Assembly: GCA_027622665.1 (NCBI GenBank)
Contig: JAQBYT010000004.1
Coordinates: 1-64,000 of the forward strand
Length of the DNA stretch: 64,000 nt
Source: Verrucomicrobiota bacterium
GTDB lineage: Bacteria > Verrucomicrobiota > Verrucomicrobiia > Opitutales > Seribacteraceae
Reading direction: 5' to 3'
This document shows, piece by piece, positions 1-64,000 of the stretch (within the stretch, counting starts at the first letter, position 1; every line of letters begins with the position of its first letter). The notes under the pieces were generated by a model. It saw only the letters and a program-made list of their open reading frames with translations. It was not told the origin of the DNA and did no database searches. Position numbers and translations under genes: made by a program.

Positions 1-254
1 TATGAATGATGAATTATTCTTCATAGCCCAATCCTTTCAGGTTTTGCCGTATGGTGGCGTCGAGCTTGGCGGCTTCAGCCATTTGTTGGAAGAGCGTCTG
101 GCTCATTTCGGTCATCTTGGTTTCGAAGGGGATGCCGTCGTCTTCCAGCGCCGCTGCGCCCACGTAACGCCCGGGAGTGAGCACGTAGTCGTGCTTGCGC
201 ATGTCATCGAGCGTCGCGGATTTACAGTAGCCGGCGATGTCCGCGTAGGCGGAC

Positions 255-316
255 GAATTATGAGTTATGAGTGCTGAGTTTTTAATTCATCACTGATAAC
301 TGAGCATTCATCATTC
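255..316. repeat. AT-rich heptamer-repeat imperfect hairpin inserted in hsdM
   Basis: gaattat-gagttat-gagtgct-gagtt / ttt / aattc-atcactg-ataactg-agcattc-atcattc shows 7-bp periodicity with the two arms roughly complementary. Similar heptamers recur at 1-13. Confidence 0.75.
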
Positions 317-993
317 GCAGAAGCGCTGCGCCAGGCGTGATACGTCTTGGCGATCTCAGCAATGTCTCCTGCGCTGAGTTCCTTCTGCGTCCGGCTGATC
401 ATGGAGCCGATCTTGCGGGCATCGATGAACAAGGTCTCCCCTTCGCGGTTGCGATAGCCGCGTTCGCTATCGGCCTTTTTGTTTTTCGTCAGGAACCAGA
501 GGCAGACGGGGATCTGGGTGGTGTAGAAGAGTTGGCCGGGCAGGGCGATCATGCAGTCGACGAGGTCGTTCTCGACCATCTTCTGGCGGATCGCGCCTTC
601 GCCCTTGGTGTTGGTCGACATGGAGCCGTTGGCGAGGACGAAGCCGGCCACCCCGTGCTCGGAGAGCTTGGAGACCATGTGGAGAATCCAGGCGTAGTTG
701 GCATTGCCGGTCGGAGGGGTGTCGTAGCCGTTCCAGCGTCCGTCGTGGACGAGCTCGTCGGGGCCGCGCCAGTCCTTCAGGTTGAAGGGGGGATTGGCCA
801 TGATGTAGTCGGCCTTGAGGTCGGGGTGTTGATCCTTGAAGAAGGTATCGGCGGGGACTTCGCCGAGGTTGGCCGAGAGCCCACGCACCGCCAGGTTCAT
901 CTTGGCCAGCTTGTAGGTGGTGGCGGTGAATTCCTGCCCGTAAACCGAGATGTCCTTGGTGTTGCCGTGGTGGCTTTCGACAAACTTGAGCGA

Positions 994-1029
<36 letters not shown>

Positions 1030-1191
1030 GTAGATCTTGCCTTTGTAGGGCTCGATCATTTCGGCGATGAGATTGACGACGCACTTCGGGGTGTAGAACT
1101 CGCCCCCCAGCTTGCCCTCGGAGGCGGCGAACTTGCCGAGGAAGTATTCATAGACCCGGCCGACGGTGTCCTCTTGCATTCCGTCCGACGG

Positions 1192-1211
1192 CCTGCCTGC
1201 CGGCAGGCAGG
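1192..1211. repeat. Perfect 20-bp palindrome inside hsdM
   Basis: cctgcctgccggcaggcagg is its own reverse complement and encodes CLPAGR in hsdM. Confidence 0.85.
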
Positions 1212-1779
1212 TGTCGATGTTGTTGATGGCATCGATGAGGGCGGAGAGCTTGCTGCCATCCAGCCCGAGGCGGGAGAAGTAGTTGTCCGGCAAGGCGCCC
1301 TTGAGCGAGGCATTACTCTTCTCCACCGCGGTGAGGGCGGAGTCGATCTTGATCGCGATGTCGCCCTGCTTGGCATGCTGCTGGATGTAGGACCAGCGGG
1401 AGGTCTCCGGCAGGTAGAACACATTTCGCATGGTGTAGAACTCGACCATGTCGGTGTATTTCTCCTTCCCGTCCGCAATCAACTCGGCCCGGCGCTCCTC
1501 GAACTTGTCGGAGACGAACTTGAGGAAGATCAGCGAGAGGACGACGTGCTTGTATTCCGAAGACTCGACGCTGCCGCGCAGCTTGGTGGCGGTGTCCCAA
1601 AGGACTTCCTCGAAGGATTTGGCGTTCTTTGGGGAGGTAGATTGGGCAGTCATTGGTAGTGAGGTGGAAGAGTAGAATGCAATACCTTGCGGGTTTTAAA
1701 GCTTTTCGACAAGAATAGTTTCCTGACCGCTAACCTCCGATCGGGGAAGAGACCTTTTCAAGGGAACCGCGTTGGCGTT

Positions 1780-2130
1780 CTAGCTTGCCGGGTAAGCGCG
1801 CATGAGGTTCACGCTTACTCGCAATCCGGGAGCCGCCGCCGGGAGCAGGTGTTCTTTGAGCAGGTCGGGGTGCTTTTGCTCGAAAGAGATGCGGTCGAAT
1901 TTTATTTTGGTCTTGATCGAGCGCGACCATTTGCACACCCCCTCGATACCCTTGGCCGAGCCACATGCCGCCTTGATTTGGGCGTCTAGAAAGTCCTTGT
2001 TGATGGTGGCTTGGCTGGTTTCGCCCATGGCCTTGAGGTATTGTTCGTGCAAGCCGGCCAAGTGGGCGGAACGTTTGGCATCATCCTTCCGAGGGGAGTC
2101 GATTCTCAACCTGTGGAGTTGAGAACCCAA
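1780..2130 (-). CDS. Hypothetical protein, probably a 5'-truncated fragment
   Basis: 116-aa ORF with a TTG start and no evident RBS. The sequence is protein-like (LDAQIKAACG..IEGVCKWSR..KFDRISFEQKHPDL). Confidence 0.45.
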   Translation of the reverse strand: MGSQLHRLRIDSPRKDDAKRSAHLAGLHEQYLKAMGETSQATINKDFLDAQIKAACGSAKGIEGVCKWSRSIKTKIKFDRISFEQKHPDLLKEHLLPAAAPGLRVSVNLMRAYPAS

Positions 2131-2161
2131 ACCGACGGAGCCTACCGAATGCGGGCGTAAC

Positions 2162-3277
2162 TCAGCCCAAGGTAAACTCGGGCAGGTTCACTCGTTGGCC
2201 GCCTTGCTCGGCGGATTGGTGGGCGCAGATGCCTACGCAGGTCCAGTTGGCTGAAGTAACGGCGTTTGGCCATGGGTCCCGATCCTCGACGAGGGCGGAG
2301 GCGAACTCGTGGACCATGTGGGGGTGGGAGCCGCCGTGGCCACCGCCTTGGACGAAGGAGAGGTGATCGGCGTCCTCGATGGTTTGGGTGTACTTTTGAA
2401 TGGGCTCGGGAAGGAGGTGGGCGTAGTCGGGGATTGCGACCTGCTCGGGGATTTCGGCCTCGGGGCGCTTGGCCACGTGCACGATGCTGGGCTCGTTCTC
2501 GACGAGGGTCCATTCGAAGCTTTTCTTGGTGCCGTATACGTCGATGCTCTCGCGGTATTGGCGGGCGACGTCGTAGAGGAAGCGCCAGACGTGGGCGGAA
2601 AGATCGCTGTCCTTGAGCTTGATGTGACAGGACTCGACGGCGAACTTGTTGCCGCTTTTTTCGGCGATGTCGTCGCGGACGGTTCCGGACCCGAAGCAGC
2701 TGACATACTCGGCGAGCCCGTCGACCATGCCTAGGCATGGGCTTACTACGTGGGTGGCGTAGTGCATGGGGATCATGCGTTCCCAGTATTCGGGCCAGCC
2801 GTCCATGTCCTGCGGGTGACTGGCGGCGAGGTACTGGATCTTGCCCAGTTCGCCGCTGTCGTAGAGTTCCTTGATGTAGAGGAATTCGCGACTGTAGACC
2901 ACGGTCTCGGCCATCATGTACTTGAGGCCGGTTTCCTCGACGGCCTTGCAGAGTTCCTCGCATTCCTCGATGGTGGTGGCCATGGGCACGGTGCACATGA
3001 CGTGCTTGCCCGCCCGGAGAGCCTTGATGGACTGCGGGGCGTGGTCGGGAATGGGGGAGTTGATATGGACGGCGTCTATTTCGGGATCCTTGAGGAGCTC
3101 GTCGTAGCTTGTGTAGCGCTTTGGAATGTCGAACTGGTCGGCGACCTTGTTCATCTCCTCCTCGTTGCGCCGGCAAACGGCAACGAGGTTTACGTTCGGA
3201 TGGGCTTGGTGGATGGGAATGAACTCGGCTCCGAAGCCGAGCCCGACGATGGCGATGTAGTGTATGTCCTTACTCAT
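2162..3277 (-). CDS. Gfo/Idh/MocA family oxidoreductase
   Basis: IAIVGLGFG Rossmann motif, DPEIDAVHINSPIPDH, GKHVMCTVPM. Confidence 0.9.
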   Translation of the reverse strand: MSKDIHYIAIVGLGFGAEFIPIHQAHPNVNLVAVCRRNEEEMNKVADQFDIPKRYTSYDELLKDPEIDAVHINSPIPDHAPQSIKALRAGKHVMCTVPMATTIEECEELCKAVEETGLKYMMAETVVYSREFLYIKELYDSGELGKIQYLAASHPQDMDGWPEYWERMIPMHYATHVVSPCLGMVDGLAEYVSCFGSGTVRDDIAEKSGNKFAVESCHIKLKDSDLSAHVWRFLYDVARQYRESIDVYGTKKSFEWTLVENEPSIVHVAKRPEAEIPEQVAIPDYAHLLPEPIQKYTQTIEDADHLSFVQGGGHGGSHPHMVHEFASALVEDRDPWPNAVTSANWTCVGICAHQSAEQGGQRVNLPEFTLG

Positions 3278-3299
3278 GATCGTTGTTTGAATGGATTGG

Positions 3300-6200
3300 C
3301 TATTTAAGAGACATCAGGAACGCCATGACGTGGGCTATTTCCTGATCGTTAAGAAGAATGTTCATGGGCGGCATGGGGCTGGCGCCTAGTTTGTCGAAGC
3401 CTTCCGCCAGTTCTGCGGAGGGGTTGACCAAACTTCGATAGACGTAGTCGCGTTCCTTGCGTGAGGCAAGACCATCCAGAGCGGGCCCGACGTTGCCTCC
3501 CTTGCCGCCAAGGGCATGGCAACGGACGCAACCGGCGACAAGATGCTCCTGAAAGATCTTGCGCCCCGCCTCAACCTTTCCGACCACGCCTTCGGGCGAC
3601 TTGTTTTCGGCGTACACGGGCTTTATTTCGCGCAGGCTAATCTCGTCGAACCAGGCGGTTCCCTTGCTTTTCCCCCAGCCTCCGAAGAGGCAGTTGATGG
3701 TGAAGGATCCGGAGCGGTTGGCAGTGAACTTCTTTTCGACTTCCTTCCAGTCGTTGGTCTTCTGGAGGGCATTGGTCTTCCCCTCGTGCTGAAGTTCGTG
3801 GACGTTGAGAAGGGCGCCGTGGGCACCGCTCACGCCCTCCGTCCTGATCCATGCGGAGAGTCGATATTTCGCTCCTGACTTGAGGTTGACGTTGGTGAAG
3901 AGGCTGGTGTCGTTTCCCGCAGGAGTGCCGAACCGCAGGGACTGGGCACCCTTTTTCACTTTTGGCTTTTCCTTCTCGATTTGGCGAACCACGGCATCGG
4001 CCGGCCCGGAGTAGTTTCTGAAGGACCATCCCTCGAGACCTTTCTCGAAGGAGCCGTTGGAAATGAGATTTTCTCCGGTTTCGTAACGAACGACGTTCAT
4101 CGCACCGGCCCCGGCTGCATCCAGAGCAAGACGCAACCATTCGTCCTTGGCGTTTTCCGGTTTCGCCTTGAGGAGGGTGGCCGTCTTTGCGGCTGTCTTA
4201 GAGTCCTCCTGCTCGGCCAGTTTGACGAAGGCTGCGAGACGGGTTTGGAGGTTCTTGTCGGCGAGGGTCGCACTGTCGAAGAGGAGTTGGGTGGCTTGGG
4301 CGTCCGAACCGAGGGCGCGGATGGCGTTGCGGCGAAGGATGGCGTCCGGGTGAATGAGGGCGGCGCGGTGGGTTTCAGGATCCAAGGCGCCAAGACCTTG
4401 CAGGGTCCACAAGGCGTGAACCGCTCCAAGCCCGCCTTTGGCTATTCTTGACCTTAGGGCGGGAACGGCTTCTTTTTTCTTTCCGTCCACGAGCAATCTT
4501 TGGGCGGTGAGACGCCAGAATTGGTTGTCCGAATCGAGGGTTTGCACGAGAAAGGGAACCTTTGCCTTGGACAAGGAAGGTATCTTTCCCCCATCGTTTT
4601 TTTCGTACGCCACGCGGAAGATGCGCCCGTGCTGGCGATCTCGATTAGGATTCACGTGTGCGTTGCCGGTCCCGCTCTTGGCATCGTATCCGCCACGCCC
4701 TCGGCTAGGCGTTGGATTATGCTGGATGATGAAATTGTACCAGTCGGCGATCCACATGTTCCCGTCCGGGCCGACCTCGGCTACTATGGGCGAGAACCAT
4801 TCGTCTGCGCTTGCCACGAAACTAAAGGCGTTTACGGACTCGTATCCCGATTCCTTGGGCCGTACGTCGTACATGCCCAACAGGTTGCCCGTTGGCCCGC
4901 AGACGAATGCCCGACGATCTCGCCACGATTTTGGGAAGCCGGTCGAGGTGGCGAAGGAATGCCCGCAGCCGGCGGTGTAGGCGTTGAAGGCATCGACTTG
5001 GCGAATGTTCGGGGTGATGGGATGGAACTTGGGCGAACTGGCGATCATCTTTGCGCTCATGCGGCGTTGCCCGCCAAATACAGAGTTTGGGATGCCCCCG
5101 AAGAAACTTGGGTTGTTGTTGGCGGTGGAGCCGAAGACGTCGCCGGCTTCGTTGAAGCCAATGCCCCAGGTGTTGTTGTTGAACTGGTGAAGGAATTCCA
5201 TGTCCGAGCCATCGGATCGAAAGCGAAAGGTTCCCATGCCGAAATTGTGTTTCTTGCCGTTTACTTCGCCGTTAAAACGGGAGTAGCCGACCGTGCCGTA
5301 AATCCAGTTGTCGAAACCGTAACGCAGGTTGCTTGGACCGGCGTGCGTGTCTCCCACGCCGAATCCGGTGAAGAGAACCTCGCGTTTATCGGCTTTGTCG
5401 TCGCCATCGGTATCCTTAAGAAAGAGAAATTCCGGAGCATGGGCGAGTATGACGCCTCCACGGGCAAAAACCATCGAGGTGGGTATGTTGAAGCCGTCGG
5501 CAAATACGGTGAATTTATCGGCTTTTCCGTCGCCGTTGGTATCCTCGCAAATCTTTATTCGGTCATTACCCTTGCGACCCGGTTTCAACTCGTTGGGATA
5601 GTCGACCGACTCGACCACCCATAGGCGTCCGCGTTCGTCCCATTGGAAGTAAATGGGATTGATGATCTCTGGTTCCGAAGCAAACAATTCGAGGCGGAAA
5701 CCGACAGGCACTTGCGTGTATTTCATGCTTTCCTCGGGCGAGAGGGGCAATTGATAGGGCAGGGGCTCCGGTCGCCGTTCGTAGTTGGGCACGTTGTCGC
5801 GCTTTTCGTACTTCAGGGGGGCGCGAGAGGCTAGGAACTTCTCGTAACGAGCTTTTGCCTTGTCGCCAACGGCCCAAAGGATGCCGCTCTTGATGAGTTG
5901 ATGAAAATCGGGGTGATTCCAAACCCGTTCGTCATGGCCGGAGGCGGTGTAGAAGACGCGTCCCTTGCCCTCGGTACGTATCCAAGTCCAGGGCTCGGGC
6001 TTGGTGTGCGGGTCTCCGGGCATGGCATCGCGCGTCATGAGCACGGTGCGACCCTTTTCGTTGTGCCTGTGGTGAAAGTAAGTTTCGTCCCAAGCTTCGA
6101 ATTCCTTGACTCCCGTAAGGGCGGGATGGTCTTTTTTTACAATGCGTGCGGTAAAGTCGGCTCCCTGATGGCTCTTGAATCGTCCGCCGACCAATTGGTC

Positions 6201-6566
6201 AAATTCGGGAATGTTCGCAAAGCACCAACTGGCGCAGTGCACGGGCACGAAGCCGCCGCCGTTGCGGACGTAAGACTGCAGGTTCTTCCATTGCTTGGCG
6301 GTAAGGCGGGGATGGTTTGCGTAAATCAACAGAGCGTCAAACTTACCAAGGTAAGAGGTGTCATCCAGAGCCGCTCCCACGCTGGTCACGTAATCGAAAT
6401 AGATGGCATCCCGACCGAGCGCCTTGGACAGCATCGGGTAATACTCGTTCGAATTGTGGTGCTTACTTTCGTGTCCGAGGAAAAGGACTCGAATAGGGTC
6501 GGCGAAGGCTCCGTTGAATGTGATATTCACCAGAAGGAAGGCAAGGAAGGGAATATGTATTTTCAT
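3300..6566 (-). CDS. PVC-type heme-binding CxxCH protein: ThuA-like domain, membrane-bound dehydrogenase-like propeller, HEAT repeats, CBM4/9-like domain, cytochrome c
   Basis: Signal peptide; ThuA-like GGGFVPVHCASW and GRVFYTASGHD; ELFASEPEIINP..WDERGRLWV and DTNGDGKAD; NGSFEKGL CBM-like; C-terminal CVRCH...GPAL...MPP. Confidence 0.85.
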   Translation of the reverse strand: MKIHIPFLAFLLVNITFNGAFADPIRVLFLGHESKHHNSNEYYPMLSKALGRDAIYFDYVTSVGAALDDTSYLGKFDALLIYANHPRLTAKQWKNLQSYVRNGGGFVPVHCASWCFANIPEFDQLVGGRFKSHQGADFTARIVKKDHPALTGVKEFEAWDETYFHHRHNEKGRTVLMTRDAMPGDPHTKPEPWTWIRTEGKGRVFYTASGHDERVWNHPDFHQLIKSGILWAVGDKAKARYEKFLASRAPLKYEKRDNVPNYERRPEPLPYQLPLSPEESMKYTQVPVGFRLELFASEPEIINPIYFQWDERGRLWVVESVDYPNELKPGRKGNDRIKICEDTNGDGKADKFTVFADGFNIPTSMVFARGGVILAHAPEFLFLKDTDGDDKADKREVLFTGFGVGDTHAGPSNLRYGFDNWIYGTVGYSRFNGEVNGKKHNFGMGTFRFRSDGSDMEFLHQFNNNTWGIGFNEAGDVFGSTANNNPSFFGGIPNSVFGGQRRMSAKMIASSPKFHPITPNIRQVDAFNAYTAGCGHSFATSTGFPKSWRDRRAFVCGPTGNLLGMYDVRPKESGYESVNAFSFVASADEWFSPIVAEVGPDGNMWIADWYNFIIQHNPTPSRGRGGYDAKSGTGNAHVNPNRDRQHGRIFRVAYEKNDGGKIPSLSKAKVPFLVQTLDSDNQFWRLTAQRLLVDGKKKEAVPALRSRIAKGGLGAVHALWTLQGLGALDPETHRAALIHPDAILRRNAIRALGSDAQATQLLFDSATLADKNLQTRLAAFVKLAEQEDSKTAAKTATLLKAKPENAKDEWLRLALDAAGAGAMNVVRYETGENLISNGSFEKGLEGWSFRNYSGPADAVVRQIEKEKPKVKKGAQSLRFGTPAGNDTSLFTNVNLKSGAKYRLSAWIRTEGVSGAHGALLNVHELQHEGKTNALQKTNDWKEVEKKFTANRSGSFTINCLFGGWGKSKGTAWFDEISLREIKPVYAENKSPEGVVGKVEAGRKIFQEHLVAGCVRCHALGGKGGNVGPALDGLASRKERDYVYRSLVNPSAELAEGFDKLGASPMPPMNILLNDQEIAHVMAFLMSLK

Positions 6567-6602
6567 TTTATGTGGCTTGGGTCTGGTTGCTGGATTATTT
6601 GG

Positions 6603-8096
6603 CTAGAGTGTCGGCTTGTTGCGGACGGGAGCAGCGTTGGTTTTGGGAAACCATTTGCCGAGCCGTTTCTTGACCTTGTCGAGTTCATCTCGGTTTGCAA
6701 GGTTGGTGAATTCGTCGGGATCATTCTGGTGGTCATAGAGTTGTTCCTCGCCGTTGGGATGGAGAACATATTTGTATCTTTGGCCACGGGCGGAGTGATT
6801 GCCTTTGCCCCATGTGGTGATGGAGGGGCGATCCCATGCGGCCTTGGGGCTCTTCAGCAAGGGAACTAGGCTGACGCCATCGAGATCGTCGCGCTCGGGT
6901 AAGCCGCACAGTTCGCTCAAGGTAGGATATACGTCCAACAAGTTTACCGGGCGATCGCACACTGAACCGGGTTTGGTAACCTTTGGAGCAACGACGATAA
7001 AGGGAACGCGAGTGGATTCCTCGAAGAGTGTGAACTTCTCCCATTGCTGTTTTTCGCCTATGTGCATGCCGTGATCCGACCAGAGAACTATAATCGTCTT
7101 CTTTGCATGGGGACTTGCGTCGAGTGCGTCGAGCAGGCGACCGACTCGTGCGTCGGCGAAGCTTATGGAAGCAAGGTAACCACGGACCGCAGAACGCCAT
7201 TCATCATTTTCCACAACCCACTTGTGCCAACTTTTCCTGATTCCGTAGTGACCCCGAGGCGGCACGTCGGCCAAATCGTTATCTCGAACCTTGGGGAGGA
7301 AGACATCCTCTTTGGGGTAAAGGTCGAAATACTTGGCCGGGGCGTACCAAGGGATGTGCGGACGGAAAATGCCTACCGCTTGGAAAAAAGGTTTTGTTCG
7401 CTCTTTAGCTAGTTCGTTTACCGCCCAATCGACTACCTTGTAATCCGCCGTTCCAGACTCCGGCTGGTCATCGGATCCCCAATCAAAGAAATGGGGAGGC
7501 CGGTTTTTCGGGTCTTTGCCGATGCCAATGGGTTTGGAGTATAGATAGCCGTTCGATGCCTGTTTGGCTTGGCTGGCCTTGGGCCATTGGGGTTCGGGCA
7601 TGGGGTTGGTAGCGGATGGCCAGTAATAATCCCAAAGCTTGGCTTCGTTTTGCTGTTTCCCATAGCTGTCGGTGATCCAGGACAGGGCATGAAAAATCTT
7701 ACCGGCGCCAAAGGCTGCATAACCATTGGCGCGAAAGTGCTCGGGTATCGTCACCGCTTTGGCCAAGTGAGGACTTTTCCGCCAATCCTGTCCATTGTTG
7801 TACACGCCGGATGAAGAAGGAGCCACACCAGTCATTACCGATACGCGAGACGGGTTGCATGCGGGAGCTGTGCAATGAGCGTTGGTAAAGAGCATGCCGC
7901 GTTTAGCCAAGCGATCGATATTTGGCGTGTGCACGCCTTTGCGTCCTCCCATGCAGTTGACCCAATCGTTCAAGTCGTCGACTGCGATAAAGAGTACGTT
8001 TGGTTGTTCGGAAGCAACTTGTGCTCCGGCAAGTAGTGATGACGCCAAAGCCGAGGCGACAATGAGAAGCAACGGTTGTCGGATTGGTGCCCTCAT
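6603..8096 (-). CDS. Sulfatase (iduronate-2-sulfatase/choline-sulfatase-like)
   Basis: PNVLFIAVDDLN, CNPSR formylglycine motif, GKIFH, WSDHG. The start at 8096 overlaps the upstream stop (ATGA). Confidence 0.9.
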   Translation of the reverse strand: MRAPIRQPLLLIVASALASSLLAGAQVASEQPNVLFIAVDDLNDWVNCMGGRKGVHTPNIDRLAKRGMLFTNAHCTAPACNPSRVSVMTGVAPSSSGVYNNGQDWRKSPHLAKAVTIPEHFRANGYAAFGAGKIFHALSWITDSYGKQQNEAKLWDYYWPSATNPMPEPQWPKASQAKQASNGYLYSKPIGIGKDPKNRPPHFFDWGSDDQPESGTADYKVVDWAVNELAKERTKPFFQAVGIFRPHIPWYAPAKYFDLYPKEDVFLPKVRDNDLADVPPRGHYGIRKSWHKWVVENDEWRSAVRGYLASISFADARVGRLLDALDASPHAKKTIIVLWSDHGMHIGEKQQWEKFTLFEESTRVPFIVVAPKVTKPGSVCDRPVNLLDVYPTLSELCGLPERDDLDGVSLVPLLKSPKAAWDRPSITTWGKGNHSARGQRYKYVLHPNGEEQLYDHQNDPDEFTNLANRDELDKVKKRLGKWFPKTNAAPVRNKPTL

Positions 8097-9817
8097 TGAC
8101 CGTCTTGGAATTTCCACGGCCATGGTTTTACCTTGGCTCGTACGGCCCACGCTTCCCACTTTGCAGTGAGTTCCTCAACCTTTTCGGGACTCTCCTTGGC
8201 TAGATTATTCAGCTCGGAACGGTCTTTCCTCATGTTGTAGAGTTCCCATGGTCTGAGCTTGGAAGGCTTACCCGTCTGTCCGTAACGAACCAGTTTCCAG
8301 TCTCCATCTCGAATTGCGCAGTTGAGATGGTGCTCGAAGTAGATCGCATCCTTGCGATCCAAAGATTTTCCCTTAAAGGCCGGTCTCAGGCTTACGCCTT
8401 CCACAGGATCAAGCGAGTGCTCGCCGTATTTATTTGGATACTTTACGCCGGCGACGTCTATGCAAGTGGCCATAATGTCGATAACGTGTCCCGGCTGATG
8501 TTCCAGCTTGCCCGATAGTTTCTTATCTATGCCTTTGGGCCAGTGGGCAATAAGGGGTGTCGAAATCCCGCCTTCGTGAGCATAGTGTTTGAATTCCCTG
8601 AAGGGTGTATCGGAGACATTGGCCCAACCGCGACCATACCCGATGAAGGTGTCTTCCGGGCCAGCCATTACTCCGGGCCCCACTCTCAACGCACGTCCGT
8701 CCCTAGCCTGCATGGGCGGCCATATTTTCCTCTGCAGGTCATCAGGTCCCATAGGTTTGTATTCGCGATAAGGGTTCTTGGGTGTGTAGCGACCAAACCC
8801 TTCCGCGCAACCACCGTTGTCCTGCAGAAAGAGAAAGAGGGTGTTTTCAAACTGACTCTGGCGCTTGACTTCTGTGATAATGCGTCCGATGCCTTGGTCC
8901 ATGTTGTCAATCATGGCGGCGTAGACTTCCATGTTTCGGCTTTCCCACTCTTTGTGCTGAGTCCTTTCCCAGTCGTCGGAACCGGGCGACATTTTAATAT
9001 CCTCTGCTACGAGACCAATTGCCTTGAGACGTTTCAGACGTCGTTTTCGAATCGGCTCGAATCCTTCGTCATACTTTCCCTTGTACTTTGCAATATCTTT
9101 GGGCAGGGCATGCATCGGCCAGTGAGCGGCAGTATAGGCGGCATATAGAAAGAAAGGTTTGTCTGCAGTTTTTTCGGAGTGATCCTTAAGAAAGGTGACC
9201 GCATTGTCGCTTATGGCATCGGTATAGTAATAGGTTTTGGGTTTGTATTCAGGATCGTTGACCGGAGTGATGTAAGTATTGCCGCGACACAGAGTTGCGG
9301 GATCGAAGAAACTCCCGGCTCCAATGATCGTTCCATAAAAACGATCAAACCCACGTTGCAAGGGCCAGTTGTCTTTTGGCCCATTTGGCCCGACATGGCG
9401 AGTTACGTGCCATTTCCCACTCATGTAATTGCGATATCCGGCAGTACTCATAGCTTCGGCGATCGTCATTACGTTACGCCCAAATTCCCCTCGGTAACCC
9501 GGTAGTTTCTTATCGCCGGTCATCAATCCAATCCCCGCTTGATGCTGGTATAGTCCGGAGAGCAATGCCGCACGAGTCGGGCAGCAGCGCGCCGTGTTGT
9601 AGAATTGAGAGAAGCGAAGACCTTTTGCGGCAAGGGCGTCAAGATTTGGGGTCTGGATTTCTCCGCCATAGCATCCGATGTCGGAGAAGCCCATATCGTC
9701 AGACATTATCAGCACGATATTCGGCCTAGAATATTTATTTTCGGCACATAGACCATTCGCCAACAAGAAGAATTGGAGTGTTATTGATAGGCAATTCGTC
9801 GTTGATTTAGCTTTCAT
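8093..9817 (-). CDS. Arylsulfatase
   Basis: PNIVLIMSDDMGFSD, CCPTRAALLSG, GKWH, DNG. Confidence 0.92.
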   Translation of the reverse strand: MKAKSTTNCLSITLQFFLLANGLCAENKYSRPNIVLIMSDDMGFSDIGCYGGEIQTPNLDALAAKGLRFSQFYNTARCCPTRAALLSGLYQHQAGIGLMTGDKKLPGYRGEFGRNVMTIAEAMSTAGYRNYMSGKWHVTRHVGPNGPKDNWPLQRGFDRFYGTIIGAGSFFDPATLCRGNTYITPVNDPEYKPKTYYYTDAISDNAVTFLKDHSEKTADKPFFLYAAYTAAHWPMHALPKDIAKYKGKYDEGFEPIRKRRLKRLKAIGLVAEDIKMSPGSDDWERTQHKEWESRNMEVYAAMIDNMDQGIGRIITEVKRQSQFENTLFLFLQDNGGCAEGFGRYTPKNPYREYKPMGPDDLQRKIWPPMQARDGRALRVGPGVMAGPEDTFIGYGRGWANVSDTPFREFKHYAHEGGISTPLIAHWPKGIDKKLSGKLEHQPGHVIDIMATCIDVAGVKYPNKYGEHSLDPVEGVSLRPAFKGKSLDRKDAIYFEHHLNCAIRDGDWKLVRYGQTGKPSKLRPWELYNMRKDRSELNNLAKESPEKVEELTAKWEAWAVRAKVKPWPWKFQDGQ

Positions 9818-9967
9818 AGTTTATAGAAAAATTATTGGCACCGCCATTAGATGCTTAAAGGATTCAAAGGTGTTAGGGTGATGATGCTTAGGGCATACTT
9901 TTTCATACTACTATAAAAATCCGTTTGATTATTGGATAAAAAAGCCTAATTTTGTGCGATTTTAGCC

Positions 9968-10717
9968 ATGTCTGATAATCCTGAGATAGCCTCTTTTCTA
10001 CGAGATTGCTCATCGCCATCTCAATTTATTGCCTTGTTCGAGCATATGCCGGACATTTCCTTTTTCGTTAAAGACCTGCAGTTTCGTCTAGTTACCGCAA
10101 ATCGTTCTTTCTGGAATAGATTTGGTTTTGCCTCGGCTGCGGAATTGGTTGGCAAAGATGACTTTGAGCTTTTTCCTCCCCGTCTCGCTCAGCATTTTCG
10201 GAGAGATGACGAGGAAGTCCTTCGTACGGGAAAACCCAAGTTGCAAATTGTTGAACTTTTCTTCAATCAACGGGGTTTGCCTGATTGGTTTTGCACGAAT
10301 AAATTGCCACTCTTCAACTTCGATAAGGAAGTTATCGGAATAATCGGAACAGTTCGAAGGTATATGGAAGCGAATGTCTTGGAAGAAGGGGTGGGAGGGC
10401 TTGGAGCTATGTTATCCTATTTGCGAAAAAACTTCAGAAAACGAATAACCATTGCCGACCTGATCAAGGTTTCGGGAATGTCCCCTCGCCAACTGAATAG
10501 AAAATTCCGACAAGTTTTCCATACGACACCCCATAGATTCTTAATAAATACCCGCGTTGAAGCTGCTTGCGACTCTCTTTCGGTTAGCAACAAATCGATA
10601 GTCGAGGTTGCTTTGGAATGTGGGTTTTTCGATCAAAGTTCTTTTACTCAGCATTTCCGTACTCATACCGGTTTGACTCCTTTGCGATATCGGAAATCGC
10701 ATTTTACGGAATCTTAG
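9968..10717 (+). CDS. AraC family transcriptional regulator with N-terminal PAS domain
   Basis: FFVKD..GKDDFELFP PAS-like region; C-terminal VALECGFFDQSSFTQHFR..GLTP. Divergent from the sulfatase operon. Confidence 0.9.
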   Translation: MSDNPEIASFLRDCSSPSQFIALFEHMPDISFFVKDLQFRLVTANRSFWNRFGFASAAELVGKDDFELFPPRLAQHFRRDDEEVLRTGKPKLQIVELFFNQRGLPDWFCTNKLPLFNFDKEVIGIIGTVRRYMEANVLEEGVGGLGAMLSYLRKNFRKRITIADLIKVSGMSPRQLNRKFRQVFHTTPHRFLINTRVEAACDSLSVSNKSIVEVALECGFFDQSSFTQHFRTHTGLTPLRYRKSHFTES

Positions 10718-10738
10718 AACTCAAAAGGCCATCTATGC

Positions 10739-11842
10739 CTAAATGCCTGTGGCCAGAATCCGAACTCGCCGAATATAAACTTGAGAGTGTTCCTCTGCCA
10801 ACTGCCACCAGTATTCTTCGTCGGAAAATCCATCGGGAGCGGTGACCAAGCCATCTTCAAAACTTGAAATAGCACTTGCCCCTTGGATGGTTAGTACTCG
10901 TACCATAACATCTATTACTTCGGGGAACGCGTGGGCTAGGGGATGAGTTGCGTTACTGCGGTATGCGGGGTTGGAGGTGGCCATATATTCGTATCTTCCG
11001 GAACCTGAAGTAGCGTTAACGTCGGGAAAGATCTGCAGGAGATATTTTCTGCCCGATGAAGTCGGTTCTATGATATAGGCTCGGATGCCAAAATCGATGA
11101 TATTGGCGGCAAGAGAGAAATCTGTCGCCGGCTTGCCGGCTTCGTCCGTAAAAATAGGATTCACTACATTTCCCGGTTGTCTCCGATCGTTGGTTGAGCG
11201 TGTGGTGTAGTTTCCGTCAACCGGGTGTAAATCGTAGCCGGAATCGAAGGTGTCTTTAGCGGAAACGTCTGTTCTGAACAATTGGTAACGTGGCGATGAT
11301 TTTGGAGCGCCTGTAAGTCCATGACGAACGATTTGATAAGAGACTGCGCGTACGGACGAACTCACCGATGCGTCAGGGTCGAGTTCGGGAGACTGTGTGA
11401 AAAAGCGGAACCAAGTGCCCGCTACGCCGAAGCGACAATCTGGCAAATGTAGTTGTTTCTTCGCATCCGTGTAAGCATCGGTAGGACCACTGGCCCAATC
11501 AGCAGGAGTGAGCCGAATGGATTCGTCAGTGGGTTTTGGGCTGGAAGCTGTTTTCCACGCACCGCTCGTACTTGTGTCTTCCGGAATCGTGGCGGCCATC
11601 CACGCACCGCCATCGTTGCGGTAAAGTGCGCAGTGCAAGTCCTCTTGAATCTGGTCGAGCACAAAGTTGGCGATTTGATTGGTTTCCAAGTTGCCCGAGG
11701 TTTGTCCGTGGGTAACGACTACCTGTCTCGTAATCGTAAGTAGCATTGTTGCCAAAATTGACGTAACTGCTACTGCAACCAACAATTCCAACATGGTGAA
11801 ACCACGGTTTCGGCTTTCTAATGCTCCTGTGGAATTTTTCAT
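10739..11842 (-). CDS. Prepilin-type N-terminal cleavage/methylation protein (Verrucomicrobia pseudopilin-like)
   Basis: RGFTMLELLVAVAVTSIL type IV pilin leader. Confidence 0.8.
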   Translation of the reverse strand: MKNSTGALESRNRGFTMLELLVAVAVTSILATMLLTITRQVVVTHGQTSGNLETNQIANFVLDQIQEDLHCALYRNDGGAWMAATIPEDTSTSGAWKTASSPKPTDESIRLTPADWASGPTDAYTDAKKQLHLPDCRFGVAGTWFRFFTQSPELDPDASVSSSVRAVSYQIVRHGLTGAPKSSPRYQLFRTDVSAKDTFDSGYDLHPVDGNYTTRSTNDRRQPGNVVNPIFTDEAGKPATDFSLAANIIDFGIRAYIIEPTSSGRKYLLQIFPDVNATSGSGRYEYMATSNPAYRSNATHPLAHAFPEVIDVMVRVLTIQGASAISSFEDGLVTAPDGFSDEEYWWQLAEEHSQVYIRRVRILATGI

Positions 11843-11902
11843 CAAATGGAAAAAGATAATCTCACGGTATTCCAGCCTTTTGCAAGATGTAATCCTCGTC
11901 AG

Positions 11903-12805
11903 TTATTTGGGCAATATCCCCATGGGTTCACCCATTCTAGCATACAATTCTCTGTTTTGGGCGGAATGTTCAAGTAAATCCTCCGCCAAGAGAATTCTAT
12001 TGGGCTCAAAAAGAGTGAGTACGGAAGATCCCCCGAAAGAGAAGAACCCTTTTTCATCACCTTTCTCCACAAAACCCGGCAGGGATTCCCCATAGGTCAT
12101 CGAACCCACGCAAGTTGCACCAACTTCGAAACTTGCTATTCGGCCAAATCCATCAGTTTCGAGATACGAAAGGTTGCGCTTGTTTTGCCAAAAGATCGAC
12201 AGGTCTCTTCTTAGGGCAATTGGGTTTACGGAACTCAGACCTCCATTGATGAGTGTGGGTGCGGATGCTTTCCCCGCCAAAGGGTAGTGGAAACGGTGAT
12301 AATCCACTGGGCATAGTCGGGAAATTATTAGAGTGCCCTGCTCAAAAGGCGCAGCGGTTTCCTCGGAACCAAACAGACTTTTTAGGTCGAAACTTTGCCC
12401 TTTAACGAAAACACCCTCTAGATCGGACAAGTCTTGGAAACCCATGTGACGACCGTCGGCGGGGAAAATGGCGACGTCGTCAGCTTGAGAGATCGGGCGA
12501 GCCGATGGTTTTAAGCGTCTAACGAAAAAATCATTGAACGAGGGAAAAGAGTCTTCATTTTCCGCAAATTCACTAACATCCAAGCCGTACTTGGAGATGA
12601 ATCCTGGTATCAACTGTCTACTTTTAGGCTTGCCCATCCGATAACCGTACCAGCGGGAGAACCAAGACCTTTTTACGGCGAGCCAAAGGATCAAACGCCC
12701 AAATGGGCTACCGTATATCCTGTGCAACCACTTTTCGCCATAAACTTGCTCGATCAGTTTTTGCTTCGAGTGACGGTCAAAGTATTCGATCGGATCTTCG
12801 CTCAT
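11903..12805 (-). CDS. psd: Phosphatidylserine decarboxylase
   Basis: SFNDFFVRRLK, PADGR, RLCPVDYHRFH, GATCVGS, FGGSS self-cleavage motif. Confidence 0.92.
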   Translation of the reverse strand: MSEDPIEYFDRHSKQKLIEQVYGEKWLHRIYGSPFGRLILWLAVKRSWFSRWYGYRMGKPKSRQLIPGFISKYGLDVSEFAENEDSFPSFNDFFVRRLKPSARPISQADDVAIFPADGRHMGFQDLSDLEGVFVKGQSFDLKSLFGSEETAAPFEQGTLIISRLCPVDYHRFHYPLAGKASAPTLINGGLSSVNPIALRRDLSIFWQNKRNLSYLETDGFGRIASFEVGATCVGSMTYGESLPGFVEKGDEKGFFSFGGSSVLTLFEPNRILLAEDLLEHSAQNRELYARMGEPMGILPK

Positions 12806-13005
12806 AATTCTGCGTTAACCAGGCGTATTTGTTCTTTCATCACATTTATCGTTTCCGGAAAGAGTGTTCCTATCTTGAAGCTAACAAAAAGCCCACTACC
12901 AATGTTTCTACTTTGATTTCCCGCGGGGCGTTGAGCTGATTATTGTTGAACAAAGAGGGAAACTCTTGACTCGCTCTTTGGGTAAGGCATCCAAAGAGTA
13001 GTTCA

Positions 13006-14400
13006 ATGACGATCCCATCGCAGTTTTCACTCCCGGCTTTACTGCATCCGCCGCCGCTCGATTCGTCGTTTCAACCTGCCGCTGTATGGAATCGCTCCTA
13101 TGCTCAATTGGTTCGAGCTACTGAATCCCCTGTGTCCATTGATTTTGCATTGGAGCAGGGGAACGGCTCACTTTTGAGGCATGCCGCCGAGGTGCTTCCC
13201 GAACGGCATCCACAAGCATTTTTGAACTTTCGTTACACGGAACGTCTTTTGAAATTCCTGCTCTGGTCGAGAGGTGGAGCCCGAGTTTACTTCGACGGTC
13301 CTGTGGGGCTTGGGGAAGCTTTGAAGAAGCATTTTTCGGATACGCCAACTGGTCGTTTCGATGCTGATTTCATGTCTCGGGTGTATGGAAATCCCTTTGA
13401 GGTAGTACTGACTCCCGATCTACCATCGGAGCAAAGCTCGGCCCAAAAACTCGGTCGTAATCTCGATGGTTGCCGAATCGGTTTTGATCTTGGAGGAAGT
13501 GACCGAAAGGTAGCTGCCGTAGTCGATGGGAAAGTTATATTCAGTGATGAAACGAAATGGAACCCCTACCATAAGGAAGACCCCAAATACCATCGCGACG
13601 GGATAATGGATTCTTTGAGCAAGGCCTCCAATCATTTGCCAAGAGTTGATGCCATTGGCGGGAGCTCCGCTGGAGTATACATAAACAACCAGCCAAGGGT
13701 AGCATCCCTTTTTCGCGGCGTGCCGGAACCTCTCTTCGATTCACAAGTGAAACCGCTTTTCCATGATCTTGCTCGCGAATGGGCTGTCCCGCTCGAAGTC
13801 ATCAACGACGGAGACGTAACCGCTCTTGCTGGTTCCATGACACTTGGGGAAAATGCCGTTCTCGGACTGGCCATGGGCACCAGTGAGGCTGCGGGGTATG
13901 TTAATTCTGAGGGGAACGTGACTACTTGGTTAAACGAATTGGCCTTTGCTCCCGTCGACTACGCCGAAACTGCTCCTGCCGATGAATGGAGCGGGGATCG
14001 CGGTTGCGGCGTACAATATTTTTCTCAGCAGGCCGTGGGCCGACTATTGGATCCTTCCGGTATTGAATTGCCATCGGATTTATCTCTTCCCGAAAAGCTG
14101 GTTGAGGTTCAAAACCTAATGGCAATCGATGATCCTAGGGCACGCAGGATTTACGAAACGATCGGCTCGTATTTAGGCTATGGGGTGGCCCATTATGCAG
14201 ACTACTACAATCTTCGACACTTATTGATTCTTGGTCGGGTGACAAGTGGAGAGGGCGGCGAAATTATTCTGTCGAAAGCTCGCAAAACTCTCGTCGAGGA
14301 ATTCCCCGAAGTGGCAGAAAAGATTGCTTTCCACATGCCGGGAGAGAAAGACAAACGTCACGGGCAAGCCATTGCCGCCGCTAGTCTGCCAAGTCTTTAA
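13006..14400 (+). CDS. ROK family sugar kinase-like protein with N-terminal extension
   Basis: IGFDLGGSDRK, NDGDVTALAG, GLAMGTSEAAG, NELAF. Confidence 0.8.
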   Translation: MTIPSQFSLPALLHPPPLDSSFQPAAVWNRSYAQLVRATESPVSIDFALEQGNGSLLRHAAEVLPERHPQAFLNFRYTERLLKFLLWSRGGARVYFDGPVGLGEALKKHFSDTPTGRFDADFMSRVYGNPFEVVLTPDLPSEQSSAQKLGRNLDGCRIGFDLGGSDRKVAAVVDGKVIFSDETKWNPYHKEDPKYHRDGIMDSLSKASNHLPRVDAIGGSSAGVYINNQPRVASLFRGVPEPLFDSQVKPLFHDLAREWAVPLEVINDGDVTALAGSMTLGENAVLGLAMGTSEAAGYVNSEGNVTTWLNELAFAPVDYAETAPADEWSGDRGCGVQYFSQQAVGRLLDPSGIELPSDLSLPEKLVEVQNLMAIDDPRARRIYETIGSYLGYGVAHYADYYNLRHLLILGRVTSGEGGEIILSKARKTLVEEFPEVAEKIAFHMPGEKDKRHGQAIAAASLPSL

Positions 14401-14411
14401 CCCAACCCAAT

Positions 14412-15290
14412 ATGTCCCAAAACCCTTACCTTTCATTCGCCTCGTCTTTTCGGCAACTCGTGGAAAAAGGGGTTGATCTACCACTTGGCGGGATAAAGAA
14501 ACCGCCTCGTTCGAAGCTAGCGGAAAATGCCCCCGTCGTACTTGTTTTCTCCCCACATCCCGACGACGAATGCATCATCGGGGGCCTTCCGCTTCGCTTA
14601 ATGCGAGAAGCAGGCACTCGGGTCGTTAACGTAGCCGTCACTCTTGGTAGTAATAAGAAACGGCAACAACCCCGTCTTGCCGAACTAAGGAATGCCTGCG
14701 ATTATCTCGGCTTTGATCTTCAGGAAACATCTCCAAATGGACTTGAACGCATCACTCCTCTCGCCCGCAAGAACGAACCCGAACATTGGACTACCGCTGT
14801 CGAGAGCATCAAAGCCATCTTCTCGGAATGGTCTCCCAAAGCCATTTTCTTTCCTCACATTCTTGACTGGAACGGCACTCACGTGGGAGTACACCATCTC
14901 GTGATGGATGCCCTTGCCGCGTTGCCTTCCCATTCCCTTCCGCTACTTGTTGAAACCGAGTACTGGGGGCAGATGCATTCTCCCAATCTTATGGCGGAAT
15001 CCTCCGAAGCCGATCTTGCAGACCTACTGGCCGCACTATCTCATCACGTCGGAGAGGTCCGGCGAAATCCTTTCCATCTTCGCATGCCTGCGTGGATGCA
15101 AGATAACGTTAGGCTTGGAGCCGAAGTTGTGGGAGGCCAAGGCGGCGAAGCTCCATCTTTTGATTTCGCTACACTCTACAGGGTCGGATGGTTTCTCGAC
15201 GGTATCTTTGAGCCTGCTTGGAGTGGTGGCAAAATGCTTGCCAAGGATGCCCCCCCCGCCTCACTCTTCGACTTTCTCGAGGTGTGCTGA
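14412..15290 (+). CDS. PIG-L family deacetylase
   Basis: VLVFSPHPDDECIIGG zinc motif; D..THVGVH. Confidence 0.85.
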   Translation: MSQNPYLSFASSFRQLVEKGVDLPLGGIKKPPRSKLAENAPVVLVFSPHPDDECIIGGLPLRLMREAGTRVVNVAVTLGSNKKRQQPRLAELRNACDYLGFDLQETSPNGLERITPLARKNEPEHWTTAVESIKAIFSEWSPKAIFFPHILDWNGTHVGVHHLVMDALAALPSHSLPLLVETEYWGQMHSPNLMAESSEADLADLLAALSHHVGEVRRNPFHLRMPAWMQDNVRLGAEVVGGQGGEAPSFDFATLYRVGWFLDGIFEPAWSGGKMLAKDAPPASLFDFLEVC

Positions 15291-15458
15291 ATTTGTGATT
15301 ATCCTTATCGTGAGGGGAGTTTAGGCTAAATGTAAAAGACTCCGTCATGATTTTTTCCCGAGTTGTCTCTGCCGTACTATTGAACAGAGCTAAAGAGATA
15401 AAAAAGCCTATTTTTAGTGTAAGATGACGAAAAAAAGCATTCCTTTGATCGGTTGCGC

Positions 15459-15486
15459 TTGAATTCTCGAACTGTCTGTCTACGAT
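15459..15486 (+). promoter_or_regulatory. Putative sigma-70 promoter of purC-purE
   Basis: TTGAAT-N16-TACGAT shortly upstream of the purC ATG. Confidence 0.35.
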
Positions 15487-15501
15487 TATTTAACTTTTCT
15501 A

Positions 15502-16497
15502 ATGAGTGAAATAGAGATAATTCAAACCAAAGTAGATTACACTGAACGCATCTTGGCTGAGATCGAGAACTGCCTTACTGCAACCGATTTAGGAAAGGGT
15601 GAGAAATACCAAGGCAAAGTCCGAGATCGATACGATTTAGGAGACGAGCTCCTTCTCGTCACTACCGATCGTCAAAGTGCTTTTGATCGCGTCCTTGCCT
15701 CCATACCATTTAAGGGTCAAGTGCTGAACCTTACTGGTGCCTGGTGGTTTGAGCACACTAAGGACATAGTGGCTAACCATGTATTGGGAATTCCCGACCC
15801 CAATGTCACTGCGGCAAAGAAGTGTGAGGTTTTTCCGATCGAGTTTGTCGTCCGTGGATTCATCACCGGAAGTTCGGCCACTTCGCTCTGGACCGTCTAT
15901 AATAATGGGGATCGAGAATATTGTGGACTATCTTTCCCCGATGGCTTGCAGAAGAACCAACGCCTTGACACCACCGTCCTTACTCCAACGACCAAGGAGG
16001 AGGCTCATGATCGGCCGATTTCCCCTGCGGCCATCGTGGAGGAAGGTTGGATGACTCAAGAGGATTGGGATGCGGCCTCACAGGTGGCCCTTGATTTGTT
16101 CAAGCGCGGCCAAGAGACAGCCTCTCGAAACGGTCTTATTTTGGTCGATACTAAATATGAGATGGGGAAGGACTCCAACGGCGCCCTCACTCTAGTTGAT
16201 GAAATCCACACGCCCGATTCCAGTCGCTACTGGATAGAAGAGACCTTCGAAGAACGTTTTGAAGCCGGGCAAGAACCTCAAAACGTGGACAAAGAGTTTC
16301 TCCGCCTTTGGTTCAAAGACAACTGCGATCCCTACGGCGACGAAGTCCTTCCTGCAGCCCCGAGGGATCTTGTCGTTGAGCTCTCTCGTCGTTATCTCTA
16401 CCTTTACGAAAGAATTACGGGAGAGCCTTTTCCTTTTCCTGTGACGGGAGAACCCGTACAAACACGCATGGAGAAGAATCTTTCCGCCTATCTCTAA
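15502..16497 (+). CDS. purC: Phosphoribosylaminoimidazole-succinocarboxamide (SAICAR) synthase
   Basis: YQGKVRD, TTDRQSAFD, PFKGQVLN, TPTTK, LILVDTKYEMG, DEIHTPDSSRYW, DKEFLR. Confidence 0.95.
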   Translation: MSEIEIIQTKVDYTERILAEIENCLTATDLGKGEKYQGKVRDRYDLGDELLLVTTDRQSAFDRVLASIPFKGQVLNLTGAWWFEHTKDIVANHVLGIPDPNVTAAKKCEVFPIEFVVRGFITGSSATSLWTVYNNGDREYCGLSFPDGLQKNQRLDTTVLTPTTKEEAHDRPISPAAIVEEGWMTQEDWDAASQVALDLFKRGQETASRNGLILVDTKYEMGKDSNGALTLVDEIHTPDSSRYWIEETFEERFEAGQEPQNVDKEFLRLWFKDNCDPYGDEVLPAAPRDLVVELSRRYLYLYERITGEPFPFPVTGEPVQTRMEKNLSAYL

Positions 16498-16524
16498 TAA
16501 CTGTGAAAATTTAACAATAGACCC

Positions 16525-16911
16525 ATGAAAGTCGTACTTATTCTCGGTTCCACTTCAGACGAAGGACATGCTCAAAAGATAACTGCTTCCCTTGATGAAT
16601 TTGGGATTGCTTGGGACCAACACGTTGCCTCCGCTCACAAGCAACCTCTGAAAGTGCTCGAAATCCTAGATTCCAACGCCGGCGAGGAGTCTATCGTTTA
16701 CGTTACAATAGCAGGTCGTTCGAATGCCTTGTCCGGGTTTGTCGCCGCCAATTCGGAATTCCCCACAATCGGTTGCCCTCCCTTCAGCGATAAGGTGGAT
16801 ATGCTGGTAAATATTCACTCCACCTTGCAAATGCCCAGTAACACCCCAGTGTTAACCGTCTTGGACCCTGGAAACTGCGCCCTTGCGATCAAGAGGATTT
16901 TCGGGAAATAG
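16525..16911 (+). CDS. purE: AIR carboxylase PurE, class II-like
   Basis: ILGSTSD, VASAHK, IAGRSNALSG, IGCPP, STLQMPS; directly after purC. Confidence 0.88.
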   Translation: MKVVLILGSTSDEGHAQKITASLDEFGIAWDQHVASAHKQPLKVLEILDSNAGEESIVYVTIAGRSNALSGFVAANSEFPTIGCPPFSDKVDMLVNIHSTLQMPSNTPVLTVLDPGNCALAIKRIFGK

Positions 16912-16922
16912 ATTAATCGGAA

Positions 16923-17534
16923 TCAATCCCCCAGTTTGCCTATAGCCTCCATGATGGCATCGGCAACTATTTGGGACCTTTTTGCCGTTTTGGGTCCGGG
17001 ATCAAGAGTTTCGATTTGTAGCAAAGGACCGTAAACGATTGTCAATCGGCTACCGATCTTTGGCCACTTGCAACCTTTGCCAAGTATCTCAAAACCGCCA
17101 ATAACGCGTGCGGGCAATACGGGAACGCGTGCCTTGATTGCAATTAAGCCGACTCCAGCTTTAGCTGCCTGTAAGGAACCGTCGAGGCTTCTTGTCCCCT
17201 CGGGGAAGACAAGCAATGGTGACCCCTTGTCGAGCACCTTCAAGGCTTTCTTGAAGGACGAGACATCAGCACTTCCTCGGTCAACGGGGATGGAGTTAAA
17301 GGCTGTTATCAGTTTTCCCAACAACCCCTTGAATAGAGATTTTCTGGCAAAATAGTGAAGGTCTCGAGGTACTCGGCAACCTAATGCAGGTGGATCAAGA
17401 AAGCTGACGTGATTGGAAGCCAGCAGAAAGGCACCATCGCTCGGCACATGTTCCAATCCCGAAACGCGAAAGCGGTGGAAGATTTTGAAATAGAGAAAGG
17501 AGATCGTTTGGGCGCAACGATATAGAAAAGTCAT
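16923..17534 (-). CDS. plsC: 1-acyl-sn-glycerol-3-phosphate acyltransferase
   Basis: NHVSFLD (HX4D) and FPEGTRS motifs. Confidence 0.9.
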   Translation of the reverse strand: MTFLYRCAQTISFLYFKIFHRFRVSGLEHVPSDGAFLLASNHVSFLDPPALGCRVPRDLHYFARKSLFKGLLGKLITAFNSIPVDRGSADVSSFKKALKVLDKGSPLLVFPEGTRSLDGSLQAAKAGVGLIAIKARVPVLPARVIGGFEILGKGCKWPKIGSRLTIVYGPLLQIETLDPGPKTAKRSQIVADAIMEAIGKLGD

Positions 17535-18193
17535 GACCTAGCCTTCTCCGCCAACTCCAGCACCATGCTGACAACTTGATCGATGGAATGGCTACCTGTA
17601 TCGATGACGAGTGCCCCATCGGGGCAGGCTAGGGGAGCGTTCTTGCGAGTGGTGTCCATTTTGTCGCGAAGTGAAATGGAATCGGTTTGCCCCTCGGCTT
17701 CCCTGCGTCTCTTACGTTCTCTTTCGTCGGCTTGAAGAAAAACCTTTACTTGGGCATGAGGATATATGATCGAACCTATGTCGCGTCCCTCCATTACCAA
17801 ACCGGAGAAACCTGCCGATTCGGCAACTTCCGCGAGTGATTGTTGGTAACCGAGAAGTTTTTCACGAACATCCGGTCGGGCGGCGAAGAAAGATACCTTT
17901 TCGTTGATTAGATCGGAGCGGAGCTCATTCGGGTCGGGCACCTTTCCATCCAAGCGAATTCGACCTTGGTTGCCTGTTATCTCTGTATCCAGAGTCAATG
18001 CCCCAAGAACTTCTCCCAATCCTTCGTCATCGGGGGACACCTTCTTCTTCAGCAATTTCAGGCAAAGGGCTCGATAGTGCGAACCTGTATCGACATGCAT
18101 AAGGCTCATTGCTTGAGCCAGTGTCTTTGCGGTTGTGGATTTGCCCGATGCGGCTCCGCCATCGATTGCTAAAACAATGAATTTTTCTTTCAT
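17531..18193 (-). CDS. cmk: Cytidylate kinase
   Basis: LAIDGGAASGKST, DTGSHYR, VMEGRDIG. The start overlaps the aroA stop. Confidence 0.92.
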   Translation of the reverse strand: MKEKFIVLAIDGGAASGKSTTAKTLAQAMSLMHVDTGSHYRALCLKLLKKKVSPDDEGLGEVLGALTLDTEITGNQGRIRLDGKVPDPNELRSDLINEKVSFFAARPDVREKLLGYQQSLAEVAESAGFSGLVMEGRDIGSIIYPHAQVKVFLQADERERKRRREAEGQTDSISLRDKMDTTRKNAPLACPDGALVIDTGSHSIDQVVSMVLELAEKARS

Positions 18194-19545
18194 TGCGGGG
18201 CAAGGGAGACTAGGCGAATTCGTTCCAATTCCTCGAAGAAGTTTGGAAAGGTTTTTGCACAACACATTGGATCTCGTACGGTTAACCATGGTTGACCATT
18301 TCCTCGAACATCGGCCGAGCCTAGAATCCCAAAGCTCATGGCGACTCTATGATCATGGTAAGTGTCTATACAAACTCCTTCCAACGCTTTCCGTCGAAGG
18401 TTTTCAAGACTCGGGGTAATGGTTATTGAATCATCGTCTTCCAATACTTCTTGACCGAGTTTTCGCATTTCATTGGCCATCGCAGAAACGCGGTCCGTTT
18501 CTTGTTTTCGCGTATGTGCAATTCCTGAAATTGTGGTATTCCCCTCAAGAAGTGGAGCAAGTGCGGCAAGGGTTAAAAAAGTGTCTGATATATCGTTGAA
18601 ATCGAAGTGCTTCCCTTCCAATTCACTCCGTGCTTCGGTGTACGCTCCTTCACTAGTGAAGTCGGCGTGAATACCTGTTTCCTTAAGCACTTCGATAAAT
18701 CCGACGTCACCTTGAATGGAGTCTTTTTTGAATCCTTTTAAACTACAGTTCCCTCCCGTCGCTATGGGAAGAGCTAGAAAATAGCTTGCGGCAGTTGCAT
18801 CAGGTTCGACCTGATAATTATCACTGCTCGAAGAGTACCCCTTGTTGGAAATTGTTTTGTAATTGTCGCCTTTAATAGTAAATGCTGCATTTCCACCCGA
18901 AAAATGATCGCACATATTTAAGGTCATTTCAACGAAAGGTTTGGAGACGGTTTTGTTTTGAAGGACTACCTCGACTGTTGCCTCGGCTAAAGGTGCAACC
19001 ATAAGCATAGCAGAAAGAATCTGACTGCTTGCAGTTGCATCAACCACCCATGTCCCCTCCTTGATTCCTTGAGTTTCGATTGCGAAAGGAAAATGTCCGT
19101 CCTTTTTTTCAAATGTGAAGCGTGCTCCTAGCTGTTTAAGGCTATCGATTAATCCTTGCATCGGACGCTCTCTCATGGCCTCTGTTCCGTCTAGACGATA
19201 TTTCCCACCCCGATGAAGGCAAAGGGCAGCAGTTAAGAAGCGAGCAACCGTGCCTGCATTGCCCACGAATAGATCACCCGAATGGTTGGGAATCCTTCCC
19301 GATTCTCCTTTCACAGTGATTTGGGCAGTTTGTTTATCGGTATTTACGGTGAAGCCTAGGCAGGTTAGAGCCTCAACCATGATCACTACATCATCGCTGA
19401 AAAGTGCGCCAGTTAGAGTAACTTTTCGATTGCTTAGGGCGGCAAGGAGCAGGGCTCGGTTTGTAATGCTTTTTGAACCCGGTACCTTTGCAACACCTCT
19501 GCAAGGGGAGGTGAAGGGCGTGATGGAAATGGATTCGCTCATCAA
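18190..19545 (-). CDS. aroA: 3-phosphoshikimate 1-carboxyvinyltransferase
   Basis: PGSKSITNR, GNAGTVARF, SSQILSA, RKQETDR, YHDHRVAM, KTFP. Confidence 0.96.
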   Translation of the reverse strand: MMSESISITPFTSPCRGVAKVPGSKSITNRALLLAALSNRKVTLTGALFSDDVVIMVEALTCLGFTVNTDKQTAQITVKGESGRIPNHSGDLFVGNAGTVARFLTAALCLHRGGKYRLDGTEAMRERPMQGLIDSLKQLGARFTFEKKDGHFPFAIETQGIKEGTWVVDATASSQILSAMLMVAPLAEATVEVVLQNKTVSKPFVEMTLNMCDHFSGGNAAFTIKGDNYKTISNKGYSSSSDNYQVEPDATAASYFLALPIATGGNCSLKGFKKDSIQGDVGFIEVLKETGIHADFTSEGAYTEARSELEGKHFDFNDISDTFLTLAALAPLLEGNTTISGIAHTRKQETDRVSAMANEMRKLGQEVLEDDDSITITPSLENLRRKALEGVCIDTYHDHRVAMSFGILGSADVRGNGQPWLTVRDPMCCAKTFPNFFEELERIRLVSLAPQ

Positions 19546-20405
19546 GGGTCTTTGGTTCTATTCAGTTCGTCCCGGTATTCCTTGCCGGCATTGAGCCAGG
19601 ACCGAATCTCGCTGTCGTTTTGTGTACGAAGAGCTTCACGCAGCAAACCACAAGTGTTCTCGAAGGACTCGAGCGCTAAGAGTACGGCTTCACGATTCAG
19701 GAGAAAGATTTCTTCCCATAATTGAGGGTTGCCCGATGCGATACGCGTGGTGTCGCGTAACCCTTGGCCCGCAAGCTTCCCCCATGTCGGGGACTTGTTC
19801 CCGAGAAGGTGACAAAGCCCGGAGGCCACGGCGTGCGGAAGGTGGCTCAAATGGGCTACGATTTCGTCGTGCTCATTTGGAGTAGCAATTGTAACCGACA
19901 TACCGATTGTCTGCCAAAAGTTTGAAACTAGTTCCAAGCTTTCTACCGAAATGTCTTTCCCCGAAGTAACAAAGCATGGGCGTTTATCGAAAAGGTCTGG
20001 ACTGGCATTATTCATTCCCGCTTTCTCCGATCCAGCCATGGGGTGTGACCCTACGAAGGTGGCATCGGAGGTAGGAAATACCTTTTCTGCGGCTTGGCAA
20101 ATCGCACCTTTCACACTTCCTACGTCAGTTGCCACGCAACCCGGGGGGGCAACCCTAGCTATCTCTGCGAGAACGGCTTCGATATGTCGAACGGGGGTGC
20201 ATACGACAACGAAGTCGCTTCCCTTTACCGCTTCAGCAATTTCCGAATGGTCGGTATCACACCAATCGAGACGTCGACACGCCTCCCTAATCTCCGGGCG
20301 TCTAGCCCAGACGTTAATCTCTCGGGCCAGGCCTTTTGCCTTTATGGCCATGCCGAGAGAGGTTCCGAGCAAGCCCGGGCCTATAATGGTAATTTGATTA
20401 AACAC
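19542..20405 (-). CDS. tyrA: Prephenate/arogenate dehydrogenase
   Basis: IIGPGLLGTS, TDVGSVK, HPMAGSE, HDEIVAHLSHLPH, RDTTRIA. Confidence 0.92.
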   Translation of the reverse strand: MFNQITIIGPGLLGTSLGMAIKAKGLAREINVWARRPEIREACRRLDWCDTDHSEIAEAVKGSDFVVVCTPVRHIEAVLAEIARVAPPGCVATDVGSVKGAICQAAEKVFPTSDATFVGSHPMAGSEKAGMNNASPDLFDKRPCFVTSGKDISVESLELVSNFWQTIGMSVTIATPNEHDEIVAHLSHLPHAVASGLCHLLGNKSPTWGKLAGQGLRDTTRIASGNPQLWEEIFLLNREAVLLALESFENTCGLLREALRTQNDSEIRSWLNAGKEYRDELNRTKDP

Positions 20406-20497
20406 TTATCCACTACCTTCTCCCAAAGGGCCAACCCTCCTCGCAAGAAAATAAGTTCGCTCGTGCTTGTTTGTGGGTCCATTGCTGAAGGTTTATC

Positions 20498-20692
20498 ATG
20501 AAGTACGATGAACCCGATAAGGACGAAGAAGACGACTGGGGGCAACCGCCGGCTCCCAAAACGCCCGAAAACTTGGCCAAGGCTCACAAGGCTCAGTTAA
20601 TATTGGCTGTGGTTGCGGGAATAGGAATTATTTTGCCTTTTCTGTTATTGTTTCTCATTTACGGTCCCTCGTCTTGCGGGCTTTCCGTTTGA
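20498..20692 (+). CDS. Small membrane protein
   Basis: 64 aa with an acidic N-terminus and one hydrophobic helix. Confidence 0.55.
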   Translation: MKYDEPDKDEEDDWGQPPAPKTPENLAKAHKAQLILAVVAGIGIILPFLLLFLIYGPSSCGLSV

Positions 20693-20724
20693 CGATTTGG
20701 CCTGTCCTGAAGAGAGTAAATCCT

Positions 20725-20958
20725 ATGGCAAACAATAAAGATTCCAATGCTCGACGCGGTGGTTTGCGCCTTGAGGCGATCCTAATGCTGGCCTGCCTCT
20801 GCTTGGCACTTTTACTGACGGTGCCCATCTACAACTCGCTTAACCCCAGTGCTTTTCCAAGGCAAGATCAGGATGAGCAAAACTCCACGGAAGCAAATAC
20901 GAGTAAAGAGCTTTTGCGGGAAGTCGAGCCTGTGATCCTTCAAGCTCCCGAGGAGTAA
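20725..20958 (+). CDS. Small membrane-anchored hypothetical protein
   Basis: ATG at 20725; RRGG followed by a hydrophobic stretch and a polar tail. Confidence 0.5.
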   Translation: MANNKDSNARRGGLRLEAILMLACLCLALLLTVPIYNSLNPSAFPRQDQDEQNSTEANTSKELLREVEPVILQAPEE

Positions 20959-20996
20959 ACCGCCGTTAATTGCTTTCCTTGTTCAGGCCCTTGGGC

Positions 20997-21677
20997 ATGA
21001 AAAAGAATCTTTTGATTGTCGCCGGGCTAGTGCTTTGTGCATTTGCAATCTTGGGTCTGGCCTATTGGTTGACGGTCTCCATCGGCGGTCCTGAAGCTGA
21101 ACAATGGCTTTTCGGGCACTGGAAGTCATTCGAAACCTTTCTTTTGGCAAATGGTTTTTGGCTTTTTGCCGCCATCGCAGTTTTGCCCGCTCTAATCTTG
21201 CCAGTGGCTCCTCTGTTAACCTTGGCCGGAATCTGGGGTGGAGAGAAAGGAGCTTGGCTCGCTTGCACCTATGCATCTCTCGCCGTTATCGTGAACTTGT
21301 CTTGGACTTACTGGCTCGCGGCGGGTCCGGGTCGAGGTCTGATCGAACGCTTATTAAGTCGCACAAAGTACGAGATTCCCGTGCCGGATAAGGAGAATGA
21401 GTTCGTCTGGACTCTTGTCCTGCGTTTGACGCCGGGAGTCCCTTTTATCTTTACGAATTATGCCTTGGGATTGATTCGGATGCCATTTTGGCGTTATTTT
21501 ATTATTTCGGCACCTGTTTTGTCGATTACTGCCGGTGGTTATGTTTTGACATTTGCGGGAATTTTCGGAGGGGATTGGCAATATGTTTGGATGGGTGCCT
21601 CGGCTGTCGCAGTAATCACGTTGATCGGAAGGTTGTTGGTGAAAAAAGGAAAAAAAACTGAGGACAAGCATGCATGA
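20997..21677 (+). CDS. TVP38/TMEM64 (VTT/DedA-like) membrane protein
   Basis: Multiple TM helices; LRLTPGVPFIFTNYALG motif. Confidence 0.85.
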   Translation: MKKNLLIVAGLVLCAFAILGLAYWLTVSIGGPEAEQWLFGHWKSFETFLLANGFWLFAAIAVLPALILPVAPLLTLAGIWGGEKGAWLACTYASLAVIVNLSWTYWLAAGPGRGLIERLLSRTKYEIPVPDKENEFVWTLVLRLTPGVPFIFTNYALGLIRMPFWRYFIISAPVLSITAGGYVLTFAGIFGGDWQYVWMGASAVAVITLIGRLLVKKGKKTEDKHA

Positions 21678-22875
21678 GCCAAGCATAGATTCGGAAACAG
21701 TTTGGTCGGTTAGCGAACTCAACCGGGAGGTCAGGGCATGTCTGGAGGCGAATTTCGGTGCGATTTGGGTTCGTGGAGAAGTCTCCAACTTGCGAGTCCA
21801 GCCAAGCGGACATAGTTATTTCACCTTAAAGGATGCCGAGAGCCAGATCAGAGCAGTTCTTTTCCGTGGAGATGCGATTCGGATGGAAACCTTGCCTAAG
21901 GAAGGCGAACAGTTTGCAGTCTATGGAGATCTTACCGTATACGAGCCTCGAGGTGAGTATCAGATTAGGGCCCGACATTTGCTGGCTATCGGAGCAGGCC
22001 GGTTACATCGCGAGTTCGAGCAGCTCAAGCGTAAGTTAAATGAGGAAGGGTTGTTCGATCCCGATAAAAAACAGCCCATACCGGAACTATCTCACCGCGT
22101 GGCAATCGTGACTTCTCCGACAGGCGCTGCCTTTCAAGACTTCATTAGTATTCTTCGCCGACGGGATTGGCGGGGCGAAGTTCTTCTTTTCGGGGCCAAG
22201 GTACAAGGAACGGAAGCCCCTTCGGAAATCTTGAGCGCCCTCCGTGCCGCAGAGAACTTCCCGAAAGTGGACTTGATTGTAATGGGGCGTGGTGGTGGGT
22301 CTACGGAAGACTTGTGGGCTTTCAACGACGAAACGCTCGTGCGTGCGGTGGCTGCTTGCCCCATTCCCGTAATTTCAGCGGTCGGTCATCAAATTGATTT
22401 CGTCCTCACTGATTTCACGGCTGACTTTCGAGCTGAAACCCCTTCTGCAGCCGCCGAACGGATAAGTTCTAGTTTTCTTCGGCAACGAGAGCGTCTGTCG
22501 CTTCTTGGCAAATCCCTCAAAGACGCTACAAACGAAAGATTGGACGGACTGCGGGCCAAGCTTGACCTGAGCGAGGCTCGGATTAAGAGCGTCTCCCCCA
22601 AGTCACTCATTGAAAGCGCTTACCAACGCTTGGATGATTTGCAAGACCGTCTCAGCTATGTGACTAAGGAGCAATTCGGCCGGTTGGCCATGCAACTGGA
22701 ATCGTTTGGTCAACGATTGGAAGGAAGTAGCCTGAAAAGAACTCTAGAACGGGGATTTGTTTTCATGCGAGACGAAGAAGGCAAATCCGTTTCTAGCAAG
22801 TCCGATTTGGAACCGGACCAATCCGTTACGGCCACGTTTGCTGATGGTGATGCTTCCCTACGGGTCGAGAGCTGA
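21670..22875 (+). CDS. xseA: Exodeoxyribonuclease VII large subunit
   Basis: WVRGEVSN, SGHSYFTLKD, TSPTGAA, RGGGSTEDLWAFN, SAVGH, RAETPSAAAE. Confidence 0.96.
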   Translation: MHEPSIDSETVWSVSELNREVRACLEANFGAIWVRGEVSNLRVQPSGHSYFTLKDAESQIRAVLFRGDAIRMETLPKEGEQFAVYGDLTVYEPRGEYQIRARHLLAIGAGRLHREFEQLKRKLNEEGLFDPDKKQPIPELSHRVAIVTSPTGAAFQDFISILRRRDWRGEVLLFGAKVQGTEAPSEILSALRAAENFPKVDLIVMGRGGGSTEDLWAFNDETLVRAVAACPIPVISAVGHQIDFVLTDFTADFRAETPSAAAERISSSFLRQRERLSLLGKSLKDATNERLDGLRAKLDLSEARIKSVSPKSLIESAYQRLDDLQDRLSYVTKEQFGRLAMQLESFGQRLEGSSLKRTLERGFVFMRDEEGKSVSSKSDLEPDQSVTATFADGDASLRVES

Positions 22876-22976
22876 CGTTTTTTTGACATTCCTTTTACTT
22901 GGGTCTGACGACTTTCACCGCGATTTGTGGTTTACTGTGGTTTCTCTGAAATCATTCACCACTCAAAAGAAACGTC

Positions 22977-24347
22977 ATGAAAAAATATTCTCTCTTCCTG
23001 CTCTCCGTAGTACTTGCCTTTGCTGGCGGTTTACCCGGTTTCGCCAAAAAGAAAAAGACCCCCGTCCTTCCCGAGGTAAAATTGAAGGTGGAGCTCGACC
23101 GCAAGGTTTTGCCCGCTGGGAAAACGGAGCGAGTCGTTCTTAAAATCAGCCTTGAACCGGACCAAGTGGTTCGCGACGAGGCTAATCGGGCACCCGTCAA
23201 CTTGGCCCTCGTTCTTGACCGTTCCGGATCAATGAGCGGCGAAAAAATCGAGCAAGCCAAGGAAGCCGCGATTCAAGCCATTCGCCGCCTGGGAGCAACA
23301 GATAGGATCTCGATCGTTGCCTACTCCAATCATGCCGAGACAATTGTGCCCGCCCAGTCTGCCAAGAATACCGAGAAACTCGTGGACTTGGTTCGTCAAT
23401 TGCAGGCAAGCGGGAAAACCGCGCTCTTTGCCGGCGTGAACCAAGGAGCTGCCGAACTTCGCAAGAACCTTGAAGGGGAGTATTTCAACCGCATCATTCT
23501 TCTCTCGGATGGCCTGGCAAACCATGGTCCATCCTCCACCGAGGACCTGGTTCGTCTTGGACGGGCCCTCGTGAAGGAAGACATTTCAGTCAGTACGGTC
23601 GGACTCGGTACGGGCTACAACGAGGACCTGATGGCCGGATTGGCCAAAGAGGGACAGGGAAACCTCTACTTTGCCGAGACGAGCAAGGAATTGCCCGGAA
23701 TTTTCGATGCCGAGATCGGGGATGCCCTGAATGTCGTCGCGAGGCATGCCACTCTTCGCATCGAATTGGAAGATGGGGTCCGTCCGATCCGCCTGATCGG
23801 TCGCCAAGGAGCCATTCTTGAAAACCATGTGGAGATCGAAATCAATCAGCTCTATGGGGGTCAGGAAAAATTCGCTCTGCTAGAAGTGGAAGTGACTGCG
23901 GGCAAAGCCAAGGAGAAAAAGAACTTGGCCAGGATCGTGGCCAAGTTCAAGGCCGCTGAAAATGGCCTGGTTATCTCCCGTAAAACGACCGTAAGTTGCG
24001 CTTTCAGCGAAAGGGAAAAGGAAGTGACTGCTTCCATTAACGAGAAGGTGGTCGTAGCTTATGTTGACAACGAAGTTGCCCAAGCGAAGGACGCTGCCAT
24101 TGCCTTGGCTGATGAGGGCCGGCATGAGGATGCCGTCAAGAAACTCAAAAAGCTTTGTTCGACCATTGATTCTCGAAACGTGACTTGGGGGAGTTCTTCC
24201 GTGAATGCCAAAAACCGGCAATTTCTCAGCGAACTCGAGGAACTCAAAAACGACAACGGGCTGACGAACAAGAAGCGCAAGGCTTGGCGTTCTTCCAACT
24301 ACCAAATTCAGTCTCAGCAAAAAGCAATTCCGTACTTGTCGAAGTAA
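22977..24347 (+). CDS. Secreted VWA (von Willebrand factor A) domain protein
   Basis: Signal peptide; LVLDRSGSMSG MIDAS motif, ILLSDGLAN, TVGLG..YNEDLM. Confidence 0.9.
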   Translation: MKKYSLFLLSVVLAFAGGLPGFAKKKKTPVLPEVKLKVELDRKVLPAGKTERVVLKISLEPDQVVRDEANRAPVNLALVLDRSGSMSGEKIEQAKEAAIQAIRRLGATDRISIVAYSNHAETIVPAQSAKNTEKLVDLVRQLQASGKTALFAGVNQGAAELRKNLEGEYFNRIILLSDGLANHGPSSTEDLVRLGRALVKEDISVSTVGLGTGYNEDLMAGLAKEGQGNLYFAETSKELPGIFDAEIGDALNVVARHATLRIELEDGVRPIRLIGRQGAILENHVEIEINQLYGGQEKFALLEVEVTAGKAKEKKNLARIVAKFKAAENGLVISRKTTVSCAFSEREKEVTASINEKVVVAYVDNEVAQAKDAAIALADEGRHEDAVKKLKKLCSTIDSRNVTWGSSSVNAKNRQFLSELEELKNDNGLTNKKRKAWRSSNYQIQSQQKAIPYLSK

Positions 24348-24398
24348 TCCGACCTGCGACTTGCCTTGTTGGGAATTCTGGAGCACAACCAATCCATC

Positions 24399-26576
24399 AT
24401 GCGAACGAATCGATTTGCCCTTTGGTTAGGATTGCTCGTCGTAGCGACCTTGTCGGTCGGCGCCTTGTCTTTTCTCCTGCTCCGGAGAGAAGGGGTCAAG
24501 ATGCGTGAAAACGCCGAGCGGTCCCGCCTTATGGCAAATGAATCAACGAGCCGGGCCAAGCTCTATCACGAAATGGCCCGGCAATCGCGGGCCATGGCTG
24601 AGTACGCCGAGCAAGCGGCTGAGGATTCCCTGGCCTTCCGGGCCCGCACGGTGGCCGATAACATGGACTTGACCATGGCGGATCTGAAGGAGGGATTGAT
24701 GAGTGGATTGCGGGCTTTGCCTGAAAAGAACCGGACGGAGGGCCTGGGCTCCTGGACAAATTCAAATAATTGGGTGGACCAATGCTTTGTCTGGGGAGCC
24801 AAGGAAGGATTGTCCTTTCCCTCGGGCAAAAAACCTACCGGCCTTTCCCCGCTTCGAGATGAGAAAACAGAGGATTGGAAACGGGATTGGCTAGCCCGCA
24901 ACCCGACCTTTTGGTTTCAATCGGATAACGAAGCCGGACAGGCAAAGGGCGAAAACAACGTATCCGGTGTTTTGGAAGTGCCCAATATACGCCCTTCACA
25001 GTCGCAGCAGACGGAGTTGTCGCAAAAGGTTTCGCAGATTCAAACCTTGAATCAGGAGGGGGCTCTCGAGGTGCTGCAAGAGCAGCATAAAAATTCGTCG
25101 GCCTTGTTCTCGAATATCCTGAAGAACAAGAAATCAACAGATAAGCTGGCAGAGCTTCAGAAAACCCAAAAGGCCGAGGAAAAGAATTATGGGCAGGCTC
25201 AGTCCTTTCTTAGTCAGAATTTGCCTTTCACACAGCAAAGTTCCACCGCTTGGGCATCCGGAGACAATTACAGTTCCAGCAAGTTAAACAGGAAGCAGCT
25301 TCGTCAGGAAACTCGAAACGATGCTTATTTTTTTCCTAAAACCGATTCGGAGGAAAAGCGCGATGAGGATCTCCAAGACCCTGAGTTCACTCCCCGGGAA
25401 GGTTGGGAATACGTGAGGTCGGAGGAAGGTTGTGCGTGGTTTGGTTGGAGGCAGGAAAGCCCCGTTCGAACGCATGGCTTGCAACTGGAAAGCAAAGATG
25501 TGCTAAGGAGCCTTGCAAGCGCTTTTCCGACAAACCTTGTAGATGGTGAATCCTTTGCCTTGAAAGACGATCTGGGTTCGGTAGTTAGCCGAGCGGGTAA
25601 ACCACCTGCCGAATCGGAACGCGCCGCCAAGGTGACAGTGCCTGTTGGGGTGGAACTTCCGGGGTGGGAACTTGATTCCTTTCGGGTCTTGCCTGCACAA
25701 GTGGTTCTTCCCCCCACTGAGTTACCGGACGAAGGGCTATTGTCGCGAAGTTTTTCACTCGGCTCTTCCATAGAGGCAGAATGGGGAAGCTATGTGGCCT
25801 TTAGCTCGGTCATCGCGCTTATCTTGGTCGCCGCCTTGCTTCTTGGCGGATCCGTTCTCCTGATTCAGGTGCGGCGCAATAGCTTGGAAGCCGCCCGCAA
25901 GACCACCTTCGTTTCAAATGTCTCCCATGAATTGAAGACCCCCTTGACGACCATTCGCATGTATGGAGAGATGCTTGGTGATGGAATCGTGAAAGACGAG
26001 GGCAAGAGAAAGGGCTACTTGAAAACCATTATTTCCGAAAGCCAGCGCTTAACTCGTCTGGTGAACAATGTCCTGGACTTCGGAAGGCTCGAACGCGGGG
26101 AAAAAACCTATAACAGGGAAGAGATTGAGCTGGGGGCGGCGGTGGGCAATATTCTGGAAACCCAGCGTCCTCGTCTGGAGACAGCGGGGTTGAAGCTCGA
26201 GTGGGTGGACGATTCGCAAGGAGTCGTTGCAAAACTTGATCCCGACGTTCTTGAGCAAGTACTCCTTAACCTGCTAGACAACTTGGTTAAATATGCGGCG
26301 GAGGGAAAGCATGCCGGCGTGCGTTTGACAAAAGAGACGGAAACCGTTTCCATGGAATTTTCCGACCTTGGCCCGGGCATTCCTGCTGAGCAGAGAGAAC
26401 GTATCTTCGAGACCTTTCACAGAGTGGATGATTCCTTGACCTCCAACAAGCCCGGTTGCGGGATCGGGCTGGGGATTGCCCGTAAGTTAGTCGAGGACAT
26501 GGGCGGTCGAATTACCTGTGAGGCCAACGAACCCAAGGGTGCAAAATTTCGAATTGTCTTTCCGCGATCATCTTAA
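24399..26576 (+). CDS. Sensor histidine kinase with large extracytoplasmic region
   Basis: Two TM segments; FVSNVSHELKTPLT H-box, NLLDNLVKY, DLGPGI, GCGIGLGI. Confidence 0.92.
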   Translation: MRTNRFALWLGLLVVATLSVGALSFLLLRREGVKMRENAERSRLMANESTSRAKLYHEMARQSRAMAEYAEQAAEDSLAFRARTVADNMDLTMADLKEGLMSGLRALPEKNRTEGLGSWTNSNNWVDQCFVWGAKEGLSFPSGKKPTGLSPLRDEKTEDWKRDWLARNPTFWFQSDNEAGQAKGENNVSGVLEVPNIRPSQSQQTELSQKVSQIQTLNQEGALEVLQEQHKNSSALFSNILKNKKSTDKLAELQKTQKAEEKNYGQAQSFLSQNLPFTQQSSTAWASGDNYSSSKLNRKQLRQETRNDAYFFPKTDSEEKRDEDLQDPEFTPREGWEYVRSEEGCAWFGWRQESPVRTHGLQLESKDVLRSLASAFPTNLVDGESFALKDDLGSVVSRAGKPPAESERAAKVTVPVGVELPGWELDSFRVLPAQVVLPPTELPDEGLLSRSFSLGSSIEAEWGSYVAFSSVIALILVAALLLGGSVLLIQVRRNSLEAARKTTFVSNVSHELKTPLTTIRMYGEMLGDGIVKDEGKRKGYLKTIISESQRLTRLVNNVLDFGRLERGEKTYNREEIELGAAVGNILETQRPRLETAGLKLEWVDDSQGVVAKLDPDVLEQVLLNLLDNLVKYAAEGKHAGVRLTKETETVSMEFSDLGPGIPAEQRERIFETFHRVDDSLTSNKPGCGIGLGIARKLVEDMGGRITCEANEPKGAKFRIVFPRSS

Positions 26577-26577
26577 A

Positions 26578-27285
26578 ATGAAAAAGAAGATACTTGTGGC
26601 GGAGGATGACTCCAATATCCGATCCGGTTTGCTGGACGCTCTTGAGGCGGAGGGACACGAGGCGGAAGGTTTTCCGGACGGTGCTTCCGCGATCGTTGCT
26701 TTTCGACGGGACAAATGGGACCTCCTGCTGCTGGATGTCATGATGCCCGAAAAGAGCGGGTACGAGGTAGCCCGAGAGGTTAGGGCTACCGGTTCGGAAG
26801 TTCCCATCCTCATGCTTACCGCCAAAAGCGAGGAAATCGACAAGGTGCTCGGTTTCGAAATGGGCACCGATGATTACGTTACCAAACCTTTTTCCGTTCG
26901 TGAACTCTTGGCGAGAATCAAGGCCTTGTTGCGCCGGTCGGGCAATGCCGGCGCCGTCGACAAAGCCGGAGAACCACCGGCCAACTTTTCCATTGGTCCC
27001 GTAGAGGTGGATGCGCGAAGATATGAAATGAAAGCCCACGGGCAGACCTACCCCCTGACCCCTCGCGAATTGAAACTCCTTTCCCTTTTTCGCGGACGAC
27101 CCGGGGAAGCCCTTTCCCGGGACTACCTTCTCGATCATGCATGGGGAATCGATTACCTTGGAACTACACGGACCTTAGACCAACATGTTGCCCAGTTACG
27201 GAAGAAAGTGGAATCCGACCCATCCGATCCTCAGTTTCTCATAACCGTTCACGGCGTAGGCTACCGTTGGATGGACGAGAATTAA
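26578..27285 (+). CDS. OmpR/PhoB family response regulator
   Basis: ILVAEDD, LLDVMMP, MLTAK, DDYVTKPF, TRTLDQHVAQLRKK, TVHGVGY. Confidence 0.93.
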   Translation: MKKKILVAEDDSNIRSGLLDALEAEGHEAEGFPDGASAIVAFRRDKWDLLLLDVMMPEKSGYEVAREVRATGSEVPILMLTAKSEEIDKVLGFEMGTDDYVTKPFSVRELLARIKALLRRSGNAGAVDKAGEPPANFSIGPVEVDARRYEMKAHGQTYPLTPRELKLLSLFRGRPGEALSRDYLLDHAWGIDYLGTTRTLDQHVAQLRKKVESDPSDPQFLITVHGVGYRWMDEN

Positions 27286-28184
27286 CCGATCAGTTGCCTT
27301 AATTCCTTGAGGTGTCGGGGCACGGCCGTGAAGGGATCTTCCTTGGCCTCGTACTCCAATACCACATAGCCGCGGTAGTTTGCTTTCTTGAGAATCCCTA
27401 CCAGGCGTTCCATGTCAGCGGGCACCTTCTTGCCCGACTCGTCCCGGAGTTCGACCTTGAGCTGCACGGTGGCGGCATAGGGGGCAGTGCGCTCGAATGC
27501 CTCGTAACCGTCCTTGTCTATGAAGTTCCCGGAGTCCAGGTTGACGGCGAACCATGGGGAGTCTACTCGCTCGACGATGGTTTGGAGGCGGCGCGAGTCC
27601 ATCAGGAAATCATGGTTCTCCAAGGCAAGGATAATGCCTTTTTCGCCAGCCCGCTTACAGGCCTTCTCCAGATTGCGAACCGCGTTGTCTATGGCCTGTT
27701 CCACAGGAATTCCCTTGGGAGCCTTTCCCGCAAAGACCCGGATGATGGGGCATCCGATGGCGGCGTAGTGATCGATCCAAGTGTCGACGTGGTCGTGCCA
27801 CTTGTTCAACTCGGGCCCGTCGGGCAGGGTGAAGACGTTGCGTATCGCCCCACTGCTTACGTCCAATCCGTGAAGGTGGGCCTTTCTCTTCATTTGAGCA
27901 AGATAACCGGGGGTGACGTTTTCGGGAAAGAAATAGGAAGTGGGCTCGAAGGCGTCGAGGTCCTGGGTGGCGCACCAGTCGATGAAGCTCATCATGTCCA
28001 TCCCTCCGGGAGTTCCCGGTTTGGCGGTGAGTTGTCCACGAAAGGAATAGGCCGCCAGACTGAGTTTCAATTTTGGCGCTCCGTTCCGTTTAATCGGCGC
28101 GATGGCTTGTGTGGCAAAAGGTGAAGCAAGGCCTGCGGCGAGCCCTTGGGCGAACCGCAGGCGGGAAATTTGTTTTATTTTCAT
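27282..28184 (-). CDS. Sugar phosphate isomerase/epimerase family (xylose isomerase-like TIM barrel)
   Basis: LSLAAYSFR, LALENH, NLDSGNF, YRGYVVLEYE. Confidence 0.85.
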   Translation of the reverse strand: MKIKQISRLRFAQGLAAGLASPFATQAIAPIKRNGAPKLKLSLAAYSFRGQLTAKPGTPGGMDMMSFIDWCATQDLDAFEPTSYFFPENVTPGYLAQMKRKAHLHGLDVSSGAIRNVFTLPDGPELNKWHDHVDTWIDHYAAIGCPIIRVFAGKAPKGIPVEQAIDNAVRNLEKACKRAGEKGIILALENHDFLMDSRRLQTIVERVDSPWFAVNLDSGNFIDKDGYEAFERTAPYAATVQLKVELRDESGKKVPADMERLVGILKKANYRGYVVLEYEAKEDPFTAVPRHLKELRQLIG

Positions 28185-28300
28185 GGGTCTTTCATTGAAA
28201 GGAATACTTCAGACTTTCCAAGAGAGAACTTGCCACTCCCTTGAGGTTTCTCTTGAAATTCACCTCGTAAGATTTCCATATACGATCTCCATCCCTTGTC

Positions 28301-31300
28301 ATGCATTTTCTGAAAAGCCTATTTGCCGTACTATCGGCCACTACTTTCGCATTGGCTAAGCCAGCTTTGCATTTTGATTTCGAAGGCGAGCAGGGAGATT
28401 ACGAGATCGTGGGGGACATATCCTTCGAACTTGGGCCACGACCGCCAGAGTTCCCTGACTTCGCAAAGGGAAACCGAGGAGCGCTATTCAACGGTGCTTC
28501 CAGGCTCGTAGTCAAAGATGCCGGAGTGGATAGTCCACTCGATTTCGACAACGGCGACGCCATCTCGCTCGAGGCTTGGGTATCGTCAGGGACGATTGGC
28601 GAGGGCGATAATGTCTATCTTATCGGAAAAGGGCGCACGAACAACAAGGGTTTTGCGGCCAATAACCAAAACTACGCCTTGCGCCTTCGCGGCCAGAGTG
28701 GGGAAGGGTGCGTAAGTTTTCTTTTCTTTTCGCGTCCAGAGAAAGAGAAGCCGGGCGACTGGCACCGATGGACTTCGGATTTCGGCGTTCGACCGGAAGA
28801 GGGTTGGTCCCATGTGGTCGTCACTTATGAATTTGGAAAGCCGAAGAGCGTCAAGGGTTACGTTAACGGAAAATCGGTTTCCGGCAAGTGGGACATGGGG
28901 GGTGCTACGGAACGCCCTCCCGTGGTGGACGACGATGAACTTTGGATTGCTTCCGCCCTTGGTGGTAGTCGCAATAACAGCTTTGTCGGCGGTCTCGATG
29001 AGATGGCCATACATCGGGAGATCCTGTCGCCTCAAATCATCTCAAAGCGTTATCGTCGTCTGGAGCAACCGAAACCGAAGTTTGTTCGCGATGACTGGCC
29101 TACGGACAAGGTGCTGGTCGAGGTGGTCGAGGGCTTTTCGCCCGCCAGGGGTTGGCCACGTCCGGACTTGCCGCCTGTCGACAGCTACCAGCAAGATCTC
29201 CTCGGCTTCTTTCGAACCACCCACAAGTATGCCGAACCGGGAGTGCGTGTGGATCGTCCGAAGGCCTTTCTTCTGCGAGCATTGGCCAGTGTGACTTTGC
29301 CGCCAGGTGAACACGATTGGTTGGTTCGTTCCCGCTGGGCTTCACGCATCTGGGTGGACGACAAGCTTATGGTTTCCGTGCCTCAACCCAGCAAAAGCGG
29401 CGGAGCTCATCACCATGTCCCCGAGATTCCCAAGGACTGGCCTGCTTATTTACGCTTGCCCGGACCCGGTGATGCGGAAAAACGCTTCCGCCTGAAAAGC
29501 AAGGGTCAAACCGTACAGGTCCGTTTCGAGACTCTTGTAGGCGACATAAAGGGAAAGGGAAAGTATCGGCATGATCTGGGGGAAACCTGCATCGCCGTTT
29601 CCTTGAGTGGTCAACCATTTGTCCTGCTTGGCCCGGCTCGTGAGGTATCCCTGACCGATGAAGGCTGGATGACTTGGAGACGCGAAAGGGAACCATTTTT
29701 CGGTGACCTCGATACGAGCCGGCGTCGCGAAGCTGCCAAGGTGACGGATCCCTATTGGGAAAAGCGCCACAGGCAAGCTCGAGAAATCGTGTCAGGGCAC
29801 GTTAAACAGGCACCCCCGAAAACACTTGGTTTTCTTCCTGTACGGAACGAAGTGGACGCCTTCGTCGGCAACGGTCTCGTCCAAGCCACCAAACGACTAC
29901 GGGGACCTCGGGAGGAAGCGGGCTCAATTCACTTTCGTGATAGTGTGTTTCCTTTGCTTCAGGATCGTTGCTTCAAGTGTCACGGTGAAAAAGAGAAAGG
30001 AAAACTTCGTCTGGATTCTCACAAGGCCATGCTGAAGGGAGGCGAATCAGGTGATCCCGCAGTAGTTCCACGAGACATAGGTAAGAGTCTTCTTTTCTCT
30101 CTGGTCTCAAGCCGTGACGAGGACGAACGCATGCCTCCAAAGGGCAAACCTTTTAATGCCGGGGAGCTTAAGGTTTTACGTGAATGGATTGAGTCCGGTG
30201 CTCCTTGGCCTAGTGAAAAAGAGGATGCTATAGCCGCCGATGGCAAAAAGGTAACCCGCAAGGAAATGGCCGAGGCTAATCTTTTTCCAACTCCCCTCAC
30301 TGACGATCTTTCTTTCTTGCGAAGGGTGACCATTGATCTCGTGGGGGAATTTCCTTCTTTAGCTGAAATTGACGACTTTGAGAAAGACAAATCCGCGACC
30401 AAGCGCTCCAGTGTGATAGACCGCTTGCTTGCCGATCCAAGGTGGGCGGACAACTGGGTGGGATATTGGCAGGACGTCCTTGCCGAGAACCCCAACATAC
30501 TCAAGCCGAAGCTCAACAATACCGGCCCATTTCGCGAATGGATTCACGAGGCCTTTCTCGACAACAAGCCGATGGATCGTTTTGTAACTGAGCTTGTCCT
30601 CATGGGAGGAAGCAAGCACGGGGGGGGGCCATCCGGTTTCGGCTTGGCTACGCAAAACGACGTCCCCATGGCAGCCAAGGCTCATGTGATCGGATCCGCT
30701 TTCCTCGGGACGAACCTTCAGTGCGCCCGTTGTCACGATGCTCCTTATCACCCCTTCAAGCAGGCCGATCTTTTCGGCATGGCAGCCATGCTTGAGCGAA
30801 AGGCCATCAGCGTACCCAAGTCCAGTATTGTCGCACTTCCCACGGCGGGTGCCCGCAAACCACTTATAGAAGTGACGCTCAAGCCCGGTGCAAACGTGAA
30901 GCCGGCGTGGAATTTCACTTCTTTTGCCGCCGCCACGACTGCCGATCCATATTTGCGAAACGCAAAAGATTCTCGTGAACGGCTCGCGATACTGATCACA
31001 TCACCCGCCAATGACCGTTTCCCTCAGGTTATCGCAAACCGGCTCTGGAAACGTTTTTTTGGCCTTGGCTTGATCGATTCCCCGGGCGATTGGCACAAGG
31101 CCCGTCCCTCGCATCCCGAGCTTTTGAAACACCTTGGTCGAGTATTCGTGCTTAGCGGTTATGATCTCAAGAGCCTTGCCCGCCTTATTCTGAACTCCCA
31201 TGCTTACCAGCGCCAATCCTCTCCTAACGCCAATCCTCAATCAACTTCCGAAAAGCCATTATTCGCGGGTCAAACTCGACGTCGTATCAGGGCCGAGCAA

Positions 31301-32002
31301 ATCGTGGACGGTCTTTACCACGCTACTGGACTTCCGATGGAAGTGGGCGAATTGAACATGGATCGTGACGGCGGTCTTGGTCCGGAAACTTTTCTTAATC
31401 TCGGCATTCCTCGCAAGGCATGGCAATATGCCTCACTTTCCAACGAACGAGATCGACCAAGCCTTGCTATCCCGCGCGTTCAAGCCGTCATAGACACCCT
31501 CAAGCAATTCGGTTGGCGTCCTTCGCGTCAAGATCCCCTCACCGATCGGGAGGAAGCTCCGCATGCCCTGCAACCCGGCATTCTCTCAAATGGCATCTTG
31601 TCCATTTGGCTTACGCGTCTTTCTTCCGAGCACGGCATTACCGAGGAATGCCTTGAGGAACGCTCCGTCGAGGACTTGCTCGATGCCGTCTTCCTTCGCC
31701 TGCTGACTCGTCGCCCGACTGAAACGGAACGCGACCGTTTTCTTCCCCTTCTTCGGGAGGGCTATGCAGAACGGATTATTCCCGTCGCCGAACGAAAGCC
31801 CACTCCTTGGCCAAAGAAAATACCGGCCGTGTCTTGGTCGAACCACCTTAGCCCGGAAGCGAACTTCTTCGTTATCGAAGAGGAAAAACGAGCTCGCGAA
31901 GGAGATCCGCCCAGTAACGCCTTGCGTCCTACTTGGCGCGAACGCATGGAGGATGCACTTTGGGCGGTTATTAATTCTCCGGAAATTCTTTTCATCCCAT
32001 GA
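28301..32002 (+). CDS. DUF1549/DUF1553 (PSCyt2/PSD1) protein with LamG and planctomycete cytochrome c domains
   Basis: LamG-like SLEAWV..WSHVVVTY..GGLDEMAI; CFKCHG..LRLDS..GGESG..ERMPP; FLRRVTIDLVG; LQCARCHD; NRLWKRFFG; WAVINSPE. Confidence 0.88.
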   Translation: MHFLKSLFAVLSATTFALAKPALHFDFEGEQGDYEIVGDISFELGPRPPEFPDFAKGNRGALFNGASRLVVKDAGVDSPLDFDNGDAISLEAWVSSGTIGEGDNVYLIGKGRTNNKGFAANNQNYALRLRGQSGEGCVSFLFFSRPEKEKPGDWHRWTSDFGVRPEEGWSHVVVTYEFGKPKSVKGYVNGKSVSGKWDMGGATERPPVVDDDELWIASALGGSRNNSFVGGLDEMAIHREILSPQIISKRYRRLEQPKPKFVRDDWPTDKVLVEVVEGFSPARGWPRPDLPPVDSYQQDLLGFFRTTHKYAEPGVRVDRPKAFLLRALASVTLPPGEHDWLVRSRWASRIWVDDKLMVSVPQPSKSGGAHHHVPEIPKDWPAYLRLPGPGDAEKRFRLKSKGQTVQVRFETLVGDIKGKGKYRHDLGETCIAVSLSGQPFVLLGPAREVSLTDEGWMTWRREREPFFGDLDTSRRREAAKVTDPYWEKRHRQAREIVSGHVKQAPPKTLGFLPVRNEVDAFVGNGLVQATKRLRGPREEAGSIHFRDSVFPLLQDRCFKCHGEKEKGKLRLDSHKAMLKGGESGDPAVVPRDIGKSLLFSLVSSRDEDERMPPKGKPFNAGELKVLREWIESGAPWPSEKEDAIAADGKKVTRKEMAEANLFPTPLTDDLSFLRRVTIDLVGEFPSLAEIDDFEKDKSATKRSSVIDRLLADPRWADNWVGYWQDVLAENPNILKPKLNNTGPFREWIHEAFLDNKPMDRFVTELVLMGGSKHGGGPSGFGLATQNDVPMAAKAHVIGSAFLGTNLQCARCHDAPYHPFKQADLFGMAAMLERKAISVPKSSIVALPTAGARKPLIEVTLKPGANVKPAWNFTSFAAATTADPYLRNAKDSRERLAILITSPANDRFPQVIANRLWKRFFGLGLIDSPGDWHKARPSHPELLKHLGRVFVLSGYDLKSLARLILNSHAYQRQSSPNANPQSTSEKPLFAGQTRRRIRAEQIVDGLYHATGLPMEVGELNMDRDGGLGPETFLNLGIPRKAWQYASLSNERDRPSLAIPRVQAVIDTLKQFGWRPSRQDPLTDREEAPHALQPGILSNGILSIWLTRLSSEHGITEECLEERSVEDLLDAVFLRLLTRRPTETERDRFLPLLREGYAERIIPVAERKPTPWPKKIPAVSWSNHLSPEANFFVIEEEKRAREGDPPSNALRPTWRERMEDALWAVINSPEILFIP

Positions 32003-33306
32003 GCAACCCATTAAATAATCTCTCTCGCCGTACTTTTTTGCAGTCCTCGGGAATTGCTTCAATTGCGGGCATTTGTGGTTTGCGCCAAGGAGCGGAAGCG
32101 GCCTTAAAAAATCATATTAAAGGCAAGGCCGAGCATTGCATTTTCCTTTGGCTGGGAGGTGGGGCTGCCCAAATTGACACCTTCGACCCCAAGAAGAAAG
32201 GTGATGCGAAAGCCAAGAAAGCCGGATCCTACTACGACGCCATCGACACCGCCGTTCCGGGTGTCCAAGTCTGCGAGCACCTTCCCCGCGTAGCCGGTGT
32301 TCTGGATCGCATCACTCTTTGTCGAACAATTTCGCACGAAGTCATCGACGAGCACGCGGCCGCCGCTTATCAGGTTCATACCGGTCGCCCCGTCAGCGGA
32401 ACCATTCAGTATCCTTCACTCGGTTCCATCGTAGCTCACGAGAAGGGGCAATTGGAGAAAGGTACTCCGAAGTACGTCGTGATCGGTTACCCGAGCATTT
32501 CGCGGAATCCCGGCTTTCTCGGAGCGAAAGACGGGTTCCTTTATCTCTTGGACGTCGAATCCGGCCCCGCAGGTCTTGCTCGTCCCGCTAGCGTGGTTTC
32601 TTCACGATGGAAGCGTCGCGAGGAGTTGCTGGGAGTTCTCCGCAAGGGATACGTCAGCCGTAATCGCGAAGATCGTCGAATCCAAGACTATGACTCCACC
32701 TTGCAGGACAGCCTCGAACTAGCCGGCCCAAAGTTCATGAGCACTTTCGACCTCGCGAGAGAGTCGGCTGATTTACGAGAATCCTACGGTGGTGAGTTTG
32801 GTCAGCGTTGCCTGCTTGCCCGACGCCTCGTTGAGCGAGGTGTGCGCTTTGTCGAGGTTTCACACAACCTGAATTTTCTTAACGGCACCGGGTGGGATAC
32901 TCATAACCAAGGCCAACTCAACCAGCACCTTCTAATCAAGGAACTCGACAACGCTCTCTCCACCCTCATCACTGATCTTGAGTCCCTCAAGCTGCTGGAT
33001 AAGACCCTTATTGCCGTGGGTACGGAGTTCGGGCGTCCCGCCGGATTCGATGGCGGGGGCGGTCGCGGTCACCATTCAAAATGCTTCAGCCTTCTTCTTG
33101 CCGGTGGAGGTCTCAAGCACTGGGGAGCTTATGGGGTTTCAGACGATCTCGCCCAGAAGTCGGTCGAAAACATAGTACCCTTGCCGGACTTTCACGCCAC
33201 AATCCACGCCGCTCTCGGTATCGACCCATCCAAGGAACTCCATGCCGGCGATCGTCCCGTACCTATAACGGACGGCGGCAAGCCCATTGAGAGTTTGTTT
33301 GTTTGA
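31999..33306 (+). CDS. DUF1501 domain protein (Tat-exported)
   Basis: SRRTFLQ Tat motif; IFLWLGGGAAQIDTFDPK, CLLARRLVERGVRFVEV, WDTH, EFGR. Confidence 0.9.
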   Translation: MSNPLNNLSRRTFLQSSGIASIAGICGLRQGAEAALKNHIKGKAEHCIFLWLGGGAAQIDTFDPKKKGDAKAKKAGSYYDAIDTAVPGVQVCEHLPRVAGVLDRITLCRTISHEVIDEHAAAAYQVHTGRPVSGTIQYPSLGSIVAHEKGQLEKGTPKYVVIGYPSISRNPGFLGAKDGFLYLLDVESGPAGLARPASVVSSRWKRREELLGVLRKGYVSRNREDRRIQDYDSTLQDSLELAGPKFMSTFDLARESADLRESYGGEFGQRCLLARRLVERGVRFVEVSHNLNFLNGTGWDTHNQGQLNQHLLIKELDNALSTLITDLESLKLLDKTLIAVGTEFGRPAGFDGGGGRGHHSKCFSLLLAGGGLKHWGAYGVSDDLAQKSVENIVPLPDFHATIHAALGIDPSKELHAGDRPVPITDGGKPIESLFV

Positions 33307-34142
33307 TGAGAATCATACTTTTTCTACTCTCGTTCTGCCTTGCCTCGGCTGCGCCCAAGCTATCCCTTACATGGGAGAAAAACTGGCTCGAAATTCATGG
33401 AGACCATCTGCCGGGTTCGATGCGGGTGCATTATTTAGAGGCCTATTGCCGGGCAAATTCCCAGACTACGGACTGGGGGAAGCACACCGTGGTGGGGCAC
33501 GAAACGAAAATGGTCTCTGCTTCGGATGACGGTTCCCGAATAGAACTTCTTTGCCATCTCAAGGATGGCGTTACCGTACGCCACGTCATTACAGCTCGTG
33601 ACGATGAAATCGATTTCCGCCTCACGGCGCAAAATCCCACCAGCAAGCTTTCCGGGGCTCACTGGGCCCAACCTTGCGTGAGGGTAGGGGTCTTCACGGG
33701 AACGGGAGCAGACAAGACATCCGACAAGTATGCCTACGTTAAGAAAAGTTTCATCTTTCTAGATGGCAAACAGGCCATGATGCCCACCCGCGACTGGGCT
33801 ATGAAGGCACGCTATATTCCCGGGCAGGTATGGACCGCTCCCGGGGTGGCTCGGGCCGACGTCAACCCTCGTCCCCTGCACAAGGACGTTCCGGACAATG
33901 GGCTCATCGGATGTTACTCAGCGGACGACAAGATGCTCTTCGCCACGGCATGGGAACCGTATCAAGAACTCTTTCAAGGGGTGGGTCGCTGTCTCCACAG
34001 TGATTTTCGTCTCGGTGGCTTGAAACCCGGGGAAAAGCTTGAGATAAAGGGTAAGGTATACTTGGTGAACAACGATCTTGAGGCCCTGCTGGTTCGTTAC
34101 CGGAAGGACTTTCCCGAGCACGCGAAGCTACACATTCGTTAG
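33303..34142 (+). CDS. Secreted hypothetical protein
   Basis: 279-aa ORF with a signal peptide, overlapping the DUF1501 stop; HYLEAYCR and WEPYQELFQGV segments. Confidence 0.75.
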   Translation: MMRIILFLLSFCLASAAPKLSLTWEKNWLEIHGDHLPGSMRVHYLEAYCRANSQTTDWGKHTVVGHETKMVSASDDGSRIELLCHLKDGVTVRHVITARDDEIDFRLTAQNPTSKLSGAHWAQPCVRVGVFTGTGADKTSDKYAYVKKSFIFLDGKQAMMPTRDWAMKARYIPGQVWTAPGVARADVNPRPLHKDVPDNGLIGCYSADDKMLFATAWEPYQELFQGVGRCLHSDFRLGGLKPGEKLEIKGKVYLVNNDLEALLVRYRKDFPEHAKLHIR

Positions 34143-34340
34143 GCGACGATTTCGCGGATCACGCTTCCGTACACGTCGGTCAACCGCATATCGCGGCATC
34201 CGCAAATCCTCGAACTCGTGCCTGATCGTTTGCAGGAGGAGGCTCTCCTCGGGTTTGCCGGGCACGATGGCGGGGCCTTCGCTCCCTCCCTTCAGCAATC
34301 CGTCCTTGAAGTCCAGGATCAGTTTCGCCTTCGCCTTGCC
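34139..34340 (-). pseudogene. Fused remnants of a planctomycete cytochrome c domain gene and the 3' end of a DUF1501 gene
   Basis: The minus strand reads KAKAKLILDFKDGLLKGGSEGPAIVPGKPEESLLLQTIRHEFEDLRMP, then in another frame RDMRLTDVYGSVIREIVA-stop. Confidence 0.7.
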
Positions 34341-34373
34341 ATGGTTCTCTATATTCGCGGCGAAGGAGCTTGG

Positions 34374-34673
34374 TCAGGTCGCAGAGATCAGGGAGGTGGC
34401 TGGTTGTATGTGGGCTGTGAGTTTTTTGCGGTCCTTGGCGAGGGCCCGAAAGTCGCATTCGACTTGGAGCCCGTGCCAAAAGTCCTCGGACTGGCCGAAG
34501 AAGATGCCGAAGCGGATGGACATGGCGGGAGTGACGGAGCGCCTGCCTAGGACGATTTCGTTGATGGCGCGGGGAGCGACGCCGATGGCGCGGGCCATGG
34601 CGTTTTGGGAAATGCCCATAGGGCGGAGGTATTCCTCCAGCAGAATTTCACCGGGAGTGATTGGCGGGTTCAT
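34374..34673 (-). CDS. higA: HigA family antitoxin (HTH-XRE)
   Basis: [43 protein letters not shown]. Confidence 0.92.
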
Positions 34674-34707
34674 GGCTATAACGCGTAACGCTACGTGGGG
34701 GCAAAGG

Positions 34708-34986
34708 TCAATGGTAATCACGAATGGCGACTTCGGCTGGACCGTCGTCCGTCCAACGGAAAACGATACGCCATTGGTCGTTGATTCGTATGGAATGAAG
34801 GCCCGAAAGTTTTCCCCGGAGGGTCTCGAGGCGGTTGCCCGGAGGAACGGCGAGATCTTGGAGGACGCGGGCTCGATTCATTTGAATGAGCTTGCGCAGG
34901 ACGATGCGGTCGATGGCGGAAAAGCGTCGACTGGATTCCGTGTGGAAGAGTTTTTCCGTTTCCTTGTCGGCGAAGGATTGAATCAT
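34708..34986 (-). CDS. higB: HigB family RelE-like toxin (plasmid maintenance system killer)
   Basis: [43 protein letters not shown]; upstream of higA. Confidence 0.93.
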
Positions 34987-35016
34987 GCCATGCCTGTTAC
35001 TTGAATTGGGCCTGAC

Positions 35017-36333
35017 TCACGCCGGGTATTTCCATGGTTCTCTGTATTCGCGGCGCAGGAGTTTTTGGGCTTCGGGATCGTTGGGGATGGTTTCCTTTTC
35101 CCCGTCCCAAGCGACGCCTCTTCCTAGCTTGTAGGAAAGCATGCCGAGCATGGGGAGAACGGACGAGCGGTGGGAGGGTTCGATCCCGCAGACGGGTTCG
35201 GACTTGGTCTCGATGGCCTGCAGGAAGTCCGCCCAGAGGAGGGTGAGGTTGTGGCCGTCGGGTTCCTGCAGTTGGTGGTCCTCGTGGATTGTCTTTTGCT
35301 TGGAGTCGGTGGGATGAAAGGTCCAACCATCCCGCCAGCCCATGTGGAATACACCCTTGGTGCCGTAGAAATAGGCCCCGATGGAGTGCTTCTCGGAGTT
35401 GTTCTTGGCGTATTTCCGGTGTTCCCAAGTGGCGGTGAAGGACTCGAATTGGAAGGTGGCGACTTGGGTGTCGGGCGCGTCGGTGGTCTGGAACTTGTCG
35501 TTGAGTACGGCTTCGCCTCGTACGGGTCTGCCACCCGTGGAGTGTACGTACTTGGGGGCTTTTTCATCGGTCCACCAGAGGACTTGGTCGAGCCAGTGCA
35601 CGCCCCAGTCGCCGAGGGTGCCGTTGGCGAAGTCGAGGAAGTTGCGCCAGCCTCCGGGGTGAATGCGAGTGTTGAATGGTCGTAGGGGGGCGGGACCGCA
35701 GTAGAGGTCCCAATCGAGACCGTCCGAGGGATCCTGGTTGCGCGACGGGGTTTCCTTGCCGCCACCTCCCGCCACGAAGAGCCGGACCATGCCAATGTCG
35801 CCCACGGCGCCGCTCTTTAGAAATTTCATGCCCGATACGTGATGTGGACCGATGCGTCGATGAAGACCCACTTGAGCGGTGATTCCTGCGGCTTGGGCGG
35901 CCTTTACCATAGCTCGACTTTCGGCGACGGTGTGCCCCGTGGGTTTTTCCACGAAGACGTGGGCGCCGGCTTCGCAGGCTGCGATGAAGGGGAGGGCATG
36001 CCAGTGATCGGGAGTGGCGATGATGACGACTTCGGGCTTTTCCTTGGCCAGTAGCTCGCGGTAGTCCTTGTACCCCTTTGGGGAATCCCCCGAGATGCGC
36101 TCAACCTTCTCGGTCGAGACGTCGATGGCTTCCTCGTCCACGTCGCAGAGACCGACGACCTTGGCGCTGCCGGCGGCCATGGCTTCCTTGAGTACGTTCA
36201 TGCCCCACCAACCCGACCCGATGAGGGCCGTCCTGTACTTGCGTCCGGCCTTGGCGGAGACGGAAGGAGAGAAGCCCGCGGCAAGGGCGCTTAGGGAAGA
36301 TGTCTTGAGGAATTGGCGACGATGAAGGTTCAT
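35017..36333 (-). CDS. Tat-exported Gfo/Idh/MocA oxidoreductase
   Basis: RRQFLK Tat motif; LIGSGWWG, IATPDHWH, VFVEKP, DWGVHWLD. Confidence 0.92.
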   Translation of the reverse strand: MNLHRRQFLKTSSLSALAAGFSPSVSAKAGRKYRTALIGSGWWGMNVLKEAMAAGSAKVVGLCDVDEEAIDVSTEKVERISGDSPKGYKDYRELLAKEKPEVVIIATPDHWHALPFIAACEAGAHVFVEKPTGHTVAESRAMVKAAQAAGITAQVGLHRRIGPHHVSGMKFLKSGAVGDIGMVRLFVAGGGGKETPSRNQDPSDGLDWDLYCGPAPLRPFNTRIHPGGWRNFLDFANGTLGDWGVHWLDQVLWWTDEKAPKYVHSTGGRPVRGEAVLNDKFQTTDAPDTQVATFQFESFTATWEHRKYAKNNSEKHSIGAYFYGTKGVFHMGWRDGWTFHPTDSKQKTIHEDHQLQEPDGHNLTLLWADFLQAIETKSEPVCGIEPSHRSSVLPMLGMLSYKLGRGVAWDGEKETIPNDPEAQKLLRREYREPWKYPA

Positions 36334-36426
36334 GGGAATGAATTTGGAGGACTTTGCATAGGGGCGTCAAGGTCGAGATGGGGTCAAATCGTTTGACGTC
36401 CGTTAGGTAAAGTCATTCCTCGTGTC

Positions 36427-37479
36427 ATGGCTAAGATGAAGGAAATCAGTGTCGTGGCCGAGGAGGCTTGCGGGTGGCCGAACTTGACGAGGTTGCCGAA
36501 TGGTGAGGTGATATGCGTCTATTTCAACGCTCCCAGTCACGGGTTGGAGGAAGGTGACTTGGTGTGTGCCGCGAGTGATGATGATGGTCTGAATTGGAAG
36601 CCTCGCGGTGTGGTCGCTCCGCACCCCGAGGGTGGCAATAGGATGCATCTTGCGGTGGGTTTGGCGGGCAACGGCGATTTGCTTGCCTTTTCGAGTGGGT
36701 TCTTCGTCGAGGACGAGGAATTCACCGGTTTTGCAGGACAGTGGCTCTCCCGTTCCTCGGATGGCGGACGAACTTGGGAGGTGGATGAAAAACCTTCCAT
36801 ACCCGAACCCTGTGTCGGGGCCATACCTTTCGGGCGGGTAATCCAACTATCCGATGGTCGATTGGCCTACACCTGCTATCGCTCCCAAGGAAAGGGGAAT
36901 CCGAGTGAAACTTGGATTGGCTTTTCGGCGGACGACGGCAAGACTTGGCCGAGCTTTTCAACTTTTGGGGAGGACGACTCCAACGAACCCACTGTACTTG
37001 AGGTCGATCCCGGAAGGTTGTTGGCGGCAGTCCGCACGCACGTCGACCATCACGTGAAGCTTTGCGAAAGCAAGGATGGCGGCGAAACTTGGAGCGACGT
37101 CGGTCCACTTACCTTGCCTATGCAGCATCCGGCCGATCTTATTCGTCTTGGAGATGGTCTGCTCCTTATGACTTACGGTATTAGAAATCGCGGCTTGATG
37201 GCAATCGGGGCGAGGTTGAGCAAGGACGACGGAAAAACTTGGCGACCGCCTTGGGTCATTCATCAGTTCGGCGACGAGGCAACCGACTGCGGTTACCCCT
37301 CTACCGTAATGCTGGACGATGAAGGGACTCTTCTCACGGCGGCTTATTCCGATTTCGATGCAAGCCTCGGCGAGGATGCCGATCATTATCGGGTAATCAC
37401 CTTTCGCTGGGCATTGAAAGAGTGGTTGGATGATAAGACCCTAAAGTCCATTTCGGATGGCAAACTTCTAAAAAGCTGA
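36427..37479 (+). CDS. Sialidase-like (BNR/Asp-box) protein
   Basis: Five Asp-box motifs (SDDDGLNW, SSDGGRTW, SADDGKTW, SKDGGETW, SKDDGKTW); DCGYP. Confidence 0.85.
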   Translation: MAKMKEISVVAEEACGWPNLTRLPNGEVICVYFNAPSHGLEEGDLVCAASDDDGLNWKPRGVVAPHPEGGNRMHLAVGLAGNGDLLAFSSGFFVEDEEFTGFAGQWLSRSSDGGRTWEVDEKPSIPEPCVGAIPFGRVIQLSDGRLAYTCYRSQGKGNPSETWIGFSADDGKTWPSFSTFGEDDSNEPTVLEVDPGRLLAAVRTHVDHHVKLCESKDGGETWSDVGPLTLPMQHPADLIRLGDGLLLMTYGIRNRGLMAIGARLSKDDGKTWRPPWVIHQFGDEATDCGYPSTVMLDDEGTLLTAAYSDFDASLGEDADHYRVITFRWALKEWLDDKTLKSISDGKLLKS

Positions 37480-37556
37480 AATATTCTGGCTAGACGCCGG
37501 TGTCCTTTTGCGACATTCGTGCAGGTTTATTCCACACCCACCTACTTTTTTACACC

Positions 37557-38663
37557 ATGAGCGAAAATATTTGTCGTTGGGGCATTCTCGGAACTGCGGG
37601 AATCGCCAAGAAGAACTGGCAGTCAATCAAGAACGCGGGGAACGCACGCCTCGTCGGAGTGGCGAGCCGAGACGAAGCGAGAGCTCAAGCTTACATCGAT
37701 GAATGTCAGGCCCACGTTTCCTTTGATCCTGCTCCTCGGGCAATCGGAAGCTATGAGGAAATGCTTGCGAGCGAGGATATCGATGCCGTCTACGTCCCAT
37801 TGCCTACCGGACCCCGCAAGGAATGGGCGATCAAGGCAGCCGAGGCAGGCAAGCACTTGATGTGTGAGAAACCTTGCGGGGTGGATGTTGCGGAAGTGGA
37901 GGAAATCATCGCGGCTTGCGATAAGGCGGGTGTTCAGTTCATGGACGGCGTAATGTTCATGCACAGTGATCGTTTAGGTGAGATTCGGGAGAGCCTCGAC
38001 GATGGCGAGACCATTGGAAAGCTTCGGCGTATCGCCACTCAGTTCAGCTTTTGGGCGCCTGAAGATTTCTTGACTAGCAACATTCGAATGCACAGCGACC
38101 TAGAGCCCTTGGGTTGCTTGGGCGACCTTGGTTGGTACAACATCCGGTTCAATCTTTGGGTGATGAACTATCAAATGCCCCACACGGTGACGGGTAGATT
38201 ACTGAACGCCTCGGGCCGTTCGGACAGTCCTCGCCAAGTACCGACGGAGTTCTCCGGTGAAATGCTTTTTGACTACGACGTCTCCGCCAGTTTTTACTGT
38301 TCGTTCCTCACGGAACATCAGCAATGGGCCCATGTCAGCGGAACCAAGGGAAGCATTCGGATCGATGATGTCGTTCTACCTTATTATGGCAACGATGTTG
38401 CCTTTACTGTATCAAAGCCTGTTTTCGACCAAACCGTTTGCGATTTCAACATGGAGCGTCATGAAAGCCGAGTAGCGGTCGACGAGTATAGCGACAGTCA
38501 CCCCACCTCACAAGAGACCAAGCTTTTCAGTAACTTCTCGGATCTTGCCCTCGGAGGAACTCCCGATTCTCATTGGCCTGATATTACCTTGCAGACTCAA
38601 CGAGTGATGATGGCCTGTGTGGAATCCGCCGAAGACGGTGGCAAGGAAGTGAGCCTAGCTTAA
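37557..38663 (+). CDS. Gfo/Idh/MocA family oxidoreductase
   Basis: RWGILGTAGIA, IDAVYVPLPT, GKHLMCEKP, GCLGDLGWY. Confidence 0.92.
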   Translation: MSENICRWGILGTAGIAKKNWQSIKNAGNARLVGVASRDEARAQAYIDECQAHVSFDPAPRAIGSYEEMLASEDIDAVYVPLPTGPRKEWAIKAAEAGKHLMCEKPCGVDVAEVEEIIAACDKAGVQFMDGVMFMHSDRLGEIRESLDDGETIGKLRRIATQFSFWAPEDFLTSNIRMHSDLEPLGCLGDLGWYNIRFNLWVMNYQMPHTVTGRLLNASGRSDSPRQVPTEFSGEMLFDYDVSASFYCSFLTEHQQWAHVSGTKGSIRIDDVVLPYYGNDVAFTVSKPVFDQTVCDFNMERHESRVAVDEYSDSHPTSQETKLFSNFSDLALGGTPDSHWPDITLQTQRVMMACVESAEDGGKEVSLA

Positions 38664-39304
38664 CAGCAACCGGCCTGCTTTGGCGGTATCGCCTTGTGTA
38701 TGGCCAAGGCCACTGCGGCTCCCAATATGGTGGCGAATAGGTAAAGCCAAAGGTAGTCCATGTTGCCCGCTACAAGTGCAGGCCCAAATGTGCGCGCAGG
38801 ATTCATCGACGCCCCCGTCATCGGTCCGAACAGATAGGCGTTCACCCCCACCGCCGCTCCCACCAAGAGTGCGATTCGATGGATCGAGTTCCCCACTAGG
38901 CATGGAGCTCGTAGGATCGTGAACATAAGCACGAAGGTAATGCCCACCTCGATAACGAAAGCCCCGTTCGAGGAGACATGTTCGCTCGGAAGCGTCAAGC
39001 CGGCGGCGACTTTCCCATTAAGGACATAGACCAGAATAGCTCCCGCGGTCGCTCCGAGGAATTGGGCTAGAAGGTAAGGCAGTAGGGCTTGCTTTTTCAA
39101 TTTCCCATGAAGAGTGAAAATGATTGAAACCGCTGGATTGAGATGGGCACCGGACCACTTCCCGAAGACTAGAATCATGCTCCATACGGCAAATCCGAAG
39201 GCAAGAGAGATCACGAGAACCGATGCATCCATGGCCACTGCTCCCGTTCCTGCTACCACGAGTACAAAAGTACCCAGAAACTCTGCTAATAATTTTTTTA
39301 TCAC
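38660..39304 (-). CDS. MIP/aquaporin family channel
   Basis: AEFLGTF, GAHLNPAV and GASMNPART NPA motifs; probable GTG start at 39304. Confidence 0.88.
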   Translation of the reverse strand: MIKKLLAEFLGTFVLVVAGTGAVAMDASVLVISLAFGFAVWSMILVFGKWSGAHLNPAVSIIFTLHGKLKKQALLPYLLAQFLGATAGAILVYVLNGKVAAGLTLPSEHVSSNGAFVIEVGITFVLMFTILRAPCLVGNSIHRIALLVGAAVGVNAYLFGPMTGASMNPARTFGPALVAGNMDYLWLYLFATILGAAVALAIHKAIPPKQAGCC

Positions 39305-39357
39305 TGTATCGTGGTCGTGGTCGTGATCGTGATACCCTCTCTCCCAACGAATAGAAT

Positions 39358-40131
39358 CTAATGGGCGGTCCAACCTCCGTCGACCACCAGCATGCTTCCC
39401 GTGACGTAACTGGAGGCAGAGGATGCCAAAAATATTGCGGCTCCTTGGATTTCGCGCATTTCGCCCCATCGTTCCAAGGCCGTGGCCCCCACGATGAATT
39501 TCTTGCCTTCCTCGGTATCAGCAATTGGCTTGTTCATTGGCGTCAGAAAGGGACCCGGGCAGATGGCGTTCACGGTTATGCCTTGCTTGGCCACTTCGAG
39601 TGCGAGAGCTCTCGTCATTTGAGCTACTGCTCCTTTGCTGCTCGTGTAGGGAGTACGGTTGGCTAACCCGACTAGCCCGAGAGTGCTGCATAGGTTTATG
39701 ATTCGCCCACTGCCTCTTTCCTTCATGTGGGGAAGCACGGCTCGTGAGCACAACCAGACGCCATTTACGTTTACGTCCTGCACGTATTTGAAATCTTCGA
39801 AGGACAGTTCGTCGATGGGACCGCGAATGTTCACGCCCGCATTGCTTACCAGCACGTCGATGTGACCGAATTGTTCGAGAGCCTCGGCGACCATTCCCTC
39901 GACTTCGTCTTCCTTCGTTACGTCTGCTTGAAAACCGGCGGCCTTGACCTTATGGTCCGCGGCTATCTTGGTAGCGCTCGAGTTGACCTCTTCTAGATTA
40001 CGGCTGACTAAAAAGAGGTTGGCGCCTGCTGACGCGAGTCCAGCGGCCATGGCTTGGCCCAAGCCTTTGGAGCCGCCTGTAACTAGGGCAACTTTGCCAG
40101 TTAGGTCGAATTGCTTGATTCCAGGTAACAT
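39358..40131 (-). CDS. Short-chain dehydrogenase/reductase (SDR)
   Basis: TGGSKGLG, NAG, YTSSK, VNAICPG, VDGG. Confidence 0.93.
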   Translation of the reverse strand: MLPGIKQFDLTGKVALVTGGSKGLGQAMAAGLASAGANLFLVSRNLEEVNSSATKIAADHKVKAAGFQADVTKEDEVEGMVAEALEQFGHIDVLVSNAGVNIRGPIDELSFEDFKYVQDVNVNGVWLCSRAVLPHMKERGSGRIINLCSTLGLVGLANRTPYTSSKGAVAQMTRALALEVAKQGITVNAICPGPFLTPMNKPIADTEEGKKFIVGATALERWGEMREIQGAAIFLASSASSYVTGSMLVVDGGWTAH

Positions 40132-40268
40132 GGTTACATAGAGCTTGTCGAACTAGTGGCTTGAGGCAATGAATTTTGGATCTATGCCAACTCCAAGCGA
40201 CAAGATATCGAAGCTTTCTGCATTGACCGAAAGATTGTCTCCGAATGTTAAGAGCCGGAGCCCTGAGG

Positions 40269-42497
<2,229 letters not shown>

Positions 42498-42635
42498 TTA
42501 AGGTTTAATTCTAAATGGGCTTTCCGAAAAAAAACAATGTTAGAAACAATTTTGTTTCTCCTTGTATATTGGCCGAATGGATTGAAAGCCAAATTTCCGA
42601 GGCGGCAAAAAAATGAAAATTTGTTGCAAGGTAAT

Positions 42636-44243
42636 TCAACCTTTCGGCGGACGGACCTTGTCTTGCCATTCCTTGGACATGACTTTTACATCTGAATCGT
42701 CGGCGTAGTGCTTTCGGAGTTTTTCTAGTTGGGCCTTGGTTCTCTTGATGTTTTTTGCCTGAGCCGTGTCGCCGTAAAGATTGGTCAGTTCGTCGGGATC
42801 TTTCTTTAGGTCGTAGAATTCCCATTCGTCGAACTGGTAGAATTTCATGAGCTTGTAGCGAGAAGTTCTGATGCCGTAATGCCGGGGTACCATATGAACG
42901 CTTGGGTACTCATAGTAATGGTAGTATATGCCCTTGCGCCAGTCCTTGGGTGATTCTCCCTTGAGAAGCGGGACAAGGGACTTGCCCTGCATGTCATCGG
43001 GGATGGGAGCCTTCGCCATTTCCAGGAATGTTTCTGCGTAATCGAGGTTCTGGACAAGGTGCTTGTCGCGTGAACCTGCTTTTGTAACGCCTGGCCACTT
43101 TACGACGAAGGGCATCTTGAGGGATTCATCATACATCCATCTTTTGTCGTACCAGCCGTGGTCTCCGATGTAGAAACCTTGGTCCGAGCAGTAGATGACC
43201 ACGGTGTTGTCGTCCAAATTCAGTTCCTCAAGCGTTTTCTGAAGGCGACCGAGGCTTTCGTCTACGCCTTTTACGCATCGAAGGTAGTTTTTGGCATATC
43301 GCTGAAATTTCCAGCGCACAAGATCCTTTCCCTTTAGGTTCGCCTTGTGGAAGGCGGCGTCTTTCGGGCCATACGCATCTCGCCACTTCTTTAATTGTCC
43401 TGTGCTCATGCGCTTCATGTTGAACCATGCCGAACGGTCTTGACGCTTTTGCGAGGCGGGTTGTGCATAGTCGGGTGTGAGGTCGACGAAAAGGTCGTAG
43501 TTGAGGTCCATGTGTCGATCGACTTCCAGTTCTTGGTGGCGTGCAGGGGGGGCGTTGTCTTCCCATTTGTCGAAGAGGGTGGGGGGTTCGGGGATTTCTA
43601 TGTCGTCGTAAAGTGCAAGGTGTCGTGTGGCCGGCATCCAATTACGATGGGGTGCCTTGTGCTGAACCATGAGCATGAAGGGCTTGTCGCCCTTGCGCTT
43701 GCTCTTGAGCCAATCGACGGCGAGGTCGGTGACGACATCGGTGCAATAACCGTCTATCCGACGTTTACCGTCTGGAAAAATCATGTCGGGGTTGTAGTAA
43801 AGACCTTGGCCCGGGAGGACCGCCCAGTCGTCGAAGCCTTTAGGATTACCGCGGAGGTGGCTTTTGCCGTAAATGGCTGTCTGGTAGCCAGCCTTCTGGA
43901 GGAGCTTGGGAAAAGTTTGTTGATTCCAGTCGAAGGTGTTTCCGTTGTTCATGAATCCGTTCTTGTGACTGTGCTTGCCGGTTTGGATGACGGCGCGGCT
44001 GGGACCGCAGATCGAGTTCGTACAGAAACTGTTTTCAAAGAGCATTCCCTGAGCGGCGAGTTTGTCTATGTTGGGGGTGGGGTTGACGGATTTTAGCCAA
44101 CCTTCGTAAGCGCCTATTGCGTGAGGTGCATGGTCGTCGCTAAACACGAATAAGATATTCGGACGCTTTTCGGCGGATGATGTGACTAGATGGAGTGCAA
44201 CCGAAGCAAGGATGAGAAATGTCGAAATACTTTTGGTTTTCAT
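42636..44243 (-). CDS. Sulfatase (N-acetylglucosamine-6-sulfatase-like)
   Basis: PNILFVFSDDH, NSICGPSRA, HKAPHRNW, SDQGF, WYDKRWMY, YYHYYEYP. Confidence 0.92.
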   Translation of the reverse strand: MKTKSISTFLILASVALHLVTSSAEKRPNILFVFSDDHAPHAIGAYEGWLKSVNPTPNIDKLAAQGMLFENSFCTNSICGPSRAVIQTGKHSHKNGFMNNGNTFDWNQQTFPKLLQKAGYQTAIYGKSHLRGNPKGFDDWAVLPGQGLYYNPDMIFPDGKRRIDGYCTDVVTDLAVDWLKSKRKGDKPFMLMVQHKAPHRNWMPATRHLALYDDIEIPEPPTLFDKWEDNAPPARHQELEVDRHMDLNYDLFVDLTPDYAQPASQKRQDRSAWFNMKRMSTGQLKKWRDAYGPKDAAFHKANLKGKDLVRWKFQRYAKNYLRCVKGVDESLGRLQKTLEELNLDDNTVVIYCSDQGFYIGDHGWYDKRWMYDESLKMPFVVKWPGVTKAGSRDKHLVQNLDYAETFLEMAKAPIPDDMQGKSLVPLLKGESPKDWRKGIYYHYYEYPSVHMVPRHYGIRTSRYKLMKFYQFDEWEFYDLKKDPDELTNLYGDTAQAKNIKRTKAQLEKLRKHYADDSDVKVMSKEWQDKVRPPKG

Positions 44244-44411
44244 ATCACTTGAAATGTAAAGAATGTTCCTTTTCTGCGAGCCTTATTTACTGGGACGTTT
44301 TCATTGGTCGTGATCGACATAGGCTTAACGTCCTCCCTGTTTTTTATAAAAAACATTTGTGTTCTCTATTGCATGTTTAATTAATTCCCTTCGGTATCAC
44401 ACCTTTTCGTT

Positions 44412-46004
44412 ATGAACCTATCATCATTCCTCTGTTCCTCCGCCCTACTTGCAGTAGCTGGGTTGCAAGTTAACGCCCAAAAGCCTCCCAAAGGTTTTGA
44501 AAAGATCGATCAAGAGATCGTCATAAGCACTATGGAAGCTCAAATGAAATACGACGTTCGCAGTTTCAGCGTTAAGCCGAACGCCAACGTTAAGCTTGTT
44601 TTCAAGAACCCGGACGCACTTCCTCACAACCTCATCATTTGCACTCCGGGCAAAAAGAAAGGCGGCGACAGGGGCCGGGAGGTCGTGGACGCCGTCTTGA
44701 AACTAGGCGACAAGGGAGTTGAGCAGAACTGGGAACCCAAGGGGCATCCTCGCATCCTCGTGAGTTCCGGTATGGTTCAGCCGAAAAAGGAAGTGATCCT
44801 CTATTTCAAGGCTCCAAAAAAAGAGGGTGATTATCCCTACATCTGTACTTTCCCCGGTCATTTTCAGCTGATGAACGGCGTTATGGGAGTCTCTCGCTTG
44901 GCCAACCCCATCACCAACCTGACTTACAAGTTTTTTCATGGCGGCTGGGATAAAATGCCCGATTTCTCAAAGATGGAACCAAAGAAAACAGGTGTTCTTG
45001 CCAGTGGTCTCTTTGATATCTCGCCCCGGGACAAGGGGGATGATTTCGGTTTCGTCTTTACTGGAGAAATCGAATGCCCGAAGGACGGGAAATACACTTT
45101 CGTCACTTCTTCGGATGACGGTTCCCAGTTGCTCATTGATGGCAAACTCGTCGTGGACAACGATGGTGTTCATGGTGTTCAGAGTCGTTCCGGTTCCGTT
45201 ACGCTCAAGAAAGGTAAGCGATCCATCGAGGTGCGTTTCTTCGAGAAGAGCGGGGGAGAGGAGTTGTCCGTAGGTTGGTCAGGTCCCGGGATCAAGAACC
45301 AAGCCCTCTCAAAGAGTTCTCCCGGCGGAGGAGGCGAGGAAGCTATTGGACTACTTGTCGAACCTCCCGAAGGCGAAGCCTCCGTTTATCGTAATTTCAT
45401 AAATGGCGCAGGTCCCAGAGCCATTGGGGTGGGCTATCACGAAGGTGTGAACCTTGCTTTTGATGCAAACAACCTACGCCTAGCCATGATCTGGCAAGGC
45501 GACTTTATCGACGGAGCTCGACACTGGAAGGGTCGCGGGGCTGGTTATCAACCTCCGGCGGGAGAGGCTGTGATCAAGTTCCCGGAGGGTGTTGCCTTCG
45601 CTACTTTGGAAAGCTCTGACACGGCTTGGCCTAAAGCCGAATATCGAACAAAGGATTTCCGCTTTCGCGGGTACGTGCTAGATAAAAGTCAGCGTCCGAC
45701 CTTCAAGTACGAGCGCGGAGGAGTTGCCATTGAAGATACTCCTCTTCCAGTTTCTGGGGCTGAAGGTGAGTTCGGGCAAATCAAGCGCGTCATCAAACTG
45801 AAAGCCAAGGATGCACCGGCCAATCTCTACTTCCGCATCGCACAAGGTGGTTTTGAGAAAAAGGGCGACACTTTTCAAAGCAGCGAACTTTCCGTCACCG
45901 TGAAAGGAGCGAATCCTTCCGTTCAAGCCGGCGATCTCCGAGTTCCCATTAGCTTCAAGGGTGGAACCGCAGAATTCGAAGTCACCTACGCTTGGGCCAA
46001 CTGA
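44412..46004 (+). CDS. Secreted azurin/auracyanin-like cupredoxin fused to a PA14 domain
   Basis: PHNLII..YICTFPGHFQLM type-1 copper ligands; SDDGSQLLIDGKLVVDNDGVHG PA14 motif; C-terminal LAFDANNLRLAMIWQG region. Confidence 0.85.
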   Translation: MNLSSFLCSSALLAVAGLQVNAQKPPKGFEKIDQEIVISTMEAQMKYDVRSFSVKPNANVKLVFKNPDALPHNLIICTPGKKKGGDRGREVVDAVLKLGDKGVEQNWEPKGHPRILVSSGMVQPKKEVILYFKAPKKEGDYPYICTFPGHFQLMNGVMGVSRLANPITNLTYKFFHGGWDKMPDFSKMEPKKTGVLASGLFDISPRDKGDDFGFVFTGEIECPKDGKYTFVTSSDDGSQLLIDGKLVVDNDGVHGVQSRSGSVTLKKGKRSIEVRFFEKSGGEELSVGWSGPGIKNQALSKSSPGGGGEEAIGLLVEPPEGEASVYRNFINGAGPRAIGVGYHEGVNLAFDANNLRLAMIWQGDFIDGARHWKGRGAGYQPPAGEAVIKFPEGVAFATLESSDTAWPKAEYRTKDFRFRGYVLDKSQRPTFKYERGGVAIEDTPLPVSGAEGEFGQIKRVIKLKAKDAPANLYFRIAQGGFEKKGDTFQSSELSVTVKGANPSVQAGDLRVPISFKGGTAEFEVTYAWAN

Positions 46005-46038
46005 TTTGCTCCAACTCTTAATTTTAAATAAAGTGATT

Positions 46039-47514
46039 ATGATGAAGAAGTCGCCTGTGTTTTCGGCTGTTCTAGCCTCGATGCTTTCCATCTCTGTTTC
46101 TTTCGCCCAGCCTGTGGAATCGGACTATTATCCCATCACGACAATTCCGTTGCCCGAGGGCGAAGTGATAGAAGTGAGCGGTATCGACATATTGCCCGGA
46201 AATAAGGTGGCCATCGCTTCACGCCGTGGTGACATCTTTGTCGGGGAGGATCTTTTCGGGGAAGACCCCGAACCCAAATGGAGCCTCTTCGCTCGAGGTC
46301 TGCACGAAGTGCTCGGCATAGCCTGGAAGGACGGTTGGCTCTACCTTACGCAGCGTCCCGAGGTTTCCCGTATCAAGGACAGCGATGGCGATGGCCGAGC
46401 CGACGTATTCGAGACTCTTGGAGACGGGTGGGGCATCAATGGCGACTACCACGAGTACGCTTTTGGCACGCGTCACGACAAGGATGGTAATATTTGGGTA
46501 GTCCTTTGCCTCACGGGCTCCGGCGGAGCCGATGACAAGAGCCCCTTTCGCGGTTGGTGCATGCGGGTAACTCCTGATGGCAAGACGATTCCAACCGGTT
46601 ATGGCATCCGTTCTCCCGGCGGCATAGGCTTCAATCACCTTGGCGATGTTTTCTATTGCGATAACCAAGGACTCTGGAACGGTTCCAGTTCCCTCAAGCA
46701 TCTTCGCCCCGGGGGATTTCAAGGTAATCCAACCGGCAACAAGTACTTCGCCCTCACCGATGCGCTCGGGCCCAAGCCACCCGACCCAAAGGACGGAAGC
46801 CGGATTGAGGTCGAACGATCAAAAGTGCCCGACCTTGTACCTCCTCCCATAGTTCTTCCCCACGGCAAGATGGGCAATTCGCCTGCCGGTATCGAGTGTG
46901 ATGAAACGGGTGGGAAGTTCGGCCCCTTCGCCAACCAACTCTTCGTTTCCGAACAGACCCACTCAAAGGTACATCGGGTGTTCCTTGAAAAGGTTAATGG
47001 CTTTTACCAAGGAGCGGCTTTCCCTTTTCTCAAAGGATTTGGATCGGGCAATATCGTCGCCAGATTCGCTGTGGACGGTAGCATGTTCACTGGTGGAACC
47101 AATCGTGGATGGGGTTCGCATGGCAAGAATCCCTTTTCTTTCCAGCGTGTGAATTGGACGGGTAAAGTTCCTTTCGAAGTACACGAAATGCGAGCCAAGG
47201 CAGATGGCTTTGAACTAACTTTTACACAAGCTGCAGATCCTGTATCTCTTGAGAAGATCTCTTCCTACACAATGGAAGCTTATACCTATATCTATAAGAG
47301 TGGTTACGGAAGCCCTGTGGTGGACAAGACCATACCTTCAATTAAAAAGGCAGTGTCCGGCAAAGATGGCAAAAGCGTAAGGATTCACATAGAGGGCCTC
47401 GTCAAGGGTAACGTCCACGAATTGAAGATGCCCGGCATTCGTCTTAAGGGCTCGGAGCAACCTCTCCTTCATGACGTAGCCTATTACACCCTGAACGAAA
47501 TCCCCAAAGGCTGA
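46039..47514 (+). CDS. Secreted glucose/sorbosone dehydrogenase-like beta-propeller protein
   Basis: Signal peptide; ASRRGD, GLHEVLG, DSDGDGRAD, YHEYAFG, GIRSPGG, DNQG, GGTNRGW. Confidence 0.75.
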   Translation: MMKKSPVFSAVLASMLSISVSFAQPVESDYYPITTIPLPEGEVIEVSGIDILPGNKVAIASRRGDIFVGEDLFGEDPEPKWSLFARGLHEVLGIAWKDGWLYLTQRPEVSRIKDSDGDGRADVFETLGDGWGINGDYHEYAFGTRHDKDGNIWVVLCLTGSGGADDKSPFRGWCMRVTPDGKTIPTGYGIRSPGGIGFNHLGDVFYCDNQGLWNGSSSLKHLRPGGFQGNPTGNKYFALTDALGPKPPDPKDGSRIEVERSKVPDLVPPPIVLPHGKMGNSPAGIECDETGGKFGPFANQLFVSEQTHSKVHRVFLEKVNGFYQGAAFPFLKGFGSGNIVARFAVDGSMFTGGTNRGWGSHGKNPFSFQRVNWTGKVPFEVHEMRAKADGFELTFTQAADPVSLEKISSYTMEAYTYIYKSGYGSPVVDKTIPSIKKAVSGKDGKSVRIHIEGLVKGNVHELKMPGIRLKGSEQPLLHDVAYYTLNEIPKG

Positions 47515-47553
47515 ATCGCCAAGATTCTAGAATTCTGCTTTTAGCTGATTAAT

Positions 47554-48915
47554 ATGAAGATTAAATTGGTGTTGATCGGCCTTATGGCTTTTGTGTCTGC
47601 GTGTTTTCTTGTTGCAGCGAAAAAATCGCCCAACGTCGTTCTTATCCTGTCCGATGACCAATCTTGGACCGATTATGGATTTATGGGACATGATGCGATC
47701 GCGACTCCTCATCTTGATAAATTAGCCAAGGAAAGCGTCCTCTTCCGTCGCGGTTACGTGCCCACTGCTCTATGTCGCCCCTCTCTTGCCACTTTGATTA
47801 CGGGACACTTTGCCCATCGTCACGGCGTAACGGGCAACGATCCTTCTCCTAAGTATGCCGACCGAAATTCCAAACTCTACACTGAGCGTAGAGCGAAGCT
47901 GATTTCATACCTCGATAAGTTCGACACGATGCCGGATTTGCTTGGTAAACAAGGCTACCTCAGCCATCAAAGCGGAAAGTGGTGGGAGGGTTCCTTCGCT
48001 CACGGTGGCTTTACTCATGGGATGACTCGAGGTTTCCCAAAACCCGGTGGTCGACATGGCGACGACGGTCTCAAGATAGGTCGCTCGGGAATGGAACCGA
48101 TAGAGACTTTCGTCGATCATGCGGTGTCCAAAGACAAGCCCTTCTTCCTTTGGTATGCTCCATTTCTTCCGCACACTCCTCACAATCCGCCAACCCGTTT
48201 ATTTGCCAAGTACCGCAAAGATGGTCGCCCGGTTAGTATCGCAAAGTACTATGCCATGTGCGATTGGTTTGACGAAACCTGTGGGCAACTCATCAATTAC
48301 CTTGAAAAGAAGAAAGTTCGGGACGACACCCTCATCGTTTACGTCACCGATAACGGTTGGATACAAAATCCCGCTCGTAACGGGTACGCTCCTCGCTCCA
48401 AGCAAACTCCCTACGAAGGCGGAATTCGCACCCCGATCATGTTTTCTTGGCCTAACGGTGGTATCAAGCCCGCGGACCGCCCCGAATTAGTCTCAAGCAT
48501 CGACATCGTTCCGACTATTCTTGCCGCCGCAAATGCCACCATTCCCGGAGATCTGCCCGGATTGAACCTTCTCGGTAACTTGCAGAAAAATTCACCCATC
48601 GAGCGCAAGGGGGTTTTCGGAGAAAGTTTCGCTCATGATATCGCCGATGTGGAGAAACCGGAAGCCTCGCTTCTTTTCCGTTGGCGGATAGAGGGCAAAT
48701 GGAAGCTTCTTTTAACTTACGATGGCGAAGTGAATCGGTATAAGAGCACACACCCTCGAACCGAGAAGCGTCCACAACTTTTCGACCTGTCCAAGGATCC
48801 CCATGAAAATAACAATCTTGCAGGCAAGCACCCCGAGGTCGTCGCCGATCTCGCTGCCAAGATTGCCGCATGGTGGCCGGTCAAGGAACGAAAGTTCATT
48901 ACCAAATACAATTGA
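47554..48915 (+). CDS. Sulfatase with variant CRPSL signature
   Basis: PNVVLILSDDQ, LCRPSLATLITG, GKWW, PHTPH, DNGW. Confidence 0.88.
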   Translation: MKIKLVLIGLMAFVSACFLVAAKKSPNVVLILSDDQSWTDYGFMGHDAIATPHLDKLAKESVLFRRGYVPTALCRPSLATLITGHFAHRHGVTGNDPSPKYADRNSKLYTERRAKLISYLDKFDTMPDLLGKQGYLSHQSGKWWEGSFAHGGFTHGMTRGFPKPGGRHGDDGLKIGRSGMEPIETFVDHAVSKDKPFFLWYAPFLPHTPHNPPTRLFAKYRKDGRPVSIAKYYAMCDWFDETCGQLINYLEKKKVRDDTLIVYVTDNGWIQNPARNGYAPRSKQTPYEGGIRTPIMFSWPNGGIKPADRPELVSSIDIVPTILAAANATIPGDLPGLNLLGNLQKNSPIERKGVFGESFAHDIADVEKPEASLLFRWRIEGKWKLLLTYDGEVNRYKSTHPRTEKRPQLFDLSKDPHENNNLAGKHPEVVADLAAKIAAWWPVKERKFITKYN

Positions 48916-48957
48916 TAGCGTAACCGGACTCCTAGTTTAAACCACTAATGGTTCAAC

Positions 48958-48981
48958 CCGATTTTGAGAGTCGGTTTTTTT
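48958..48981 (+). terminator. Putative Rho-independent terminator
   Basis: ccgatt-ttgag-agtcgg hairpin followed by a T7 run, between convergent genes. Confidence 0.5.
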
Positions 48982-48985
48982 CGGC

Positions 48986-50095
48986 TCAATCCCCCAGAAA
49001 CAAAGGTCTCAAAGGTTGCCCGGCAAGTAATTTGCGGCGGATTTCGTCGTGATGCGCCCTGTAATAGTAGAAGGACACTTTCTGTGAGTGGTGGCCCAAG
49101 CAAAATTGGAAGTAGATTCTTTCGACACTTGAGGAAGTGTTGGATTTTGGCCAATTTGCATCTCGAATTGCCAATGGGTTAACCACGAATGAAATTTCTT
49201 CATTGGGTTTTAGTTCCACGGCTTCCGTCGGATAGGAAATTCCCTTAGATCCAGGCAACTTGAAAGCCTTTCCTTTTATAATCACAACGAGGCTTTCCTT
49301 CCAGAGTATCCGTTTATCCGTCCTTCGGAGCACGGGAAGTGTGACAGGTTGGTCGGTGAAGTTTGAAACAGTTAGGCGTATTTCACCATCCCCATCCCTA
49401 TTGAGGTTAGTCACGAAAACCGAGGGTACCTTGGTAATCGCCATAGTTGCCTTTTCGTTCCACTCAAACGACGGTCGACCAGTCCTGCTACACGAGAAGG
49501 AACCTTCTTTCGGCACGACCTTCTTAGGCCATTTGTATTGCAACTTTGCCCATGGCGAAAGAATTTCTCCTTCTTCGGCTATCCATCCATAAGGCAAGGT
49601 ACACTCGAACCTGACTTCTTTTTCTCTAGCATCACTGATCGGTTCCCATCCCAGAAACCGGAAAGTAGTTCCCTCTTTCGCTAATGCGACGAAACTCCTC
49701 GTCTGATTTAGGTCTTCCGGGAACACAGGCTCTTGCTGTTGCCTTATACTGTATCGGATCTGAACGAGTTTGCCTGAACCTTTCCCTCCCTTTTCCTCAA
49801 TTGCCTTTGGCGCGACGACAATATTCAAGGGCTCTTGGTTTTGTGGAGCTTGCGGAACTTTGTTCTTGGTCAGTTCTCCTTTTAAGAGTTCCTCGACTTT
49901 TACCTCCAGGTTGTAACTGAAGATTGTCGGTTTCACTCCAACAATAGGTTTGCTCCGTATTTTTTTAATTTCCCCAATGACCACTATGTCCTGTACCGTC
50001 CAATTAATAGAGGGCGGAGGTGATTTCATTTCCTGTCCGAATACTGTGGACAGGCCCAAGAGGAGAAGGGTCGTCGAAAGGGAAGTCGCTTTCAT
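48986..50095 (-). CDS. Secreted hypothetical protein
   Basis: 369-aa ORF with a signal peptide; overlaps the upstream GDSL gene stop. Confidence 0.7.
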   Translation of the reverse strand: MKATSLSTTLLLLGLSTVFGQEMKSPPPSINWTVQDIVVIGEIKKIRSKPIVGVKPTIFSYNLEVKVEELLKGELTKNKVPQAPQNQEPLNIVVAPKAIEEKGGKGSGKLVQIRYSIRQQQEPVFPEDLNQTRSFVALAKEGTTFRFLGWEPISDAREKEVRFECTLPYGWIAEEGEILSPWAKLQYKWPKKVVPKEGSFSCSRTGRPSFEWNEKATMAITKVPSVFVTNLNRDGDGEIRLTVSNFTDQPVTLPVLRRTDKRILWKESLVVIIKGKAFKLPGSKGISYPTEAVELKPNEEISFVVNPLAIRDANWPKSNTSSSVERIYFQFCLGHHSQKVSFYYYRAHHDEIRRKLLAGQPLRPLFLGD

Positions 50096-50796
50096 TCGCC
50101 CATCATGCTCACTACCTTCTCTTCAATCGATTCCGCCCAGATAGCATATCCCTTTTCACTCAGGTGAAGCAGGTCGGGCATGATTTTTCGAGTAAGTGTC
50201 CCGTCCTTTTCAAGAAACTTTGGGCCGATGTCGAGATAGTGAACTTGTTTACCGTCTGCCAGTTTCTTGAAAATGGCGTTGGCCTTCTCGTTTACCTTGC
50301 GTCGAGCGTCGTCCTTGTTGGCGCCCCGTGGGAAAATGGCGAGCAGTAATACCTGTGTCTTGGGCAGTTTCGTTTGCAGTTGTCTGGTGATGGCGGCGAC
50401 TCCGTCCGCGATTTCCTCGGACTTATTGCTTCCCGCGTTGTTGGTGCCGATCATCACCACTGCTGCCTTTGGAGCAATTCCTTTTAAATTGTCATTGTCT
50501 AAGCGCCAGATGACGTGCTGAGTGCGATCGCCGCCAATGCCTAGGTTTACCGCGTTGCGTTTTCCATAGTGCTTTTCCCAGACTTTTTTCCCACGGCCTT
50601 CCCAGCCTTGGGTAATCGAGTCACCGATTAGTATTAGATCTACCTTCCCCTCGGCCACTCGTTTGTTAAAAGACTCGTGCCTTTTCATCCAACCACCCTG
50701 ACGCGGTACGGGTTTGAGTGCGGAGTGAAGGTCCTTCTGCTCTGCAAATAGAGAGCCGGCAAAAAAGAAAGGTAGAGAAAATAGCAAAATTTTCAT
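50092..50796 (-). CDS. GDSL/SGNH hydrolase (PAF-acetylhydrolase IB-like)
   Basis: IGDSITQGW, NLGIGGDRT, MIGTNN, PDLLHL. Confidence 0.9.
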   Translation of the reverse strand: MKILLFSLPFFFAGSLFAEQKDLHSALKPVPRQGGWMKRHESFNKRVAEGKVDLILIGDSITQGWEGRGKKVWEKHYGKRNAVNLGIGGDRTQHVIWRLDNDNLKGIAPKAAVVMIGTNNAGSNKSEEIADGVAAITRQLQTKLPKTQVLLLAIFPRGANKDDARRKVNEKANAIFKKLADGKQVHYLDIGPKFLEKDGTLTRKIMPDLLHLSEKGYAIWAESIEEKVVSMMGE

Positions 50797-50846
50797 TTGA
50801 GAAGTCTTAGGGCTGTATAGGATAGACTGCAATGCCTTGGTTTTAC

Positions 50847-51272
50847 CTACAGTCTATTGCTTTGAAGGCAAAGTTCGGCATACGCTTTTATCTTTTGGCG
50901 AACGCTGGTCAGACCGTTTCGCCTGTTGGGCGAGAGGTGCTGCGTGATGCCGACATCGGCCAGAAAGTCGGGTTCGAGGTCGATGATGTCTTTCGGTGAC
51001 TCGTTGCTATACAGTTCACAAAGCATGGTAGCGGTTCCTTTTGTGATGGCTGCGTCTGAGTCGGCTTGAAAATAGCATTTCCCATCTTCGAACCGAGGAA
51101 AAACCCAAAGCCGGGATATGCATCCCTTGATCAAAAACGTATCAATTTGGTATTCGTCGGAGAGAGGCGGATGAGATTTGGCCCGATCGACGACATAAGC
51201 AAAACGTTCGAAGTGGTCCTCGAACGGCATCAGTTCTTCCACAAGCCGGTCTCGCTTTGCTTGTATGGTCAT
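50847..51272 (-). CDS. sufE: SufE family Fe-S cluster assembly protein
   Basis: IKGCISRLW, ADSDAAITKG, HLSPNRRNGL. Confidence 0.9.
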   Translation of the reverse strand: MTIQAKRDRLVEELMPFEDHFERFAYVVDRAKSHPPLSDEYQIDTFLIKGCISRLWVFPRFEDGKCYFQADSDAAITKGTATMLCELYSNESPKDIIDLEPDFLADVGITQHLSPNRRNGLTSVRQKIKAYAELCLQSNRL

Positions 51273-51320
51273 AAATGATTCGATTGAAAGGAGTTGCTTC
51301 CTAGTGAATGTTGAGAGGGT

Positions 51321-51800
51321 TCATTCGTTTCCTTGGGGGTAGCTAAAAGAAACTTTTTCGAAAACTATGCCATTTATTGTGACCGATGACAGGACGGCAT
51401 CGAAGCTCTTGACGTCTTTCATTTCAGTCCGAGCTTGAAAGCGGGAAGTACTTCCCGTGGATTCACCTGTGGTCGCGTCTTCCACTGCCGTCATGCTGAT
51501 GCTTTGGCTTTCCGAATCCTTGGTCGTTACCTGCAAAGCTAATTCTTCTTGTGCAATTCTTACGAAATGTTCCACTTCGCCATCCAGAACGTACAGGTCG
51601 AGGATTCCTTCTTTGTTCAGAATTATCTCGAGATGAAAACCGGATCCATGCTCACCCAATAAAACCAAGGTTCCCCCATGTGGGGCTTCGTGGGCATGTT
51701 CGCCATGATCATGTCCTTCATGGTCGTGTTGGTGTTCATCACCGCATGCAGCCAAAATGAGATAAAATCCAAGAACTGAGTGTTTTAGAAATATATTCAT
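51321..51800 (-). CDS. His-rich putative metal-binding lipoprotein
   Basis: LAAC lipobox followed by EHQHDHEGHDHGEHAHEAPHGGTL..GFHLE. Confidence 0.75.
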   Translation of the reverse strand: MNIFLKHSVLGFYLILAACGDEHQHDHEGHDHGEHAHEAPHGGTLVLLGEHGSGFHLEIILNKEGILDLYVLDGEVEHFVRIAQEELALQVTTKDSESQSISMTAVEDATTGESTGSTSRFQARTEMKDVKSFDAVLSSVTINGIVFEKVSFSYPQGNE

Positions 51801-51899
51801 GGTTCCATCATAGATGCCCAGAGAGTTTCGGCAAGTCCAAGTGCTCGGCTGGGCGGCTTCATCATTGGATGAAACCGCTGAATAAACTGGGCTTCCCGT

Positions 51900-52529
51900 T
51901 TATTTCGCTTCTTCCACCTTAACGACGTCGATCTGAATGAATTGGCCGTGGTAGGGTTTCGGCGCGGGGGCTACTTCAGGCACGACGTGCAGGGCGAAGT
52001 TTGAGATCAACTTTCCGTTTTGTCCATCCCCGCCGAGGGTGATCTGGGATCCTCCCTCAATTTCGATCGTCTTGGTATAATCGATGGTGAAAATCCGGTG
52101 TCCGACCCGGTCTTGACGATTAAGGAAGTAGTGCGACTTGGGTGACGCGACGTCGATTTTGTATATGTTGTAGGTGCCGTTGTTCGGCTCACCACCGACG
52201 TAAAAGTATTCACCGTCCATTTTGCCGTTTTTGTACATCATCGGCTCGACCACTCCGCGAAAACGCAACATAACCTTGTAAGTCTTTCCCGTTTCGCCCC
52301 CGAAGTTGACGACTTTCTTGAAGTTGTCCGTCTTGAAGGGGTCTCCCTTGACCAAGGCGGACTCGCAACCTGCTCCTTTTTTCGGTTTGTCCGGCATGGT
52401 TCCTTTGCAGGGAAACTCGAAACGGTAACCGTTGAGGGAGGTTCCCGGCTGCTTGTCGTTCTTAGCGTGGATGAGTTTGGGACCTGCGAATAAGGTGGCC
52501 AGCAAGGTGAGGCAAATGATGTTTTTCAT
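51900..52529 (-). CDS. Secreted hypothetical protein
   Basis: 209-aa ORF with a signal peptide; LRFRGVVE and YNIYKI segments. Confidence 0.7.
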   Translation of the reverse strand: MKNIICLTLLATLFAGPKLIHAKNDKQPGTSLNGYRFEFPCKGTMPDKPKKGAGCESALVKGDPFKTDNFKKVVNFGGETGKTYKVMLRFRGVVEPMMYKNGKMDGEYFYVGGEPNNGTYNIYKIDVASPKSHYFLNRQDRVGHRIFTIDYTKTIEIEGGSQITLGGDGQNGKLISNFALHVVPEVAPAPKPYHGQFIQIDVVKVEEAK

Positions 52530-52618
52530 AGGATTTCGAGTATTGATTAGGTGGAAATTGAGATTGGTGTTACCAGCTAGTGATTGTCGAGTAGGTTATG
52601 GGAATAATTATTTCTTTT

Positions 52619-54031
52619 TCAGGTAGGGGACGATTTGGTTTCCTGCTCGGGTATCCACTTGTGATGCTTTTCCATGATTTTTTGTGCCATGGATCGTTCG
52701 CTAGATTGTTCCATTCGTTCGGGTCGGTCTCGTGGTCCTACAGTTCCTCGCTTCCGTCGGCGTACTGTATATATCGCCAGCGATCGCTTCTGACTGCATG
52801 GTTGCCTCTTTGATAAGTCATTAGAGCGGGGCGTTCCCGCTTCGCCTTAGGATTTCGCAGCAAGGACACCACTGACTCCGTCGGCTTCCTTGTCCGCAGG
52901 CAGACCAGACAGTTCGAGCAAGGTGGGGTATAGGACAGTCAAGTCCACAGGTTGCTCGCAAACGGTGTTTGGCGTAGTTGTTCCGGGAGCCACAACGATT
53001 AAGGGTATGTGGTTGCTTTTTTCCCACAGAGCGAACTTCTCGATATGGTTCTTTTCCCCCAGATGAAAGCCATGGTCAGACCATAAGACGACGACGGTAT
53101 CTTTTCCGCGGGGACAATTGTCGAGGGCATCGAGCACTCGGCCTATTTGAGCATCGGCGAACGAGGCGCAGGCTGCATAAGAGCGAATGAATGCCTTGTA
53201 GGATTCCGGAGCCTTGCTTTCGACCTGCATCATACCTTGCCAAAACCATTTCTTACTTCGCATCAGGCTGACAGCTCCTTTCGGCAGGTCGTTCCAGTCA
53301 TCTTTCTTGTGCAAGGGAAGTGGGATATCCTTGTATGGTTCATGGTGGTCGGCAGGTGCGAAGAACGGGGAGTGCGGCTTGAATATTCCGCAGGCCAAGA
53401 ACTGCGGTTTGTAGTTCTTTCTCTCCTGCAGGGCCTTTATGCAATAGTTGGCGGTTTGATAATCGATCGAGTCATCCACCCGCTTTGGCCATGCTCCCCA
53501 ATCCGTGTTGCGCGATCCGTAGCGCGGAGCCTGATTAAGTTTCTTTGGCGGATACATTTGAGTCCGCATGTACTGGAAATCATGGAACGATGCCTTGTCG
53601 TGGAAAGCGCCGTTCATGTGGTGGTGAAAGATTTTGCCCGCTCCGCGTGTCTCGTAGCCTGCGTTCATGAAGCGTTGCATGATGGTCTTGCGTTTGCCTA
53701 CGGCTTTTCGCCAGTCGCTCTTGTTGCCGTAGACTCCCGTGGTCGATGGTCGCAGTCCGGTCAGGGTGGCGGCTCGCGAGGGGTTGCATGCAGCCGATAC
53801 GCAGTAGGCCCGGGTGAATAGCATGCCACGGTGTGCCAAACGCTCGAGATTTGGGGTTTTGATCGGAGCTTTTGGATCGAGTAGTGAAATCCAGTCGTTC
53901 ATGTCGTCCACCACGATGAACAGTACGTCTGGTTTAGCAGTGGGCTTTGCTAAAAGTTTTGTATCAACGAATAAGAATTTTGCCGCCGCGATTAGAAGCA
54001 ATAAGCAAGGAAAGTGTGCACCCTCGATCAT
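52619..54031 (-). pseudogene. Sulfatase pseudogene (frameshift near 52871 plus in-frame TAG at 52738-52740)
   Basis: DVLFIVVDDMN, CNPSR, WSDHG. After DGVS the homologous tail (VSLLRNP..GNHAVRSDRWRYIQYADGSEEL*DH..DPNEW) lies in a different frame and contains a stop. Confidence 0.82.
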
Positions 54032-54056
54032 GAGCCAAGGTATTTTGTCTTTTTTT

Positions 54057-54566
54057 TCAATCGATTGCTTGGGGAGGCGAAATAGAAAAGAACCTAATCG
54101 CCATCGGGTATTTCCACATTTTTCCTTCATTCGCCTTAATTCCACCAACGATTGTGAAGATTATGCTGGCAATTCCTAAGGCAATCAGCATGAGAATCCC
54201 GATTCCCAGAAGGACGAGAACTGCGGAGCAGATGAAATAGATCGTACTGGATATCAACCAATTGAACACGCTCCTTCCGTGGGCGTCGACTTTGGCGAAA
54301 TTCTCTTTTTCTGTGGCCCACATCACGATTGGAAGAATTACGCCTGAAAAAGGAACTATGAAATTGGCGAATTGGCTTAGATGTATAAGCATGCAGAATA
54401 CGTTTTCCTCTAATCCCCAATATGGCGTCGGGCCATTCCGGACAGGTTTGACTTCGCTCCCATCCGCCAAAATATTGTTTTTCTCCAGCTGGAATTCTTC
54501 TTCGGTGACAATACCTTGATCTCGAAGTTTGTTTAGCTTTTCCAGTTTGTCGTACTTGTCGGACAT
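54057..54566 (-). CDS. DUF4870 membrane protein with N-terminal SHOCT domain
   Basis: LEKLNKLRDQGIVTEEEFQLEK SHOCT; MLIHLSQF..HGRSVFNW..IKANEG..YP. Confidence 0.85.
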   Translation of the reverse strand: MSDKYDKLEKLNKLRDQGIVTEEEFQLEKNNILADGSEVKPVRNGPTPYWGLEENVFCMLIHLSQFANFIVPFSGVILPIVMWATEKENFAKVDAHGRSVFNWLISSTIYFICSAVLVLLGIGILMLIALGIASIIFTIVGGIKANEGKMWKYPMAIRFFSISPPQAID

Positions 54567-54663
54567 ATTTTATGAAGAGTTGCTGTATCGTCTTGCCAAG
54601 GTCAAGGCTACATCGCGAATGGGACTTATGGAGTTACTTTGCCTGATGGAAGGCTTGCCGAGT

Positions 54664-56010
54664 TCAACGAACCGGCTGCACTTCCTCTTCCCACACGGCC
54701 AACAATTTCCTCAAGCGAGCAACTTGTTCGGATTTCTTTTGGCTGAGGTCGTTTGACTCTCCAATGTCGTTGGATAGATCATAAAGCCACTCCTCCGTGG
54801 TGCCTTCCGTTTTTCGAACGTATTTGTAGCTACCGTCCCTAACGGCCCACCATGTACGCTCCCCGCGCTTGCCTCGCCAATAGAGAGTGCGTTTGAAGTT
54901 CGGTTTTTGTTTTGCCACATGGTCAACGACGTCGAATCCATCGAGCAGATTGGCAGGCGTCTTGGCACCTGCCAAGTTAAGGATGGAGCGAGTTAGATCG
55001 AAAGTCGCGCAAACCTGATCACTGGTCTTGCCCGACGCAATGTGTTCCGGCCATCGGATTATCAAGGGTACTCGAATGCCGCCTTCCAAAGTACTGCTCT
55101 TTGCTCCTCGCAGAGGTCCCATGTGGGCTGCCTTGGCAAATCCGCCATTGTCTGACACGAAAATGACCAAGGTGTTCTTAACTAGATTGCTTTCCTCAAG
55201 TGCCTTGAGGAGTCGACCTACTTCGCTATCAAGATCCTCGAGCATGGCGACGTATGCCTTGGCATTCACTTCTGTCCAGTTCGTTTCGTCGACGGCTTTC
55301 CTCTCGTCTCCGGGGCCTTGAAACGGGAAATGCGGGCTCTCGTGGGAGACAAAGAGGAAGAAAGGCTTTTCCTTGTTGCGCTTAATGAAATCTATCGAGG
55401 AATCCGTGATCAGGTGAGTCATGTAGCCTTTGCGATAAACGGGTAGACGATCCTTGAACAACACATGTAGGTCGCTCAACTCGCGATGGTTGAAGTAGTG
55501 GACGTTGCCGCCCATGTAACCGAAGAACTCATCCCATCCATGCTCGAGCGGATTGAACTGGGGTTCGTAACCGAGATGCCATTTGCCGAATACGCCGCAA
55601 GCATATCCTGCCGTTTTGAGGGCCGAAGGAAGTACGGACTGCTTGGCAGGCAAGCCGAGCTGCCGTTTTTCTGCCAATTCGATTGCCTCATCGTAACGCC
55701 CCACGTTACCCGTTCCAATGGAGCATTCCAAGCCGCCCGCCCGTTGCTGATATCGGCCTGTAAGCAATGCAGTGCGCGTGGGACTGCACTCCGGACCATT
55801 GGCGTAATGTTGTGTGAATCGCACGCCCTCCTTTGCCAAACGGTCGATCCGGGGAGTCTTGGCTACGGGGTGACCAGAACAACCGAGATCTCCGTAACCG
55901 AGGTCGTCTGCAAAAATAAACACTATGTTGGCAGGTTTGTCTGCAAATCCGTGGCATGCCAAAACGGTGGCGAGGAATAGGAAAGAAAGAATGTTATGAA
56001 AGTGATTCAT
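54664..56010 (-). CDS. Sulfatase (arylsulfatase/GalNAc-6-sulfatase-like)
   Basis: NIVFIFADDLGYGD, ECSPTRTALLTGRY, GKWHLG, SDNG, EGGIRVP. Confidence 0.92.
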   Translation of the reverse strand: MNHFHNILSFLFLATVLACHGFADKPANIVFIFADDLGYGDLGCSGHPVAKTPRIDRLAKEGVRFTQHYANGPECSPTRTALLTGRYQQRAGGLECSIGTGNVGRYDEAIELAEKRQLGLPAKQSVLPSALKTAGYACGVFGKWHLGYEPQFNPLEHGWDEFFGYMGGNVHYFNHRELSDLHVLFKDRLPVYRKGYMTHLITDSSIDFIKRNKEKPFFLFVSHESPHFPFQGPGDERKAVDETNWTEVNAKAYVAMLEDLDSEVGRLLKALEESNLVKNTLVIFVSDNGGFAKAAHMGPLRGAKSSTLEGGIRVPLIIRWPEHIASGKTSDQVCATFDLTRSILNLAGAKTPANLLDGFDVVDHVAKQKPNFKRTLYWRGKRGERTWWAVRDGSYKYVRKTEGTTEEWLYDLSNDIGESNDLSQKKSEQVARLRKLLAVWEEEVQPVR

Positions 56011-56191
56011 TTGATTTGGGGATGTTCACGGAGTCGAATATTTTGAGATGCTTAACAGAAAAGCCAGTGGAAAAGGATAATATCGCTAGCATGAATTAGG
56101 ATTTGCCTACTGGGCAACTTTTAGTTGGTTCTAAAAGCCCTAATCTCTTACCTGCCCCCCCATGCATTAATTATTTGCATCCCAAATCCTC

Positions 56192-56962
56192 ATGAAGACT
56201 ATTATTAAAACTTTTTTCTACGTTGTTTCTGCCTGTGCATTGTCTATGCCTTTTTCACTGTCGGCCAAAAAGACCTTCGAGGGCAAAATGGAAGCTGTCT
56301 CCAATCAGCTCAAGGCGGCGGTGAAGTCAGGCAAGTTGTCCGAGGAGGATGCTTGGGCCAAGTGGAAGGCGATTCAAGGAGATTATCAAGAATCCAAGAA
56401 GGGATGGGACATGGAAGCCATCGCTAAGAAACTTAAGGCTGCTGTGGCGGCAGGCAAGATTTCCGAGAGTGAAGCTCGTCAAAAATGGGAAGCGATAAAA
56501 GACGAATCCTACCATCTCAAAGATTCAGGCCATGATGACGGAGAAATTAATGAGGAGGAGGAACTTTGGGAAGAAGTCGGGCGTGGTTTGAAGGCGGCCA
56601 TCGAGTTGGGCAAGATCGAGGAGGAGGAAGCAAAAGAGATTTGGGAGGACCTGAAGACTGACGATTTCGAAGATGAGCATGAAGGCGATGAGGGTTTTCA
56701 TAGAGACGAAGAGATAAGGGAACTGCACTTCGATCTCGAAAGAAATAACCTTGAATTTGAACTCGAAAGAATGGAGAACGAGCAGGATCGTGAACGCAAG
56801 CAATGGGAACAGGACCTGCAGCGAATGGAACATGATTTCGAACGAGAGCGTATGGAATGGGAGTTGGAAAGAATGGCATGGGAGCGTGAACGTGATCACC
56901 TGCATCGCCAGTGGGATAACGAAAGACGCCATCACGATCATCCTCATCAGGATCGGAACTGA
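56192..56962 (+). CDS. Secreted protein with three LKAAV-x-GK-(L/I)-SE helical repeats and an E/R/W-rich coiled-coil tail
   Basis: Signal peptide; repeats LKAAVKSGKLSEEDA, LKAAVAAGKISESEA, LKAAIELGKIEEEEA. Confidence 0.75.
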   Translation: MKTIIKTFFYVVSACALSMPFSLSAKKTFEGKMEAVSNQLKAAVKSGKLSEEDAWAKWKAIQGDYQESKKGWDMEAIAKKLKAAVAAGKISESEARQKWEAIKDESYHLKDSGHDDGEINEEEELWEEVGRGLKAAIELGKIEEEEAKEIWEDLKTDDFEDEHEGDEGFHRDEEIRELHFDLERNNLEFELERMENEQDRERKQWEQDLQRMEHDFERERMEWELERMAWERERDHLHRQWDNERRHHDHPHQDRN

Positions 56963-57066
56963 ATCCAGCGGTTGGGCATTCCAATTCCCGTAATTTCACT
57001 ACATCCGTTTTATAGTATAAATGATGTGATCAAAGTCTGAACACAGATATACCTTTTCTGAAATAT

Positions 57067-57104
57067 GCTCCGTTGACGGTTTTTCCGCTGGCGGAGCTTT
57101 TTTT
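57067..57104 (+). terminator. Rho-independent terminator
   Basis: gctccgttgacgg-ttttt-ccgctggcggagc hairpin followed by a T7 run. Confidence 0.7.
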
Positions 57105-57117
57105 ATAAAGATTTTTG

Positions 57118-57190
57118 GTAACCCATCTCCAGTTCGGACTGTATACTGTAAGATGACTTTTATTGTTCATGGAGCTTTCCGAGGAATTTT
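57118..57190 (+). promoter_or_regulatory. Copy of the putative ECF-type promoter and first codons (MELSEEF) of the downstream sigma gene
   Basis: gtaacc-N16-tgtata...atgacttttattg..atggagctttccga(g/a)gaattt is shared with 62602-62672. Confidence 0.7.
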
Positions 57191-57226
57191 CTTTGCGCGC
57201 ACACGGACGCTACGAATGCATAGGGC

Positions 57227-60200
57227 ATGAACGTCCATTCCTATTCAGTTGCCCGCCAGTCCATCGGCTACTTGGAACACGCAGGGGCAAACTTGGCCAA
57301 AAGTCTGGGGAGGCTATCGTCGGGAACCAAGATCAATACCAGTGAGGACGATGCGGGCGGCCTTGCCGTTTCCGCCAAGATCAACTCGGCGATTACCAGA
57401 TCCTTGGCTCTTAAAGAAAACGTCCAGAACGGGCTCTCGTTTCTGGAAACACAAGACGCAGCCCAGAATCAACTAGGCGAAATCATAACCCGGATGGCGG
57501 AACTTCGCCAACGCTTCGACGACACAACCCGGAATTCCCAAGACGGCACCGTCTACAATCGGGAGTTCAAGGAACTGAAGGAAGAGGTCGAATCCTTAGC
57601 CAAAAAGAAATTCAACGGCATAAGCCTGTTTTCCAATGAGAGCGACGACAAGAGCAAGCTGATCGTAAACACCTCGGAAGATGGAAAAAACAGTTCCAGC
57701 GCAATCACCCGAAACCTATTCTTCAAGTCGATTCTGGAAACCAAGTCCCCCGGAGGACCTGTCGGGGCCACCAGAACCACGCAAGGCGCATTCGGTTCCT
57801 ACAGCGGCACCATAACGCCAACGGGCGACACCACCCCGGACCAAACCGTGAACGGCGCGGACGGAAGCACCCCGGCGCAACTGTTGAAGGGACTTCAAGG
57901 CACCACGACTACCCAAACGGTAAACGGGACAATCGGAGGAACCACGCCCAACCAAACCGTAAACGCCTTGCAAGGCTCAACTCCCGTCAAAAACGACCTG
58001 AAGGCGACTCAGGGAACGGTAAGCGGGCTTACGATCTCGGCGAAGCTAAACGGAACTCCCCCCGCCCCCTTGACCTTGAACGCAACGATCGGCAATGCGC
58101 CACAAGCATTATGGCAAGGGAGTTTCAATAACGTAAGCTCGGGATTTCATCGCCTTTCCCCAGTTTTCGACACTAACGGAGACATCATCGTGGGAACAAT
58201 GCAAGATGATGAGCTTTACAGGTTGGACCCGAACGACGGCCGAATACTGACCACCTACGACATGGGCAGCGGCGGAAACTTGTCATGGGAAAGCGCCGTG
58301 ACCGACGATACCGTTTACGCCGCCAACGGAGACGGCGACACTCTTTTTGCCTTCGACAAGGTTACTGGGGCGCAAAAATGGACCAAGACTCTATCCGGAA
58401 GGATTCAAGATCCACCCTTTGTCGCCTCCAACGGAAATATCTACATTGCTTGCGACTCGAGCGGTTTTACTCCGGGCGAAATCCATGCCTATCAACCGGA
58501 CGGGACGTCCTTGCCAGGCTGGCCCAAGCAGGAACACGGAACTTTTCGAGGAGGTTTTGCAGAGGCTGCGGACGGTACCTTGTACCTAACAAGCGGGCGC
58601 AACTTCGGCATACCTGCTCCTAAAACCCTTATGGCAATTGATCCGACAAGCGGCGCAATCAAATGGTCTAAAACTAATACCGAGATTAATAGAGTGTTGC
58701 GCGCCGCAGCGGTTGCCCCCGATCAATCGGTTGTTATAAATAGTCGAGACGGTGGTATTACCAGAGCTTTCAATCCCGATGGAACGGACAAGTGGACTTA
58801 CTCGAGTGGAGGCGATATTTTTGGGGGTCCAACCATCGATGCTGCGACGGGGAACGTTTTCGTCGCTTACGATAACGGTGTCGTGGCTCTTCAGTCAAAT
58901 GGAACAAACACTCCAAACGTATTGTGGAACTACTCCGCCGGATTCAACGCTCAGACGGTAACGCCCGCCTTCGATCCGGCAAGGAACTTGGTTTACGTTG
59001 CAAACACCGCCACGGGAGAAATCATTGCCCTTGACGCAACGGGAGGAGGGTCACCTGCGGGATCGGTAGCATGGACATACAATACGGGTTCCGCCGTCGT
59101 CGCGTCCCCCGCCCTAGACGCCAATGGAAACGTATACATCGGAAACACAAACGGAGATTTCTTCGCCATTTCCGTTTATGACTACATCAACAACCCGGCA
59201 GTCACTGACGGCATTGGGTCCAGCTACGATCCCGCCGAGCCTGCCCCGGCAGTCATCATTGACGGTGCGGACAAGGGAAGCTTGGCTGCAACGGCAACCG
59301 TAAACCCGGACGGCACGCTGAAACTAAATTTTACGGGAAAGGCATCGGGTGTGGGCAACTTGACGGCTACGATAAAAAACATAGCGGGCACTCCACCGCC
59401 GGCAGACCCGGCGGGAAGCAATTACCTGACGGCCGAAACGGCTCCTTCGGCCAGGGTATTGGCGGACGGGATCGCATCCAAACCGGCTACCCTGCAGGCA
59501 AACCTGATCTCCTTGATCGACGGCAATACCGCGGCACCCGCCGGCGGGGGAACCATAACGGATTCCTCGGGCAACGCGAACAATGGCACCGTGGCCGCAG
59601 GACAAGAACCCGGACAGGAAGTCAAGGAGCGAAGAACGGGAGCCGGAGCCTACGTATTCGACGGCAACAACGACAAGATTCTACTCGGAGACTTGAACGC
59701 CGCAATTGGAGGGCAAGACAAATTGACGATATCGGCTTAGATTTACCGGGAAGATACGGCGGACGACAGGATCGTCTGCAAGTCTTCCGGAACCAACGCG
59801 GGAGACCATGTGTTCAGCCTTGGAGTGGTGGACGCGGGATCAAGCCAAAGCAAGGTAAGGATGCACATAAGCACCGACACCATGGTTGCAGTGAGCATGG
59901 ACGGCTCGCTCACTTTTCCTCTAAATGAGTGGACTCACCTCGCCATGACTTACGACGGGACCAACCTGCGCTCATACGTCAACGGAGAACAAGACTCGAA
60001 CGTCTTTTCCGTGAACGGGAACATCAAGACCTCCACGGATCCCGTAACAATAGGAAACGTAAACAACGCCCAGAACAGGCACTTCGAAGGTATGCTCGAC
60101 GATGTGGGCATCTGGAACCGCGCCCTTTCCGCATCCGAGCTCGAGGATTTGGCAGGTCCGGGAAACCTCACCGCGACCACTGCAATCAATGCCGACGGCA

Positions 60201-62026
60201 GCTTGAAGGTCACTCCCGCCGGTACCCCCGCCACCGATGGCTCCTTCACGGTGGACGTTGATCCGGGGGTTCTCAACCTGCAGGGAATCTCCGAAACAGG
60301 CTCGGGATACGATGGGGCCACTCCCGAGTCAGCCCCCAACGTAACCATCACTGGAGCGGACAAGGGAACCGCTGCAGGAACCGCCACCGTGCGTGCGGAC
60401 GGCAAGCTGGACATAGCGTTCACAGGCACCCCGACGGGCACGGGCAACCTGACCCTGACCGTGGACCCCGGCGTCATCCGAAATCCCGCCGACCTCGTCG
60501 GCATCGCCAACCCGACCAACCTCTACGACCCCGCTGAGCCCGCACCGACCGTCACCATCACAGGAGCGGACAAGGGAACCCTTGCGGGAACCGCAACCAT
60601 TCGGCCTGACGGAAACGTAAATGTGGCGCTGGCAGGGATCCCCGCGGGGACGGGCAACTTGACTGTAGCAGTAGCCGACGGGCGAGACAAGGCGCCCGCG
60701 AACCTAGCGGGCATAGGATCAGGCTACGATCCGGGAGAGGCAGTTCCTGCAGTCACCATAACCGGAGCGGACGCGGGAACTCTTGCGGGAATTTCAACCA
60801 TCAACGCGAACGGCACCATCGACGTCGCCTTCTCCGGAAATCCCTCCGACATAGGGAACCTCACCGTGGCTGTGGCAGACGGCGTAGTTCGCAAGCCCGC
60901 CGACCTAACGTCCATAGGATCAGGATACGACCCCGCCGAGCCGGCGCCGGCAGTGACCTTTGCAGGAGCAAGCGCGGGAACGCTCTCGGGAACCTCCTCT
61001 ATCAATGGTGACGGCACCCTGAACGTGACCCTTGCCGGCGCTCCCACAGACACGAACGACGTCACGATGAACGTTGCAAACGGTCTACCGGGAGTAGCCG
61101 ACCTGACGGGCATTGGTTCAGGCTACACGACAGGTGATCCTGCTCCGGGCGTAACGGTTTCGGGAGCTAATGCGGGAACCTTGGCGGGAACTGCCTCGAT
61201 CAATGCCAACGGCACATTGGACGTGAACTTTACGGGAAATCCAAGCGACACCAACAACGTCACGGTACAAATCGCCGACGGGCTCGCACGAGTTGCAAAC
61301 CTCTCGGGCGTGGGGTCAGGATACGATCCGGGTGAGGCAGCCCCGGGCATCAGCATCACCGGAGCCAACAAGAACACCCTGAACGGCGCCGCGACAATCA
61401 ATGCAAACGGTACTTTAGATGTAAGCTTCGGCGGCAACCCGGCGGACTTCAACAGTCTGGGAATTCAAGCTGCAGACGGAGTCACTCAAGCCCCGAACGC
61501 ACTGACGGGACTGGGCGGGAATCACGATCCGGGTTCACCTCCTGCCGTTACCATTACGGGAGCGGACAAGGGTACGCTTGCCAGTGTAGCTAGCGTGAAT
61601 GCAGACGGCACTGTCAACGTCTCATTCACGGGGAGTCCATCAGGCCCAGGCCCATTGACTGTGCAAATCCCAGGTGGAGTTGCCTCGAATCCCATATCAA
61701 ACCAATACCTACTGGAAATAGATGGAGACTTGTGGGATTATACAGTGGCTGAGTTTGTTGCATTCACCTCGATAATCGCGGATGCCAGAGCCCAAAACGG
61801 CGCCGAGCAAAACTCCCTCAACACCAATTGGAATAGCCTTTCCACAAGAATCAACCAACTGGAACAAGCCAATGGGAGGATAACCGACACAGACTTTGCA
61901 GAAGAAATGACCAAACTGGGAAAATCTCAAATCCTCAGCCAGTCTGCATCCTCTATGCTTGCAAAATACAATCGAACCCAAACCGAGGCCCTCCTGAAGT
62001 TGCAAAACTTAGCAGGCAACCTCTAG
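57227..62026 (+). CDS. fliC: Giant multidomain flagellin (flagellin N, short repeats, PQQ/BamB-like propeller, LamG, about 66-aa repeats, flagellin C), interrupted by one in-frame TAG at 59738-59740
   Basis: N-terminus RLSSGTKIN..DDAGGLAVS..NVQNGLSFLETQD..RMAEL..FNGISLF; C-terminus RAQNGAEQN..LEQANGRITDTDFAEEMTKLGKSQIL. ORFs 57227-59740 and 59810-62026 are in the same frame and the intervening codons are open. Confidence 0.88.
59200..61690 (+). repeat. Nine approximately 66-aa coding repeats in the flagellin (one split by the LamG domain)
   Basis: Consensus L.GIGSGYDP.EPAPAVTITGADKGTLAGTATINA.GTL.V.F.G.P...GNLTV.VADG. Units recur about every 198-201 nt (e.g. 60713, 60914, 61112, 61310, 61511). 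Confidence 0.85.
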
Positions 62027-62059
62027 CTGTGGTCGGGGAGAGCGATCCGGTTGAAGATC

Positions 62060-62490
62060 ATGCGATTTTCCATTGCCTTTCTCCTGCTCGTAGGTTGTCA
62101 GAGTAGAAACCTTGAAGAGACGCCAGATCTGGATGATCTGGAGGTCCTTGAGAAGATAGTCGCGTAGGCGATGGATGTTAAAAAACTGCAGTTTAAAAGA
62201 CGGGTTCTGTCGAAGAAGGCATATCTCCTTCCAAACCTGAAGAGCTCGTTGTTGAAACCAAGGTTAAACCAGATAGCGTGACATTTGAAGAATTGGAAAA
62301 ACATGAAGACCTCTATGACTTCAAGGTTTAGACACTCTCTTATACAGGTAAAGTTTTTGGATTTTATGAAAACAGACAGAAACACTTTGAAGGAGCTTTC
62401 AAGGACGGCGACATGAATGGACTGTGGATGAGGTGGCATGAAAACGGGCAGAAGATGTATGAAGGAAGGAACAATAACGGGGAAAAGTTT
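62060..62490 (+). pseudogene. Degraded MORN-variant repeat lipoprotein (YwqK-like)
   Basis: MRFSIAFLLLVGC lipobox, in-frame TAG after EKIVA, and a later fragment FKDGDMNGLWMRWHENGQKMYEG. Confidence 0.65.
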
Positions 62491-62492
62491 AT

Positions 62493-62672
62493 GTAACCCA
62501 TCTACAGTTCCCGCTGTATATATTCACATGACATTGATCCATTATGGACCTTCTTTGTTGTGCGAGGGGCGTAGGGTGGTTTCTACGCCCCTAAATTTAT
62601 TGTAACCCATCTATAACTTTCGCTGTATATTTAATATGACTTTTATTGCTTATGGAGCTTTCCGAAGAATTT
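62493..62672 (+). promoter_or_regulatory. Two tandem copies of the gtaacc-N16-tgtata motif separated by a GC-rich hairpin (62565-62592)
   Basis: gtaacccatctacagttcccgctgtata at 62493 and gtaacccatctataactttcgctgtata at 62602; hairpin aggggcgtag...ctacgcccct. Confidence 0.65.
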
Positions 62673-63158
62673 ATTCTTGAGCTGACTGAGGTGCAGCAAA
62701 GGCTTTTCGGCTTCCTGTTCAAGCGATTGGCTGATCGCGAGCAAGCTCGTGAGGTGTTGCAGCGGACCAACCTGGTTTTGTGCCGTAAGGCAGACAACTA
62801 CGAATCAGGAACTAATTTCAAGGCATGGGCGATGACCGTGGCCAACTACGAAGTGATGGCCTATCGCAAAACGCAGGTTCGCGAACGCTTGGTGTTCACC
62901 GCCGAAGTGGATGCCATGATTGGTCCGGATGAAGACGGGAGATCCTCCGCTCAATCGGCTCACCTCAGTCACTGCCTGCAAGGCATGTCGTCGAAAAACC
63001 GGGAACTTCTTGATTGGCGATATCAAGGAGAGCACACCATGGAGAAGATCGCCGAGGATATTGGCAGCACGATCGGGGCGGTGAAGGTGAAACTGCATCG
63101 CCTGCGCCGACAATTGCTGGGCTGCATTCAAAACCGCATGCAAGAGGACGGAATATGA
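62652..63158 (+). CDS. ECF sigma-70 factor (Rhodopirellula/Verrucomicrobium type)
   Basis: EVLQRTNLVLCRK..GTNFKAWAMTVA region 2; IAEDIGSTIGAVKVKLHRLRRQLLGCI region 4. Confidence 0.92.
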   Translation: MELSEEFILELTEVQQRLFGFLFKRLADREQAREVLQRTNLVLCRKADNYESGTNFKAWAMTVANYEVMAYRKTQVRERLVFTAEVDAMIGPDEDGRSSAQSAHLSHCLQGMSSKNRELLDWRYQGEHTMEKIAEDIGSTIGAVKVKLHRLRRQLLGCIQNRMQEDGI

Positions 63159-64000
63159 AAGAAGAAGAAAAGTTATGGAAAGATGAACTGGATGCCCTGC
63201 TCGGCAAATTGGTGGACGAGGGTCTCACGGTTGCGGACAAGGCGCGGTTGAACGAGATCCTGCAAACCGAACCCGGGGCTCGGGAGTTCTACCATGAATA
63301 CCTCGATCTTCATGGTGCCCTGGAGGAACGTCTGGGTGTCCCGGACTTCTCCCCACTCAACGCCGTAATCGATCCCGAAACCAAGGAGGAATCCAAACCA
63401 GTCTTCATTCCTTTCGGAAATTGGGGATGGGCGGTAGCGGCCGCGGTGGTGATTGGGTTGTTTATCCAGTTTTTTCTGGAGCAAGAGGAAACCGAGCCCG
63501 AGCTACCTATTGCTCAAATTACGAAATTAAGCGGTCCTCTGCTTTGGACGGGTGATGGTGGCCAAGTGAATCGTAACCTGCAAGCAGGCTCCAAACTCTT
63601 CGGTGGAACCATCGAGGGCATGGCTCCCGACGCTTGGTTCGAACTGGAGTTCAATGATGGCTCGCAAGTCGTGATTGCAGGCAACTCCATGCTGACCATT
63701 TCCGACCTCGGACAAAAGGAGCTGCGTCTCAGGGAGGGGAGCTTTTCCGCCAACGTCATGCCCCAACCCAAAGGCAAGCCCATGCTCGTGCGCACCCGCT
63801 CCGCCTTGTTTGAAGTCATGGGCACCAGATTCAGCGTGGATGCCGAGTTGTCTTCCTCCACGCTCACGGTCAACGAAGGCAAGGTGAGGGCCACCCGTCT
63901 CAGTGATGGCAGCTCAGTGGAAGTAACTGCCAAGCACCGGGTCGTCGCTGCCTTGGATTGCGAACTCGTACCCGAAAAAATGCCGGAGTCCGTTACCCTT
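63155..64000 (+). CDS. FecR-like anti-sigma factor (runs off window end)
   Basis: ATG overlaps the sigma stop; N-terminal RLNEILQTEPGAREFYHEYLDLH, a TM helix, then FecR-like LRLREG..VRTRSA..VMGTRFSV..VNEGKV. Confidence 0.88.
   Translation, partial: MKEEEKLWKDELDALLGKLVDEGLTVADKARLNEILQTEPGAREFYHEYLDLHGALEERLGVPDFSPLNAVIDPETKEESKPVFIPFGNWGWAVAAAVVIGLFIQFFLEQEETEPELPIAQITKLSGPLLWTGDGGQVNRNLQAGSKLFGGTIEGMAPDAWFELEFNDGSQVVIAGNSMLTISDLGQKELRLREGSFSANVMPQPKGKPMLVRTRSALFEVMGTRFSVDAELSSSTLTVNEGKVRATRLSDGSSVEVTAKHRVVAALDCELVPEKMPESVTL

Follow-up and report, generated by a model that had tools for sequence, protein, structure and literature searches.

Matched short and long repeat arrays in a giant flagellin gene of marine Verrucomicrobiota and their predicted assembly into a double-pass rod

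We analysed a giant flagellin gene within a 64,000-nucleotide stretch of verrucomicrobial DNA (the window). It is highly likely that the outer region of this flagellin is a double-pass rod of split beta-sandwich domains, which pair in last-in-first-out order from S9-L1 to S1-L9, and that the present copy, cut by a stop codon, is probably inactive. The gene contains an in-frame stop codon and two arrays, one of short (S) and one of long (L) repeats, and in its relatives the two arrays have equal counts and gain and lose units jointly. The reading of the split repeats as strand donors and acceptors is supported, and strand complementation and its reverse order are predicted from structural models.

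Domain map, nonsense codon and upstream region

The gene occupies positions 57227-62026 of the forward strand (1599 codons, counted through an in-frame TAG), and the description of its repeats presupposes the read-through protein. This protein passes the Pfam cut-offs for Flagellin_N and Flagellin_C, and both termini are conserved. Its features are as follows.

57119-57189, +: upstream motif common to the downstream ECF sigma gene, with a degenerate copy of its first codons (41-nt repeat)
57227-57751, +: flagellin N-terminal D0/D1 region (Pfam PF00669, aa 14-138, 61.5 bits, cut-off 26.6)
57752-58093, +: nine short units S1-S9 of 11-14 aa, predicted to serve as donor beta-strands on the outgoing leg (repeat scores; models)
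58106-59176, +: PQQ/BamB-type beta-propeller, chain turning point (PF13360, PQQ_2, 77.3 bits)
59189-59389, +: long repeat L1, predicted partner of S9 (repeat profile)
59390-59482, +: L2, first half (repeat profile)
59489-60151, +: LamG (concanavalin A-like) domain inserted inside L2 (PF13385, Laminin_G_3, 84.3 bits)
59738-59740, +: in-frame TAG at a conserved LamG Trp, a nonsense allele in natural samples (other alleles read TGG)
60155-60268, +: L2, second half (repeat profile)
60269-61678, +: L3-L9, predicted partners of S7 to S1 (ends at 60472, 60682, 60883, 61084, 61282, 61480 and 61678)
61679-62026, +: flagellin C-terminal D1/D0 region and stop (PF00700, Flagellin_C, 51.4 bits, cut-off 23)

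A preliminary description of this DNA had listed about nine Gly-initiated units of 11-14 aa at 57752-58093. Its coordinates and quoted sequences were exact, and the units are more alike than expected, with a mean pairwise BLOSUM62 score of 4.5 against -5.0 +/- 1.1 after shuffling (0/300 residue shuffles reached 4.5). The nine beta-rich long repeats that it had placed after the propeller, with LamG within the second, were likewise recovered, the propeller and LamG by Pfam and the repeats by a profile made from them, which located nine L at aa 656-1485, the second interrupted by LamG; their pairwise score was 124, compared with 5.7 +/- 1.9 for shuffled repeats. Unsupervised segmentation divided the S region of the window into eight units, S6 and S7 being fused as one 25-aa segment, and the 124 aa of this region correspond to 9.0 units by the family length regression. 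Tandem Repeats Finder detected no DNA-level array at the gene.

In alignment A4, all LamG-bearing rows, other or identical (15/15), have W at the TAG site. Contigs of 3/3 DNA runs, two of which are possibly the source of this DNA, cover the site and carry no alternative letter, and this agreement rules out an assembly error. No suppressor tRNA with anticodon CUA was found among the 38 tRNAs of the genome, which is 93.5% complete. The N- and C-terminal flagellin regions of the window allele are not in a single open frame (TAG at 59738-59740); an uninterrupted frame holding both is present in the homologues P0002, L022 and L023. We also considered a split gene acting in trans from an in-frame GTG at 59810, which is unlikely because the C-half is without the N-terminal region and flagellar export handles unfolded single chains.

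The upstream motif has three copies genome-wide, every one inside the 64-kb window. Using the general consensus, scored over 200 nt upstream, we found a sigma-28-like motif at 14/16 homologous loci, against a background rate of 0.001 per 200 nt, and none within 200 nt upstream of the window gene start or of L022. The genuine TAG in LamG and the missing sigma-28 motif together indicate that the window copy is probably inactive. RNA support consists of three short contigs from one run.

Coupled repeat numbers across homologues

The numbers of S and L were equal in 28 of 32 full-length flagellin homologues with 3 to 15 units, compared with a mean of 6.4 and a maximum of 15 over 20,000 shuffles; P0033, which has a 50-aa insert in the S region, was omitted from the counts and is 9:9 by eye. 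When similar sequences were collapsed, equality held in 15/18 (shuffled mean 2.2). In addition, the length of the S region, a measure free of segmentation, rose with the L count (Spearman 0.87, n=33, slope 11.5 aa per repeat), and phylogenetic independent contrasts gave r 0.82 (28 tips). The covariation anticipated in the preliminary description is therefore upheld by the equal counts and the contrasts, which speak against independent variation. The raw automatic S segmentation, before fused double-length units were split, equalled L in just 21/33.

Four of the 32 homologues are mismatched (S:L): P0008 12:11, P0014 9:11, P0015 11:9 and P0022 9:7. P0014 has an exact internal duplication of 120 aa and P0015 matches P0012 exactly in all other respects, and thus an assembly error is possible in both. 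An excess of S over L in every mismatch is ruled out by P0014. Homologues reach 2283 aa, and a search for short full-length members returned 31 matches, mostly fragments, including one 804-aa flagellin with 3:3. Equal counts were also found in non-flagellar proteins (L010 5:5, L006 9:9, P0083 2:2 and P0087 2:2).

Among near-identical alleles, S and L are acquired and lost jointly, largely at mirror positions. The 78-aa difference between L029 and L030 amounts to one S plus one L. Extra units lie at mirror positions in P0005/P0006 (S5-8 and L8-11), P0013/P0016 (S7-8 and L4-5), P0012/P0019 (S5-6 and L6-7) and P0055/P0053 (the last S and the first L), and inside the expected run in P0004/L030; the counterexample is L013/P0055, in which they map to forward positions. 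The coupled change at two distant sites that had been proposed is thus seen in close alleles, but does not extend to the four mismatched homologues. L006, L010 and L011 have S and L types that alternate (S types assigned by eye), and the two series agree in phase solely in reverse order. In the flagellins L011 and L012 the order is S4-L10-S2-propeller-L2-S10-L4, with inverted polarity and still 16:16, and in several proteins the last S continues directly into L1. Within-protein similarity matrices did not discriminate the order, reverse exceeding forward in 13/27.

Predicted strand pairing and alternative readings

AlphaFold2 modelled the natural 4S+4L module of L006, a non-flagellar homologue with both S and L in 9/32 rows of its alignment, as all-beta, with a mean pLDDT of 89.4, S units at 84-95 and a pTM of 0.68. 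The preliminary description had named disorder of the short region as an outcome that would count against it; in this homologous module the S units are ordered strands. Of 50 fold matches to the model, in which chain connectivity by itself favours reverse order, 24 span S4+L1, 14 S3+L2, 1 S2+L3 and 6 S1+L4; two take in L3 alone, three are multi-domain or poor, and none joins S1 with L1. For the window itself, a two-chain complex prediction of S1-4 with L6-9 scored 0.53 (best control 0.02). The mark for such scores was reached by 116/157 solved complexes and 2/215 mismatched pairs, and scores of 0.60 or less include 18 of the solved complexes and both mismatches, so that 0.53 counts as weak support. 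Across these runs the contact agreement was at least 94% and the partner pLDDT at least 76; the L chain reached a pLDDT of 88-89 with S and 57-60 with unrelated partners, and S without L stood at 30. The reverse pairing proposed earlier is accordingly reproduced from S4+L1 to S1+L4 in the homologue, but is weakly supported for the window's own units, the order of which is taken from the homologue.

Single-sequence AlphaFold2 of the 5S+5L module of L010 was uninformative (pLDDT 39.8). Alignments led by L010 or holding propeller rows were dropped because S units or inserts stood on wrong columns, and L010, which stood misaligned in alignment A5, was taken out to give A6. Foldseek returned no match against PDB and BFVD at E 0.001, and the ESM Atlas no usable match. 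The best match of a PDB sequence search, 7nsn_A, covers profile positions 461-633, the part with whole-protein insert columns.

In the predicted architecture, the outgoing leg would contribute a strand of 11-14 aa to each domain and the returning leg a 66-aa repeat. A long projection would have to be double-pass because both flagellin termini sit in the filament core, and adding about 12 residues out and 66 back per domain would be an economical way of lengthening it. During export the N-terminus would emerge from the channel first, and the chain would then zip back from the tip. At 3.5-4 nm per strand, a nine-unit rod is estimated at about 30-40 nm, and it may keep the propeller and LamG at a distance from the filament; both domains probably act in adhesion or glycan binding. 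A propeller at the rod tip, as proposed earlier, fits its place between the arrays in the window, but elsewhere the propeller lies inside L1 or L5, or is absent. Length probably changes in one of two ways: alleles or paralogues exchange inner segments through a pair of offset crossovers, or duplications arise on one side and selection then favours balance.

We consider it improbable that the L repeats are complete, independent Ig-like domains, with S a flexible tether and the equal counts a length constraint. An extended unit of 12-13 aa would span roughly one small domain, and the counts would then co-vary anyway; the within-protein similarity test is non-discriminating, four alleles have mismatched counts, and two fold matches take in L3 without a strand. 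Pfam also gives weak matches to Ig domains, namely Filamin (22.5 bits, cut-off 26.9, positions 40-80 of 93) and Big_6 (31.5 bits, cut-off 27.6, partial, positions 20-71 of 83). However, S units are modelled as ordered beta-strands (pLDDT 84-95) inside single-domain matches, the confidence of L falls from 88-89 to 57-60 without them, the S types are in phase with the L types, and equality is kept in non-flagellar proteins, where a return leg is unneeded. Less probable still, and hardly to be expected, is complementation between chains or out of register, by which S of one subunit would complete L of its neighbour in an outer lattice. Outer-domain dimers are described for other flagella (PMC11532411), and our complex prediction used two separate chains, its output naming no contacts; against this, the counts match exactly within a chain and indels fall at mirror positions, S is joined directly to L1 at the tip, and the module also occurs in proteins other than filament subunits.

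A third reading keeps the rod as predicted and takes the proteins to be free or surface adhesins secreted via the flagellar apparatus. The genome encodes FlhA, FliF, FliG, FliI, FlgD, FlhB, MotA, MotB, FlgH and FlgI, together with FlgK, FliD and a separate gene in the FlgL position. An adhesin would be in keeping with the presence of several ordinary flagellins of short length in this genome, with the location of the giant genes outside the flagellar cluster and with the truncation of the window allele. We nevertheless regard this role as unlikely, given that both flagellin terminal regions are conserved and above the Pfam cut-offs, that 14 of the 16 loci carry the sigma-28-like motif and that the same module is present in FlgK of genome G024. 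An adhesin role is compatible with the structural claim.

Comparison with known systems and distribution

In chaperone-usher and type V pili, an incomplete beta-sandwich is completed by a strand of another subunit, whereas in the present proteins the strand is predicted to be donated within a single chain, in nested order and over a distance of up to 1300 residues. The closest folds to the module domains are 4ru4 (Z 5.9, rmsd 3.1, 78 aligned) and 3osv (Z 5.2, rmsd 2.6, 69 aligned); FlgD, filamin Ig and phage tailspike domains (3osv, 5dcp, 4ru4) share the small beta-sandwich, and Z values below 6 indicate no more than a common arrangement. The N- and C-terminal regions of flagellin (FliC) are described as co-folding discontinuously (PMC6248924), while in the present proteins a discontinuous fold is predicted 3-16 times over from one unit, in two arrays that change length jointly. 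Flagellin outer domains are commonly beta-rich and Ig-like according to a published account, and WD40-type propellers occur among them (PMC11532411). The giant flagellins of Oceanospirillales with DE repeats have one or two tandem regions that arise by direct duplication (Thomson et al. 2018, PMC6248924); they resemble the present proteins in exceeding 1000 aa, in growth by internal duplication and in belonging to marine bacteria but, as described there, are without split units or matched arrays. In streptococcal antigen I/II (SpaP, SspB, AspA), N- and C-terminal repeats pair into the A-P stalk, which projects a central domain (PMC3178794). Covariation and prediction point to a similar pairing around a central domain here, but the antigen I/II stalk is reported as an alpha-helix with a polyproline helix, whereas our model is beta-strand throughout, with cargo domains in or between repeats and with polarity inversions. 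In solved structures and in the main texts of openly accessible papers, we found no description of a matched S/L architecture.

It is reasonably likely that these proteins represent a class of repeat protein with a split unit and bracket-matched halves. Within one marine Verrucomicrobiota family, a portable strand-plus-sandwich module would serve flagellins, FlgK at the junction of hook and filament, and adhesin-like secreted proteins alike. With it a single chain could form rods of any length that are nested, branched and able to switch polarity, and flagellar filaments would bear spikes of tens of nm with propeller and lectin-like domains at the tip. Tandem repeats usually grow by whole-unit duplication, whereas the present proteins require joint change in two arrays separated by up to 3 kb of the gene. 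Both this coupled evolution and long-range last-in-first-out folding are testable in small constructs, a natural 2S+2L module being about 165 aa. The architecture may explain how a flagellin with both ends buried carries a very long projection; uncultured marine Opitutales would accordingly be expected to have filaments with unusual spikes, and the module is a potential building block for branched protein rods from a single chain.

The repeat profile, absent from 400 other genomes sampled from the phylum, was found in 13/76 genomes of one marine Opitutales-like family, in which the S/L module extends from flagellins to FlgK (G024) and non-flagellar proteins.

The window gene and its interrupted frame

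We identified one flagellin-like gene whose single frame is interrupted by an in-frame stop codon. The nine short units, the nine long repeats and the placing of LamG within the second of these, as claimed in the preliminary description, were all confirmed. The features are as follows:

57227 to 62026: flagellin-like gene, ATG to stop
57752-58093: S1-S9, nine short units, predicted donor strands of 11-14 aa
59189-61678: L1-L9, nine beta-rich long repeats of about 66 aa, with LamG within L2
59738-59740: in-frame TAG
57119-57189, 62494-62520 and 62603-62670: sites of a motif and remnant shared with an ECF sigma gene

Pfam assigned Flagellin_N, a PQQ-type propeller, LamG and Flagellin_C to this gene, and the S and L arrays each lie far above shuffles in self-similarity. 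A 96%-identical relative (L001:1-2163 (+)) has two extra L repeats, present as a 136-aa exact duplication, and its S array falls outside the contig. We also found a 256-aa ORF (56192-56962) whose start resembles a signal sequence; it also has short helical repeats and a coiled-coil tail that is very acidic and rich in His, and Pfam gave no match for it above the cut-off.

The homologous protein P0002 equals the window protein exactly except for Trp at the TAG position, and TGG stands there in three homologous loci (L022, L023 and L031). Contigs of three DNA sequencing runs cover the TAG with no alternative letter (X1 and X2 may be the source DNA; X3 differs elsewhere). The TAG is a real nonsense allele. 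A sigma-28-like motif was found 117-181 nt upstream in 14 of 16 homologous loci, and is absent upstream of the window locus and its allele L022; both loci instead carry a motif and a start-codon remnant common to the neighbouring ECF sigma gene. Because of the nonsense allele and the missing sigma-28-like motif, the window copy is probably inactive, and the architecture was therefore judged on the family. The TAACCCAT-N13-TGTATA-like motif has just three copies genome-wide, of which one precedes the flagellin and two precede the ECF sigma gene (62646). The flagellin upstream region also holds a degenerate copy of that gene's first codons, as though the flagellin had either been captured into an ECF promoter region or duplicated one. 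At L022 the neighbouring gene is the same.

Occurrence of the module

The S/L module is portable. Large proteins that lack flagellin termini carry it alongside cadherin, LamG, lectin (including C-type lectin), F5/8 and FG-GAP domains, and in these the last S continues straight into L1. Flagellins and an FlgK carry it too. The proteins are:

L006:10203-20000 (+): non-flagellar, 9:9 (S:L)
L010:2526-7541 (-): non-flagellar, 5:5
P0083 and P0087: non-flagellar, each 2:2
P0109 and P0024: non-flagellar
L011:6448-12747 (-) and L012:3255-9485 (+): flagellins of about 2100 aa, order S4-L10-S2-propeller-L2-S10-L4
L015:4663-8409 (+), P0099: FlgK of another genome, two L repeats and, next to them, S-like units

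The open frame of the non-flagellar proteins reaches 4803 aa. The module is absent from FlgK of the window's genome. Despite their mixed order, L011 and L012 total 16:16, and we infer a nested, branched rod containing an inverted block, where L is outgoing and S returning. The propeller can sit between the arrays, within L1 or within L5.

In the window's genome (93.5% complete) we found a cluster of flagellar genes and about ten genes that resemble flagellin. The N-half of a second giant flagellin, with 13 S units, ends contig C26 (133807-135381), and a C-half with L repeats starts contig C14 (53168-54493). Flagellin-like genes with very different inserts are also found on C8, C30, C55, C58 and C66; read by eye, that on C30 has an HExxH-like motif and that on C55 a lectin-like insert. 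The length of FlgK, FlgL and FliD is about 1000 aa each. At the start of contig C43 (3-1367), a tandem-repeat region of low complexity gives a weak L-repeat match on the wrong frame. Close relatives are labelled Puniceicoccaceae or Opitutia, and the window DNA is present in seawater runs. Among 76 genomes of the family, 13 contained the repeats; 400 others sampled from the phylum contained none. Searching 1.84 billion proteins with a profile returned 81 matches, and the strong ones inspected were all from the same family.

Numbers and order of the repeats

Homologues (804 to 2283 aa) had been expected to show covarying S and L numbers, and they do. Across 33 sequences, each additional L repeat goes with 11.5 aa more of S region between fixed landmarks (Spearman 0.87). 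Independent contrasts gave r 0.82 over the 28 tips of a flagellin-terminus tree from which P0014, P0076, P0033 and two duplicates were omitted. Automatic segmentation gave S = L outright in 21 of 33; the misses were seven cases of two degenerate units merged at double length, one 50-aa insert (P0033) and four true mismatches. After the merged segments were split by a fixed rule, the numbers were equal in 28 of 32 (3:3 to 15:15; expected 6.4), and in 15 of 18 once similar sequences were collapsed (expected 2.2). The true mismatches, P0008 (12:11), P0014 (9:11), P0015 (11:9) and P0022 (9:7), are all single-member clusters; mis-assembly or a one-sided intermediate state may explain them. In P0014 there is an exact duplication of 120 aa, and L003, with an identical S array, is 9:9; P0015 equals P0012 except for a missing block. 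The insert in P0033 (about 50 aa, at aa 240-300) lies within the S array and leaves its 9:9 count undisturbed.

Unit-level alignments of close pairs bear on the order. Between L029 and L030 the whole difference (78 aa) is a single S plus a single L; extra S and L units stand at mirror positions in four pairs, and in a fifth inside the expected run of near-identical repeats. In L013/P0055, with alternating near-identical repeats, they stand at forward positions. Alignments of more distant pairs were noisy, and a within-protein matrix test of order gave no discrimination (13/27). In a divergent clade two S types (assigned by eye) and two L types alternate: in L006 the L array runs ABABABA followed by two generic repeats, and the final seven S units alternate; in L010 it runs BAB followed by two generic repeats, and the final three S units alternate. 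With these assignments, S-L type pairing is consistent in reverse order only.

Predicted structure and proposed assembly

A natural 4S+4L stretch of L006 was modelled with AlphaFold2 (32 alignment rows, 9 with both parts), which gave a pTM of 0.68 and a mean pLDDT of 89.4; the S units were modelled as strands with pLDDT 84-95. Single-domain-sized fold matches joined S4 to L1 (residues 38-45 to 121, 24/50 rows), S3 to L2 (25-29 to 193, 14/50), S2 to L3 (16 to 264, 1/50) and S1 to L4 (1-6 to 333-339, 6/50), which is the nested order in the model. Since the best match reached Z 5.9, the predicted domain is a small beta-sandwich to which no solved structure is closely related.

For the window protein, docking of S1-4 with L6-9 scored 0.53 (best control 0.02). 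Among 157 solved pairs 116 reach the mark used for calibration, as do 2 among 215 mismatched pairs; of those that reach it, 18 solved pairs and both mismatches lie at or below 0.60. By this calibration the predicted association has weak support. At least 94% of contacts agreed between runs, with partner pLDDT at least 76, and removing the partner lowered confidence from 88-89 to 57-60 for L and from 76-79 to 30 for S. The reverse pairing proposed earlier is supported by the L006 model, and for the window's own protein we infer its order from the family. Taken with the counts and mirror-position indels, this supports the earlier interpretation, and a split-domain rod in which S completes L in reverse order is very likely.

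The nearest described systems are giant flagellins with tandem DE regions (PMC6248924), Ig-rich and WD40 flagellin outer domains (PMC11532411) and the stalk of antigen I/II, in which a helix pairs with polyproline (PMC3178794). In the available sections of these papers, none of the three is described with paired arrays of split beta-sandwich repeats, the feature predicted for the window family. Searches of article texts available without subscription found no description of such arrays.

Flagellins are exported N-terminus first, an order in which the chain would be able to zip up on its return, starting at the tip. The outgoing leg would give one strand per domain and the return leg the rest, making an extendable rod with cargo domains at the chain's turn or in loops; the propeller and LamG may serve adhesion or glycan binding. 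According to PMC6248924, both flagellin ends fold together in the filament core, so a projection must go out and return. Two offset crossovers in one exchange would alter both arrays together; alternatively, one-sided duplication could be followed by selection. Segment exchange is suggested by mosaic genes, P0002 and P0003 sharing 87-98% identity inside and 67-73% at the ends, and P0003 and P0008 87-91% at the ends and 36-75% inside.
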